DNA of 63,798 nt, counting the filler, from Octopus bimaculoides (lineage: Eukaryota), in the NCBI RefSeq assembly GCF_001194135.2. It is 7 parts of 5 records of this genome, joined end to end, with 100 filler letters (N's around TTAATTAATTAA, not from the genome) between each part and the next. Parts side by side here need not be neighbours in the genome. Positions count along the whole stretch, not along the records: positions 27,701 to 40,083 come from NC_068981.1; 6 more parts are not named here. One strand, written 5' to 3'. Every line of letters starts with the position of its first letter. The stretch's first letter is position 1. Below, piece by piece: positions 1 to 63,798 of this stretch. Below the pieces are notes generated by a model that was not told the origin of the DNA, did no database searches, and saw only the letters and a program-made list of their open reading frames with translations. Made by a program: the position numbers and the translations under genes.

Positions 1-17
1 TGTAATTCATCAACTCT

Positions 18-1163
18 GTGTTTGTACTGTCTATTGCTGTTAGCATTGTTTTTTGCATATTACTATTGGTGTTAGGAGTATTTTCGGGAGGTGTGAATCT
101 CCCTGCTTTGTTTGTGTTTGCATTTTGTTTTGTTTTCTTCTTACTGCGCTTCCTCTTTCCTTTCGTAGCTATTTGCCACCCTTCCCCACTCTATTCATCC
201 GATGAGAGTTCTGAGGAGACAGAAAGAGGTAACGGCAAATTGTGTGCGTCTGTGTGTGTTTCTGTGAGTGTTTGTGTTGCTATTTTTGTTGGTGTTGGCT
301 GCTTGTTATTTGTGTGTGGTGTATGTGATATGGGGGAGGGAGAGGCAGTCTTGGAATTTTCTTTTTTTTGTCTCTCCTGTTTCTGCAGTTTCTGTTGTCT
401 TTTCTGTTGTGGTTATTGCTGATATTTCTGTTGTTNNNNNNNNNNGTTTGGAGGAATCTTCCGTGAAGCCTCCTCTGTGATGTGGAGAAGGATTTCCAGA
501 TCCCTCCCCCCAGTTCTTTTCCTCTACGACCGTAACTTCCAAAATATTTGCCTCCTCCATTTCGAGGCATACGGCCGATACTACCCATTGGGTGTCCACT
601 TCTGATGGCACGTTTTTTATAATTACTTTGGTCACTCTCTGTCCAAGATAACTCGCTATCATCACCAAGTTATCTGTGCGGAGAGAGAGTGTCGAAAATT
701 GCTTCGCTAAATTTTCATTTAAGAATCTCACCTGTACCGTGGCAAATTTCCGTCCCCACGTGACATGCTCTTGATGAGCCCATACAGGTTTAAGACATAT
801 CTCGATCTTATCTGTGCTAAAATTTTCTGCACGTTTGGTTTTTGCGTTTACCAGTTTATAAATGATGCATTTTTTTTTGTTCTATAATTTCTTTTGGAAT
901 GTTTATTTTAACATCATCGCCTTCTTTCTTAAGAAAGGATTTTGTGTTTTTAATTTGTTATTGTGTGAATGTCACTATTCTCCTTTTTTCCTTTATAGCA
1001 TCGGCGAAATTTGTTTTTGTTTTTCTGGCGGACATGTCCTTTGGAACATTTTTGTTTATGTTGGTGTATGTACTGCCGGGTACAAAGGTGGCGCTAGTGG
1101 CAGCAGAGTTTGTTGAACAGGTGGTGGTGTCGGTGCTGACGGCCGATAAATTTGCGTCCTTGC

Positions 1164-1202
<39 letters not shown>

Positions 1203-1804
1203 GGTTGTTATTGTTGGTGGTGGTGGTGATGACGGCGTCAGCAGCAATGGTGCTTACGTCAGAGACATTTGTGACGGTTTTTACGCATGGTCTTCTAACC
1301 TTGGTTACAGTCTTGTTTTTGTTGTTGGTGTTGGTGGTGGTGACAGGGCTGTTAACAGTATCCGTGACGTATAAATTTGCGTCCTTGCTGTTGTTCTTGT
1401 TTTTTGTTGTTGTCGTTGTTGGTGGTGGTGGTGGTGGTGGTGAGAGGTCTGTTAGTAGCTGTAATCGTCGTCTTTGTGACGTTTACAGCAACTGCGTTCC
1501 TGTCACTGTGTGAGCACGCGCTACTCTGTTCTTTTTTCTCTTCTGGCATCTGAAGCCTCGGGAAATGCTCATCAAAAGTAGAAGACAAGCGTTCCAAAAT
1601 TGCGGTTTCAAATGTCGAGAAGGAAATTTTTGTATTTTGCTAGGGCCGAAACTGCCCCTGGGAGCCAATTCCTGCCTTTGTAAATACACAGAAATGAAGC
1701 CTAGGTGCTTCGCAACAGAAATATTTAAAAAATCCAACAAAATGTGGGCAATAGAAGGTCAAAAAGAGGTTTACCTCTGCAGCCGATGTGGCAGCACGTC
1801 CGTC
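18..1804 (-). mobile_element. Decayed non-LTR retrotransposon 5' region/ORF1 (Tx1/L1-like gag-type protein), frameshifted, with internal low-complexity expansions
   Basis: Minus-strand frames give S/T/N-rich N-terminus, NFADAIK, then YLGQRVTKVIIKNVPSEVDTQWVVSAV (GxRxxxVxIxxVP motif typical of Tx1/L1 ORF1 RRM region) and a C-terminal GWQIATKGKRKR basic segment. Several stops/frameshifts; no zinc knuckle seen. Confidence 0.6.

Positions 1805-1861
<57 letters not shown>
1805..1861. repeat. (AGAT)14 microsatellite abutting the 5' end of the ORF1 element
   Basis: Direct reading. Confidence 0.97.
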
Positions 1862-1863
<2 letters not shown>

Positions 1864-2249
1864 TGTATAACTATAGTGTTAAATAAAGAGAAGCAGTGAT
1901 CAGAGTGCGTCTGAGTGACTGTTATATTAAGTGAATATGTAGCACATGTATATAATAAAATTCTTGCATGGTTTTGTTAAATCTAGAATCGAAACTTTTC
2001 CTAGTAATAAATACATTTTTCTTACATCATATGACCAGTGATTTAATAGCCTTTCTTGCCTTCCAAATATAGTAAAATCTATTCCATGTATAAAATTTAT
2101 TCCACCTATGAGTGAAAGTATACAGCGTTTGTTTTACATTATTTCTTTATCGAAATAGGTTTTATAAATCATTTTATGTCAATAACTAACAGCATTTTAA
2201 ACTGAATGATGGATATATTTTCTTTTCCTTCTGCATATTTCAAAAGAGA

Positions 2250-3990
2250 AACAACAGAAGGCTTTTTTCACATTCCTTGAAGGTTATTGAGAACAAAATG
2301 CATAACACCCTGGGCAATTTTGCACAGATTCCCGTAGATTTTAACTACATGTCAAACCATTGTTTTTTTAAAGTAATTTTACATTATTTTTACAAAACTT
2401 TTCAATATTTATACGCGCCGATTACATTTCTTCTAATATATATAAATGTCACGGGTAAATGATATGTGATGTGTATTTCATACAAAAGTTCATGCAAGAA
2501 ACCACAATGTATGTTAGGCATAAGACACACACGGAAGTCTTTTCTAAAATGGAAACCAGGAAGTTGAGCAATACTATTAATGTTTTCACTCATATATTTA
2601 GTCCGAATATCTGCACTGCATCACATAAATTTCAACGACCTTAAACCATTGAATTATCGGTCGTAAGTAGCGGGTATTTGTCAATATTGATGAAAATTGC
2701 AAAAGGGAAATTAGAATTAACTCTTGTTACCCTATAATCTGCTCAAACCAATAATCAATACGTTTTACAAGATGGTGACATCTGATGAGATACAATTTGA
2801 CCAGGTGATACGCCGTTGTTATTCTTCGTTACAGAATTAAACGTATCTCAGGCAGAAAAAGACAAAATAGTTTTTGTATGACATGCATCAGATCAACCTG
2901 TGAAATCCTCCAATATCCTATGAAATAATGATTTATATAATTCACACATAATTTCATGTTTCGTTGGAATATTATTTGCTACTTGCATTCATATGATATT
3001 TATTTTGTTGTCACGGTAATACCTGAAAAGTCTAAAATATAATTTCTTGATATTTTTGATAGTTTCGCCTACTGCCAGAACGAATATATAATAAAAACAT
3101 TTGTGTATTTGGAGATATATTTATCGTTTGTCATTGACGCAAAAGCCATCCAATTTTTAAGTCTGCTTATAATTTCCAAAGTACAGAATATCTTGTTATT
3201 TGCGTGGTACAAGTAATTCTAAGATATTATTGTCGATTGAGTGAAATAGTCTGCGACCCGTCTGAGGGTGACATCTGTCCATTCAGCGTAAATAAAGTCG
3301 CAAGTAAATTGTCATGCCTTGCACATTGTAGCTTGTACTAATATTTTATCTGTACCTATATAAATATTGGTATAGAGACAGAGTTGATATTAACCATCTC
3401 TATAATACTAACTTACAGAACAAAACTAAAATTTACATAATTGTTTTTACGAGATTACGATCTGATAGAAACGATTTTAATATATAATTCGTATATAATT
3501 ACACTATATTACACAACATTACTTTTTGTGCAGTTCCGAAATTATAAACAATCAATATTATACTGCCTTATGATATTACGGAATGAGGCATGTAGTACTC
3601 GATTACAGCTCTTAGTACCACTGCACTTAACAGTTAAGGTATTACTAGAGTTGGAGGTAGACTCCTCCGTACAGCTGGATGGGTTGACACCAATATTTGC
3701 TGCAGATGCAGATTTCGAGGAGAATCGTTGGCTGCATGCATGCGGAAGAATTCGCAAGGACTGGCCTTTATGCTCTAGAGTCCCCTACACCTGCTATACA
3801 TTGTTCAGTGACATGTTTGTAACTGTCTACTGCAAATGATAGCAGAACGCGAGAGTTCGCAAACTTTTCAGATGTGAGTTAGTGTTGCTGTTGGAAGACG
3901 ACATGCATATCGGGCATAATTTATAGTACATCTTGACACATGAATCGCAAATTTGGTTCCGCTGTCAGCCAAGAGATTGGCGCCTGTTTT
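2250..3990 (+). pseudogene. Decayed protocadherin/cadherin ectodomain exon (several EC-repeat remnants)
   Basis: Across shifting + frames, in the expected order: LKVIENKMHNTLGNFA; TELNVSQAEKDKIVFV*HASDQ...VGILFAT; LKYNFLIF...VIDA(ND)HPIFKSAYNFQSTE; NYKQSILYCLMILRNEACSTRLQLLVPLHLTVKV; IFAADADFEEN; AERESSQTFQM*VSV...FIVHLDT. These resemble cadherin DxNDNxPxF, AxDxDxGxN, LDRE/DYE and YxLxVxAxD motifs. Many stops and indels. Confidence 0.6.
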
Positions 3991-5733
3991 AAACATTTAC
4001 GTCAGTAACTTATGGGTACTTGTAATTGGAAACAAAACAGTCTAGGGCAGAGACCGACTCACGCGATACATTATAGTAAGCATAAATAAGGTATATGGAA
4101 TAACAGGGCCCGAATGAACTTACATCAATCAAAACATTCGATAGAGCACAATGCACAATATTTGTGTGGAAGACAACGCCTTTCAAAACGTAAATGACGC
4201 GGAAAGAATTTTGCGTCATTTATGAAAGTCACAGACATATATTATACACGCATACATAAATATATATATATATATGTATGCGTCTGTGTATTCTTAATTA
4301 ATGGTACTGCAAATATAATATCCTTACGTATCTCACGTCTATTATCATTCCTCCACTTCACTCTGTATTTCATATATTCTTTGTAACAACCATTTCTTAA
4401 ACATTATCTCGCACCGTCTCTGAAACAGCTGCAAAGTATCCACAGGCTTGGATTTTTTTAAATCTCATTCTGTTAATCATTATATATATATATATATATA
4501 TATATNNNNNNNNNNNNNNNNNNNNNNNNNNNNNNNNNNNNNNNNNNNNNNNNNNNNNNNNNNNNNNNNNNNNNNNNNNNNNNNNNNNNNNNNNNNNNNN
4601 NNNNNNNNNNNNNNNNNNNNNNNNNNNNNNNNNNNNNNNNNNNNNNNNNNNNNNNNNNNNNNNNNNNNNNNNNNNNNNNNNNNNNNNNNNNNNNNNNNNN
4701 NNNNNNNNNNNNNNNNNNNNNNNNNNNNNNNNNNNNNNNNNNNNNNNNNNNNNNNNNNNNNNNNNNNNNNNNNNNNNNNNNNNNNNNNNNNNNNNNNATA
4801 TACATAATTCTAGGGAAGCTATATTTAGGAATCATGCTTCTGATAACGAACACCATTTCATCAATTATTAATGCGCAGTTGGCGGTCCACTGAGAAGCGA
4901 AATTTTCTCAAAATTTTAATGCTTAGATTATTTAATGCTTAGATTATCTTTGTACACATAATTTATATGTGTATATGCATACACACGCACCCACAGGACA
5001 AGCACATATACACAAACATATACACACACATATATGTATGGAATATACATAAAATAAATGTATAGAAAAATATAATGCGCATTTTCCGTGTTTTGTGTAC
5101 AGTAAATATAAATATATGTCATGCAGTGTATATATGCTCATGCACATATGTATCTCTCTGTATATTTATATGTGTGAATATGTATATTTTCCGCTCATAT
5201 ATTTTTAGTTAAAGCAATAGGAATTCTCATTTACGAAGAATATATTTCTATCGGCAAGATATTAATAATGCATGGCTCCGGAAAGTAGAATGAAAATAAA
5301 ATATAAAATAACACATGTAATCAATAAGTATAAACATAAATAAATAAATGTTCTTTAAAATATCCATTTCTGTTAAAAACTACATTCTGCATATATTATT
5401 TACATATACATATCTCTTATGATTTTAATTCCAGAAGAATTTAATTTTCCATATTGCAGTAAATAAGTTGAATCAAGATACATAACACAGGGCTGGATTG
5501 ATATTATTATTTTTTATTTTGGGTAACTTTGTGGTTATGAAGTTAGTTTCAAAAAGCTAGCATTCGGAATTTGATACACTTCCGCATCTAATTTTGTAAT
5601 TGATTTCAACTCTGGGTGGTATGTCTAATTTTTTTATGTGAGCGGGGATTGGTGGGCACAAACCGTGAGGAAACTGTCATATGTACACACTGGTGCTTAC
5701 ATCCACAGATATACATACATAGGTGTGTATATG

Positions 5734-5837
<104 letters not shown>

Positions 5838-6640
5838 TGTATATATGCATATATATGTATCTATAGCTATGTATTTATATATATTTGTATATATATGTAT
5901 ATATGCATATATATATAGAGAGAGAGTGATATATACGCGCGCACACAAACACATATATCTATATATGTGTGTGTCTATGTGAGAATGTATGCTTGTATTT
6001 ATAAGTTTGCGTGTGTATATGTGTGTGTGTGAAAACATGTGCAAACAAGCATTTCCATCGACAATTCCATTATTCATTAGATACTGCGTTGCATTCTTTT
6101 ACGGGAAATTGTCTAAAATAAATGTTGGATACTTTAGAATGACAAAAGTGATTATTCCCACAAAGTTGTTACGCAATCACCGTTTCCTTAAAAAAATAAA
6201 CACGCATTTAAAGAAGGTTCACACACAAACTTGTACCATTTATTGTTTCTTCCATCATTGATGTCATAGCACTATTCAAAGTAATACAACAAAGAAGCTC
6301 CCCTCGTTTTAAATTATTCCTTTTACATTGTCTATCATATCTCAATTAAATTACCTCATAATTAACTATTTTCGAAGGATGGTAGCATTTAAACAAATGG
6401 AAATGAGGCGTTTTAAGTTTATACTAGAGTGACTGCTTGATAGTCGAATTAGAGATGTGATATTTTATTTGTCAATTTACTATTGCTTATGGATTTCAAT
6501 AAAATAATTGATTCTTCATATTTTAGTTTGCATTTATACTTAGCTGTATTTGATTTCAGTTGGAGAAATATCATTAATAATTTGAAGGCAGTCAACTTGA
6601 TATGTTAATGATGTTATTACATATTTACATCAAACACAAG

Positions 6641-6790
6641 GGCGCGTATAGTTTAGTGGTTAGTGGTTAGAATGTTGCAAAAACGATCCTGAGATCATGG
6701 CTTCAATTACTGGACTGGGTAGTGTGTTGTGTTCTTTAGAAAAAAACATTTCATCTCACTTAGCCCTGTATTCACTTCGATATCTGATGT
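6641..6790 (+). mobile_element. Diverged tRNA-derived SINE head
   Basis: GGCGCGTATAGTTTAGTGG A-box-like start; body similar to the SINEs at 53341 and 59640. Confidence 0.65.
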
Positions 6791-8089
6791 GCATTACACC
6801 GTTCGCCTCATCAACGTCGATTAATTTTGAGGGCATAAACTAACGTACATCACATATATTTGATCACTCTGTATAAATCATCTGAACAGAGTCTTCAACA
6901 AGAAATTGCTCAATCTTCTTTCTCGGATTATGGCAGACTACTGTATATTAGGTACAGTAAAAGTTTACGTTTAACTATTTTCTACTTATTTTACTAAAGA
7001 CACAGCTACTGTTTTCGCATAGAAAATCCCTTGAAGAAGGAATTTGTACTGCATCAGATGAAATTGCTCTTAGTATCCGTTTAAGTTAACTGTTTCAACT
7101 CCCATCAGGTTTACTTTCATTTTGATCCATTAATATTCGAAGCATATGACTCAATGTTGGTGAGGCGTTCCATTGTCTTTGACGCCTGTGCCCCTGTATG
7201 TTAAGTGTCAAATTTTGAAAGAGTAAATTTTCATGATGTTTTATTTAATTAAATTACTATGGCCCGTTTTATACGTATAATTGTGGTTAATTTTAAATAA
7301 TGCATGTATATATTTATCGAGCGGGTTTCGTTATTGAACTAAATTAAAGGAATATAACACAATGAGCAAAACGGCTGCTGTGGCGCCACATATAATATCT
7401 GGATCAAATCATTATTATAAAGTTCAATTTCTATTATATAAATATGTATTCTTCCTGGATTGCCTTACATGATAAAAGCCTTTGTTATGGAAATAGATAT
7501 GTTAAATTTCCATCATAATTAACTGTTTTTGGTTTGAAACGCTTAAAATATTGTATGCAAACTTCATCAGCGGTTTTCTCTGGTGATTTATTCATTGCAT
7601 ATTGTGATTTTGTGAGACATTAAAATCAATCTGAAATAGTATTTAAACCAAGATAATAATAATCATTCTTTTATAATGATATTTTAGATTTCTCGAACAT
7701 GTGTAGTGAACTGGAAAATTCGATATGTTGCTGGAATAATTTTCTGCATTTATACTGGGTCTCTGGTTTCAAGTTCCTGGGACACTCATCTACCTGACGT
7801 CTATCATATACCAGTCTTACACTGGAGAAATTCCTCCTTTCCCCTGAACTCGTCTCTGGGTTAGCCCCGAGATGTTAAAGGTGTGGAGAAGCAGTAATCC
7901 CTTATCCACCAGAACCCGATTTTATCGAAACAATCTTATTTGCAAATGAGGCAGAGTATTAATTGTTGATATGGATTAGTCGGTTAAATAGACTTTACTA
8001 ATTCAGTGTTTCTTTATTCTCCGTCAACGATGGCAGAAAAACTAAATTGATAAATACAATTTATCAATTATATAATTAAATTTATAATG

Positions 8090-8260
8090 ACTTAAGATTA
8101 GCCTTTGCTCCATTGATATTAACTTTAATCACCTGCTTAGTATCGTAGATTGGTGCAACTGTTAGAATGTGGAATACGTTACCTACATCATTTATTTCAT
8201 ATCCGTGCGTTCTGAATTCCAAAATATATCAATATCAGCGGTATATCTCGCTCTATAGTG
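8090..8260 (+). mobile_element. Possible CR1/L2-clade LINE 3' coding remnant
   Basis: Frame reads ATVRMWNTLPTSF, resembling the conserved C-terminal RxVxxWNxLP motif of CR1/L2 ORF2. Short. Confidence 0.4.
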
Positions 8261-9824
8261 CTCGATAAATAAGCTATCATCGATGAACAGCAATCGGTTT
8301 ACTGAAACCTGCCCTCCCACTCAATAAATATCATGTGTAGGAAAGTTCAGTGAGATACTTCTTTATAGTCCTCTTTAGCCAAATCACCTTCTACAGTAGA
8401 TTTAGAGAGAATGAAAATTGAGTGAGGACTTTATTGGTATAAGCCATATTAGTATTATCCGTGTTAATACTTGTTTCATACTTTATTTAATGTAGCAGAT
8501 GAAAATGGAAAGCAAATTTGACATCGACGCGGTTCGAACGCAGAACCGAAAGAAATGGAACAGGTTACTTTAGTCAAAGTTCCGTCTATCATTATAGGGT
8601 TCGTTCAAGGGACTTTAGTCTACATAACATACACCTGTTCTTCAACAGAATTTTACATTCTATACTCTGAAATGATGAAAAGCAAATGGAGACCACAGCG
8701 AGATTTCAGCTCAGATGAAGGAATGCTGAAACGTTATTTCGCTGACACTCAACAATTGTCAATCCACCACTCCAAATAAAGTATTTAAAGACGTATTTTC
8801 ACGACATAAGTTCACATTTATATTGGTTACGCAAATTGAATATCTAATGTTCATATAGTACGGCTTCCATCGTAAGCAATTTTCAATATTTTTATTCTGA
8901 ATTCCTGAGAACGATATATAAAAATTATTTGAATCGCCCCATTAGCTTTTATTGATATTATATGTGTGCGCTTCGACATCAAAATTATCAGAACAAAAAC
9001 GTCATGTGTGACAGTTTTCATTATTTAGTAGAACATTATGTATCCCCAATCTCAGCTTAGTTATAGATTTTTTTTTTTTAATCGAGTTTCTTTACACAAG
9101 GTAGGAATATTACTTTAGGATTATCCTTATATTTATTTGTTTCATTCGTCTTTTTAGTACAGGAATACTGTTTTGCTATGTAAACCCTTTTATATTTAAT
9201 CCATATCATTGCTATTATGCAAAAGTGTAGTAAGTCCAAAACGTTGCTTTTTCGGAAAACGAAAAATACAATTTCATCCCACCATTTCTTTTTACATTAG
9301 CAAAGTTTCAGCTTAACAATAGAAGTATGAGAGTTCAGTCAGAAATATTTTCGCAAAACTCTCATATGTGGGACTTACTACTAAATAGTTGTACTACACT
9401 TTGACAATTTTCATATCCTAGCAACTTAAGGAACTGGAGATACGATAGTTTGACCAAAAGAACGGGCTATTTCAAGCAAAATTAAAATGGCAAAGAATAT
9501 AAACTAGATCGAAAACAGTGATATACATATATATATATTCTTATTATTTGCTACAATAATAAGTTGACATATCTACGCGATATAGAATTCTCTGTCTCTG
9601 TTTATAATTACTGCAATGGCCATGTGTTTGTTTATATGCATAATACCGATTCAGTATTGTGTTCCACGTTTAAGATGAAAATCTTTACTATTGAATATCT
9701 TAATGCCATAAATTTTACCATAGTAGTCTTATAGCCAAAACCGTGATTTCCACTTATAGCGTCATATATTCGCCTAATCTGCCTTCTAATATCATTTTGC
9801 GTGTAATTCAGGTACATATTTTGG

Positions 9825-9900
<76 letters not shown>

Positions 9901-10735
9901 TAATACCTATCATGTTTGCGCTAGAACATTGTATCTGCATCATACTTTGCTTCTATTTTTCTCTTCCTTACTGCATTACTCACTATAGGTATTTCATTTT
10001 GCGTATGTCCTAATTCAGGTGTTGATATTTTCAATTCGCTAGTGTGTTCTGATACGCTCTTTCGTTTATATATGTTATTTGGCCTTGAGACAACCTTCAC
10101 GTATAACATAGATTTCTGTGTAGACAGCTGCAGCATGGCTAGATAATATTAATTTAATAGACATACTTATTTTTCCCGATTAAATGTATACCTTTTCTCA
10201 TTTACTTCTAAAGATTCTTGATTAGATAAGAGTACAGATATTCATTTACATGTAACGAATCATTTTAGTCATTTAATAGCATAAGTTTTTGCGACACATA
10301 TATTGAATACATGTCATGCGTAGGTAAGTGAAACTTTCTCATTTGCCTCTAGACACTGGGAATATATTAGCGATTTTGATATTTCATCATTAGAAACATT
10401 TGTATTACGTTGTATTCATTAGGTGACGAACAATAAAATCAGAAAAGGAAACTAATTAATTCCATCCACAATTACCGTTCAGCATTTAACTCATATTTTC
10501 GGTTCTAATTGATAATAGTTAAGTAGACTTCATAATTAATAGAACTCCTTGAGCTATTCTCACCTGTTGGGCATAAGTTAATGAGCAGAAAAATGAAAGT
10601 GTTATTGGCATTTACGACATATTCTATCATTGTAATGGTTTCCCACAGCACAACATTCCTGTTTGTATCTTTGATTTACTCAATATTTATGTGATATACA
10701 CACGGAATGGATAACACGATACGCACCGAGAATAT

Positions 10736-10774
<39 letters not shown>

Positions 10775-11954
10775 NNNNNNNNNNNNNNNNNNNNNNNNNN
10801 NNNNNNNNNNNNNNNNNNNNNNNNNNNNNNNNNNNNNNNNNNNNNNNNNNNNNNNNNNNNNNNNNNNNACACAGAAAGAGCGATCGAAGTTTATGCTATG
10901 TATAACGAACACGTATACAAGAAGATCAGCAAAATCTAAATTACGCGAGCTTAGAAACTCATTTATGTGACTAAGACAGCTTCCATTTATCATCAGAATT
11001 ATTCCTAAACATACAATAAAAATAGTGAAGCGGGCCCTTGTATACACCCTATAAGAATAGGAAAAGTTATTCAACCATAGCATGAAAAAGTAGGAATGGA
11101 TTTGGGAAGGTAAGGTAATGTATGAGAGAGGCGTGATAAAGTAAAGAACGGAATGCTCTGAAGCACACACATCTTCGAATGCGTATAATGCAAATAGTGT
11201 AATCACAATAATACGAAGAAAAAGGCGCCGAGGACGAAAAGGATTATAAAAATAAAATGATAATAATAATAAGATCAATGTTACACCGTATGATGTACAA
11301 CTCTCGGACAGATAGCACAACATATTTGGCTAAAGCTGAAATCCATTCTACCAAACAACATATAAAATTATGGTTCAAGTTAAACGGTTGTTTACGTCGA
11401 AGCCGTATGTGGGGATTCGTTTTGTATGCTCGCAAACGGATCGGCGAATATACATAACTTTCCTGAACTAAAATTCCTACGTGGTAAAATACATCCGTTC
11501 GAATCCTTGGAAGCGTCTCAAACTTTTTTTAAACCTTTCTAAAATTGGTGCAAATGCATAAAAGTCACTGATGATTCACTATACAGGTACAGGCTTGTGA
11601 TTTAGCAGTTAAATGTCGATAATTGCAGCGTTGTGATTATAGACAATAAAGGCTTCCTCAGATGTGTATAGATTTAAATTGCTTTCCAGGCTTTTCAGCT
11701 TTCTAAAACAAATTGTTTAACTCCAGTTAATATTCAGTAAAGTATGAGATTCCCCTTCCAAATATGTGAAAATGCAACATTTAATCGTGCCGCTCAGTTG
11801 CGCTACACTGAAAATGAAATGAAATCATTTTACTGAGTAGGTCATTGTCAGTGATTTTGCAGGTTCAACAAACATGCGCACACGTAGAAACCGCATACGT
11901 AGTGATCAACGCTTGACAATAATAAAATAGGAATATACACACACACACACACAT

Positions 11955-12077
<123 letters not shown>

Positions 12078-12317
12078 CAAAGGGCATGGCAGATTTTCCT
12101 AGGTCCCTTATCATGTGAATACGAAATACATAAAAAAACTCATCTAAGTGTTAGGTTTCAAGCGCTCTAATATTACAATTCAAAGAAAAACAGTATTACA
12201 AAACTTACGATCGTTTCGAGTTATTCGTTTGTAATGGGCGACTTTCCAGCTGATCTTTGCTCATATTAATAACTAATTAGCTGCGCTGCAGAGAAAGATT
12301 TTCCTTTTTCCCTATCA

Positions 12318-12319
<2 letters not shown>

Positions 12320-12393
<74 letters not shown>
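12320..12393. repeat. (TTA)n microsatellite
   Basis: Direct reading. Confidence 0.97.
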
Positions 12394-12396
<3 letters not shown>

Positions 12397-12842
12397 ATAT
12401 CGTCGTCGTCTGCCTAACTCGTCTCCGAGTAATTCCTCAGTAGTTGTCTAGTTAGTGAGCTCCTTCATTTTAATGGTTGCGGCTGGTACNNNNNNNNNNN
12501 NNNNNNNNNNNNNNNNNNNNNNNNNNNNNNNNNTTAATTAATTAANNNNNNNNNNNNNNNNNNNNNNNNNNNNNNNNNNNNNNNNNNNNAAGAAGAAGAA
12601 GAAGAAGAAGAAGAAGAAGAAGAAGAAGAAGAAGAAGAAGAAGAAGAAGAAGACCAACAACAACAATAAGAACAACAACACCAGCAACAATAACTGAAAC
12701 AAATCCAATTCTCTTCTGTGTGGTGTGTGTACGTATGCCGTATGAAACGTAAATTTTCACTGTGTAAATCGTGACCATAGATAGATAGATAGATAGATAG
12801 ATAGATGTAGGGAGAGAGAGAGGGAGAGAGATAGAGAGAGAT

Positions 12843-12891
<49 letters not shown>

Positions 12892-13303
12892 ATTAAGCAT
12901 CAGACGATAATTCCGTCTGCTGACTTCATCCATTATGATTGTTCCATCTGCAGATAGAAGTAGATTAACAGACGACCGCTTCTACATCCGCCGTTCGTGC
13001 AGTCTGTCGCTGCTGCAACTAAACAACCAGCAGGATCAAACACGGGGTGATATAGGTGGATAGAGACGGGCGGCAGGGGCAGAGTGCAAGGGTGAAACGT
13101 GAGTGGGGGAGGGATGCATAATACATACGCACACATCTATACATACCATTGAGCACGAATTTTTCGCACATAAATTCTTACCGATACGTGTGTGTGTGTG
13201 TGTGTATGAGTATACATGCACGCATTCGTATGCATTATTATTCGTATACACTTTCGGAAACGGCGAACATACACATAGCCATCCAGATGCATTCAAAATG
13301 CAT

Positions 13304-13366
<63 letters not shown>

Positions 13367-13744
13367 CATACATATATTCATGCGTAATCATGTAGACGTA
13401 TACAGAAATACATACTGCAGTTACTTTATTGCACACATATATTCAAGCGTATATACAAATACAGACGTCCAAATACATACGCATGCATAAGCATAGAAGT
13501 TACATCGACGCACACATAAAAATCCATTATATCCATTAATATGCAGATGCATATATACACACATACTCAAATATACTCGGTTCAGAGTTCGATCTCTTTG
13601 CGCAGCAAGTGTCTTTTATCTTGACCCTTATTTAACAACATCTTGTAAAATCTAGTCGAGTGAGTCCTCGTGACCGGAACCAATGAAGCATTGGATTGGA
13701 GAAACCAAACGTAGGATTAAAAGTAAAAGGGTAAATTTACCTTC

Positions 13745-13968
13745 TCGCGTCATACCGACTCATAAAGGCTGGTTTCCCGATTTCCATAGCGTATATATTC
13801 CCCACTTGGACGGGGGCGCCGGTCCGTCGCAGGATTACTCGTTTTTACCAGCTGAGTTGACTGGAGCAACGGGAAATGAAGTGTTTTGCTCAAGAACACA
13901 ACGCCTCGCCTGGTCGAGGAATCGAAACCACAATCTTACAATCGTGAATCCAACACCCTAATCACGTA
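13745..13968 (-). mobile_element. tRNA-derived SINE (family D; related copy at 51490-51695)
   Basis: Reverse complement has a B-box-like GGTTTCGATTCC followed by GTGTTCTTGAGCAAAACACTTCATTTC, shared with other SINE heads in the window. Confidence 0.75.
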
Positions 13969-14940
13969 GGATTCCACCTCAAGAATGTTCCCACGCCCTG
14001 AAACCAGCCATTTCTTGGGATGATGATCCAGAAGACTAGTGCTCTGATACAACGGATGACATGGAGGACAATCTACCACAATAGAAAGAATGCGGGCCAT
14101 TCTTTCTACCTGTAGTGCTCGAAGGTATACGATCTGCGTATATATTGGAGCCCGCCCCACGACCCGCTCCACGACCCGCTATTGGATAACCGTGAGCAGT
14201 AATTGATGGACCTTATCGGCAGTATTAAATTTAAAAAATTCCAAGACCACTTCTAACAGGATATCCAGAAATTTGCACTGGATGTGAAGTCGGAAAAGCT
14301 ACACGTTTTTTCAGACAAGACTCTAGATTTTATTGCTTGAAGATTATTTAAAATGTAGGAAAAGGCCAACCCCAATACCTTTATTTCTATTAATAATCAG
14401 GCGTTTACTTTAATAAACGAGTTTAAGTTAGATGGTAGAACCAAGCCATAAAATCGCAAAAGATCCCCATTTCCTTCTTAAGACTACAAACCTGATTCCT
14501 TAGTGAAACCTTCCATTATATTGGTTAGCCTCTCTAAGTCTTTCATTGGACATATTAGCTCTGATGTAACTATGGGATCCTTGGACTCCACCCAGGTCAC
14601 GGACTCTGTCGGTTTGTTTTTGCTTCACGAACTCAACGGAAGCTTCCTGAATCTAAGAGGTGGACTGTATAGAGACGACGCTCTACTTACGGTCTCCAGA
14701 TATTCACCACCCCAACTGGAAAAACTAAGCAAATATCTTTGGGATTTTAACTTTTCTGTCACAATTGAAGTATGCAGAAAGAGAACCATGTCACATTTAG
14801 ATGTTACATTGCAGTTAGATTCGCAATTATTCCGGCACACTGAATTCAAATACTTCGAGGTTATCTTGACCTATCATCCTTTCGAAGTCGATAAACAAAG
14901 TACCTATTTCGAATTGGAACATATCGAATTGGAGTAAAGG
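13965..14940 (+). mobile_element. Penelope-like element (PLE) reverse transcriptase relic, internally deleted
   Basis: KTSALIQRMTWRT...LMDLIGSIKFKKF...VFSDKT...LKDYKPD...SKSFIGHIS|DVTMGSLDSTQVTDSVGLFLLHEL...GGLYRDDALL...HLDVTLQL. Includes the YRDD catalytic motif and MGSxDGAEVCELVGLxLL-like RT4. RT domains between IGHIS and DVTMG are missing. Confidence 0.88.
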
Positions 14941-15321
14941 TATATTTCATTTTTCTCACAGTTTGTTTCCCTAGAAAGAAATTAAATGTGGTCAGACGGT
15001 GATACCATGAAAGAGTCGAGGGCCCAAAGAAGAGAAAAATAAAGGATATATATATAAGTTAAAGTTTGCTAGTTTTTTTATGAACTTCAGATAGTCTATA
15101 TTGTAAAGTTGTTTAATTTTTCGCTTTTTAATAGGTTTGTAAGATTCTTGATGTTAACTCGGGTGTTGAAACAGATTTTGTTGTATCTCGGAAGGGTGAT
15201 TATACCAATAATAAACACACGCACTCGTTCTATTTCATTTCTTATTATTTGTCAATTGACTAGCTATTTAATAAACTATCTAATCGATTGTTTCATTAGT
15301 CATTCAGTTACTCAATCGGTT

Positions 15322-15372
15322 GTGCTCATCACAGTCCTTTCGCCGCCATCCGCGACCTCTTCATTGACATCC
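15322..15372 (-). ncRNA. Degenerate type I hammerhead ribozyme motif
   Basis: Minus strand aTGAAGA-G-GTCGC-ggatg-GCGGC-GAAA. Stem II intact; C3 mutated; stem III/cleavage triplet degraded. Confidence 0.4.
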
Positions 15373-16458
15373 TCCGCTTTCACTCCAGGTCTGTTTCAGG
15401 TCTGCTTGTCTTTCAGTTGTAGGTTCTACATTTATACAGTTTTTATTTTGTTTCGTTTTGTTTTGTTTTTTTTTGTTTGCTTTTTTTTTCATTTACGTAA
15501 ATTATCAGAGGGTCTAATCAAAGTAGTGAATATTTATAACCATATTAAAATAAAGACATAAAATTTAGGAAAACTGAACATGAAGATATAAAGAGTTATG
15601 AAAAAATATGTAAGATGTTTTTTTTTTAAATCATACATAGAATAAGTATAAAAAAATACAAATATAAGAGAAGAAAAGGAAATAAAAATCTAATAAAAGG
15701 TGAAAATGTGTGTAAATTGTAAGAAATTATTTCATTAAAGAAGCTAAAATAAAATTCATGCAATTTATTTTAGCCAAGAAGTATAAAATATCAATAAAGA
15801 AATCAAAGTCGCAAGAAGGAAGTTATGTTAGAAAATTTCGTTTATTGTTTAAATACAAAATGATTATGAATCAAAGAACGACAACTGAAGATAGTTCAAA
15901 GAAATATACTGTATTATTATTATATCATCATATAAAAGATATCTATCATTGGTAGATATAAAAAAAAGTCTGTGCGTGTGTGTGTGTGTGTGCGTGTGTG
16001 GGTGTGCGTGTGTGCGTGTGGTTTGAACAGACTTCTTTTCAAAAATTTCTAAAATTAAGATGGAATAATATCTATATATATAAAAAAAAAACAGGTTAAT
16101 TTCAAAATGATACAAATCAATAGAATGTGCTAAACAAAGTGCAAGGAAATACAATTAAGACATTTGTGTGTGTGTGTGTGTGTGTGTGAGAGAGTTCATA
16201 CATATATACATACATACACACATAAATACATACATATGCATGCGACGTTTCTCACCCTGCTGTGGGTGAATCCGGTAACTCAGATAAAACATTTTTGAAC
16301 ACACCAACATTTACGCCTCGTACATCGCAGGCAAGGCATTGAAAACCCATGAGCTCCAAATGGAGCGTTTGCGACCTATGATACTTTACAGTCTCGTCCA
16401 GTTTGGAAGCTCTTTATAGGAGCTTTCAATCCCTCCAGGATTTTCCACATTACACACA

Positions 16459-16499
<41 letters not shown>

Positions 16500-16639
16500 T
16501 TGCATTTCTTTAAAGCCTTCGCTCTAGGAAGTAAATACTCAGTATTTTTAGCCTCTCCCTGTAGCGTACCTGTTGCACTGGTTAACTCTCCCTGTGTAGA
16601 ACTGCAATATTAAAGAACTCTTCAAGCTTATTTATTTTT

Positions 16640-17220
16640 CCATATATCCCAGCGAAGAAGTAAAAATACTTCGAATTTGTTTATTTAATATTTCACTTAC
16701 CTGCCGTCAGTGAACTATTTTCTTCGAACACTGGCTCTTACCTTGTTACACAGCAAGGTAGGTTCTTCTGTAAATTAATGGAAGGTCTTAGGGTTCGTTT
16801 TCTCAGGTTTTTCTTCTTTTTATATTCAACTGCCATGGTTTCTCTTTCTTCCTTTCTTCTACTTTTCATGAAAGAGTTTGAGTTTGTTTTCGATCTTTGA
16901 AAGAACCTTTTTTTCTTTTTTTAGGTGGGACTCCTTGTTATCATTAAGTTGTTTATTTAAGCAATTTCAAATCATTATTCATAGTCTTATAAGGACTTTC
17001 TTGTCTCTAGGGAATCCTATTTTTGTGTGTATTAGTTCTTCTCTGTGGGACACGTTTAATGCACACGGCTTGCATTATTGACATAAATTATTTAAGTTTC
17101 ATGCCATTGCCTGGCACAGAGACTTTCGAATCAATTTTGTTTCGGGATTTCTTTTTGAACTGATTTCAAGTCAACTTTGTAGACGTTCGAGTCTTTCTTG
17201 TCTGGCTTACATCCTCGCCA
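16640..17220 (-). mobile_element. Probable PLE N-terminal coding relic
   Basis: RLERLQS*LEISSKRNPETKLIRKSL...CLNKQLNDNK...KIENKLKLFHEK; lysine-rich, resembling PLE N-termini. Many stops. Confidence 0.4.
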
Positions 17221-17361
17221 TTATAAGAAAAGAAAATAAGGTTTCATACTGAACATTTAGTTTATATATTTACTAGGTTGAGTCATAATTTTTCTTTCCG
17301 ATTTTCACTTATTATTTTTGGCAACTTGTATCTCTATTTTATATCATTAATTTGATACAGA

Positions 17362-17747
17362 GGAGGCGCAATGATCCAGTGGTTAGGGCAGCGGACTCGC
17401 GGCCATAGGACCGCGGTTTCGATTCCTAGACCGAGCGTTGTGAGTGTTTATTGAGCGAAAACACCTAAAAAGCTCCACGAGGCTCCGGCAGCGGGTGGTG
17501 GCGAACCCTGCTGTACTCTTTCACCACTTTCTCTCACTCTTACTTCCTGTTTCTGTTGTGCCTGTAATTCAAAGGGTCAGCCTTGTCACACTGTGTCACG
17601 CTGAATCTCCCCGAGAACTACGTTAAGGGTACACGTGTCTGTGGAGTGCTCAGCCACATGCACGTTAATTTCACGAGCAGGCTGTTCCGTTGATCGGATC
17701 AACTGGAACCCTCGACATCGTAACCGACGGAGGGCCAACAACAACAA
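17362..17747 (+). mobile_element. Full-length tRNA-derived SINE (family C) with (CAA)n tail
   Basis: A box TGATCCAGTGG, B box GGTTTCGATTCC, body ACACGTGTCTGTGGAGTGCTCAGCCAC...GATCGGATCAACTGG shared with 26855, 34490, 50335, 51812 and 60515; tail CAACAACAACAA. Confidence 0.92.
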
Positions 17748-17752
17748 TTTGG

Positions 17753-18830
17753 TACAACTTGTGGTCCAATAATTGCTGGACTGTTTATTCTTTGTTTCCA
17801 TATATAACATATAAGCATTAATTGTTTATTCTTAATTTTACAGCTTTGATAATGAGTGGTGAGAAAATTGCAGTTAGGGCTATTTTACGCTGCTTACTGA
17901 AGTAAAGACTGAGTGCGAGGGCAGAGGTAAAGGAAGTTAATGGCTAGGAAGGCCAAGGAACTGTCAACGATCATGTGGTACAAACTGGTTCAGGCGTTTC
18001 AAGGATGTGACACCAGCCTCAAAGACAAACCAAGATCAGGGAGATCTGTTAGGGAAGATGAGGCCTTGCTTGAAATTGTTGAACAGCCAAGCACAAACAT
18101 TAGTACTTTGTCGGCAGAAGTTGGTCTTTCACAAAGCACCATCAATCGACCTTGTGAACAGATGCTGTCGAGAAGTCCCTCATGAACTGACCAATGACAA
18201 GGCTCAACGACATGTGAACATTCGCAGGTAACTACAGGTAAATTCTCGAGATGTCCGTGTTTGACGTCGTTTGGAGACGGAACATAAATCTACTTTTGTA
18301 TTTCTAATAAGAGGAATCAGTGGCTTCGTTCCGGTCAGGTTTCAGAACCTTTTGTCAAACAAGGGTGGTTTGGACAGGTTATATTGTATGTTTGGTCGAA
18401 TTTGAAGGTGGTTTTGCACTTTGAGCTTTTCCCAAGTGGTCATACTGTGGACGCTAACCTTTATGTTCAATAACTGCTGCGAGCATTTGAGGCTTAAAAA
18501 GACCGTTACCTGACATAGGTCAATCGAAGATGCGAACTCGTACAGCATAACAATGCCCCAATACACACTACCAATGTAACCAGGCACAAATTTGAGGAAC
18601 TTGAGATGCTGGAAGTGGTGCCTCATCTTGTTTACAAGTCCAGACCTTGCACCATCAGATTATCACCCTTTTCCGAGCCATGGCTCAACTGCTTTCTTGA
18701 CGGAGGTTCAAGAATGTGGATGAGGTTAAAAACGAGTGCACGGAGTTTTTTTTTTACCTCTAAACCAGCGACATGGTTGGAAACAGACAATAGAATATGA
18801 TGGGATATTTTGATGAATAAACATGTTTTG
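17753..18830 (+). mobile_element. Mariner transposon with transposase pseudogene (right TIR lost)
   Basis: TA + TIR-like CAACTTGTGGTCCAATAATTGCTGGACTG; SLKDKPRSGRS, VPHELT, QHNNAPIHT, frameshifted SPDLAPSDYH. Confidence 0.92.
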
Positions 18831-19439
18831 TGTGTCTAGTAGTTTTTAATATTTGCTTACTTACGCAAAAAAAAAGAAAAAAAAAAGAAAAAGAATTTGA
18901 AAGTGTGTTTGAAAGCATCATAAACAAGATCAGGCATTTACTTTAAAAGAAATTAGAAGCAGAAAGAAAAATGATAATATTTAAGCAAACATTGACATTT
19001 ACGCTGGACTCCACAGAAAAATGATGGTTTCACAAAAGCAATAAATCTTTTATTAATGTTGCTCGCCAAAAATAAAATTCTAAACATGGATCGACTTTTT
19101 GGAAATGAAACACAAAAGCATTAAGAAACAAGTTTGTGGTGAAACATTTCATCCTAACCTGACGATTTTATCGAAGAAAGAATAAGAAGAGAAGTAACAT
19201 ATTTCTGCTTGTCAAAATGTGAAGGATTTTCAGTGCCTTCAAAGGAGTAGTTGATGAATTCTCTGGTTGATATATATGCAATATTGTGGTTCTTACTGAC
19301 GTTTATAAGAGCATATGCATGGTATTCAAAACTGAGGACGACAAACCGATCTGGTGTGGCAATATGAGGTACAGTGGACGACAAGGATCACAAATGGAGG
19401 CATAGGCAGTGACACTGACATTTTGCAACCTAGAAATGG

Positions 19440-19900
19440 CTGGCCGGGAAGATGTCTTGTAATTCTCATTTTCTATCACAGACTCTGGTTCGTGCTATAC
19501 TACTTTTCTGTTGTTTTGAAGCTACACAATCGGCTAACATCCCAATGTAGCCTGTTGCCGACGCAATCATGTCTATGCTTATACTCCTTTTGTGCTAATA
19601 TACTTAACACATTTAAAAAGTGATTGATACTTTCGTTTCCTTTCTTTCAGACACTGCGTTTGCTGTCTGACTGAGTGTTATCGATTTTTGCCTTGATCAG
19701 ATTTGTGCTAAGGTCTTGTTCCTGAGCGGCTATAATTAGCGTTTCTACCTCTCGTTTCAAGTTCCAGTCCATGAACCAGACTCAATGTTCTTTACGAGCA
19801 TGGGCTGAAAAACTCATAGGCTGAATATGACGGATTGAGCTGTAAAATCTTGTATGCATTAATTTCAGCTTATCCCCGTGAAGATGTTGTCTGGCCTTTT
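19440..19900 (-). mobile_element. R4/Dong-clade non-LTR retrotransposon C-terminal relic (CCHC finger region; endonuclease core apparently lost)
   Basis: KLMHTRF...WNLKREVETLIIAAQEQDLSTNLIKAKIDNTQSDSK...ESINH...ILAQKEYKHRHDCVGNRLHWDV...HEPESVIENENYK matches R4-clade LKxETExxIxAAQxQ and LAQxEYKxRHD motifs. Confidence 0.85.
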
Positions 19901-19982
19901 TGTTATAAGGGTATTCATTATTACTACTACTGCTGTCCAAAGCGGTAACGGTTCCATCAGCAGTACTAATAAAGAAATGTCA

Positions 19983-19993
19983 TTTATTATTAA

Positions 19994-20042
<49 letters not shown>

Positions 20043-20335
20043 GAATGAAAGAGTAGCGCATGCCATCAAAGTGACACTGGGGTACAAATACATGGTGATC
20101 TCATATCAAGATAAAAAGCACATGACCTTGCAGGTGGGGCGCAGTTAGAATTTTCTTCAGGTCGAGTAGCCCATCCCGCTCAAAAGGCCCCTGAATAAGG
20201 GTTGTTTAAAGATGATGAACGAAATACCCATGTTTCCAGAGGTGAATTATTAAAATCCCAAAGAATTCCTCTCAACACATGGCTATGATGCTCCCCCACT
20301 ACTTCTGCCGAGGAGACTAGCAAATCTATGATATT
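19983..20335 (-). mobile_element. Non-coding retroposon 3' end with (TAA)n tail (tail at 19983-20042)
   Basis: GC-richer non-coding block ending directly in a long (TAA)n run on the minus strand. Family not identified. Confidence 0.5.
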
Positions 20336-20776
20336 GAGCAAAATATTTGATATTGCAAATTTTTTACACCAAGACAAAACATGTACATGATAACACTTCT
20401 AATCACTTAAAATCAGAAGTCATGAGAGCCAGTGCCTGGTACTGCATCAGGGTATTTGATTTATTATTCAATACTTATTTTTATCACATGCTTTCACTTC
20501 ACTACCGAGCGCAGCCCTGTACGCCTTCGGTATGTGCTGTTGTTTGTTGCGGTGCTCTTATTTTCACTGTATTGAAAGTGTTTTACGTAGGATTGGTGCG
20601 GTGCCTTGTAGTGCTATTTTCTGTATGTTATATATATCTGTAAGTCCTGGTGCTTTTTTTTTATGTATTTGTCTGAATATTTTTTATCACAATAGGTGCA
20701 TAGTAATTGTATGTTTTTAGGTTCCACATTCGATTTTCATCTGTTTCCAGATCTTTTATTATTATCATTATTATTA

Positions 20777-20834
<58 letters not shown>

Positions 20835-20857
20835 CATCATCATCATTATTATTATTA

Positions 20858-21070
20858 AGGCGGTGAGCTGGCAGAATCGTTAGCACGCCGGGCAAACTGC
20901 TAAGTGGCATTTCGTCCGTCTTTATGTTCTGAGCTCAAATTCTGTCGAGGTAGACTTTGCCTTTCATCCTTTCGGGATCAATAAAATAGGTACCAGTTGA
21001 ACACTGGGAGTCGATGTAATCGACTCATCCCCGCCCCCAAAATTGCTGCCCTTGAGGCAAAATTTGAAAC
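20858..21070 (+). mobile_element. SINE family B (GGCGGTGAGCTGGCAGAATCG head; central GTCGACTTTGCCTTTCATCCTTTCGGGGTCGATAAA, resembling the Meta domain)
   Basis: Near-identical copies throughout the window. Confidence 0.92.
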
Positions 21071-21219
21071 TATCATCATCATCATCATCATTATTATTAT
21101 TATTATAATGTGAAGAAAACTCACAGCTTATTTTTGCCGGGTATGATGGAAAGTGTCAACTGTCCACAGCCAGCAGACTAAAGTGACGCTTGTTTACTGG
21201 TCATGAGGCGACAAGCTGA

Positions 21220-21345
21220 TGCAATCGTTAGGGCGTCGAACAAAATGTTAAGCGGCATTTCTTCTGGCTCTTTACGTTCTTAGTTCAAATTCCGCCGAGG
21301 CTGTTGTCTTCCGTTCAGGGTCGTTAAAATAAAGTACTACATTGC
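21220..21345 (+). mobile_element. SINE family B, partial
   Basis: GCAATCGTTAG...GTTCAAATTCCGCCGAGG. Confidence 0.75.
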
Positions 21346-21567
21346 TGGAAATAACCTCAGTTTATTCATCACCATGTCTCCTTTTAATTGTAGTTAGGTC
21401 TGGTCTGAACGGTGGCAGGACGGGGATGGATTTTATTTTTAATTTAATGCATGCTGCAAGTGAGAGGTGTAAACCGTTTCTAATAAGGAAAAGGTTTTTA
21501 CAATTATCAACGAAATGATGGAAGCTGATGTAAGCTTGTTTATATTGTAGGACTAAGTGAACTTTAC

Positions 21568-21602
<35 letters not shown>

Positions 21603-22442
21603 CCGGTAAAAATGAACAATTAAGTGATGGAACTGCGCCATTATCGAAATTAACGGGCAGAGAAACATTCAGCCAAATCTGATTGGTCATAATTTATTTG
21701 GAAACAAAACACCAAGAGAAAAATAACGCACGCATACATTCAGAGACACGCGCACAGACACATACACACGGACACATACAAATACACACACATACATGCA
21801 CAAACACACACACGCACGCACAGACACACACGCACACACACACATTCTGATACACACACATTTAGATACACCAACACACAGCCACTTACACAGATACACA
21901 AACACATTTTAATACACTTTCAATCAGGTACACAAACACATTCATATTCTCATCACATGCACACATTTAGATACACTTGTACACATGTTTATACATACTC
22001 ATACACATTCAGATGAAATAAAATCACATCCTATGACGCGTACACAAACGCAAAAAAAAAAAGACACATTTTAAAAAAGATACCTTAAAAGGGAATAAGA
22101 ATGAGTTTTCATGTGTTGCATTAAAGTGGATTAGAAATCATGGCACTTTAATCTATAGCAATTCCGTGTGTTTTCATTATGAAAAGATCTGGAGACTGTC
22201 TGGTTGTGCAAATGGCGTCGTTGTAACCGCAAATTCTTCCTACACACATACGATCTCTTTCGCTAGATATTTTACATTGTAAAGCACCATGAATTTAATT
22301 TATAGACTTTCCTGTGAAGGCTTTAGTCTATTTAAAAATTGATTTATTGGGTTTTATTGTTAGAATATAGCAGAGAAATGAAGAGAAATGAAGAAGAAAC
22401 TATCAAACTAAAGGTTATTGTATGATCCAATAGAATAGATTT

Positions 22443-22547
22443 ATGTACTGAAGAAAGAGATGTCGTTTAAAGTGACAGGAAATCATTATGTCTATTGATA
22501 TGGTTGGGTCAAGAATAGCGACTTTCTCTCGAAACACTGTTTCATGG
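22443..22547 (+). ncRNA. Degenerate type I hammerhead motif with long loop II, followed by AATAAA
   Basis: CTGAAGA at 22448; AGAGA..GTCG pairs with CGAC..TCTCT; C-GAAA at 22530-22534; ACA/TGT stem III. Position 10.1 and the cleavage triplet/stem I are mutated. Confidence 0.5.
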
Positions 22548-22989
22548 ATGTAAACTAAGAAATAAAACTAAGCAATTTGTTTTCAAACCGAACAAAATGC
22601 GATAAGTTGATTTATGAGGTGATAAACAGTTAACGAATTGCAACCAGAAAGATATCACATCGCTTCACTGAAATATAGTTTTTAATATTCTAAATAACGT
22701 TCTGAAAGGATACAAGAGAAAGATCAACAACAGCCACTGGAAATACTCAATTGAAATCTAAGTTGGTAACGTCCCTTGTGGCTTTGTGAGGTTTCCATCG
22801 GATTTTTACAAAAACTTTCCTGCAGAGATAAAGATACATCAACCAGTGAAGATAAAATACAAGATTTAAAACTGCCTTACTCTACATATTCGATGTCATA
22901 TCGGGAACTAAAAGACATTTAAATGATACGTGGTAAGGTTTAAGTATTGATCAGTTACTCAATCTATCATTAGCCACGGGGGCTAAGCT

Positions 22990-23432
22990 TGTGAGCTAGC
23001 AGAATCGTTTCTGCGCCGAGCATAATGCATAGCGGCATTTTGTCGTCTTTACGTTCTGAGTTCAAATTACGCCGAGGCAGACTTTGCCTTTCGTCCTTTC
23101 GGGCTGGTTAAAATAAATACCAGTTGAACACTGAGGTTGATGTAATCGACGTAGCCCCTCCCCCGCAAAAATTGCTGGCCTTGTATCAAAATTTGAAAGC
23201 ATTGTTACTACTATTATAAGCCGGCGAGCTAGCAGAATCGTCAGCACGCCGAGCGAAATGCTTAGCGACACGTCTTCCGTCTTTACATTCTGAGTTCAAA
23301 TTTCGCCAAGGTCGACTTTGCCTTTCATTTTTCGGGGTCGATCAAATAAGTACCAGTTGAATACTGGGGCCAATGTAATCGACTTACCACCTCTCCCAAA
23401 ACTGTTGGCATTGTGCCAAAATTTGGAATCAA
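22990..23432 (+). mobile_element. Two tandem SINE family B copies (22990-23200, 23220-23432)
   Basis: Both show the family B head and the TAAGTACCAGTTGAA...GGGGTCGATGTAATCGAC body. Confidence 0.9.
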
Positions 23433-23874
23433 TGTTAGTATACTTGAAATTTTCACAAGGGGCAAGATCGTCAGACAAAGGCATGACTGTGAGCTTAACA
23501 AGTTTAACAAGTTCGCTACGCAACAATGTGGTTTTGGGTTCGATCTCACAATGCAACATCATTTGCAACATCACAACCTGGGTTGGACGAAAGTTTTTTT
23601 TTTTTTTTTTTTTTTAGAATTTGGGATGGAAACCGTGCAAAATCTCATCGGAAGAAGCGTTCCCGGTTTCAGGTAAACTATTGTATTTGTCGGCCGGTTT
23701 AACGTCATCACGTAGCCCTTGGGGTGCCAGGTCTCTAGTTAGCATCAGAACCGCATATCTGGCCCCAGTGCTTAAGCTGCATAAAAAGCACCCAGGACCA
23801 AGTGTTGTTAAAACGAGCAACGGACTAAGTTTCCTACCCAAGATTAAATCTACTATCCAGGTAAATTGAGATAG

Positions 23875-23917
<43 letters not shown>

Positions 23918-24313
23918 GAGACACACATTATGCTCCCTTATTTCATTATTGATTTATGTGCTTTTTCACAAGTTTTATAGCATCAATGAATTGTGTGTAT
24001 ATAAATATATGTGTGTGTGTATGTGTGCGTGTATGTATGTGTGTGTGCGTGTGTGTTTGTATGTGCACGCACGTGAGTGTGTATGTATGTAAACTAGTGT
24101 GAACATGCTATCACATTTTACATTAATATTTGTGGAAAGTTAATATTTAATGCCCGATGATGTATCTCATTGACTACATTATCCAATGTATCCTTCATTT
24201 TTATAAAACCATATGGTGTTTGATTTAGATTAGGCTACTATTTATAGTATCTCAAGTAATTACAAAGAGGTGTATATATTTATGTGTGTTGTGTGTATGT
24301 TTGTGTTTGTGTT

Positions 24314-24374
<61 letters not shown>

Positions 24375-24922
24375 GTTTATGTCTGTGTGAGAGCGCACGT
24401 GTGTATGCGTGTGAGAGCGCTCTCGCGCGTGTGTGTGTGAGAGAGCGCGCGCCTGTATGTATGTACGTATATAATTCTAATATTAATATGCACATATACG
24501 TACATTTATACATGAATGCAGGTGTCGAAATTATTCACGTCGGCAGAAGGCAACTGTTCATGTTTCTTTAATGATGACTATCTCTTTGAACTTTTGCCAT
24601 AGATACAAAAGCTTAGTTAAAAAAAAAACAAAAAAACATTGTTACCTTCTTTCGATAAAAATAAAAACAAGTAACCCTTTTTTTATGGAAAATTATTGCA
24701 GTTATCAAGTGGAGAAAATTAACTGAAATTCAGCACTTGAGATCCTTACCCTATATACCACGCCTAGACAGGAGACCGGGGCCAGATATCGCAGGTCGTG
24801 GAACTATCGAAAGAAGTTTTAATTAACCTTTGATTTGAACCAAGATCTGCGTCATTTTTACAGAAGGACTAAGGAATATCCCTCTATAGACTATATAAAA
24901 AGAATGAAGAATGACTGGGATC

Positions 24923-25145
24923 TACGAGGGTTGGGGCTGAAAAGTTCCTGGTTTTTGAGTAAAAGAAAATACAGGAGGATCAGTTAATTATGGTTTTATC
25001 CAGCATGTCCCCTATTTCATTCACACACTTATTACAGCGGTCTTTCGGTTTTTCTAAGCTCTGTAAAAGAACTCGGAAGGTTGGACCTCCAACCAGGGCT
25101 TTCGCGATGCCCTTAAAGCCAGGAACTTTTGAGCATCCCCTTGTA
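24923..25145. mobile_element. Mariner-derived MITE with TA target duplication
   Basis: TA-CGAGGGTTGGGGCTGAAAAGTTCCTGG ... CCAGGAACTTTTGAGCATCCCCTTG-TA: imperfect ~27-bp TIRs, no ORF. Confidence 0.88.
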
Positions 25146-25988
25146 AAACATCTTAATTGATACTCAGTGCGAAACAATTATGATAACAGGCAATCTTCGT
25201 CAAGAAAGCAACGCTTTCCCTGCAGACTATCAGAATCACACAGCAAATAAGAGAAGAACCAGACCAATGACTTTTTCTTCCCTTGAGAAGATCGTAAATA
25301 GTATGGACCACGACCGATGCGATAACAATAAAACTGAGACATCATGCTGCTATTACACGAGCGAACAGGAACCGATTACGAATAAAGAAGTGAAGAATAT
25401 AAACAACTAAAAGAATACCTAACAACAAAATTCAAACAAAACTTCACTATCTGCATTAACAAATAATTGTTGGAGAACAATTAATACACGAAAAAAAGTA
25501 ATAATTGGAACTAGTGATTGTAACTGACAGTCCACACCTCAGACAGTTACATACCAAAACTCACTCCCACTTATCCCACTCTTGCCTCCTTTCTTTTATC
25601 TGTATTTTTTTTTCTTGCTCTTTTATTTTCTCTAAATTCCTTTGCTTGGTCCGTCATCAGTATTGTTCTTTGAAGATCTATCAACCTTCCTTAGTTAATT
25701 TATGACTTTCTACATACTGACACTCAAGTTCCAATTATTACTTTTTTTTTTTCTTTTCCACCAGACAATTGTCTGGTTGTATAAAATAATTAAAGTACCC
25801 AGACTCACAACTAACCTCATTTGATGCAACTAAATTAATATCCGATCTTGTTACTGCCACTCTCTATATTTCAGTTACATGTCAGAAGGTTCACTTCTTC
25901 TCTTATATGCATATAAGCCCCTATCTTTGGCCTTCACAAATATATATATATCATTATTTTCCAAGTGTCATTTGTATTGCTTTTTTGA

Positions 25989-26084
25989 CCTGTGTCTGAC
26001 GAGATCGTAATACTACATAATATTACATTATTTGTGTTAATGAGGTGTCGGAACCATGTATTGTTGAAACGATCGTAATGAAGG
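25989..26084 (+). ncRNA. Type I hammerhead ribozyme motif (core intact, long loop II, palindromic loop III)
   Basis: CCTGTGT-CTGACGA(25996)-G...T-GAAA(26066)-C-GATC-G-T-A(26077)-ATGAAGG-AATAAA. GUA triplet; stem I 6/7 pairs including G-U; stem II partly decayed (AATAC/GTATT). Confidence 0.65.
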
Positions 26085-26295
26085 AATAAACGTAATATTA
26101 TCGTCTCCATTCTTTAACTTACTGTATTATACTCCGCGACAAATAAATCACCCCTGGAATTTCAGGATGTATGGAAGGGTTTCTTTTAAGGAATGCTGTC
26201 CACTTCTATGCACCCTGTAAGTCAGTATTCGCAGAAGTGTTGACAGAGGAAATCACTCCGATATCGACATCCTCCGTAATCCACTGAGTGGTAAG

Positions 26296-26379
26296 ATTCC
26301 AGGGCTCAGCCCCACAGCATAGCACCTTTGGTAAGTGTCGGATTTGGAAGACGGAAAACTGGTAGAAGCCCTTCGTATG

Positions 26380-26417
<38 letters not shown>

Positions 26418-26628
26418 CACATGTGTGTGTTTGTGTGTGTGTGTTCGAGATGTGTTTGACCCAATCATCACTACCTGACAACTAGTGTTGGTTTGTTTAC
26501 ATACGCGCAACTTAGCAGTTCGGCACAAGGTGCCGATAGAATAAATACGGGGGGTCGATTCGTTCCACCAAAATTCTTCAAGGCAGTGCCCCAGCATAGC
26601 ACAGTCTAATGATTGAAACAAGTAAAAA
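26296..26628 (+). mobile_element. SINE family A (CORE-like CCTTGGGCAAGTGTCTT; internal (TG)n), diverged
   Basis: Similar to the full copies at 43858 and 55695. Confidence 0.8.
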
Positions 26629-26854
26629 ATATACGATAAATGATATATATAAGGTGTAGTCGTGGCCAAAATGCAACAACAGACTTAGAGTGTCAATCTA
26701 ACAGATAGAAATAGCAGGGAAAGCCCCCTCAAATCGAAAAAAAAACGATCTTAAAAAGGAAAAAGAATATGTGGCATAATGTAACAATGGCAAGAAGTGA
26801 CATAAAAGACAAGGTGGTCATAGGCAAAACACTTGACCTGAGCGGAACTCGAAA

Positions 26855-27186
26855 CCGTAAACTGACACTCCGTTGGTTACGACGACAAGGGTTCCAGTTG
26901 ATCCGATCAGCACAACATCCCACTCGAGAAATTAACGTGCAAGTGGCTGAGCACCTCACAGACACGCGTACCCTTAACGTATTTCTCAAGTAGATTCAGC
27001 GTGGCACAGAGTATGACAAGAATGGCCCTTTGAATTACAGATACAACTCATTTTTGTTAGCTGAACAGACTGAAGCAATGTGAAATAAAGTGTCTTGTTC
27101 AAGGAACACAACGCGGTGCCAAGTACCGAACTCACGACCATACGATCGTGAGCCGAATACACTAACCATTAAGCCACGTGCCTTCA
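26855..27186 (-). mobile_element. SINE family C
   Basis: Reverse complement of the 17362 body and tRNA-like head. Confidence 0.88.
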
Positions 27187-27530
27187 ACGAAATCATAAAA
27201 CAGAGGAAGTAAATGGTAACGTGACACCGACGATATTTCGGCTCAGAACGTACCGAGTCGATACGAATTACGGTGAAGCATATAATATGGCTTCACCTTT
27301 ACTTAATAATACATTATTTCTTTGTTTACTGGAAATCATTTTATTTTTCACGTTGGCAAATGGCCAGACACTGTGATAGAGTAATATAACCGATCAAATC
27401 GATTATAATCAACATCAATATTTGACTGGTACTCACTCATTTTATTATCGATATCTATATATAGATACATGTGTATAGCTATAAAGCGACATAAATGCCT
27501 CAGTGCTGGAGAGTTTTGTATGGTGCCTAA

Positions 27531-27600
<70 letters not shown>

Positions 27601-27710
27601 NNNNNNNNNNNNNNNNNNNNNNNNNNNNNNNNNNNNNNNNNNNNTTAATTAATTAANNNNNNNNNNNNNNNNNNNNNNNNNNNNNNNNNNNNNNNNNNNN
27701 TGTGTGTGTG

Positions 27711-27868
27711 TTAGTCTTACAGCTGTGTGTGTGTGTGTGTGTGTTAGTCTTACAGCTGTGTGTGTGTGTGTGTGTGTGTTAGTCTTACAGCTGTGTGTGT
27801 GTGTGTGTTTTAGTCTTACAGCTGTTTCTGGGATATCCCTAATATCCCAGAAACAGCCGTAAGACTAA
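27711..27868. repeat. Four copies of TTAGTCTTACAGCTG interleaved with (TG)n, the last forming a 27-bp-arm palindrome (27810-27868)
   Basis: Left arm TTAGTCTTACAGCTGTTTCTGGGATAT vs right arm ATATCCCAGAAACAGCCGTAAGACTAA: 26/27 complementary, 5-nt loop. Confidence 0.92.
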
Positions 27869-29128
27869 CTTTCTCTTTATGAATGTCCTGAAAATTCCAC
27901 ACAGCCTTGGCTATGTTGTCTCATTGTATTTAACATATACATGCTCATACAAGACTCGCATTAGAATCCTCACTCGTATTATCGAACTGAGAATTTAACG
28001 ATAGTCCTTCCATAGCACTTACATAGCCTTACTTGTCACCTTGGGTCTTCTGGATACCAATATATCTCACATATATCTATATACATGTATGTATGTATGT
28101 ATGTATGTATGTATGTATGTATGTGTGTATATATGTATGTATGTATGTATGTATGCGTGCATTCATGTATGTGTTTATGTATGTATATACATATGTATGT
28201 AGTTATGAAACAGTTAATGCGTCACACACGCACACAGTTACCACCACACGCACACACGCTACCACGCACATGCGCACAAACAAACAAACAAACAAACAAA
28301 AAGAACGCAGCCCGGATAACGGACAGAGTCAACGACCATTGAAAAGTTTGCAAGAGGCAACGAAAATTTTAGAAAAATAGATAAGTAAATGAGTGGGAAT
28401 CGAACCAGTGAGTGTGTTAAGTAATAAGGCACTAAAAGAGAATGACTCTTCTCAGACAATAATGTGTGTGTGTGTTTGTGTGTGTGCGTGTGTGTGTGTG
28501 AGTGTGTATGTGTGTGTGTGTGTGTATACATACACATGTGCATACACACACATATATTATATATGCATATACAATGTATATATGCGGAAAAAGTCGTAAA
28601 CAATTGTATTGAGATGTCATTGCCAGAGATGCGACATGAGAAGACATTAATATGGTAATTCAAGATCATTTGGCGATCCCAGTTGCGACAGAAATCTCTC
28701 GCAACTTCTAGGAGAAGTAGTCGTGAGTTCCGTCACGACTGGCATTGCCAAATAATGATGATTTTTTTTGTTTTTCTCAGAAACAAGTCGGACTCCACTC
28801 ATCTCTTATGATTCGTTCCACAGGAAGCTGTGAGCGACAAATCTTGATTTGTTCATGAAGCAGAGACAAGCGTCGGATACCAGAGCACGATAATCCACAA
28901 GAAGCGTTTTTATGTGGTCTGGAGCTAGATAATATCCTACAGAGATTATAAGACTTGATGGAATTTATCTCATTTCATAGCAAGGTTTTGATAGAAATAA
29001 TTTCCAACAAGGCTAAGAACATCGATGTATAAAAAAGTCAGTTGTCGTTTCATCCTGTAATGATTCACACCTATGATAAACAATATTCTGCTTGTGACCA
29101 TCTTGTCTTTTATTCATTTTTCATACAT

Positions 29129-29289
29129 AGGCGCAGGCGTGACTGTTTTGTAAGTTTGCTCCCCAACCACATGGTTCTGGGTTCAGTTCCACTGCGTAGC
29201 ACCTTAGGATGGTTTCTTCTACTATAATTTCGGGGTGACCAAAGCCTTGTGAACGGATTTGGTAGATGGAAATTGAAAGAAGGCCATCA

Positions 29290-29320
<31 letters not shown>

Positions 29321-29450
29321 CTGCGTTTTTCCCCCACAGCCGCTCGACAACCAGTGTAGTGTGTTTATGTCTCCGTAACGTAGCGGTTCGGCAAAAAAGA
29401 GCGATAAAATAAGTATCAGGCTTAAAATAAAAATGAGTACTGGGATCGAA
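29129..29450 (+). mobile_element. SINE family A
   Basis: AACCACATGGTTCTGGGTTCAGTTCCACTGCG head, internal (TG)n. Confidence 0.88.
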
Positions 29451-29880
29451 GAAGCAGTGTTATATTCAAGAAAATTACGCACTACCCGCTCTGAGAATTG
29501 AAATCATGAGTACAACTCATACAAATCATGTGACCGTTAGTACAACACCCTAATCACGACTTCGCAGGTTCAGTATATAAATCTTAGAATCGATACTTGC
29601 CAGCCAGTGAAGCAGTCTTCAATAACACAATGCTCCCACTATATACTAGCAGGGATTTTCTTCATTGAACCTATTTACAGATCACTGGACAAAGACACTG
29701 AGAGGTAAAGCGTCTTTATAAGAAAAAGGCCTGTCATCTCCGGTCATGGAATGCGAACCTTTGACCCTTCAGGCGGCAGACCAGCATTTTAACCTATCAG
29801 CCATTACAAATCTTCTCTTTTTCATCTTGATATTAATTACAGTTTTCTAATTAATTGTCAGAGTAATTCAGTCTTTCATC

Positions 29881-30217
29881 TTTTACTTGTTTTAGTCATT
29901 AGACTGCAGCCATGCTGGAGCACCACCTTCAGGAATTTTAGTCGAATGACTCGACCTCAGTACTTTGTTTAAGCCTGGTACTTATTCTATCGGTCTCTTA
30001 TGCCGAACTGCTAAGTTATGGGGACATAATCACTCCAGATAGATAGATAGATATGACGGGCTTCTTTCAGTTTCCAGCAACAGATTCACTCACAAGGCTT
30101 TAGTCGATCCAAGGCTATAGCGGAAGATACTTGCCCAAGGTTCCACACAGTGGGACAGAACCCAGAATCATGTGGTTGGGAAGCAAACTTCTTACCACAC
30201 AGCCACGCTCGCGTCCT
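29881..30217 (-). mobile_element. SINE family A
   Basis: Reverse-complement head CTTACCACACAGCCAC and tail TTTTACTTGTTT. Confidence 0.88.
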
Positions 30218-30219
30218 TA

Positions 30220-30930
30220 TTTTTCATCAATACTTTTAAGAACTCACTCAATAATGTATTTCTCTTCATTGCTCACCATTTCGCTGCCAGAATTCTACCA
30301 GCTTGTCAATGCCTTGACAGTAGAAATCATCAGATCTTGACTCGAAGAATTATTCAGCTAGATTTTCAGCTCCAAGTCATTGTCGAACGAAACGCCTCAC
30401 AGACTGTTGGAGAACGGTAAAAAAAGATGAAGATCTAAAGACGCTATATGAGGAGAATATGGTAGAACTTCCCAAACGAGCTCTTGAATAGCATGTTTGA
30501 GTCAGATTGGCGACATGAGGCGAGCGTTGTCGTGTTGAAGAAGTACGTTGGAGTCGTTTCATCTGGTCGGGTCGTTTCAACTAGACTGGGTCGTTGAGCC
30601 GGTGCATTTGCTGAACGTAAAGTTCTGCATTGACTTTGAGGTTGTCATCAAGCATCTCGTGATTAATTATTCCATTCCAAGCCAACCAAACGCAGATTAT
30701 TGTGTTGCGTGAATGCTGCTCTGGATGAAGCTCTGGATGCAGCACAAATATCTCGAGCGGATTTGGTAGCTTTGGATTCTTGGCTGAAAGTGAAGAGAAG
30801 CAGATGTCGAAAATGCTCGTAGTTTTCTACTTGGCATTCCATCGTTATATATCTGAAAAGAAGTAAAGCTTTTTTCAAATTTGAAGAACGATGAACGAAA
30901 GTTGCAGGGAAAAAATAAATGACAAAATCC
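30220..30930 (-). mobile_element. Internally deleted mariner transposase relic
   Basis: MECQVENYEHFRHLLLF...KSARDICA joined to QHDNAR-PHVANLT and FFESRSDDFYCQGIDKLVEFWQ. Confidence 0.88.
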
Positions 30931-30949
30931 ACAAAACACTAGCTTAAAG

Positions 30950-31080
30950 ATAATTCTGAGTTCAAATTTCACCAAGATTGGTTTTGCCTTTTACTCTTCT
31001 GGGGTTGATAAAATAAGTACCAGCTGAGCACTGGGGTCGATGTAATTGATTTACCACCTTGTGGCAAAATTTGAAACCAA
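30950..31080 (+). mobile_element. SINE family B, 3' part
   Basis: TTCTGAGTTCAAATTT...GATAAAATAAGTACCAG...AATTTGAAACC. Confidence 0.8.
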
Positions 31081-32084
31081 TATCATAGTTCCATTAATAT
31101 CCGAAATGTTTTAGATGAATATTCAATCAACCCCATACTTCACTGGTTCCGTCGCTTTTTGGTTTTTCTTTTTATGTTATCTTATGCGATATGTCCATGT
31201 TTAAGACAGTAGAGTGTGATTTGAGGGATATGTAGTTGCTATTTCTAGCAATTTGAACAACCTTCGCTGGCCGTTGAAGATGTTGGTTGAATAAGATTCT
31301 TTCGCTGATAATCGTCTGACAGATTATCCGTCCATCTTAAAAATGGAGATTTGGTGTAAAACGACGTATGATTTATCGTACGTCTCATCACAACATTTTC
31401 ATCAAGTTACAAAAACGTCTGGTATATCTACATGGACATCACACATTAATGTTTCCCTAAGATCTCCATTAGTCCCTTCAATTGGTCACAATATCTCGGA
31501 TGTGCCCCTGTTTTCGTCCATGATGGAACTATCGTCTGAACTTTTACAATATTTCTAGAGAAAGCTGATGTCGTTCATTGAATATGAAGCTTTTAACTTT
31601 TAGCCAAAACCCTAGGGTTTACTCCGTGAAATTTTTTCACGCAATGCTCATATGTGTTAAAATGATAAAAACGACTACAAACGTATCAAAGTCGGTGCAT
31701 GGCTGCGAAATGATGTTTGCGTACGTGCGCGTGAGTTTATGATTATGTTTATGACCATGCGTGTATGCCTGTGTGTATGTATGAAAGAAAGATAAAGTAA
31801 GCAAATATATATGCGTGTGTGTGTATATATATATATATAAATGTATGTCACGGCGTGTGTTTGAGTGCGCGCGTGTGTGAGCGTGTGCATTTGGCTGAGT
31901 GTGGTTGTTGCTATGTTCGTAATGTGTGTGTGTGCGTGCGTGTGTGTGTGTGTGTGCATGCGAGTATATATGAAGTTATGAAGGCACGTGTACGTACGCC
32001 TGTGTGTATGCTACAACCGCCATGTTAATATTCTACTTCTTTGTCTGTTGTCTGTCTGTGTGTCAGTTTCTCCCTCTCCCTCTC

Positions 32085-32138
<54 letters not shown>

Positions 32139-33312
32139 CACACACCCTGTCTTTCTCCTTTCTTCTCTCTTTCGTTTTCTTACTCTCTAAACCCGATCGT
32201 TTTCCCATATTAAAACTGCAATTTGCTTCCAAAGATCTCACGACCAAGGTCATCGGATTGATATTCGGGCGATCTGAGGCTTCCATTTTACACCTTGGCC
32301 TCAGCTATTGCAAATTCTTAGTCCACAATAAACACGACATTTCAGCCTCTAACACTTTGCGCCGCCATTACTCCCGACGATGATGATGATACAAGCAACC
32401 ATCACCACCACTACTATGATCATCATCATCATCATCGTCATCATCATCGTCATCGTCATCATCATCATGGCCGTCATCTCTAACCCAGAGCAGGACGGCC
32501 ACCAATAGAATAGCTCCAGACATCATTAGAACGAAACAGAAAAGTAGGTCATCTCCGTCTGCCTTCTCTCTTTCCTTTTCTGCCAGGTCTCTCTTCTTCG
32601 TCTTCTTACTGTTGTTGTTCTTGAGCTCTTACTAGACGTTAACCTCCACCCTTCGCTCGCTGTTCCTACAGTTGCCTTCCCTCCCGCGTCTTACTAATAT
32701 TATTATTTTTATTCTTCTCCTCTTATACGTCACATACCTCCCCGCTGACATCACTTATCACGGACAGAGCAGCAGTTAGCGGCGGCAGCAATATCAGCAA
32801 CATCATCATCAGCATCATCGTGATCGCCGCCGCCGCCACCACCACCACCACCACCACCACCACCATCAGCAGCGGCAGCTGTAGTTGTAGTAGTAGTATT
32901 AGTAGTAGTAGTAGTTGCAGTAGAGGTAGCAGCAGCAGTAATAGTAGTAGTAGTAGTAGTAGTAACGGCAACGATAGAAGCAGCAGCAGCAGCTGCAGCT
33001 CCACCAATGAAAATACTCCCTCAATCTAAAAATTCTCTTTCTCTTTCCCCCTCTCTCTCTTTCTCTTACTATTTCTCTCTCTCTACTCCTCTCCCCCTCT
33101 CTCTTTTTTTCTTGCTATTTCCCTCTCTCTACTCCTCTCCCCCTCTCTTATATCATTTACTCTGTCGATATCATTCAGTGCAAAGCATGAAGATCACAGC
33201 ATTCCGTTCTGCTTTCTTCATATTAAACCTCGTTGTTCTTTTTCTTTCGTATTTATAAATATTTTCTCTTTTGTTCATCTTTTTTTGTCCAGCACCTTAT
33301 CTGAAGCATTAA

Positions 33313-33690
33313 GGCGCAGACGTACGTGGTTGTGTGGTTAAGAGGCATGGTTCCGAGTTCAGTCCCGCTGCGTGGCACCTTGGGCAAATGTCTTCTACTA
33401 CAGCCTCGGGCTGACCATTAACCTGTGAGTAAATTTGGAAGACGGCAACTGAGTGGTAACCTGTCGTGTGTGTGTGTCTTTGCGTTTATATTTGTCTTTT
33501 CCCAATCGCAAGGCAACTGCTGTTGGTTTGTTTACATCCCTGTAACTTAGCGGTTCCACAATAAGACCGACAGAATAACTACCAAGCTAAAAGAAACAAA
33601 AAAACAGTAAGTCCTGGGTAGATTTCTCTGACTAAAACCCTTCAAGGCGATACCCCAACATGGTCGCAGTCCAAATAAAAGAAAGATAAA
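33313..33690 (+). mobile_element. SINE family A
   Basis: GTTCAGTCCCGCTGCGTGGCACCTTGGGCAAATGTCTTCTAC. Confidence 0.85.
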
Positions 33691-33884
33691 AGTAACATCA
33701 ATTTCGTAATACCCTAATTTTGTATAATGCTAATTTAGTATTAGACTGATTATGCATTGCGACTATTTTCTGTAACCCTAATTTTGTATAAGAATAAATT
33801 TGTATCACACCAATGCCGAGGATCTCTTATGGTGAAAGCACATCATTAGCGTAGACGAGATCGTCACCCGAACAGAGCCGAATG

Positions 33885-33885
33885 A

Positions 33886-33917
<32 letters not shown>

Positions 33918-34103
33918 CGCCTCCCAACCATCGCTTGACAACCAATGCTGGTGTGTTTACGTTCTCGTAGCGGTTCGTCAAAACAGACTGATTGAATAAG
34001 TACTAGGCTTACAAAGAATAAGTCCTGGGGTCGATTTGCTCGACTAAAGGCGGTGCTCCAGCATGGCCGAAGTCAAATGACTGTAACAAGAAAAGAACAA
34101 AAT
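33885..34103 (+). mobile_element. SINE family A, 3' half
   Basis: CATCGCTTGACAACC...GGCGGTGCTCCAGCATGGCC. Confidence 0.88.
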
Positions 34104-34489
34104 GAATGACACCATGAAAACTTCGAAATTATATTTTCAGTCATATAAACCACTTCAAATATTATTTTAGCAAGTTTAAAGTGATTTCTTTCGTGCCGTA
34201 AACCGTTTACCATTCCCTTCACTTGATGCCCTCCACACGCGCTTATTTTGCTTGATGGTTAATCCAAAGACCAGAAGATATTTCATTTCACAACTGCGGA
34301 CGCTAAAAAGGCTTAAAGCCGACCCAAACTGGAGTGCTGTTCCTACAATTTGATTGGTGCTACTACTAAACACACAGATATCCTGGATAACTGGATCGAA
34401 TTCGGACAATAACCACTCTGTGATTCGTATTCACGCTGTCTCTTCCTTCTTGTTTTTTTTTTTTATCCTTACTATAATGGTCCCTTATG

Positions 34490-34800
34490 AAAGCTCGTGG
34501 TTTGGTGGTTAAAGTATCCAGCGCACGATCGTAAGGACATGAGTTCGACTACCAGTGGCGCATTGCGTCCTCGAGAAAAACACTTTATTCCACATTCCTC
34601 CCCTCCGCTCAGCTGGCAAAAAGGAGTATTACCTGTATTTAAGGGCCAGCATCGTCACGCTGAATCTCCCTGAGTACTATGTTAAAGATACGCGTGTCTG
34701 TGGAGTACTTATCCACTTGCACGTTAATTTCACCATCAGGCTGTTCTGTTGATCGGATCGACTAGAACACTCGTCGTTGTAACCAATGGAATGCCAGTTA
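34490..34800 (+). mobile_element. SINE family C
   Basis: tRNA-like head (GAGTTCGACT) plus family C body. Confidence 0.85.
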
Positions 34801-34829
34801 AAGTGAAGTTATAATGGTCTCTGTTCTTT

Positions 34830-35640
34830 AGAGTATGTAGGTCTAGTCTTTGCAACCAATCAGGCGTTCCCGGTCCATTCATCTTTCCATTTTACTCTGT
34901 TCTACTCTCCCTCCCCCATCCCAAATTTCTTCAGTTCTACACCAAACATTATGCTCATCCTTCACCCCAGAATACGGTCTTCAAGATTATCTGGCCCACT
35001 CATGTCTTTCCTGCAGTTTAAACGGAATATCAACCGCGACAATCTCATCCTGGCTTGGAGGGCCGGCAAGGGCCATGAACTCTGTCCCCTCCTCCAGACA
35101 CAGTATCGACCAGACGATCAGGCGATGTCATACACCGCTGGCCACAATGTGCTTCCAATTTTGTCTCGATTGCGCCGTTCTTTTCCATCTTGGCCCAATT
35201 GCTTGACCAAATCGTCTTCCCATCGTCGTAGAGTCCTTCTCCGTGGCCTTTTCTGATCTCTTGGATACCATTCGGTAACTACTTGGGTCCACCGTTTGTC
35301 TGTGAATCTTGTGACATGTCTGGTCCAGTGGAACTTGTGTTTTCGGTATTCTGCACTCACATCGTTCACACCTCCCCGTTCTCGATTTATCTTGCATGCC
35401 CCTTTCCGTAGACCTTTGCGTTGTGGCCAATCGATGTTCTATCCCCTTCGTAGTAGCCCACGTCTCACTTGCTCATATGAGCACATGTAGGACATTGTTA
35501 TTGATGAGTTCTATCACGTATTGTGGTCTGGAGCACATCCTTTATTGTGTTAAATGCCTTCCATACTGTCCTTATTCCTCTTGAGATTTCAGTATCCATA
35601 TCTCAGCGTATATTCACCGTAGGCCCTAAGTGGTCGTACT
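34830..35640 (-). mobile_element. 5'-truncated RTE-clade LINE (3' end of RT ORF plus 3' UTR)
   Basis: NNNVLHVLI*ASETWATTKGIEHRLATTQRSTERGM and KFHWTRHVTRFTDKRWTQVVTEWYPRDQKRPRRRTLRRWEDDL match RTE YGSETW and WAGHVxRxxDxRWT...RWxD motifs. Confidence 0.92.
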
Positions 35641-35862
35641 CTCTTTACCACCCCTATTCAGCTTTGTGCTACATCTTCTGACACAGGATCTAAAACGTTT
35701 TATTTTAAATAAAACCAATTAGTTGTACAATACACATTTTGGTATTTCATTTAATTCCTATTAATTAATTTGGTGTAAAAGTACCAGCGGTCTCGTTAGA
35801 GGGCATTGTGGCCTGGTTCGGTGTTTTACGCCCGTTTTGTCTACAGCGAGAAATTTTCTCCA

Positions 35863-36050
35863 CAAGGCGGTGAGCTGGCAGTAACGTTAGCACGCCGGGT
35901 CAAAATGTTTAGTGGTATTTCGTCTGCCGCTACGTTCTGAGTTCAAATTCCGCCGAGGCCAACTTTGCCTTTCGTTCGTTCGAGGTCGATAGATTAAGTA
36001 CCAGTTGCGCACTGGATCGATCTAATCGACTGGCATCCTCCCCCAAAATT
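35863..36050 (+). mobile_element. SINE family B inserted in monomer 1 with ~12-bp TSD (AAATTTTCTCCA / AAAATTTCTCCA)
   Basis: Filled site here; the equivalent empty site is visible in monomer 2 at ~36390-36405. Confidence 0.92.
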
Positions 36051-36282
36051 TCTCCATGACAAAACAAAGTCAATGTATTTTTTTACAGGTTCAAATAAGC
36101 CTCAAGCATATTTGAACTGGTAACATGTTTGTATTTATACACATTACTACTTAGTGCTGTTAGCCCATATTTTATTTACGGCCAACCGCCCACTAGTGCA
36201 ACCAGTCATTGAACGATGACGAGACTATCATATGATGGACTTGTCTCTCATGTTAGCTCACAGCATCTGCTTTTCCGGTCTC

Positions 36283-36328
36283 TGCTGCTGAAGAGGAGAT
36301 AACCACTCTGAAATGCATGCATCCGACA
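36283..36328 (+). ncRNA. Type I hammerhead ribozyme, catalytic core fully intact
   Basis: TGCTG-CTGAAGA(36288-36294)-GGAG-ataacca-CTCT-GAAA(36310-36313)-TG-catg-CA-T-C(36323)-CGACA. Stem II 4 bp, stem III 3 bp within palindrome ATGCATGCAT, AUC triplet, stem I 4/5 pairs. Confidence 0.8.
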
Positions 36329-37097
36329 ATCTTGCTAGGGAGCGCTGTGAAATGACTCACTGTATTTACACATCTTTGTCTACAGCGAGAAATTCTCCCC
36401 ATGACAAAATACAGTAAATGGTTTTCTTACGGCTTTGAGCATGCCTCAAATATATTTGAGCTGGTAACAAGTTTGTATTCATACACATTACTGCTTAGAG
36501 CTGTCGCCCCTATTTTAAAAGTAATTTTGTATCACGCTAATCCGATATTACTTCCCATTTGGCAATTGGCACTTTACTAGTTTGCTATTTCTCTATTATG
36601 ATGATATTACATCAATTTCTTTACAACAATATTTCGCATGACATCAATTCTGTGTTACCTTAATTTTGTATCGTCCAAAAACATTGTAATATTTTTTATA
36701 ACAATTTTTGGTTTTAAAAGCAATTTTTGTATAACAATTTGGTTTTAGCCTCATGTCGTAAAATACTAAATAGATATTTCGATGTTTTTTACATAATCAC
36801 TAATTTGGATCTATTTTAAAACGGGGGCCACATTTTTCATTAATGTTTTACGTAGTGTTTTTGGTACGGAAAGACTTTCAAACTTCGTATACTTATCTAC
36901 TTTGTGTTATAGAACAGAAAAATATTTTTGTATTCGAATTTATTTCATGTAAAAAATTGTCTTATTTCGATAATTTCAACCAATCACTGACAAGTATTCA
37001 GTTGTTTACATTTACTCCTTTGGCTGATTAAGCGATGTAAAGCGTATTTAATCTCCATACCTTCGTTTTATTTGCTTTTTTCATTTTAAATTTGCTT

Positions 37098-37153
37098 TAA
37101 CCCTAACACTAACCTTAACCCTAACCCTAGGGTTAGGGTTAGGGTTAGGGTTA
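37098..37153. repeat. Interstitial telomere-type repeats in a palindromic (CCCTAA)n-(TTAGGG)n junction centred on CCCT|AGGG (37128/37129), running into a gap
   Basis: TAACCCTAACACTAACCTTAACCCTAACCCTAGGGTTAGGGTTAGGGTTAGGGTTA. Confidence 0.92.
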
Positions 37154-37825
37154 NNNNNNNNNNNNNNNNNNNNNNNNNNNNNNNNNNNNNNNNNNNNNNN
37201 NNNNNNNNNNNNNNNNNNNNNNNNNNNNNNNNNNNNNNNNNNNNNNNNNNNNNNNNNNNNNNNNNNNNNNNNNNNNNNNNNNNNNNNNNNNNNNNNNNNN
37301 NNNNNNNNNNNNNNNNNNNNNNNNNNNNNNNNNNNNNNNNNNNNNNNNNNNNNNNNNNNNNNNNNNNNNNNNNNNNNNNNNNNNNNNNNNNNNNNNNNNN
37401 NNNNNNNNNNNNNNNNNNNNNNNNNNNNNNNNNNNNNNNNNNNNNNNNNNNNNNNNNNNNNNNNNNNNNNNNNNNNNNNNNNNNNNNNNNNNNNNNNNNN
37501 NNNNNNNNNNNNNNNNNNNNNNNNNNNNNNNNNNNNNNNNNNNNNNNNNNNNNNNNNNNNNNNNNNNNNNNNNNNNNNNNNNNNNNNNNNNNNNNNNNNN
37601 NNNNNNNNNNNNNNNNNNNNNNNNNNNNNNNNNNNNNNNNNNNNNNNNNNNNNNNNNNNNNNNNNNNNNNNNNNNNNNNNNNNNNNNNNNNNNNNNNNNN
37701 NNNNNNNNNNNNNNNNNNNNNNNNNNNNNNNNNNNNNNNNNNNNNNNNNNNNNNNNNNNNNNNNNNNNNNNNNNNNNNNNNNNNNNNNNNNNNNNNNNNN
37801 NNNNNNNNNNNNNNNNNNNNNNNNN

Positions 37826-37857
<32 letters not shown>

Positions 37858-37860
<3 letters not shown>

Positions 37861-38020
37861 GTCGATGGCTTCCGCACACCATCTGTACACCAAATTCACT
37901 TACAGAGCATTGGTTGGTCCGGGACTATATTAGAAGACACCCAAGTTGCCGTACCGTGGGATTGAACATACATAATTACATACATACATAATTACAAAAT
38001 GAGCTTTTTAACCACCCGGC
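37858..38020 (-). mobile_element. SINE family A, 5' half, diverged
   Basis: CAAATTCACTTACAGAGCATTGGTTGGTCCGGGACTATATTAGAAGACAC resembles the family A reverse complement. Confidence 0.7.
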
Positions 38021-38199
38021 CATACCTGATTAACTTATTTTTGTAGAACACGAATTTTTTCAGCAACAGACGGGCATGGTAGCAGTTTGGTTTCTAGTTT
38101 CGCATAAGACCAATTTGGTATTACATAAGTTTAGTATAATTTAATTTTTGGAATCACACTCATCTGGTATAAGACCGGGGCAGCCGTTGAGTTTGCCGT

Positions 38200-38500
38200 C
38201 CATCCTCTGAACAAACTCATACAGGTTTCTACAGCAGACCCTAAAACGCCGCCCTCGTTAAAGTGTTGGCCGGGACGGACGGACTACCTCACCTCCACCT
38301 CAGCTATGTTACAGATTGTAAACTTACCTGGGTGTTAGGTTTAACCCATCGTCCGTTTTAAGCCGAACCAATCGTTCCCAGGATATCTTTAGACAAGTTC
38401 ATTTTGTGGCAAGCAAGTAGTCAGACTAGATTTCGGTTCTGACGACACAATTTCCTTTCCCCAATCTCAAAGGCCGTGAAAGGAGTTCATAGGTGCTGCT
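38200..38500 (-). mobile_element. Possible L1/Tx1 ORF2 post-RT fragment
   Basis: SDYLLATK*TCLKISWERLVRLKTDDGLNL resembles FLW..K...VxWxxLxxPKxxGGLxL. Confidence 0.45.
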
Positions 38501-39852
38501 CTTCCCCGTTTATATCTTTGAAAAATATTTGGTAGGAACCCCTAGTCTAGCATCAAAACTTCTGTACACACTTTTTGCTTCATTTCGTTTTCCTTCCAAT
38601 TTTATTGGCTTCCGTTTTCTGCCATTGCATTCTTGCGTTTCGTTCCACCTATATTTAACGTGCTCATTATCCAGTCTATTATGAGTCACTTTTTCATTGT
38701 TCCAATGTCTCGGTTTGTCTCTTTGTGTCTGGCTGTCTGTCTAACTGTCTGTTTGTCTGTCTGTCTCTGTCTGTCTGTTTGTTTGTCTCTGTCTCTCTCA
38801 CTCGCTCTCTCTTTCTCTTTGTTTGTCTGTTTGTCACACACGTCCCACCTGGTTTCATTCTTATTTCCCTATCCTTTTAACAATATCGTTATTTATCCAA
38901 TAACATTTAAAATGATTTAAACGGAATGATTCGTGCACGAATGCAGCGAGGCATATGTAAGAATGAATATATGAATATATATATATATATATACTCGTTC
39001 ATATGTATATATTCTATATTCACACACACATACACACACACGCACGCTTATATATGGCTGCGTATATCTATCCCAGTATATTTTCTGAGTATTTTTCTAT
39101 TTCTTTCACTTTCGCATTTTCTTTTTTCTTCTTATTCCATTCACATTCTCCAACACTCAATCCACCCCACCCCACCCCCATCATATCTTACGTCTCTCTT
39201 TCTTCACCATCCCATTCCCCACCCCGTATCCCTTCTCTTTCTCATCCACTGCTTCGATATTTTATTCAACGTCAACATCTCATCTCTACCTTCGCCATTT
39301 TCTTTTACAAACTTTTGTTCCTTTTTTCCCTTTCTTTTGATCTTTCTCTCTTTCATTTCTCTTTCCTTTTTCCTTCTTTTATTCTTTCTCTCATTTATTG
39401 TTTGTCTTTTTTTCTTTCTGGATTTCCTCTTTCAGTTTTTTCTTTGGTTCTTTCGCGTCGATGTCTTGTTTTTCTTCCATCTCACCAACCACCCAACAAT
39501 CCAGCTACGTACATCACTTTGCACTGAGAGAATAAAGCAAGTTTTACTGGGTTTTTTTTTTCCATTCTACCACATAAACTTCATCGCTGTCACCCGGTCG
39601 GGACGACGACCACCATCAATGCCATCACCACCACCATCATTAGCAGCAACAGCAGCATCTTCATGATCACCATCACTATCACCGTCATCATCATCATCAT
39701 CTTCACCACCACCTCCAAATGACTAGATTATTTCTATCAGTTAAGTGAATCATATGATTAATATTTGTTAATATATTTGTAGTGTACTGTAGACACCACT
39801 TCGCCACCTTAATACATCGCAACAACGTCTGAATGTCAAAGTTTATTCGTTT

Positions 39853-39853
39853 G

Positions 39854-39916
<63 letters not shown>

Positions 39917-39994
39917 GTCTGTCTGTCTGTCTGTCTGTGTATCTGTTTATCTATCTATCTTTCTACCTATCTACCTACGTACCTACCTAGCTTC

Positions 39995-40083
<89 letters not shown>
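39853..40083. repeat. Compound (TCTA)n/(TCTG)n/(CCTA)n microsatellite
   Basis: Direct reading. Confidence 0.95.
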
Positions 40084-40183
40084 NNNNNNNNNNNNNNNNN
40101 NNNNNNNNNNNNNNNNNNNNNNNNNNNTTAATTAATTAANNNNNNNNNNNNNNNNNNNNNNNNNNNNNNNNNNNNNNNNNNNN

Positions 40184-40659
40184 ATCAATGCTCAAGTCTA
40201 CTGTCAGCAATTAGAGTGTTTAAACCAAACTTTGAAGAAAAATAGACCCACTTTAGTGAATCGAAAAGGAGTGATGTTTCATCAGGACAATGCGCGACCC
40301 CATACTGCAAAGATCACATCACAGAAGATCGAAGAGCTTGGTTAGGAAAAAATTCCTCATCCACCTTATTCTCCCGACCTTGCTCCTTCAGACTACCATT
40401 TGTTTCGTAGTTTACAGAATCATTTGGGCGGCATAACTTTCGCAAGCCAGGAGGAAGTCGAAACTGACATTTCAGAGTTCTTCGCTTTGAAACTAAAAGA
40501 GTTTTACATCGATGGAATTAAAAAGCTTGTAAACAGATGGAAGGAAGTCATAGATAGTCAGGGAAAGTATATTGATGATTAAATTTCAATTAAATATAAC
40601 ATTTGATCACTTGTTTTTTTTATTCAAAATTCGGACAGAATTTATGGGATGACCTGATA
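40184..40659 (+). mobile_element. Mariner 3' half: near-intact DD34D transposase C-terminus, right TIR and TA
   Basis: INAQVYCQQL...[50 protein letters not shown]...GKYIDD*. D-34-D spacing, one internal stop; TIR CGGACAGAATTTATGGGATGACCTGA-TA. Confidence 0.96.
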
Positions 40660-40672
40660 TATACATACATAC

Positions 40673-40745
<73 letters not shown>

Positions 40746-40848
40746 NNNNNNNNNNNNNNNNNNNNNNNNNNNNNNNNNNNNGACTGATAAATATGCACTC
40801 ACATACACACTCACAGACGCAGACACATACACATGTGCGTGCAAACAC

Positions 40849-40891
<43 letters not shown>

Positions 40892-41009
40892 TTATGTTTG
40901 TATATGTATATGTACGTATTGAGGATACCAGTACATGAATATATATTATTTAAATATGGAATGACACTTAGAGTTAGGACACATCCGTCTAAAGCCAGCA
41001 TGGACAGCG

Positions 41010-41340
41010 AACGTAAAAATGAATGGTGGCCAGCTGGCTCGTTGGGCAAAATGCCTAGCGGCACTTCGTCCATTTTATGTTTTGAGTTAAATGTCCCCTG
41101 ATTCGACTCTACATTTCATACTTTGGGGGGTTAATAAAATAAGTACCAGTTAGACCACTGCGTCGATGTAATCGACTCACCCACTTCCCCAAAATTGCTG
41201 GTCTTGTGCCAGAATTTGAAACCATTAAGGCGGCGAGCTGGCGAAATCGTGAGTAGGCCAGACAAAATGCTTTGTGACATTCCTTCTGGCTTTACGTTCT
41301 CAGTTCAGAAACCTGCCAAGGTTGATTTTATTTTTTATCT
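41010..41340 (+). mobile_element. SINE family B copy plus a second partial copy
   Basis: Family B head/body at 41010-41225 and 41228-41340. Confidence 0.82.
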
Positions 41341-41364
41341 TTTCATCGTTCTATNNNNNNNNNN

Positions 41365-41413
<49 letters not shown>

Positions 41414-41476
41414 TACATATATATACATATAAACACAAACACACACAAACATATATATAATGTATATATACACACA

Positions 41477-42767
41477 CAAGTTACGATGAATACATTTGCC
41501 GTATAAATGACGCAAAAATGAAAATAACACTGAGATGTCATTTTATCAGATATAGCTACCAAAATTACGTAAAAAATATCTTGAAATACTAAAGAGTAAA
41601 TTTATTCAATAAAATCGTCATTGGCTTCAACGACAGCCTCCAGACGACTTCGGAACCTCCTGCAGCTCTTCTGGACGGTTTTCTTGTTTAAGTTGGTCAA
41701 TGCTGCTATAATCTTTGCCTTCAATTCATCTCAATTACAAGGAGTTTTGTTGGTCTCTCGCTCAGTTGCGCCCCACACATAATACTCAAGGGGGTTGCAG
41801 TCTGGAGAGTTAGATGACCAGCTGTTAGGGGTGATGTGGTTGCAGAGATTGTCTGACAGCCATGACTAGGTTCTCCAGCTTGTGTGGCATGGTGCCAGAC
41901 ATAGGGTCTTCCAACAGCCACCCGCTTGACCCAGGGCAGCACTTCCTCCTTTAGGCACTTGATGTAGGCCTCCGTGTTGAGTCTGAGGCCGTGTGGGAAG
42001 ATGAATGGAGGCATAACGTCACCATCACTAGTGATCACTCCAAACACTATAATGTTGACTGGATGTTTGATTTTTTATCACTCTCGGTACATGTTTTGGG
42101 GACACGGCAAGCTAACGGTTGTTCTGTATGTTCACTATCTGATCCTGGCAGAAATTTTTCTCGTTTGAGAAAAACCAAACCATGTTCTGATGGAGAAGAT
42201 GCTTGAATTTGTTCAAAAGCTTCGTAGCGCGGTCTTCCCTCTTGTCCTTGATGACTTGGGATACAAATTGGCCCTTTCTCATCTTGTATGAGGAATACCG
42301 AATGTCTTCATGTACCCCCTGCCAGATAAGAAACTCAGACACTCCCGTGTCCCGGGCGATGGACCTGATTAACCTGCAGGGATCGTTGTTAATCATGGCC
42401 TTGATCTCACCAACAAATTCAGGAGTTATTTTCGTATTAGAACGATGCGAGTGAGTTTTCTGGGCTGCCGTACCTTCGTAATCACCATTAGACTCATCCA
42501 ACTCCTTTCAAATCCTCTGCAGTCCTCAGATTGACACCCAAACACTCTGAAATTTTCGTATTAGAGCTTCCAGTGTGAATGCCAAGCAATACAGCATGTA
42601 TTTTCCAAATTTCTGGCAGAGTGAATTGCCTCATGGTGCTGTTTTTCTCACAGACGTTGCCCAAATGACCCTATTATACTGTGTAGTTGACAAAATCGAA
42701 AACAAATAATGTGCATGCGCAAAATTAAAAGTATAAAATGGCGACAATTTACCCATCGCACCTGCTA
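41477..42767 (-). mobile_element. Tc1/mariner superfamily element, maT (DD37D)-like, defective
   Basis: WFFSNEKNFCQDQIVNIQNNR, VFGVITSDGDVMPPFIFPHGLRLNTEAYIKCL, frameshifted PCHTS...NSPDCNPL. TIR AAAATGGCGACAATTTACCCATCGCACCTG at ~42735-42764; degenerate partner at ~41477. Confidence 0.9.
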
Positions 42768-43324
42768 CTTCAGGCTGATCACGAGCAATGACTCAGAAAC
42801 ATGTCCCTGAATGCACACTAGGCTGGTGGAGGTGCTTGTCTTCCCCTCGCAAATATACGGACACAGGAAATGTGTCAAGGCCGACAGGAAGCGGTCCAGC
42901 TTCCTAAGGCTAAATAGCAGCAGTATGATTCCCTTATTAGGACTGTCACATTGAGTTGACAGTATACAAAAACAATAATATATNNNNNNNNNNNNNNNNN
43001 NNNNNNNNNNNNNNNNNNNNNNNNNNNNNNNNNNNNNNNNNNNNNNNNNNNNNNNNNNNNNNNNNNNNNNNNNNNNNNNNNNNNNNNNNNNNNNNNNNNN
43101 NNNNNNNNNNNNNNNNNNNNNNNNNNNNNNNNNNNNNNNNNNNNNNNNNNNNNNNNNNNNNNNNNNNNNNNNNNNNNNNNNNNNNNNNNNNNNNNNNNNN
43201 NNNNNNNNNNNNNNNNNNNNNNNNNNNNNNNNNNNNNNNNNNNNNNNNNNNNNNNNNNNNNNNNNNNNNNNNNNNNNNNNNNNNNNNNNNNNNNNNNNNN
43301 NNNNNNNNNNNNNNNNNNNNNNNN

Positions 43325-43372
<48 letters not shown>

Positions 43373-43857
43373 ATTTTAAAAATGTGTTTCGCTAAAAAGT
43401 TTTCATATTAACAGCGCAGTGTAGCATACAATTTCACTTCGCCCATGAAAAGCGTGGGGTCGTAATATCACAGTTGTTGACAGAACTTAACTAAGACATA
43501 ACTTAAGCTTGAATTAACACGTCTATTTTTAAGTCTAGTTATACGCCAATGCCGGAACATCAATCTCATTGAATTTGTAAAGAAAATGATTTAACTTTAC
43601 ATATTCTGTTTAGTAAACACCTATCCTTTTAATATACTTATCTGTAATTTTCTATTTTCTATTAAATAGCAAGCTCATGTCTTCCAAAATTATTTTTCAG
43701 ATATCATTATTAGCATATTATGTCAGTAATTTACAAATTTTCGGTTTCTTTCATGTAGGCCAGCGGTTCTCAAGCCTTTTTGTAGCTTAACGCTCTCTTA
43801 AAATAAAGGGTGTTTTACAAACGTTCCATCCACATATTTTGTAAAAAAGTGGTAAAA

Positions 43858-44018
43858 AAAGTGGTAAGTAGCTTGCTTACCAACCACACGGTTCCGGGTT
43901 CATTCCCACTGCGTGGCACCTTGGGCAAGTGTCTTCTACTATAGCCTCGGGCCGACCAAAGCCTTGTGAGTGGATTTGGTAGACGGAAGCTGAAAGAAGC
44001 CCGTCGTATATATATATT

Positions 44019-44104
<86 letters not shown>

Positions 44105-44295
44105 TGTCTGTGTTTGTCCCTCCGACATCGCTTGACAACCGATGCTGGTGTGTTTACGTCCCCGTAACTTAGCGGTTCGGCAAAAGAGATCGATAGAATA
44201 AGGACTACGCTTCCAAAGAATAAGTCCTGGGGTCGACAAAAAGGCGGTGCTCCAGCATGGCCGCAGTCAAATGAGTGAAACAAGTAAAAGTGTAA
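43858..44295 (+). mobile_element. Full-length SINE family A with internal (TA)n(TG)n
   Basis: GTGGTAAGTAGCTTGCTTACCAACCACACGGTTCCGGGTTCATTCCCACTGCGTGGCACCTTGGGCAAGTGTC...AAACAAGTAAAAG. Confidence 0.93.
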
Positions 44296-44409
44296 AGAGT
44301 AATAATAATTAAAAGCAGAAAAAGAAAGCGACGTGAAATCCCGGCAAATAATTTTATCGAAAGTTCTAGAAAACTTACAAAAATTTATAAAAAGGTGTGA
44401 TATTTCTTT

Positions 44410-44626
44410 ATTTATTGCCCACAGGGGGCTAAACATAGAGGGGACAAACAAGTACAGACAAAGGGATTAAGTCGATTACATCGATCCCAGTACGTAACTG
44501 GTACTTATTTAATCGACCTCGAAAGGATAAAAGGTAAAGTCGACCCCGGCGGAATTTGAACTCAGAACGTAACGGCAGATGAAATATCGATAAGCACTCC
44601 GCCCGGCGTGCTAACGATTCTGCCAG
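44410..44626 (-). mobile_element. SINE family B (long-tailed variant)
   Basis: Reverse complement of the family B consensus. Confidence 0.9.
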
Positions 44627-44770
44627 CGGCGAGCTGACAGAAAAGTCGTGATATTGAATTCCAAGGTAGAACGACCTTGGACACTACACGTAACTCTGTA
44701 GGTTAGTTCACACCTTTACTACGTGTTCTGTCTATAACGACTATGAACTATTATTATTATATAATTAACT

Positions 44771-45220
44771 AAGGCGGTGAGCTGACAGAGAGGTTAGCAC
44801 GCCAGGCAAAATGCTTAGCGGCATTTCGTCCGTCTGTACGTTCTGAGTTCAAATTCCGCCGAGGTCGACTTTGCCTTTCATCCTTTCGGGCTCAATAGAT
44901 TAAGTACCAGTGAAACACTGGGGTCGATGTAATTGACTAGTCCCCTCCTTCAAATTTCAGGCCTTGTGCCTTAAGCAGAAAGGATTATTATATTATTATT
45001 AGTTAACTAAGGTGCTGAGTTAGCAGAATCGTTTGCACGCCAGGCAAAATGCTTGGCTGCACTCTGTCCGACCTTACGGTCTGAGTTCAAATTTCACCGT
45101 GATCGACTTTGCTTCAAACCCTTCGGTATCGATAAATTAAGTACCAGTTGAACACTGGTGTCGATGTAATCGACTTACCCCTTCCTCGAAATTGCTGGCC
45201 TTGTGCCAAAATTTGAACCC
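44771..45220 (+). mobile_element. Two SINE family B copies (44771-44985, 45011-45220)
   Basis: Both begin AAGG(C/T)G(G/C)TGAG after ATTAACT. Confidence 0.9.
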
Positions 45221-45384
45221 ATTATTATATAATTAACTAAAATACTGTTTCTTATTTTACACAGTAAAAACTTCAAATTATCATATATACAATATCTTGT
45301 ATGCTTTACAATTCGACTAATTCATAGGCCATGTGTAAATACAACAGTTCGAAGTAATAAAATACGGAAACGTATATCACTATT

Positions 45385-45700
45385 ATTGTAGTTGTAGTAA
45401 CGCCGTGCGCATGCGTAGTCTCACGCATGCGTGGAATTCAACAAGCAAGCTTTCCCGCTTAATTCTGTCTCTTTCTTGCTAGCCAGCGATTGAGCATGGA
45501 CGTGTTTAGCTGTCTCTCAAACATCTTTCGGACTTACGCTCGACAGCTCGCTTACGTCTACATACCAACGTCCCTACAACAATGCTCACACACACAGAAG
45601 CTGTAACAACAAACAAGAGCTAAAGATGTATATATTTACCACCTGAATAAATGTTGTTTAAGTTGATAGTCTGGAGTTCAGCGTTCCGTTATATTCCTTA
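45385..45700 (+). mobile_element. Possible solo LTR
   Basis: Starts TGTAGT, CpG-rich U3-like stretch, AATAAA near the 3' end. No clear CA terminus or TSD identified. Confidence 0.3.
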
Positions 45701-46184
45701 ATTTTATATAGGAAAGTCAGGTATACATCTAATGATGTATAACCAACTTTCCTATATAGTCACTCTCACTTTTACATGCAACCAACCAACCTACTTTTCT
45801 CCTATTGTGCATTATCAATAATGATACAACCACCACTAAAACCATAATTTACAAATCGTTAGTATAGTTATTTTACCTTCTTGGTATACCTGCTCTGCAT
45901 GCACCTGACATAGCTATAAAGTTTATTAAAATGCCTTTCATGTCACAAAATTTCTAATCTTTTTAGACGGCTATAATTTTTAAAAAACCCACATTTCTAT
46001 GAAAATAAAGACGTTGCGCTAAATGGTCTGCTAATATATGCAAAATGTTACAGTATTTATGTGTAATAAAACTCTATGAATGCGAAAGGCTGTTCTGTCT
46101 TTCTCTCTCTCACACACTCGCACACACAAACACACATACACTCATATATACATGCATATGCTCATATATCATTTGTATTATTAA

Positions 46185-46221
<37 letters not shown>

Positions 46222-46225
46222 TACT

Positions 46226-46449
46226 CTTTTACTTGTTTCAGTCATTTGACTGCGACCATGCTGGATCACCGCCTTTAGTCGAGCAAATCGACCCCAGGAC
46301 TTATTCTTTGTAAGCCTAGTACTTAATCTATCGGTCTGTTTTGCCGAACCACTAAGTTACGGGGACGTAAACACACCACCATCGGTTGTCAAGCGATGTT
46401 GGGGGGACAAACACAGACACACAAACATACACACACACATACATATATA
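46226..46449 (-). mobile_element. SINE family A, 3' half up to gap
   Basis: TTTTACTTGTTTCAGTCATTTGACTGCGACCATGCTGG. Confidence 0.9.
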
Positions 46450-47549
46450 NNNNNNNNNNNNNNNNNNNNNNNNNNNNNNNNNNNNNNNNNNNNNNNNNNN
46501 NNNNNNNNNNNNNNNNNNNNNNNNNNNNNNNNNNNNNNNNNNNNNNNNNNNNNNNNNNNNNNNNNNNNNNNNNNNNNNNNNNNNNNNNNNNNNNNNNNNN
46601 NNNNNNNNNNNNNNNNNNNNNNNNNNNNNNNNNNNNNNNNNNNNNNNNNNNNNNNNNNNNNNNNNNNNNNNNNNNNNNNCAGGCCTTAAGAGCCATATGA
46701 GACATCATCAATGATGGGGAAACCAAATAGGAGTTGTTTCTTAAAGTGAATGAAGTGGTCTTACTTGGTCGTGTGTGTGTGTCTGTGCCTATCTGTCTGT
46801 CTCTATTATGTAGGGTTTCAACTATCAATCAACTAGAGTCAATAAAATATCAAGGAAATATTCAGATCATTAACTGCAGCTCCTAATAATTATTGTCATA
46901 TTTATCTTACAACTGGTGAACACTTGTTAAAGCTTCCCAATGGACCAATAATTGGCAACAAGGAAGTATCTGTGACTTAGTGAAAAATAAATAGTGCAAT
47001 GGATTTCTTTCAAAGAACATTAGTTTTTCAGTTTTCTAACTGATATTTACATTCTTCACCAATATACATTATTTGCCAACATAACGTGGCAGTCGAATAT
47101 TATTGTTATTTAGCCCCAGGAAACCTCGTCTCCAGCTGGCTACACGACACACTATCTGTGTCCTTATATTTTCGAACAAGGAAGTTTAGCACCCCCACTC
47201 AGCACAAAACAATATCTGTGTATCACGATTTCTGGGTTATTTCACTTCCTCAGCGCAGAATAACTGTTCGGCTAGAGGTGACGCTGTTATATTCCTGTTC
47301 AAAATATATAGTTTTCAAAGTGACACACAGTCACTGATCTAATAGAATAGAAAATTTCTATTTGTAAATCTCTTAACGAGAGATTATATATATTAAAGAA
47401 AATCTCTAACGCAGGAGAGTAGCCGTTACAACAACTTCAGAAAATTGGGTAAAAATAACTCCTATAAACGGAAAAAAGTGACCAGCAGCCGGTACAGAGA
47501 ATTGAACAATATGATTGTCAGCAGTGGCTGCTAGTCATTTTGGCCCCTA

Positions 47550-47775
47550 TACAGTAATCCCTCACCATATCGGCGGTTCACCTATCGCGGTTTATTATTT
47601 AAGCTTACGTCCATTCTTCCGTGGTGTTGTTTTGCATTTATAATAAAATAAATATATACAAATTATAAAAATAATTAAAAAAATATACGGTACAGTATTG
47701 TTTCTACTTCGCGGATTTTCACCTTTCGCGGGGGTTTTTGGAACGTACACTCGCGATAGACGAGGGCTTACTGTA
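47550..47775. mobile_element. pogo/Tigger-type MITE with TA TSD
   Basis: TA-CAGTAATCCCTCACCATATCG ... CGCGATAGACGAGGGCTTACTG-TA. Confidence 0.85.
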
Positions 47776-47975
47776 CATATGCGTGCGTGTGTGTGTGTGT
47801 GTGCATGTGTTTGTCTTCACACACTTTGATAACCGGTAATGGTTTGTTTACGTTCCGGTAACTCCGTAACATTGCAATTCAGTAAAAGAAACCGATAGAA
47901 TGAGTACCAGACTAAGAGGGAAAAGTACTGGGGAGCTCAGCATGGCCCACAGTACGATGACTACAAACAAGAATA
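47775..47975 (+). mobile_element. SINE family A, 3' half, diverged
   Basis: GGTTTGTTTACGTTCCGGTAAC...CCGATAGAATGAGTACCAG. Confidence 0.7.
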
Positions 47976-48090
47976 TATATATATATANNNNNNNNNNNNN
48001 NNNNNNNNNNNNNNNNNNNNNNNNNNNNNNNTTAATTAATTAANNNNNNNNNNNNNNNNNNNNNNNNNNNNNNNNNNNNNNNNNNNNTAT

Positions 48091-48133
<43 letters not shown>

Positions 48134-49286
48134 CATACATACATACATACATACATACATACATACATACATACATACATACAGGACTCGCTTCTTTCAG
48201 TTTCTGTCTAGCAAAAGCATGTGGTTGGGAAGCATAATATGGTTGTGCTAAGGTAGTCAATATTCGGGTAATTATCCCATCATACGCTTTCGCCTTTCGT
48301 CACCAATTACCAATTCTTGCAGAGTAGCTCTAACATGGTTGATGTTCGTCCGTACATCAGCGGCAGCGAAAACCATCAACCACGGCCCTTTTCCCGATCC
48401 TCTCCCCAAACATGAATCTATTACCAAAACAAAATAAAATTATAATATAACACATTCACATAAACCAACTACAGATAGAACTCTGTACGCCAAGGAATTA
48501 AAATCACTGCTCAAACATAAAAAAAAAGAAAATACAAAACGCCTTAGAATACAATGTATTACTGCAAATCAAGAAATTCATTTAATAATTTCTAATTAGA
48601 AAAAGCTGATGACGAATAAAGAAAAAATATACATATATAATTCATTTGGGAATTGTTTAACACATTAGAAGTATATGGTGGTGTTGAATATAAAGTGAGC
48701 CAAAATTAGTTTCAGACCATTGAAATAAATGTGGTTTGTCTTAGAAAATAATTATTATGCTTAGAGTTCGGGGTCAAAACAAGAACTCATTTCACAGTTC
48801 CCTGGCAAGTTTATTTATACAAAGAATGTTGATGATCGTTTAGCTTTATATTGTTATTGTCTTTCATTGGTGGTGTTCTTTTTAGGATGTTTTTGTTCGT
48901 TTTGTTGCTTTGTTGTTTTTTTATTTTATTTCGTCTTCTTTGTTTGACTTTAGAAACGGAGTTTCGTGGTAAAATGTTTCCAGTAATTATCAGAGTTGTG
49001 AGAAATGTAGCAATTAAGTGCTGCAATTAAATGATGCCATTTTTTTTTAAATCTTTTGATTTAAATTCCTACCTTCAATTGGCTTCTCTTTACATACACA
49101 CATATGTGTATGCGTTATATATATGTGTGTGTGTGTGTGTGTGTATGTGTGTGTGGAAGTATATATATATATATATATACGTATATATGTGTGTATGTAT
49201 ATATATATGTATATATATGTATATATATATATATATATATGTATACATATNNNNNNNNNNTATATATATATATATGTATACATATA

Positions 49287-49364
<78 letters not shown>

Positions 49365-49419
49365 TGTGTGTATATGTATATATATGTATATATATATTTC
49401 TATGACTGCCGTTATATAA

Positions 49420-49475
<56 letters not shown>

Positions 49476-50334
49476 GGATAAGCAGATGTATATATGTATA
49501 TGTATATATATATGTGTGTGCGTGTGTGCAAACACTGAAACACGCATGTAAATATGCATAGATGTGTATATATACATATATTCATATCTTTATGCACACA
49601 TACACACACATACATACACTTTTACATACATCCCAGGATGTACAGCGTTAAAATCTAGGCCATGTCATGTCCGTCATATACAAATATATTGATATAAATA
49701 TCAGATACAGACGTATGTAATCAGTAAAAACGCACACACACACACACACACACACACATGCAACCATAATCACACAACACGACAGCAATAAAGTTTATAT
49801 ATAGATAATCCAGACTAATATTAAAGTTTTACAAATAGCAACTAAATCCTTTCTCATAGTTTTAATCTTCTTACAATATTTCACTTTACAATAATCTGTT
49901 TCACATTTTCCGGCAACCTTTCGGCCTTCTATGCTTTCGTATAAGCATTGCTGTGTTTTAATGTTTATTCCGTTGGTACTGTAGTTGTTTCTGTATTGAT
50001 GTACCTTTTCCAGCTAAACTGTTGCGCTGTCAGATACGTACTTCTGTTCACTCTGTCGGTTTATGGTAAGCTACCTTCAAAGGAATCTGTCACCGGAATC
50101 AAAATTCCTTTGTTTACTTCAATATGTCTTATGTGTGTAAACTGACCAGTTTGAACTAAAGAATTAAAGGCGCATTAGTTGAATTTATCTGACCATTACT
50201 TACGACTGCACTTCATAGGACTGCAACTTCCCTTCTGTAAAATATGGATATATTTAAGAGAAAAATCCCCCCGAGAGCCTCTGTGCTGTCACTCAATCTC
50301 CTATAAATATCAACCAACAACAGATAACTGATCA

Positions 50335-50640
50335 TCCGTCAGTTACGACGATCAATGTTCCAGCTGATCTGATCAACGGAACAGTCTGCTCGTAAATTAA
50401 CGTGGCCGAGCACTCCACAGACACGTGTACCCTTAACATAGTTCTTAGGGAAGCTCAGGGTGACACAATGTGACAAGGCAGTCCTTTCGATATACAGGTT
50501 CAAATCATTTTTACCAGTTGAATAGACTGGAGAAACATGAAATACAGTGTCGTGGTCAAGGACACATCGCGCTGCTGGGAATTGAACTCATGACCTTACA
50601 ATCGTGAACCGAATACCATAAACACTAAAGCACGCGCCTT
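50335..50640 (-). mobile_element. SINE family C
   Basis: GAGCACTCCACAGACACGTGTACCCTTAAC and tRNA head reverse complement. Confidence 0.88.
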
Positions 50641-50665
50641 CACAAAACCAGCAACACTGACATTT

Positions 50666-50908
50666 GTAACCCCTTCATGCCGATCGTCCGTTTAAACTGA
50701 CAATTTATAAGAGTATAAAACAAATACTTGACACAAATAGTGTACGATCTGTATCAAACAATGAAACAGGTTCTTAACTCGTATGCAGTCGTATGCAGTC
50801 TGTATCAAACGGATTTCAATGAAATATTTTTCAGTTGTCAAAATAATACTATCTGTGAATTTTAAGGCAATTTCATTCACTAGAAAAATTTCGGCACGAA
50901 TAGGTTAA
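50666..50908. mobile_element. piggyBac-type MITE
   Basis: gTAA-CCCCTTCATGCCGA ... TCGGCACGAATAGG-TTAA: imperfect TIRs, TTAA-like TSD. Confidence 0.6.
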
Positions 50909-51489
50909 TAACATTTCTTGAAACAAAGAAATTTCTTCCCAGTTTTATGAACTAAATGTTTGGATTTCTGTATCGATGATTCGTGAACTTTGCGCTAAGA
51001 AGTATGTATTATTGCTCGGTAAGATTTATCCAGCGCAGAGTAAGGCTTTTTAAAATATAATTTAAGGGGCAACAAAATGCATCTAATACATGGCCGTCTT
51101 GAAAATGTGGTGTTTATAATTTTGCCATGCATATGCTAGATTAATAAGCTTTGCAATCGTTTCCTGTATTCCCTTCGAGACTTTTAACAGCAAAACATGT
51201 TTTTGCAAAAAAAAAAAACAAATGGAAGATTCCATTTGAAGAGCGACGATGATTCTTTTTTTTTTTTCTGTATTTGAATTTAGGTGAACGACGAAGGGAA
51301 CAGCTTAACAAGCAACAGTTTTCGGGTTGTTGGGGAGGAAAGAAAAATCTTCGATAAATCATATTTTTATTCAAATAAATAAGAGAATTCCAGATGACTT
51401 CAGATTTCTCCAAGAGTTTATAGGTAAATATCATTAGTAAAGAATTTAAGAAGTGAGTATCGTGCTGTCTCTAGTACAAGGTCTCATTG

Positions 51490-51695
51490 GGGTGGTTATT
51501 CGGTTTCCATGGCGTATAAGCGATCAAGGTCTCATGATTACCCATGGACAGGATGCTAGTCCATTGCAGGGCAACACATTTACAGTTGAGTGGACTGTAG
51601 CAACGTGAAATGAAACGCTTTGCTTCATTCCGAGAATAAAACCATGATCTTGCGATTGTGAGCGCAACATTTTGTCCACGAGACTACGCGCCTTC
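51490..51695 (-). mobile_element. SINE family D
   Basis: Similar to 13745-13968. Confidence 0.7.
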
Positions 51696-51811
51696 ATTCG
51701 AACGGTTAAATACAATATCTAACGAGAGAAGAAGAACTTGTTGTGTGAAGAAGTATTGAATGGAGAGGGTATGCTTGTTGGTTCACTGATAAAAGAATCT
51801 ATTGGCCCGGA

Positions 51812-52043
51812 TCTCCGTCGGTTACGACTACGTGTGTTCCAGTTAAGCTGATCAACGGGACAGCCTGGGCATGAAATCAACGTGCAAGTGGTTGAGACCT
51901 CGACAAATAGCGTACCTTTAACTTGGCCGTTTGAATTACAGCTGAGTGGACAGGAGCAATATGAGATAAATTATCTTACTCAGAGACTGAACACACCGCC
52001 GGGAATTGAACACCTGACCGTACGATCGTAAGCCAAATACACT
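51812..52043 (-). mobile_element. SINE family C, diverged
   Basis: GATCAACGGGACAGCCTG...AACGTGCAAGTGG and tRNA head. Confidence 0.8.
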
Positions 52044-52489
52044 AACCGTTAAGCCACACGCTTATTACTAGAAGGAGGTATACAAAGCACTTCAAGTCAA
52101 AGTTATAGCGTGATGGTGAGTGAATATTTTCCAATCACTCAAATGGCTTAATTTTACATACATACGATGTACTCGTGGTAGCAACACTCGCAAGATACGT
52201 CAGCAGTACTCTAACGCTGCTGTTAGATCTGCTTTGTGTAAGGTCAGCGTTTGATCAGATTTCTAACGCTAAATTGTAAGCTTATCCTTTGGAATGGAAG
52301 GTTAGCAACGTTAGAAATATGATCTGAACTTTTCCCGTCACTTAAGTTTCTAATACACTTTAGAGATATGCATCACACTCACATCGCATTTACCATTTCA
52401 CAATTCTTCCCTAAAACTCGGTTCCTTTGAACCAAATAAATGAAAGAAATTTATGCTTGCTACTGACATTGCCGAATTCCCTTATTACC

Positions 52490-52595
52490 TTATTCTCTTA
52501 GTCATTTGACTGCGGCCATGCTGGAGCACCGCCTTTAAGTCGAACAAACCGACCCCAGGACTTATTATTTGTGAGTCTAGTACTTATTATATCGG
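52490..52595 (-). mobile_element. SINE family A 3' end
   Basis: GTCATTTGACTGCGGCCATGCTGGAGCACCGCCTTTA. Confidence 0.88.
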
Positions 52596-52958
52596 TTTCA
52601 ACGGGATTTCATCTCAGATCGGAAGGGACCGGGAAAAAAATTATCGCAGAGCATCTTTGCCGACGCTGTAGCGATTGTGCCATCTCGCTGCGCTTTACAA
52701 GGATAAAATGACAACCAGAAGTGAAATGTTTTTCACCATTGGTCTCTCTGACTAGTATTCACCTAGGTCTAAATAGTAACAGAAGCGAAAACAAAAACGA
52801 ATTAACAATATTTTTTCTCAATCACTGATTGGAGAATAAAATTTAGTCGTTCAACTGAAACTAAACATTTTCCCGGCAATCCTATAGAAACGAATTCGAC
52901 ACGGTTGATTAAATATTTTATTCAGTTTATTTATTTCAGTATAAATCATTGGCTATAC

Positions 52959-53062
<104 letters not shown>

Positions 53063-53124
53063 CCGTGTGTGTATATGTGTGTGTGTTCAGAGAGAGAGAG
53101 AAAGANNNNNNNNNNNNNNNNNNN

Positions 53125-53193
<69 letters not shown>

Positions 53194-53340
53194 AGAAGCA
53201 TACGTTTAGATGTATGTGTATATGAGGTGCCTGGTTGAGAGTCTGCACAGTCTCGTGTTTCTGATTTTGGTGTTTGAACTTAAAAATTATATATACGCGC
53301 ACATATGTGGGTGTGTATGTATATACATATGTAATTGCGA

Positions 53341-53790
53341 AGGCGCATAGCTCAGTGGTTAGAACGTCGGGATCACAGCCATGAGGTTGTTAGTTCGATT
53401 CCGGGACCAAGCTGTGTGTTGTGTTCTTGAGCAAGGCACTTTATTTCACGTTACTCCAGATCACTCAGCTGTAGAAAGGAGTCGCAACGTCACTGGTTCC
53501 AAGCTGTATCGGCCCCTTTGCCTTGGCTAACATCGGTGGTGCGGAGAGGGGAGGCTGGTATTATTGGGCGACTGCTGGTCTTCCATAGATACCCTTTCCC
53601 GGACTTGTGACTCGGAGGGGGTCTTTCTAGGTGCAATCCCATGGTCATTCATGACTGCAGGGGGTCTCCTCATCAGCATAAATACTAGGCTTACAAAGAA
53701 TAAGTCCTGCGATCGATTTGTTCGACTAAAGGCGGTGCTCCAGCATCGCCACTGTCAAATCACTGAAACAAGTAAAAGAATAAAAGAATA
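53341..53790 (+). mobile_element. tRNA-derived SINE (family E, 53341-53670) followed by a family A 3' tail (53682-53790)
   Basis: GGCGCATAGCTCAGTGGTTAGA A box, AGTTCGATTCC B box, distinct body, then AATACTAGGCTTACAAAGAATAAGTCC. Confidence 0.85.
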
Positions 53791-53999
53791 TCTACATATA
53801 TTTTAATCTCTGATTTTTTTATCTCTCACTTCTTTCAGTCGTCAGACTACGGCCATACTGAATGAATCGTCAGATTGCGGCCATGTTGAATGAATCGCCC
53901 TAGAGAATTGATTACTTTTTCCTTTAGGCTATCGGTGAGTTTTGCCGAGCCGCTAAGTTACTGGGGCGTCTACACAACAACACCGGTTAAAATAAGTAA

Positions 54000-54520
54000 T
54001 CCATTCCATTACCGAAGAGTTCACCAATGAAGGGAAGTAACTGGTATTTGGTAAACCCCAAAAGCAGGTGAATCCGAAGCAGAACTTTCAGTTTGGCGTA
54101 ATATCATAAATTCTTTAAAAAACCGGACGAATCAATTATATGGTCTCGCTATAGTGTTTGATTAAGTGATTTTGTTGTTACTGTGACGTAGAATCGTACA
54201 TTAAGATGTGTAAGACGTGTAATGTCTGTAAGATTATGCAGTACATTCCAATTATCTCCCAACTCATCAGACCAACCATAAGGATGCCTGTAATCGATAT
54301 GCTGTCAGGTTAATCTAACAACGAATACGTTGTTAGCGTAGCGTATGGTTAACCTGATCAGGTGGAAGATTTTTTGTAATGCATTGCATAATCTTATAGA
54401 ATTTGCACGGCTTACATAATTGAATGTACGATGTTACATCACTATAAAATCTCTTACTGAAACGTTGCAACGATACCATATAATCTATCTCTTCGTCTAA
54501 TTCAATCAGACACACATACA
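54000..54520 (-). mobile_element. Gypsy-type (or Ginger) integrase relic
   Basis: KRFYSDVTSYIQLCKPCKFYK resembles the integrase zinc-binding RFYW...DVxxYIxxCxxCQ; downstream FTKYQLLPF..ELFG resembles the core-end motif. Confidence 0.55.
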
Positions 54521-54797
54521 CACACATATATATACATATGCATAGCAGAAATTCACAGAAAAGCAAAAGACGAAGACAGATATATAAACAACAAGCAGGT
54601 GTAATAGTTTGACGCTCGGCTCGGAAAGGTGAGAAAGTCTTTTTCGTTTCGAGCCTACGCTCTTCAACAGAACGGAACACGAGGAGATAAACAGTGAGAG
54701 AAAAAAAACTTATGGCTTTAGCGGTCAAAAATGGCTAATATATATATATGTGTGTGTGTCTGTGGCTGTGTGTGTCTGTGTGTGTGTATTGCTGACG

Positions 54798-54832
<35 letters not shown>

Positions 54833-55694
54833 ACAGTAAAGACAACAAAAGAAAGAAAGAGACCTCGATATTATGCAAATAGAGGAAGTTATCTGCAAAA
54901 ATATGTGACACTTATTCAGTNNNNNNNNNNNNNNNNNNNNNNNNNNNNNNNNNNNNNNNNNNNNTTAATTAATTAANNNNNNNNNNNNNNNNNNNNNNNN
55001 NNNNNNNNNNNNNNNNNNNNTATGGACTTATTTCTACAAGGTCGGAGAATTGAACTATGAACTTTAAATGATATATCTTTCTCACGAGAGAGAATACGCT
55101 TTTGCTGATCCTACCTTAACGGAACAGTAAACTATATATATAACATTTTTTTTCTTAATTTTTTAGAATTTTCAGAAAATTTTTGCGAATTTATATTTTA
55201 CATACGGGAATTCATGCGATTACGCAAAAACCAAAAAAAAAAAGAAAGAAATTTGATGCGTGATTTAAGGTCCATTTAATTATTTTTAGCACATCTCAAA
55301 ACCACCATTTAATAATCGACAAATGATCGTGTGAATAAGCTGCTTGGTAATATCTTGGCTTGTTACAATTGGCTAAAATTACACAAAATTTTCAAATTTT
55401 AAAAGCTATTAACTCTTTATTTATTTATTTATGGCGAAAATGAATTTTATGTCAATGATTAGCATAAAAGACTACATCATTAAACCTAATATGAAATCAA
55501 TTGGAACAGAAATCGAAGAAATTGATAAGTGGCAGCCAAACGATAGAAAAAGTACCAGATTTAAAGAAGTATTGGTGTCCATTTGATCAACTAATCTCTT
55601 CGAATTAAATTCCAACATGGCCTCAGTCCAATGAGTTAAAAGAAACAAGAATTTTATTTTCGTTCATCGATGTGAACGTATTCTGCGGTTACTC

Positions 55695-56094
55695 TTTTAC
55701 TCTTTTACTTGTTTCAGTCATTTGACTGCGGCCATGCTGAAACACCACCTTTAGTCGAGCAAATCGACCCCAGGACTTATTCTTTAGAAGCCTAGTACTT
55801 ATTCTATGGGTCTCTTTTGCCGAACCGCTAAGTTACGGGGACGTAAACACACCAGCATCGGTTGTCAAGCGATGTTGAGGAGACAAACACAGACACACAA
55901 AAATATACACACACATACATATATATATACATATATACGACGGGCTTCTTTCAGTTTCTGTCTACCAAATCCACTCACAAGGCTTTGGTCGGCCCGAGGC
56001 TATAGTAGAAGACACTTGCCCAAGGTGCCACGCAGTGGGACTGAACCCAGAACCATGTGGTTGGCAAGCAAGCTACTTACCACACAGCCACTCC
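55695..56094 (-). mobile_element. Full-length SINE family A
   Basis: Close reverse complement of 43858-44295. Confidence 0.93.
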
Positions 56095-56144
56095 AGCACC
56101 TAATTATCTTTTTCCTTCTAATTTATCTTTTTCCTTTCTTACTC

Positions 56145-56357
56145 TTTTCTACTCTCGGCACAGGGCCCGAAATTTTGGGGGAGGAGTCCAGTCGATTAGA
56201 TCAACCTCCAGTACGCAACTGGTACTTAATTTATCGACTTCGAAAGGATGAAAGGCAAAGTTGGCCTCGGCGGAATTTGAACTCAGAACGTAAAGGCAGA
56301 TGAACTATCTCTAAGCATTTCGCCCGGCGTACTAACGTTTCTGCCAGCTCACCGCCT
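56145..56357 (-). mobile_element. SINE family B (short-tailed variant)
   Basis: Reverse complement of the family B consensus. Confidence 0.9.
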
Positions 56358-56909
56358 TTCTTATTCTACTCCAGCTACGACATGATGCATCACAGGAAGA
56401 CTGCGTCTCGTGGGCATTCTCTCGCAGTTGGTAATAAAATGACTAATGTCTTCTGTCTGGGTTTGGCATAACCTACATTTAGAGGTAAATAAATGAGTGT
56501 ATGAATGTACCTATGTGTGTATGTATGTATGTATGTAGGTAGGTAGGTAGGTAGGTAGGTAGGTAGGTAGGTACATACAAATGTAGGTATGTATGTACAT
56601 ACGGATGTATATATGTATGTAATGTATATATGTATGAATAAATGAATATTTATGAAGGCATAAATATTATCTCTGCACGTGTGTGAGTCTGTGTGTGTGT
56701 ATGCGTGTGCGTGTGTGTTTATGTGTACTAATGGGTGGGTGGGTGTCTGCCTTTCTGTCTAACGGTGGGGAGAGGTGTTTCATACACGGTTACTAGTACA
56801 CACGGGCACGCACTCACTCAGACAGGGAGAGAAAGTGAGAGAGAAAGAGAGGGAGAGAAATAAAGAGAGAGAAAGAGAGGGAGAGAGATAAAGAGAGAGC
56901 GAGATAAAG

Positions 56910-57030
56910 GACGGCGAGGGAGGCACGCGCATGCGTGCATACAGGCAAATGTAATCAGAGAGATTGGCCCGGCAGTGGTGCTAATCCACCCACTCAGCAA
57001 AGCGGAAGACAAACAATCTGTGAAACACCC
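56910..57030. promoter_or_regulatory. Possible promoter/enhancer island
   Basis: Unique GC-rich patch between GA- and TG-repeats with GCGCATGCGT (NRF1-like) and ATTGG (reverse CCAAT). No transcript evidence. Confidence 0.2.
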
Positions 57031-57033
57031 GGA

Positions 57034-57072
<39 letters not shown>

Positions 57073-57362
57073 CGCGCGCGCGTGCGTACGTGTCTGTGTG
57101 TGTGTGTGTAAGAGAGAGTAAGTACGTATACACACACACACACACACATATATACATACGTATATACGGAAGGATATCAGAAAGGACGAAAGTGGGGTCT
57201 CGTGATGTATTTCAAATACAAAATAGGATTGGTTTGAACAAATAGCAAAAATGTGTTTTTACATCTCTTCCACTCCAACCCCCACCCCGCTTTCACTCTA
57301 GTTTTTATGAATGTATCTGTCTATCATTTAAGCCGAAATAACATTTACTCTTTATCGTACCT

Positions 57363-57448
<86 letters not shown>

Positions 57449-58978
57449 CATCTTTTTTTTTCTCTCTTTCTCTCGGGTCAAAATCTGTGACGAAAAATAG
57501 ATTTTAGAACTGATATCATTCAACTTCTCAGGGCCACAATTTACTCGCACGCAGCATCTTCGGAGCTTTGTCACTAATTCACTTCTTAAGCAAATTGAAA
57601 GCTGTTGACATCTTTGAAGAGGATTGTTCCCTAGCTACATTTTGGTATGTAAAAAATGAGATTTGATCCTGCAGAAAGCAGTTTACATCAAAATTTGTAG
57701 CAACGTTATAGGAGAGTAAATAATGCCTCCAATCAAGTTTAGATCCAAAAAAACTTTTTTATTTTAAAAGCAAAATATATTTATCTTAGCTTCAATGAAG
57801 AATTTTATAGCTTTGCTCCCATGCAACGAAAATTTGTATCAAAAAAGTTGTGAGGTAATATAGCAAGAAAAAAATACAAGTAAGGCAAAAAATTGGATTT
57901 AAATATAATTAACTTTTTTATTTTAAAAACAAACTATATTTTAATTAAGCTTAAATGAGAGAGCTCAATTCGAGGAATTTCATGGTATTAATTTCATGCA
58001 ATGAAGTTTTAAAAGAAAAAAGTTATGAGTATTTGTTTCTCAAATTTTTTATGAATATAAGGGACTTTTAATATGTCACCGGCGTCATTGGGGTAAGGAA
58101 AAAATTATCAACGACACCGCTAACTTGCAATTAGTTTAATTATGTCATCTGTATTAATTAATGCAATTATATCATAAAAATGAAAAAAAATATATATATT
58201 ATTTAGAAATTTTGGCAATAGCCAAGCCATTTTGGCAATCTTTCGTTTTAATTCGATAAGCATAATAGCATAGCCAGGAAAAACATGGATTACATGGAAA
58301 ATGCGAGCAAGAGAAATAATATTCTTAAGATTATAAACCTGGAAAAGTACAGGACAAGTTATTACATCTGGTAAAGTGCAGAACAAGAAAATTTCTATTT
58401 AACATATTGCAGCTAAGGATAAAATCGAAATATTAAAAATTATTTGATTTTAATTTACAAAGTAACATTGTAATTAAAAAAGGCACCATCATTTTGTTAA
58501 AATATTGACACACTAGAATACTTAAAAGATGAGAGCCAGAAGTACAAATATAGCTAAAGTTTTATGCAAAGTAGAATAGTATATATTGTAGGCAAATTCA
58601 CTTTTCCTGTCTTGTTTTTTGTCCGCCACTACATTCTTCCATGGCACAGGTTTAATTTGTGTATACAAATTTAATTTGCGGTACATGGGAAGAGCCGTTT
58701 TAACGATGCGTCCTGCCCAACTCTTCGAAACGCTGGTGTTAAAACGGGGGTAGCTGATGAAGGAAAATGTTCTCTATGTGGCTTGTGTGTTTTCTGTACT
58801 CTAGTTATTATTATTTCTTGTCTACGTTTTGTTTGCAATGTCCTGTACCCAGATATGCACCTATATATGCAGGTAGACNNNNNNNNNNNNNNNNNNNNNN
58901 NNNNNNNNNNNNNNNNNNNNNNTTAATTAATTAANNNNNNNNNNNNNNNNNNNNNNNNNNNNNNNNNNNNNNNNNNNN

Positions 58979-59058
<80 letters not shown>

Positions 59059-59237
59059 CATATATATGTATATATATATATACCTAATCAGGTAAGATTG
59101 GCTGCTACGAATTCAATCACAGACCAACTTTCAGCCATGCAGCGACAAGAAACTGACAAATAACTAAGGCGATGCTCCAGCTTGGTTGCAGTTCTACGAC
59201 TGAAACCATTAAAAGAATAAAAGAATATACATTGTGC

Positions 59238-59278
<41 letters not shown>

Positions 59279-59639
59279 AGTATGTATCTATGTGTATATA
59301 GATGTGTACATTATACCCTCAAACACATACGCACACACACATTTACACATTTTTCCGTATACATACGCAACACACAAATATACGCATAAATTTGATTTAA
59401 GGCCTTATGCGCCACATTGAGGGCAAACGTTGACATATCTGTCACTTAAATGGCTCAGAACCCTAGTGATCTGACTTGTGTGCCTTTGAGCTCAAGCCAC
59501 GACTAATTTGAACATCTCCTTGCATCATATCTATAATAAAATGTTATATTCTAAATAGCAATTAATCATTTTTAGAAAATGTTAGATTTTGAAAGATAAA
59601 TAAACGTTGCCCTTGTTTTTATGTTCATCGCTAATCATT

Positions 59640-59850
59640 GAAGCCACGCGGCTTAGTGGCTAGGGTAGTTGGCTCATGACCGTAAGGTCACAAGCTCGAT
59701 ACCTGGTGACGTGTTTTGTCCTTGGGCAAATCACTTAATCTAACCTTGCCTCCGTCCATCTGGCTGGCGGAAATGAGTAGTACTTGTGTTTCTAAATGCC
59801 AACCTTGTCACATTCTGTCTCTCGGTGATTCTCCCGGAGAACTATATTTA
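59640..59850 (+). mobile_element. tRNA-derived SINE (family C-like), partial
   Basis: GCCACGCGGCTTAGTGGCTAGGG...AGCTCGATACC head. Confidence 0.75.
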
Positions 59851-59874
59851 TTTGTTGCCCACGGAAGGTGGGGA

Positions 59875-60497
59875 GCAGGGCTAAACATAGAGGGGGCAAA
59901 CAAGGACAGACAAAAGGATTAAGGCGATTACATCGCCCCAGTGCGTAACTGGTACTTATTTAATCGACCCCGAAAGGATGAAATGTAAAGTCGACCTCGG
60001 CGGAATTTGAACACAGAACGTAACGGCAGACGAAACATCGCTAAGCATTTCGGCCGGCGTACTAACATTTCTTTTCTACTCTAGGTACAAGGTCCAGAAT
60101 TTTGAGGGAGGGGACCAGTTGATTAGGTCGACCTCAGTATGCAACTGGTATTTAATTTATCGACCCCGAAAGGATGAAAGCAAAGTCGACCTTGGTGGAA
60201 TTTGAACTCAAAACGTAGCGGCAGACGAAACATCGCTAAGCATGTCACCCGGCGTGCTAACGTTCCTTATTTCTTTACTGCCCACAAGGGGCTACACACA
60301 GAGGGGACACACAAGGACAGAAAAAGGGATTAAGTCGATTAGATCGACCCCAGTGCATAACTGGTACTTATTTAATCGACCCGAAAGGATGAAAGGCAAA
60401 GTCGACCTCGGCGGAATTTGAACTCAGAGCGTAACGCCAGACGAAATACCGCTAAGCATTTCGCCCTGCGTGCTAACGTTTCTGCCAGCTCGCCGCC
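59875..60497 (-). mobile_element. Head-to-tail trimer of SINE family B (long-short-long)
   Basis: Three consecutive reverse-complement monomers. Confidence 0.9.
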
Positions 60498-60514
60498 CTC
60501 CTCAGAACTATATT

Positions 60515-60630
60515 AATGGTACGCGTTTCTGTGGAGTACTCAGCCACTTGCACGTTAACTTCACGAGCAGGCTGTTCCGTTGATCGGTTCAACTGGAACA
60601 GTCGTTGATGTAACTTACTGAGTGCCAGTT
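60515..60630 (+). mobile_element. SINE family C 3' part
   Basis: CTGTGGAGTACTCAGCCACTTGCACGTTAA. Confidence 0.85.
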
Positions 60631-60766
60631 AACTATTTACTTAACAGACCAAAGTTACTGGAGCATAATTCAATAAAATAAAGTTAAATAGAATGTTAGA
60701 GCAATGTATTTAATTTTCTAATGAAGATGGCAATCACTCTAAAAGCCTGTATCAAATTTTCTTGCA

Positions 60767-61190
60767 GCGGTGAGCTGGCAGAAACGTTAGCACGCCGGGC
60801 GAAATGCTCAGCGGTATTTCGTCTGTCTTTACGTTCCGAGTTCAAATTCCGCCGAGGTCGACTTTGCCTTTCATCCTTTCGGGTCGATTAAATAAGTACC
60901 AGTTACGCACTGAGGTCGATGTAATCGACATAATTCCTTTGTCTGTCCTTGTTTGTCCCCTCTATGTTTAGCCCCTTGTGGGCAATAAAGAAATAAGAAA
61001 CGTTAGCACGCCGGGCGACATGCTTAGCGATGTTTCGTCTGCCGTTACGTTCTGAGTTCAAATTCTGCCGAGGCCGACTTTGGCTTTCATCCTTTCCCGG
61101 TCGATAAATTAAGTACCAGTAGCATACTGGGTCGATCTAATCACCAAGCCCCCTTCCCCAAATTTTCGGGCCTTGTGCCTAGTGTAGTAA
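60767..61190 (+). mobile_element. Head-to-tail dimer of SINE family B (long-short)
   Basis: Monomer 1 ends CCCTTGTGGGCAATAAAGAAATAA and runs into monomer 2 at GAAACGTTAGCACG. Confidence 0.92.
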
Positions 61191-61199
61191 AGATATGTG

Positions 61200-61900
61200 G
61201 CAAAATATTTGTATGCATGGAAGAATGCTGAAACGAGTTCACAAACGTTGCATTTTAACTTCTAATTTTATTCTGTTTCTCTATTTCTATTTGTAAATAG
61301 AGTTGAAAAGAGCCGCCTCGTAAGGATATGATGATACGAATGGAAGAAATACGTTTAGAGATCTTTGTATGATCTTTGGACAAAAATCACACATTGAGAG
61401 ACAAAATTTTGTGATCGATTTCTCATGGAAAAATATTGCTTCCCAATCATTCTTCGTTTTTTTTTTCTTTTTTAACTGACAATTTAAATTGTTTCGCACT
61501 AAATTTCTCTCTCTTCTTTACAAAATTTAGCAAAGTATCAGCAGAATTAATTTTCCAATTCTGTCAAATTCGGCAAAATTTTATTGTTAGCTGATTTTGA
61601 AGTGCTTCATCTTCACCGATAGCCACAAACATTTATGACAGTTTCTCAATCATTGGAACATTTTGGATTCTGACCTTTCTCTTCCAATATTCCAGTTTGT
61701 TCATGAAAGCTTTCAAACTTTCAAAGAATCAACGAATTTCACGATATTTGTATTATTTCCTTCCATTTGAAGAACAAGTTTATTCAACTGCTCAAAAATA
61801 TCACCCAAAATAGACAAGACGCATTATATGCCTTCCTCATAATTTAACCAGGTAAAGAACTCTATCCTCTCCTAAACTGGAAAGCAGCATGTCAAAAGAA
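61200..61900 (-). mobile_element. hAT (Buster/Charlie/ZBED5-like) transposase C-terminal relic
   Basis: LSILGDIFEQLNKLVLQMEGNNTNIVKFVDSLKAFMNKLEYWKRKV and IIQRSLNVFLPFVSSYPYEAALF...RNRI (hAT dimerisation domain LLPFxTTYxCExxFS-like). Confidence 0.87.
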
Positions 61901-61933
61901 TAGACTGAATGTTTTCCTCTGCGTCTCGTAAAA

Positions 61934-62204
61934 GCAACTAAAACACGTTGAGGCAACTAAAACACTTTGAGGTAACTAAAACACGTTGAGGTGACTAAAA
62001 CACGTTGAGGCAACTAAAATACGTTGAGGCAACTAAAACACGCTGAAGCAACTAAAGCACGTTGAGGTAACTAAAACACGTTGAGGCAACTAAAACACTT
62101 TGAGGCAACTAAAACAAGTTGAGGCAACAAAAACACGTTGATGTAACTAAAACACGTTGAGGCAACTAAAATACGTTGAGGCAACTAAAACACGTTGAGG
62201 CAAC
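61934..62204. repeat. Minisatellite, 14+ copies of 19-bp GCAACTAAAACACGTTGAG
   Basis: Units in exact 19-bp register with 0-2 substitutions each and no spacers. Confidence 0.97.
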
Positions 62205-62334
62205 GACTACCCAAACAGAGCCATGGGCTGGAGGTTTATCGCCCGACTGGTGCAAAGGTGTCATCCGCCGGGAGTCTTAAGGAATCACTCCAAAATAGCG
62301 GATGCAGTGACTTGCTGTTACGGAACATGCCCAC

Positions 62335-62358
62335 CTACTACTATTGATGCTGCTGCTG

Positions 62359-62405
<47 letters not shown>

Positions 62406-62522
62406 GCTACTACTACTGCTGCTGTTGCTGCTACTACTACTACTACCTTACTACTACTACTACTACTACTACTACTAATGCTACTACTACTGCTACTGCT
62501 GCTGCTACTACTACTACTACCT

Positions 62523-62571
<49 letters not shown>

Positions 62572-62597
62572 GCTGCTGCTGCTGTAGCTTGTGCTGT

Positions 62598-62666
<69 letters not shown>
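62335..62666. repeat. Compound (TAC)n/(TGC)n trinucleotide tract
   Basis: Direct reading. Confidence 0.96.
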
Positions 62667-62877
62667 ATTTCAGAAAATACATTGAGCTCATCTTTAAGTT
62701 TAGATACTCATTCAATTACATTTCTTCTGGAAAGAGGTCGAACGTGTACCGTCTTTTGTGGCATAGAAGGTACACTTTTTACCCTCAAAATGTCTCAAAA
62801 AATCTCTCCGGGTCCTATAAGTCAAGCTGGACTTTCCGTAAGCTTTAGTGCTCTAAAAGTCGTTTTCAGATTATTCT

Positions 62878-62928
62878 GTTAAATATAATGCTGGCTGGAG
62901 GGTATATCAGCTGAAACGTTGTGTTAAC
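62878..62928 (+). ncRNA. Degenerate hammerhead motif (5' core lost)
   Basis: GTTAA...GGCTG-gagggtatat-CAGCT-GAAA-CGTTGTG-TTAAC. Stems I and II recognisable; CUGANGA is degraded. Confidence 0.4.
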
Positions 62929-63029
62929 AACAAACAAGATGAGGACAAATATCCGTCGAATGTAAATAATGTACAGAATTCCTCATCTCTTAAATATAGA
63001 ACTGACTATATACCTGTTGTAATTTAGTT

Positions 63030-63083
63030 ATCTATAGTCCGATGATATTTCGGAATACAATTCCTTCTTCAGATATTCTTAGA
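63030..63083 (-). ncRNA. Hammerhead motif with intact core but disrupted stem I
   Basis: Minus strand CTGAAGA-A-GGAAT-tgt-ATTCC-GAAA-T-atc-A-T-C. The core-proximal stem I does not pair. Confidence 0.5.
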
Positions 63084-63135
63084 TGGAGTCGCTTCAGATA
63101 TTCTTAAATGGAGTCGCTAGCGACTCCATCTAAGA

Positions 63136-63217
63136 CACTTGCCCAAGGTGCCACGCAGTGGGACTGAACCCGGAACCATGTGGTTGGCAAGCAAGCTACT
63201 TACCACACAGCCACTCC
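63136..63217 (-). mobile_element. SINE family A head only
   Basis: CACTTGCCCAAGGTGCCACGCAGTGGGACTGAACCCGG...CACAGCCACTCC. Confidence 0.9.
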
Positions 63218-63798
63218 TTCACCTAATTGAAGTATTTTCCAGCCCAGTGTCCGACGAGGGATCGTTCAACGGAAAACTTTCACTTCTAACAATCACTTTT
63301 ACGAACAAATTCTAATTTTTGTTCTTAACAGTGATATTGCTCTATCTATACAGCATCTAAAGAATTATAACGCAAAAGACTTTCCGATTCCCTCAGGGAT
63401 GAAGAATTTTGTCAAAATGCCTGACAGCTTCAGAGCTGTTTGAAAAAGGTAACCAAAGGAAAAACACGTCTTTAAATAAACCTCATTGAACATACTTTGT
63501 GAACATTGAGGAAGACGATACCATATCACGCGAGTAATCAAGTGGAATAAACTAGCACTTGAGTATTTACTCATTTTTGGAAGTGTCTTCATTTGTTAAG
63601 ATAAAAATCGAACAGCGTAACATTTTAAACACGATATTTCTGTTCTTTATTCATTTCCAAACACAAGTAGGCACGTGAATACGCACACCCCCACACTCAC
63701 TCACTTACACACAAACATTTATATATACTTACACAATAAATATGTAATTATATGTTTATTTATTTATTTATTTATTTATTTATGTGTTTCAGCCAAGT

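Follow-up and report, generated by a model that had tools for sequence, protein, structure and literature searches.

The block 35784–36515 of the Octopus bimaculoides window (the window being the whole stretch of DNA analysed, 63,798 nt) is probably an ancient, decayed and dispersed 1.56-unit copy of a small non-coding retroelement family that carries a canonical metazoan type I hammerhead; the element is similar to the non-LTR retrozymes, and its template would have been a multimeric RNA with a self-cleaved 5′ end. The block lies in a 12.4-kb piece of the window (positions 27,701–40,083), and its features, all on the plus strand, are described below in the order of the insert itself, its ribozyme and family, and the template from which it might have been copied.

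Architecture, boundaries and age of the insert

The block consists of 1.56 copies of a 345-nt unit (40% GC), the first of which is interrupted by a SINE, and is flanked by two identical copies of the 8-mer TAAAAGTA, at 35776–35783 and at 36516–36523, the right one followed by ATTTTG. The target is AT-rich, with ATT directly after the target-site duplication (TSD). A sequence-only reading of this DNA had pointed to these flanking 8-mers, and they hold up as a TSD rather than a chance feature because an equal 8-mer match, with a slack of ±3 nt allowed at each end, was obtained for only 0.13–0.18% (about 0.15%) of random boundary pairs drawn from the 12.4-kb piece. Unit 1 opens at 35784–35862 with the sequence that follows the cleavage site in the family (a relic of the helix I 3′ strand, then TTGTCTACAGCGAGAAATT...), an assignment based on the alignment to unit 2, on the family post-cut consensus derived from loose ends and on the orthologues. 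Behind the SINE, it resumes at 36045–36323, up to the predicted cleavage site after C36323 (self-comparison repeats D1 and D2; 81% identity in blastn). The partial unit 2, identified by blastn and by alignment to unit 1, occupies the 192 nt from 36324 to 36515 and stops in the middle of the unit at ...CCCCTATTTT.

The direct repeat that the same reading had described, with the post-cut sequence recurring from 35784 onward, is real: with the SINE excised, the two unit copies are identical at 149 of 193 positions (77%), the offset between the repeats in the self-comparison (D1 and D2) is 344–345, and alignment detected no similarity between the flanks of the insert and the continuation of the unit. 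The unit length of 345 nt likewise bears out the monomer of about this size that had been predicted on removal of the SINE, which the family contigs skip. Conservation is uneven along the unit, with 81–82% identity between 36390–36517 and 36046–36174 (blastn), 93% between 36375–36401 and 35836–35862, and only 62.5% over the first 50 nt of the copies, where homology is secured by the agreement of the family consensus and the orthologues. Judging from these alignments, the two copies either had diverged already in the source or the insert would have to be very old.

The SINE (35863–36044, 182 nt, 52% GC, read depth of about 1e5, repeat D7) is a secondary insertion into unit 1 and is bounded by near-identical 12-mers at 35851–35862 and 36045–36056; in family contigs that lack it, the joints begin at 35862. 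ARAGORN identified no intact tRNA within it. Thousands of reads of the SINE family continue past 36052 with GGGCCTTGTGCCTAGAGTAG..., a sequence missing from the copy at 36045–36056, and therefore the 12-mer AAAATTTCTCCA may be partly SINE sequence with microhomology to the AAATTTTCTCCA of the retrozyme rather than a clean TSD; the SINE copy itself may be 3′-truncated or joined via microhomology. This SINE family is represented by a further, diverged fragment at 30954–31049 (74% identity to 35935–36029).

In three other organisms, here B, C and D, contigs cross at least one junction of the insert at about 3–6% divergence, the right junction being present in all three, and the orthologous contigs of B and C contain the SINE as well. 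The insertion is fixed in the four related species sampled, and both the insert and the SINE inside it are older than these species. Among the runs of organisms B, C and D, which all carry the insert, no empty allele was found, that is, the orthologous empty site with a single TAAAAGTA by which the insertion was to be checked did not turn up. The orthologue in organism C shows a 1-nt insertion within the left TSD copy and, to the right of the insert behind 36533, a tandem duplication of 16 nt (ACGCTAATCCGATATT), both of which are lineage-specific changes that occurred after the insertion.

The surroundings of the insert contain relics of other mobile elements. On the minus strand, between 34900 and 35700, there are frame-shifted ORF fragments (...ASETWATTK..RLATTQRSTERGM... 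and ...HWTRHVTRFTDKRWTQVVTEWYPRDQKRPRRRTLRRWEDDL...), which we take to resemble the C-terminal region of an RTE/CR1-type LINE ORF2; the segment 35524–35640 is moderately repeated, at 10–30 times the single-copy depth, and a Pfam search detected no reverse transcriptase (RT) domain in the neighbouring ORFs. An ORF combining a telomerase-like RT with GIY-YIG, as in an autonomous Penelope-like element, is absent in and near the element within the 12.4-kb piece. The Penelope-like RT relics that had been reported for this window were not recovered in that piece, the neighbouring relic being presumably RTE/LINE-like. Farther away, an 89-aa ORF (30663–30932, minus strand) matches Pfam HTH_48, the helix-turn-helix of the Mos1 transposase (E = 7.5e-6, 26.4 bits against a cutoff of 24.1), and looks like a mariner-type transposon relic. 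The only Rfam matches on the piece are microsatellite-driven microRNA false positives: the TG/CA/TA microsatellites at 28050–28600, 31770–32150 and 38950–39040 yield sub-threshold matches to mir-297, mir-466 and others, and microRNA genes at these sites were rejected as low-complexity artefacts. An assembly gap of 672 N (37154–37825) separates (TG)n and (CA)n repeats.

The hammerhead and its family

All elements of a type I hammerhead core are found in the canonical order at 36288–36323, namely, CUGAAGA (C3 to A9, with A as N7) at 36288–36294, GAAA at 36310–36313 and AUC ending at 36323 (U36322, and C36323 as C17), with helix I open; the core is invariant among the family reads, the depth of which peaks over it. 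Helix II is formed by GGAG/CUCU (4 bp, 36295–36298 with 36306–36309) and closed by a 7-nt loop, and helix III lies within the 10-nt palindrome AUGCAUGCAU (36313–36322). Helix I is long and interrupted: in the structure drawn on the majority-rule consensus, its 5′ strand (36252–36287) comprises a distal 14-bp part at 36252–36265, short helices and a proximal part at 36282–36287, and its 3′ strand (36324–36356) opens the partial unit 2, where pairing is regained at 36325, 36329, 36333 and 36352 with the majority bases of the family. Within the 12.4-kb piece, a type I descriptor written by hand matched at this single site, compared with an expectation of 0.0003 computed on Markov-1 simulated sequences; a chance motif was rejected on these numbers, and the earlier identification of a type I hammerhead with all core bases is confirmed. 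The additional stem I pairing proposed along with it also exists, given that TCACAGC (36258–36264) is complementary to GCTGTGA (36344–36350), in a helix that lengthens to 14 bp in the family consensus.

The ribozyme of the window copy is decayed and defective. Pair 10.1–11.1 is a G36295:T36309 wobble in place of the canonical G–C, there are mismatches in proximal helix I, 29 of the 36 pairs of the full structure can form and 7 are broken, and the minimum-energy fold is not a hammerhead (z = −0.8). Type I hammerhead models, which had been suggested as a check, do not recognize this copy: the Rfam family Hammerhead_1 and its relatives gave no match with the E-value limit set to 1 for the piece or to 10 for the 201-nt slice 36200–36400.

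The other copies of the element were surveyed by mapping unassembled genomic reads (about 1.9 Gb, or about 0.7× coverage) to the locus at a similarity of 80%. The read depth reaches about 570 at 36290–36319, the sharpest peak, which coincides with the ribozyme core, against 0–2 in the flanks, and the family to which the decayed window copy belongs comprises several hundred copies, as the prediction of many genomic copies had it. Contigs from other loci contain blocks of the unit twice in direct order, with joints that go back. The longest ORF of the 345-nt unit is 49 aa, the unit being non-coding and devoid of an LTR; a protein-database search with this ORF, which spans the ribozyme, gave no candidate for family copies.

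In the genomic reads, no variant exceeds 8% in the core heptamer, GAAA or AUC; the most common variant within the motif, 36317 A>T (28% of the reads), falls in loop 3. Position 36309, a T in the window, is C in 352 of 567 reads (62%), which restores G10.1–C11.1, and the contigs of a second species likewise carry C there. Over 36250–36359, the majority base differs from the window at 15 positions, none of which breaks a pair; Watson–Crick pairs are restored at 36257, 36265, 36309, 36329, 36333 and 36352, and two G:U pairs become Watson–Crick ones. The family consensus forms 34–35 of the 36 pairs (−51.8 kcal/mol, z = −5.4), with a proximal helix I of 6 bp, three short helices that small internal loops set apart from one another and a distal helix of 14 bp (GUCAGUUCGCAGCG / CGCUGUGAACUGAC). 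Because the consensus regains the pairs and the fold lost in the window copy, the latter descends, in decayed form, from a structured master sequence that contained the ribozyme. The core without common variants and the restoration of pairs in the consensus further suggest selection on the ribozyme in the family. Loose-end consensus strings, as opposed to linked reads, also suggest a subfamily in which CUGUGA/UCACAG replaces CUGUUG/CAACAG in proximal helix I, which would amount to two compensatory pairs.

The 31-mers specific to the window locus occur in no RNA run, that is, the locus is not transcribed at a detectable level. The family reads in three RNA-seq runs come from one or two paralogues and pass straight through the cut site. 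The dominant paralogue, present at a similar level in all three runs (reads placed on 36247–36510), carries A6U (36291 A>T) and 36296 G>A, which fits an inactivated ribozyme inside a longer transcript. No pile-up of read ends was observed at 36323/36324 in the three runs, where the transcribed paralogues are mutated, an absence that speaks neither for nor against the cleavage of intact copies. The libraries resemble standard cDNA ones and are probably unsuited to small circles, and junction reads are indistinguishable from tandem DNA copies.

Ends of the insert and the nature of its template

The relationship between the 5′ end of the insert and the scissile bond is central to the origin of this copy. 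The family sequence around the cut, as derived from loose ends, reads C, then the cut, then CAACAGUCUGGUUAGGGGGCGCUGUGAACUG..., and the insert in the window starts with C-CAGCG-GTCTCGTTAGAGGGC. At 35787, 35805 and 35816, the orthologous contigs from B and C read A, G and A, respectively, each time in agreement with the family, and therefore the ancestral start was C-CAACG-GTCT.... Aligned in this manner, C35784 corresponds to C17, and the sequence from 35785 onward to that from position 1.1 onward; under the UCACAG subfamily alignment, the first base of the insert is itself position 1.1. On either alignment, the 5′ end maps within one base of the scissile bond. The proposal that it equals the cleavage site accordingly stands to within one base, and its strict form runs into the extra C at 35784, equal to C17, which needs a non-templated base or a 1-nt indel. 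The 3′ end, ...CCCCTATTTT, is in the middle of the unit, 192 nt beyond the cut site, and 36515 is not a family-wide terminus because the consensus runs beyond it with ATTTACAG..., like unit 1. Most of the reads over the post-cut region also contain the ribozyme upstream (family loose ends, six best per run); in the loose-end test of 5′ ends, copy B is too diverged from the family directly past the cut site, and the cut-site 5′ end, along with the mechanism built on it, rests on a single locus.

The following scenario would account for these observations. The multimeric transcript of a tandem source would be self-cut by the ribozyme, leaving a 5′ end at position 1.1. An RT acting in trans, by analogy the enzyme of a Penelope-like element, would nick an AT-rich target with an 8-bp stagger, and target-primed reverse transcription would begin at an internal position of the RNA, 192 nt downstream from a ribozyme site, proceed through one uncleaved ribozyme and run off the cleaved 5′ end. 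The expected outcome is an insert between two copies of TAAAAGTA, as is seen here; afterwards, the SINE inserted into unit 1, and the ribozyme was disabled by point mutations, many of them at CpG sites.

In the sequence-only reading, the template was a possibly circular RNA read for 1.5 rounds. Such a circular monomer, self-cleaved, ligated, reverse-transcribed for about 1.5 rounds in rolling-circle mode and integrated, would explain the more-than-unit length of the insert and would not require either end to match a transcript end; indeed, circular templates have been proposed for more-than-unit copies (PMC4209133, PMC7229834). A circle is nonetheless not required, because it offers no terminus at the cut site and the insert stops partway through a unit at its 3′ end, so that the position of the 5′ end would have to be a coincidence or the circle would have to reopen while being copied; internal priming on a linear multimer that had been cleaved at its 5′ end is the simpler fit. 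Furthermore, copies of one circle start out identical, yet the two units are at 77% identity while the 8-bp TSD is intact, and circle-specific RNA evidence is lacking, junction reads being inseparable from tandem DNA. We consider a circular template unlikely.

About as improbable is an ordinary 5′-truncated cDNA of a multimeric transcript, where synthesis stopped near the ribozyme either accidentally or through stalling of the RT in the structured helix I/III region, self-cleavage being uninvolved. A random end has a prior of about 3/345 of falling within one base of the cut site, and there is no obvious cause for a stall at the scissile bond rather than at the foot of the 14-bp helix. What keeps this explanation alive is the extra C, as if the template had kept the base upstream of the scissile bond, together with the dispensability of cleavage in vitro, where insertion by a Penelope-like element is independent of the hammerhead (PMC11167929). 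RNA ends at the site were found neither in that work (PMC11167929) nor in the present RNA-seq data, and random 5′ truncation is usual for Penelope-like elements (PMC8557442).

The pseudo-LTRs of Penelope-like elements contain hammerheads, insertions of these elements are typically partial tandems (PMC8557442), and a preprint derives animal retrozymes from such pseudo-LTRs (10.64898/2026.07.22.740005); conceivably, then, the insert, instead of being an independent retrozyme, could come from the pseudo-LTR region of an autonomous Penelope-like element, as a partial tandem shortened heavily by truncation. The period of 345 nt, with no coding sequence between the repeats, argues against this origin, as do the short-period direct repeats on other contigs and the absence of a Penelope-like RT from the 12.4-kb piece, and we regard it as quite improbable. 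A DNA-level event without reverse transcription (tandem duplication at the locus or the capture of a piece of satellite) combined with a fortuitous hammerhead-like motif would be compatible with the divergence of the two copies and the missing Rfam match, but was rejected as barely credible in view of the significant 8-bp TSD, the motif expectation of 0.0003 and the hundreds of dispersed copies, in which the ribozyme core is the most conserved part and the consensus restores the fold.

Hence the reading that we prefer is a linear, self-cleaved multimeric template. The role of the hammerhead in Penelope-like elements and animal retrozymes is still debated and has been described as unclear (PMC8557442, PMC11167929), and if cleaved RNAs serve as templates, the footprint to be expected is a TSD-bounded insertion that begins at the cleavage site. 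By itself, the locus is an inactive fossil that adds one more taxon to a known class. A tentative and rather doubtful extension is that a cephalopod retrozyme lineage is still active, in which TSD-flanked copies would systematically begin at position 1.1 and terminate where priming occurred internally. Counting such footprints across a cephalopod genome rich in repeats would open the template question to computational testing; systematic starts at position 1.1, if true, would provide, for the first time, genome-scale evidence that a Penelope-type RT uses a template whose 5′ end is defined by self-cleavage.

Relationship to known hammerhead-bearing elements

Among known ribozymes, the closest counterparts are the canonical metazoan type I hammerheads, such as those of Schistosoma and the newt satellite (PMC4209133), which share with the octopus motif the 6-bp proximal helix I, the 4-bp helix II and the short palindromic helix III (AUGCAUGCAU), as well as, in the family consensus, G10.1–C11.1; in contrast to these, the window copy is not scored by the Rfam models. 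The short palindromic helix III of this form is expected to act as a dimer (PMC4209133), and for the octopus motif the palindrome predicts an active dimer joined by an intermolecular helix III of 10 bp (cofolding, −14.8 kcal/mol).

The notion of a template that owes its 5′ end to self-cleavage is shared with R2, L1Tc and other non-LTR elements that carry an HDV-like ribozyme, as these are cited in PMC4209133. As cited there, however, the HDV-like ribozyme belongs to another class and is kept in the 3′ product, whereas the octopus hammerhead lies mostly upstream of the cut and would be lost.

With Penelope-like elements (PMC8557442, PMC11167929), the octopus insert shares insertion as a partial tandem, a hammerhead near the repeat junction, an AT-rich target followed by ATT and a 3′ end inside the unit, as predicted by internal RT initiation. 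Partial tandems are the normal product of Penelope-like elements (PMC8557442), and for the RT of one of them internal initiation without homology and AT-rich (ATT) targets are documented; the one element tested in vitro inserts without the need for hammerhead cleavage, and no cleaved RNA ends were found (PMC11167929). Unlike these elements, the octopus element has no RT/GIY-YIG ORF, a unit of 345 nt compared with about 3 kb and no ‘tail’ that we could find, and no fixed initiation site is evident in the family, where the consensus passes the 3′ end of the copy.

The greatest similarity is to the metazoan non-LTR retrozymes of coral, mussel and axolotl (PMC7229834): the octopus family has the type I hammerhead, a non-coding unit of 345 nt, within their 150–450 bp range, a GC content below 50%, no LTR, PBS or PPT, several hundred copies including more-than-unit ones, a TSD of 8 bp at the window locus, where theirs exceed 4 bp, and a long, highly paired rod around the ribozyme. 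The window locus differs in being a dispersed 1.56-mer rather than one of their long arrays; for the metazoan retrozymes, linear and circular monomer RNAs as well as self-cleavage are on record, whereas the octopus copy is known from its sequence, with a decayed ribozyme. The suggestion of an uncharacterised cephalopod family is correct insofar as PMC7229834 covers the mussel among molluscs and does not mention cephalopods, and goes too far insofar as the class as such, mussels included, had already been described. The giant-squid genome paper lists 235 Rfam hammerhead_1 matches without further analysis, a circular template was proposed in 2014 (PMC4209133), and the derivation of animal retrozymes from the pseudo-LTRs of Penelope-like elements was put forward in a 2026 preprint (10.64898/2026.07.22.740005). 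By its sequence features, the octopus element appears to be a cephalopod addition to this known class of metazoan non-LTR retrozymes and Penelope-associated hammerheads.
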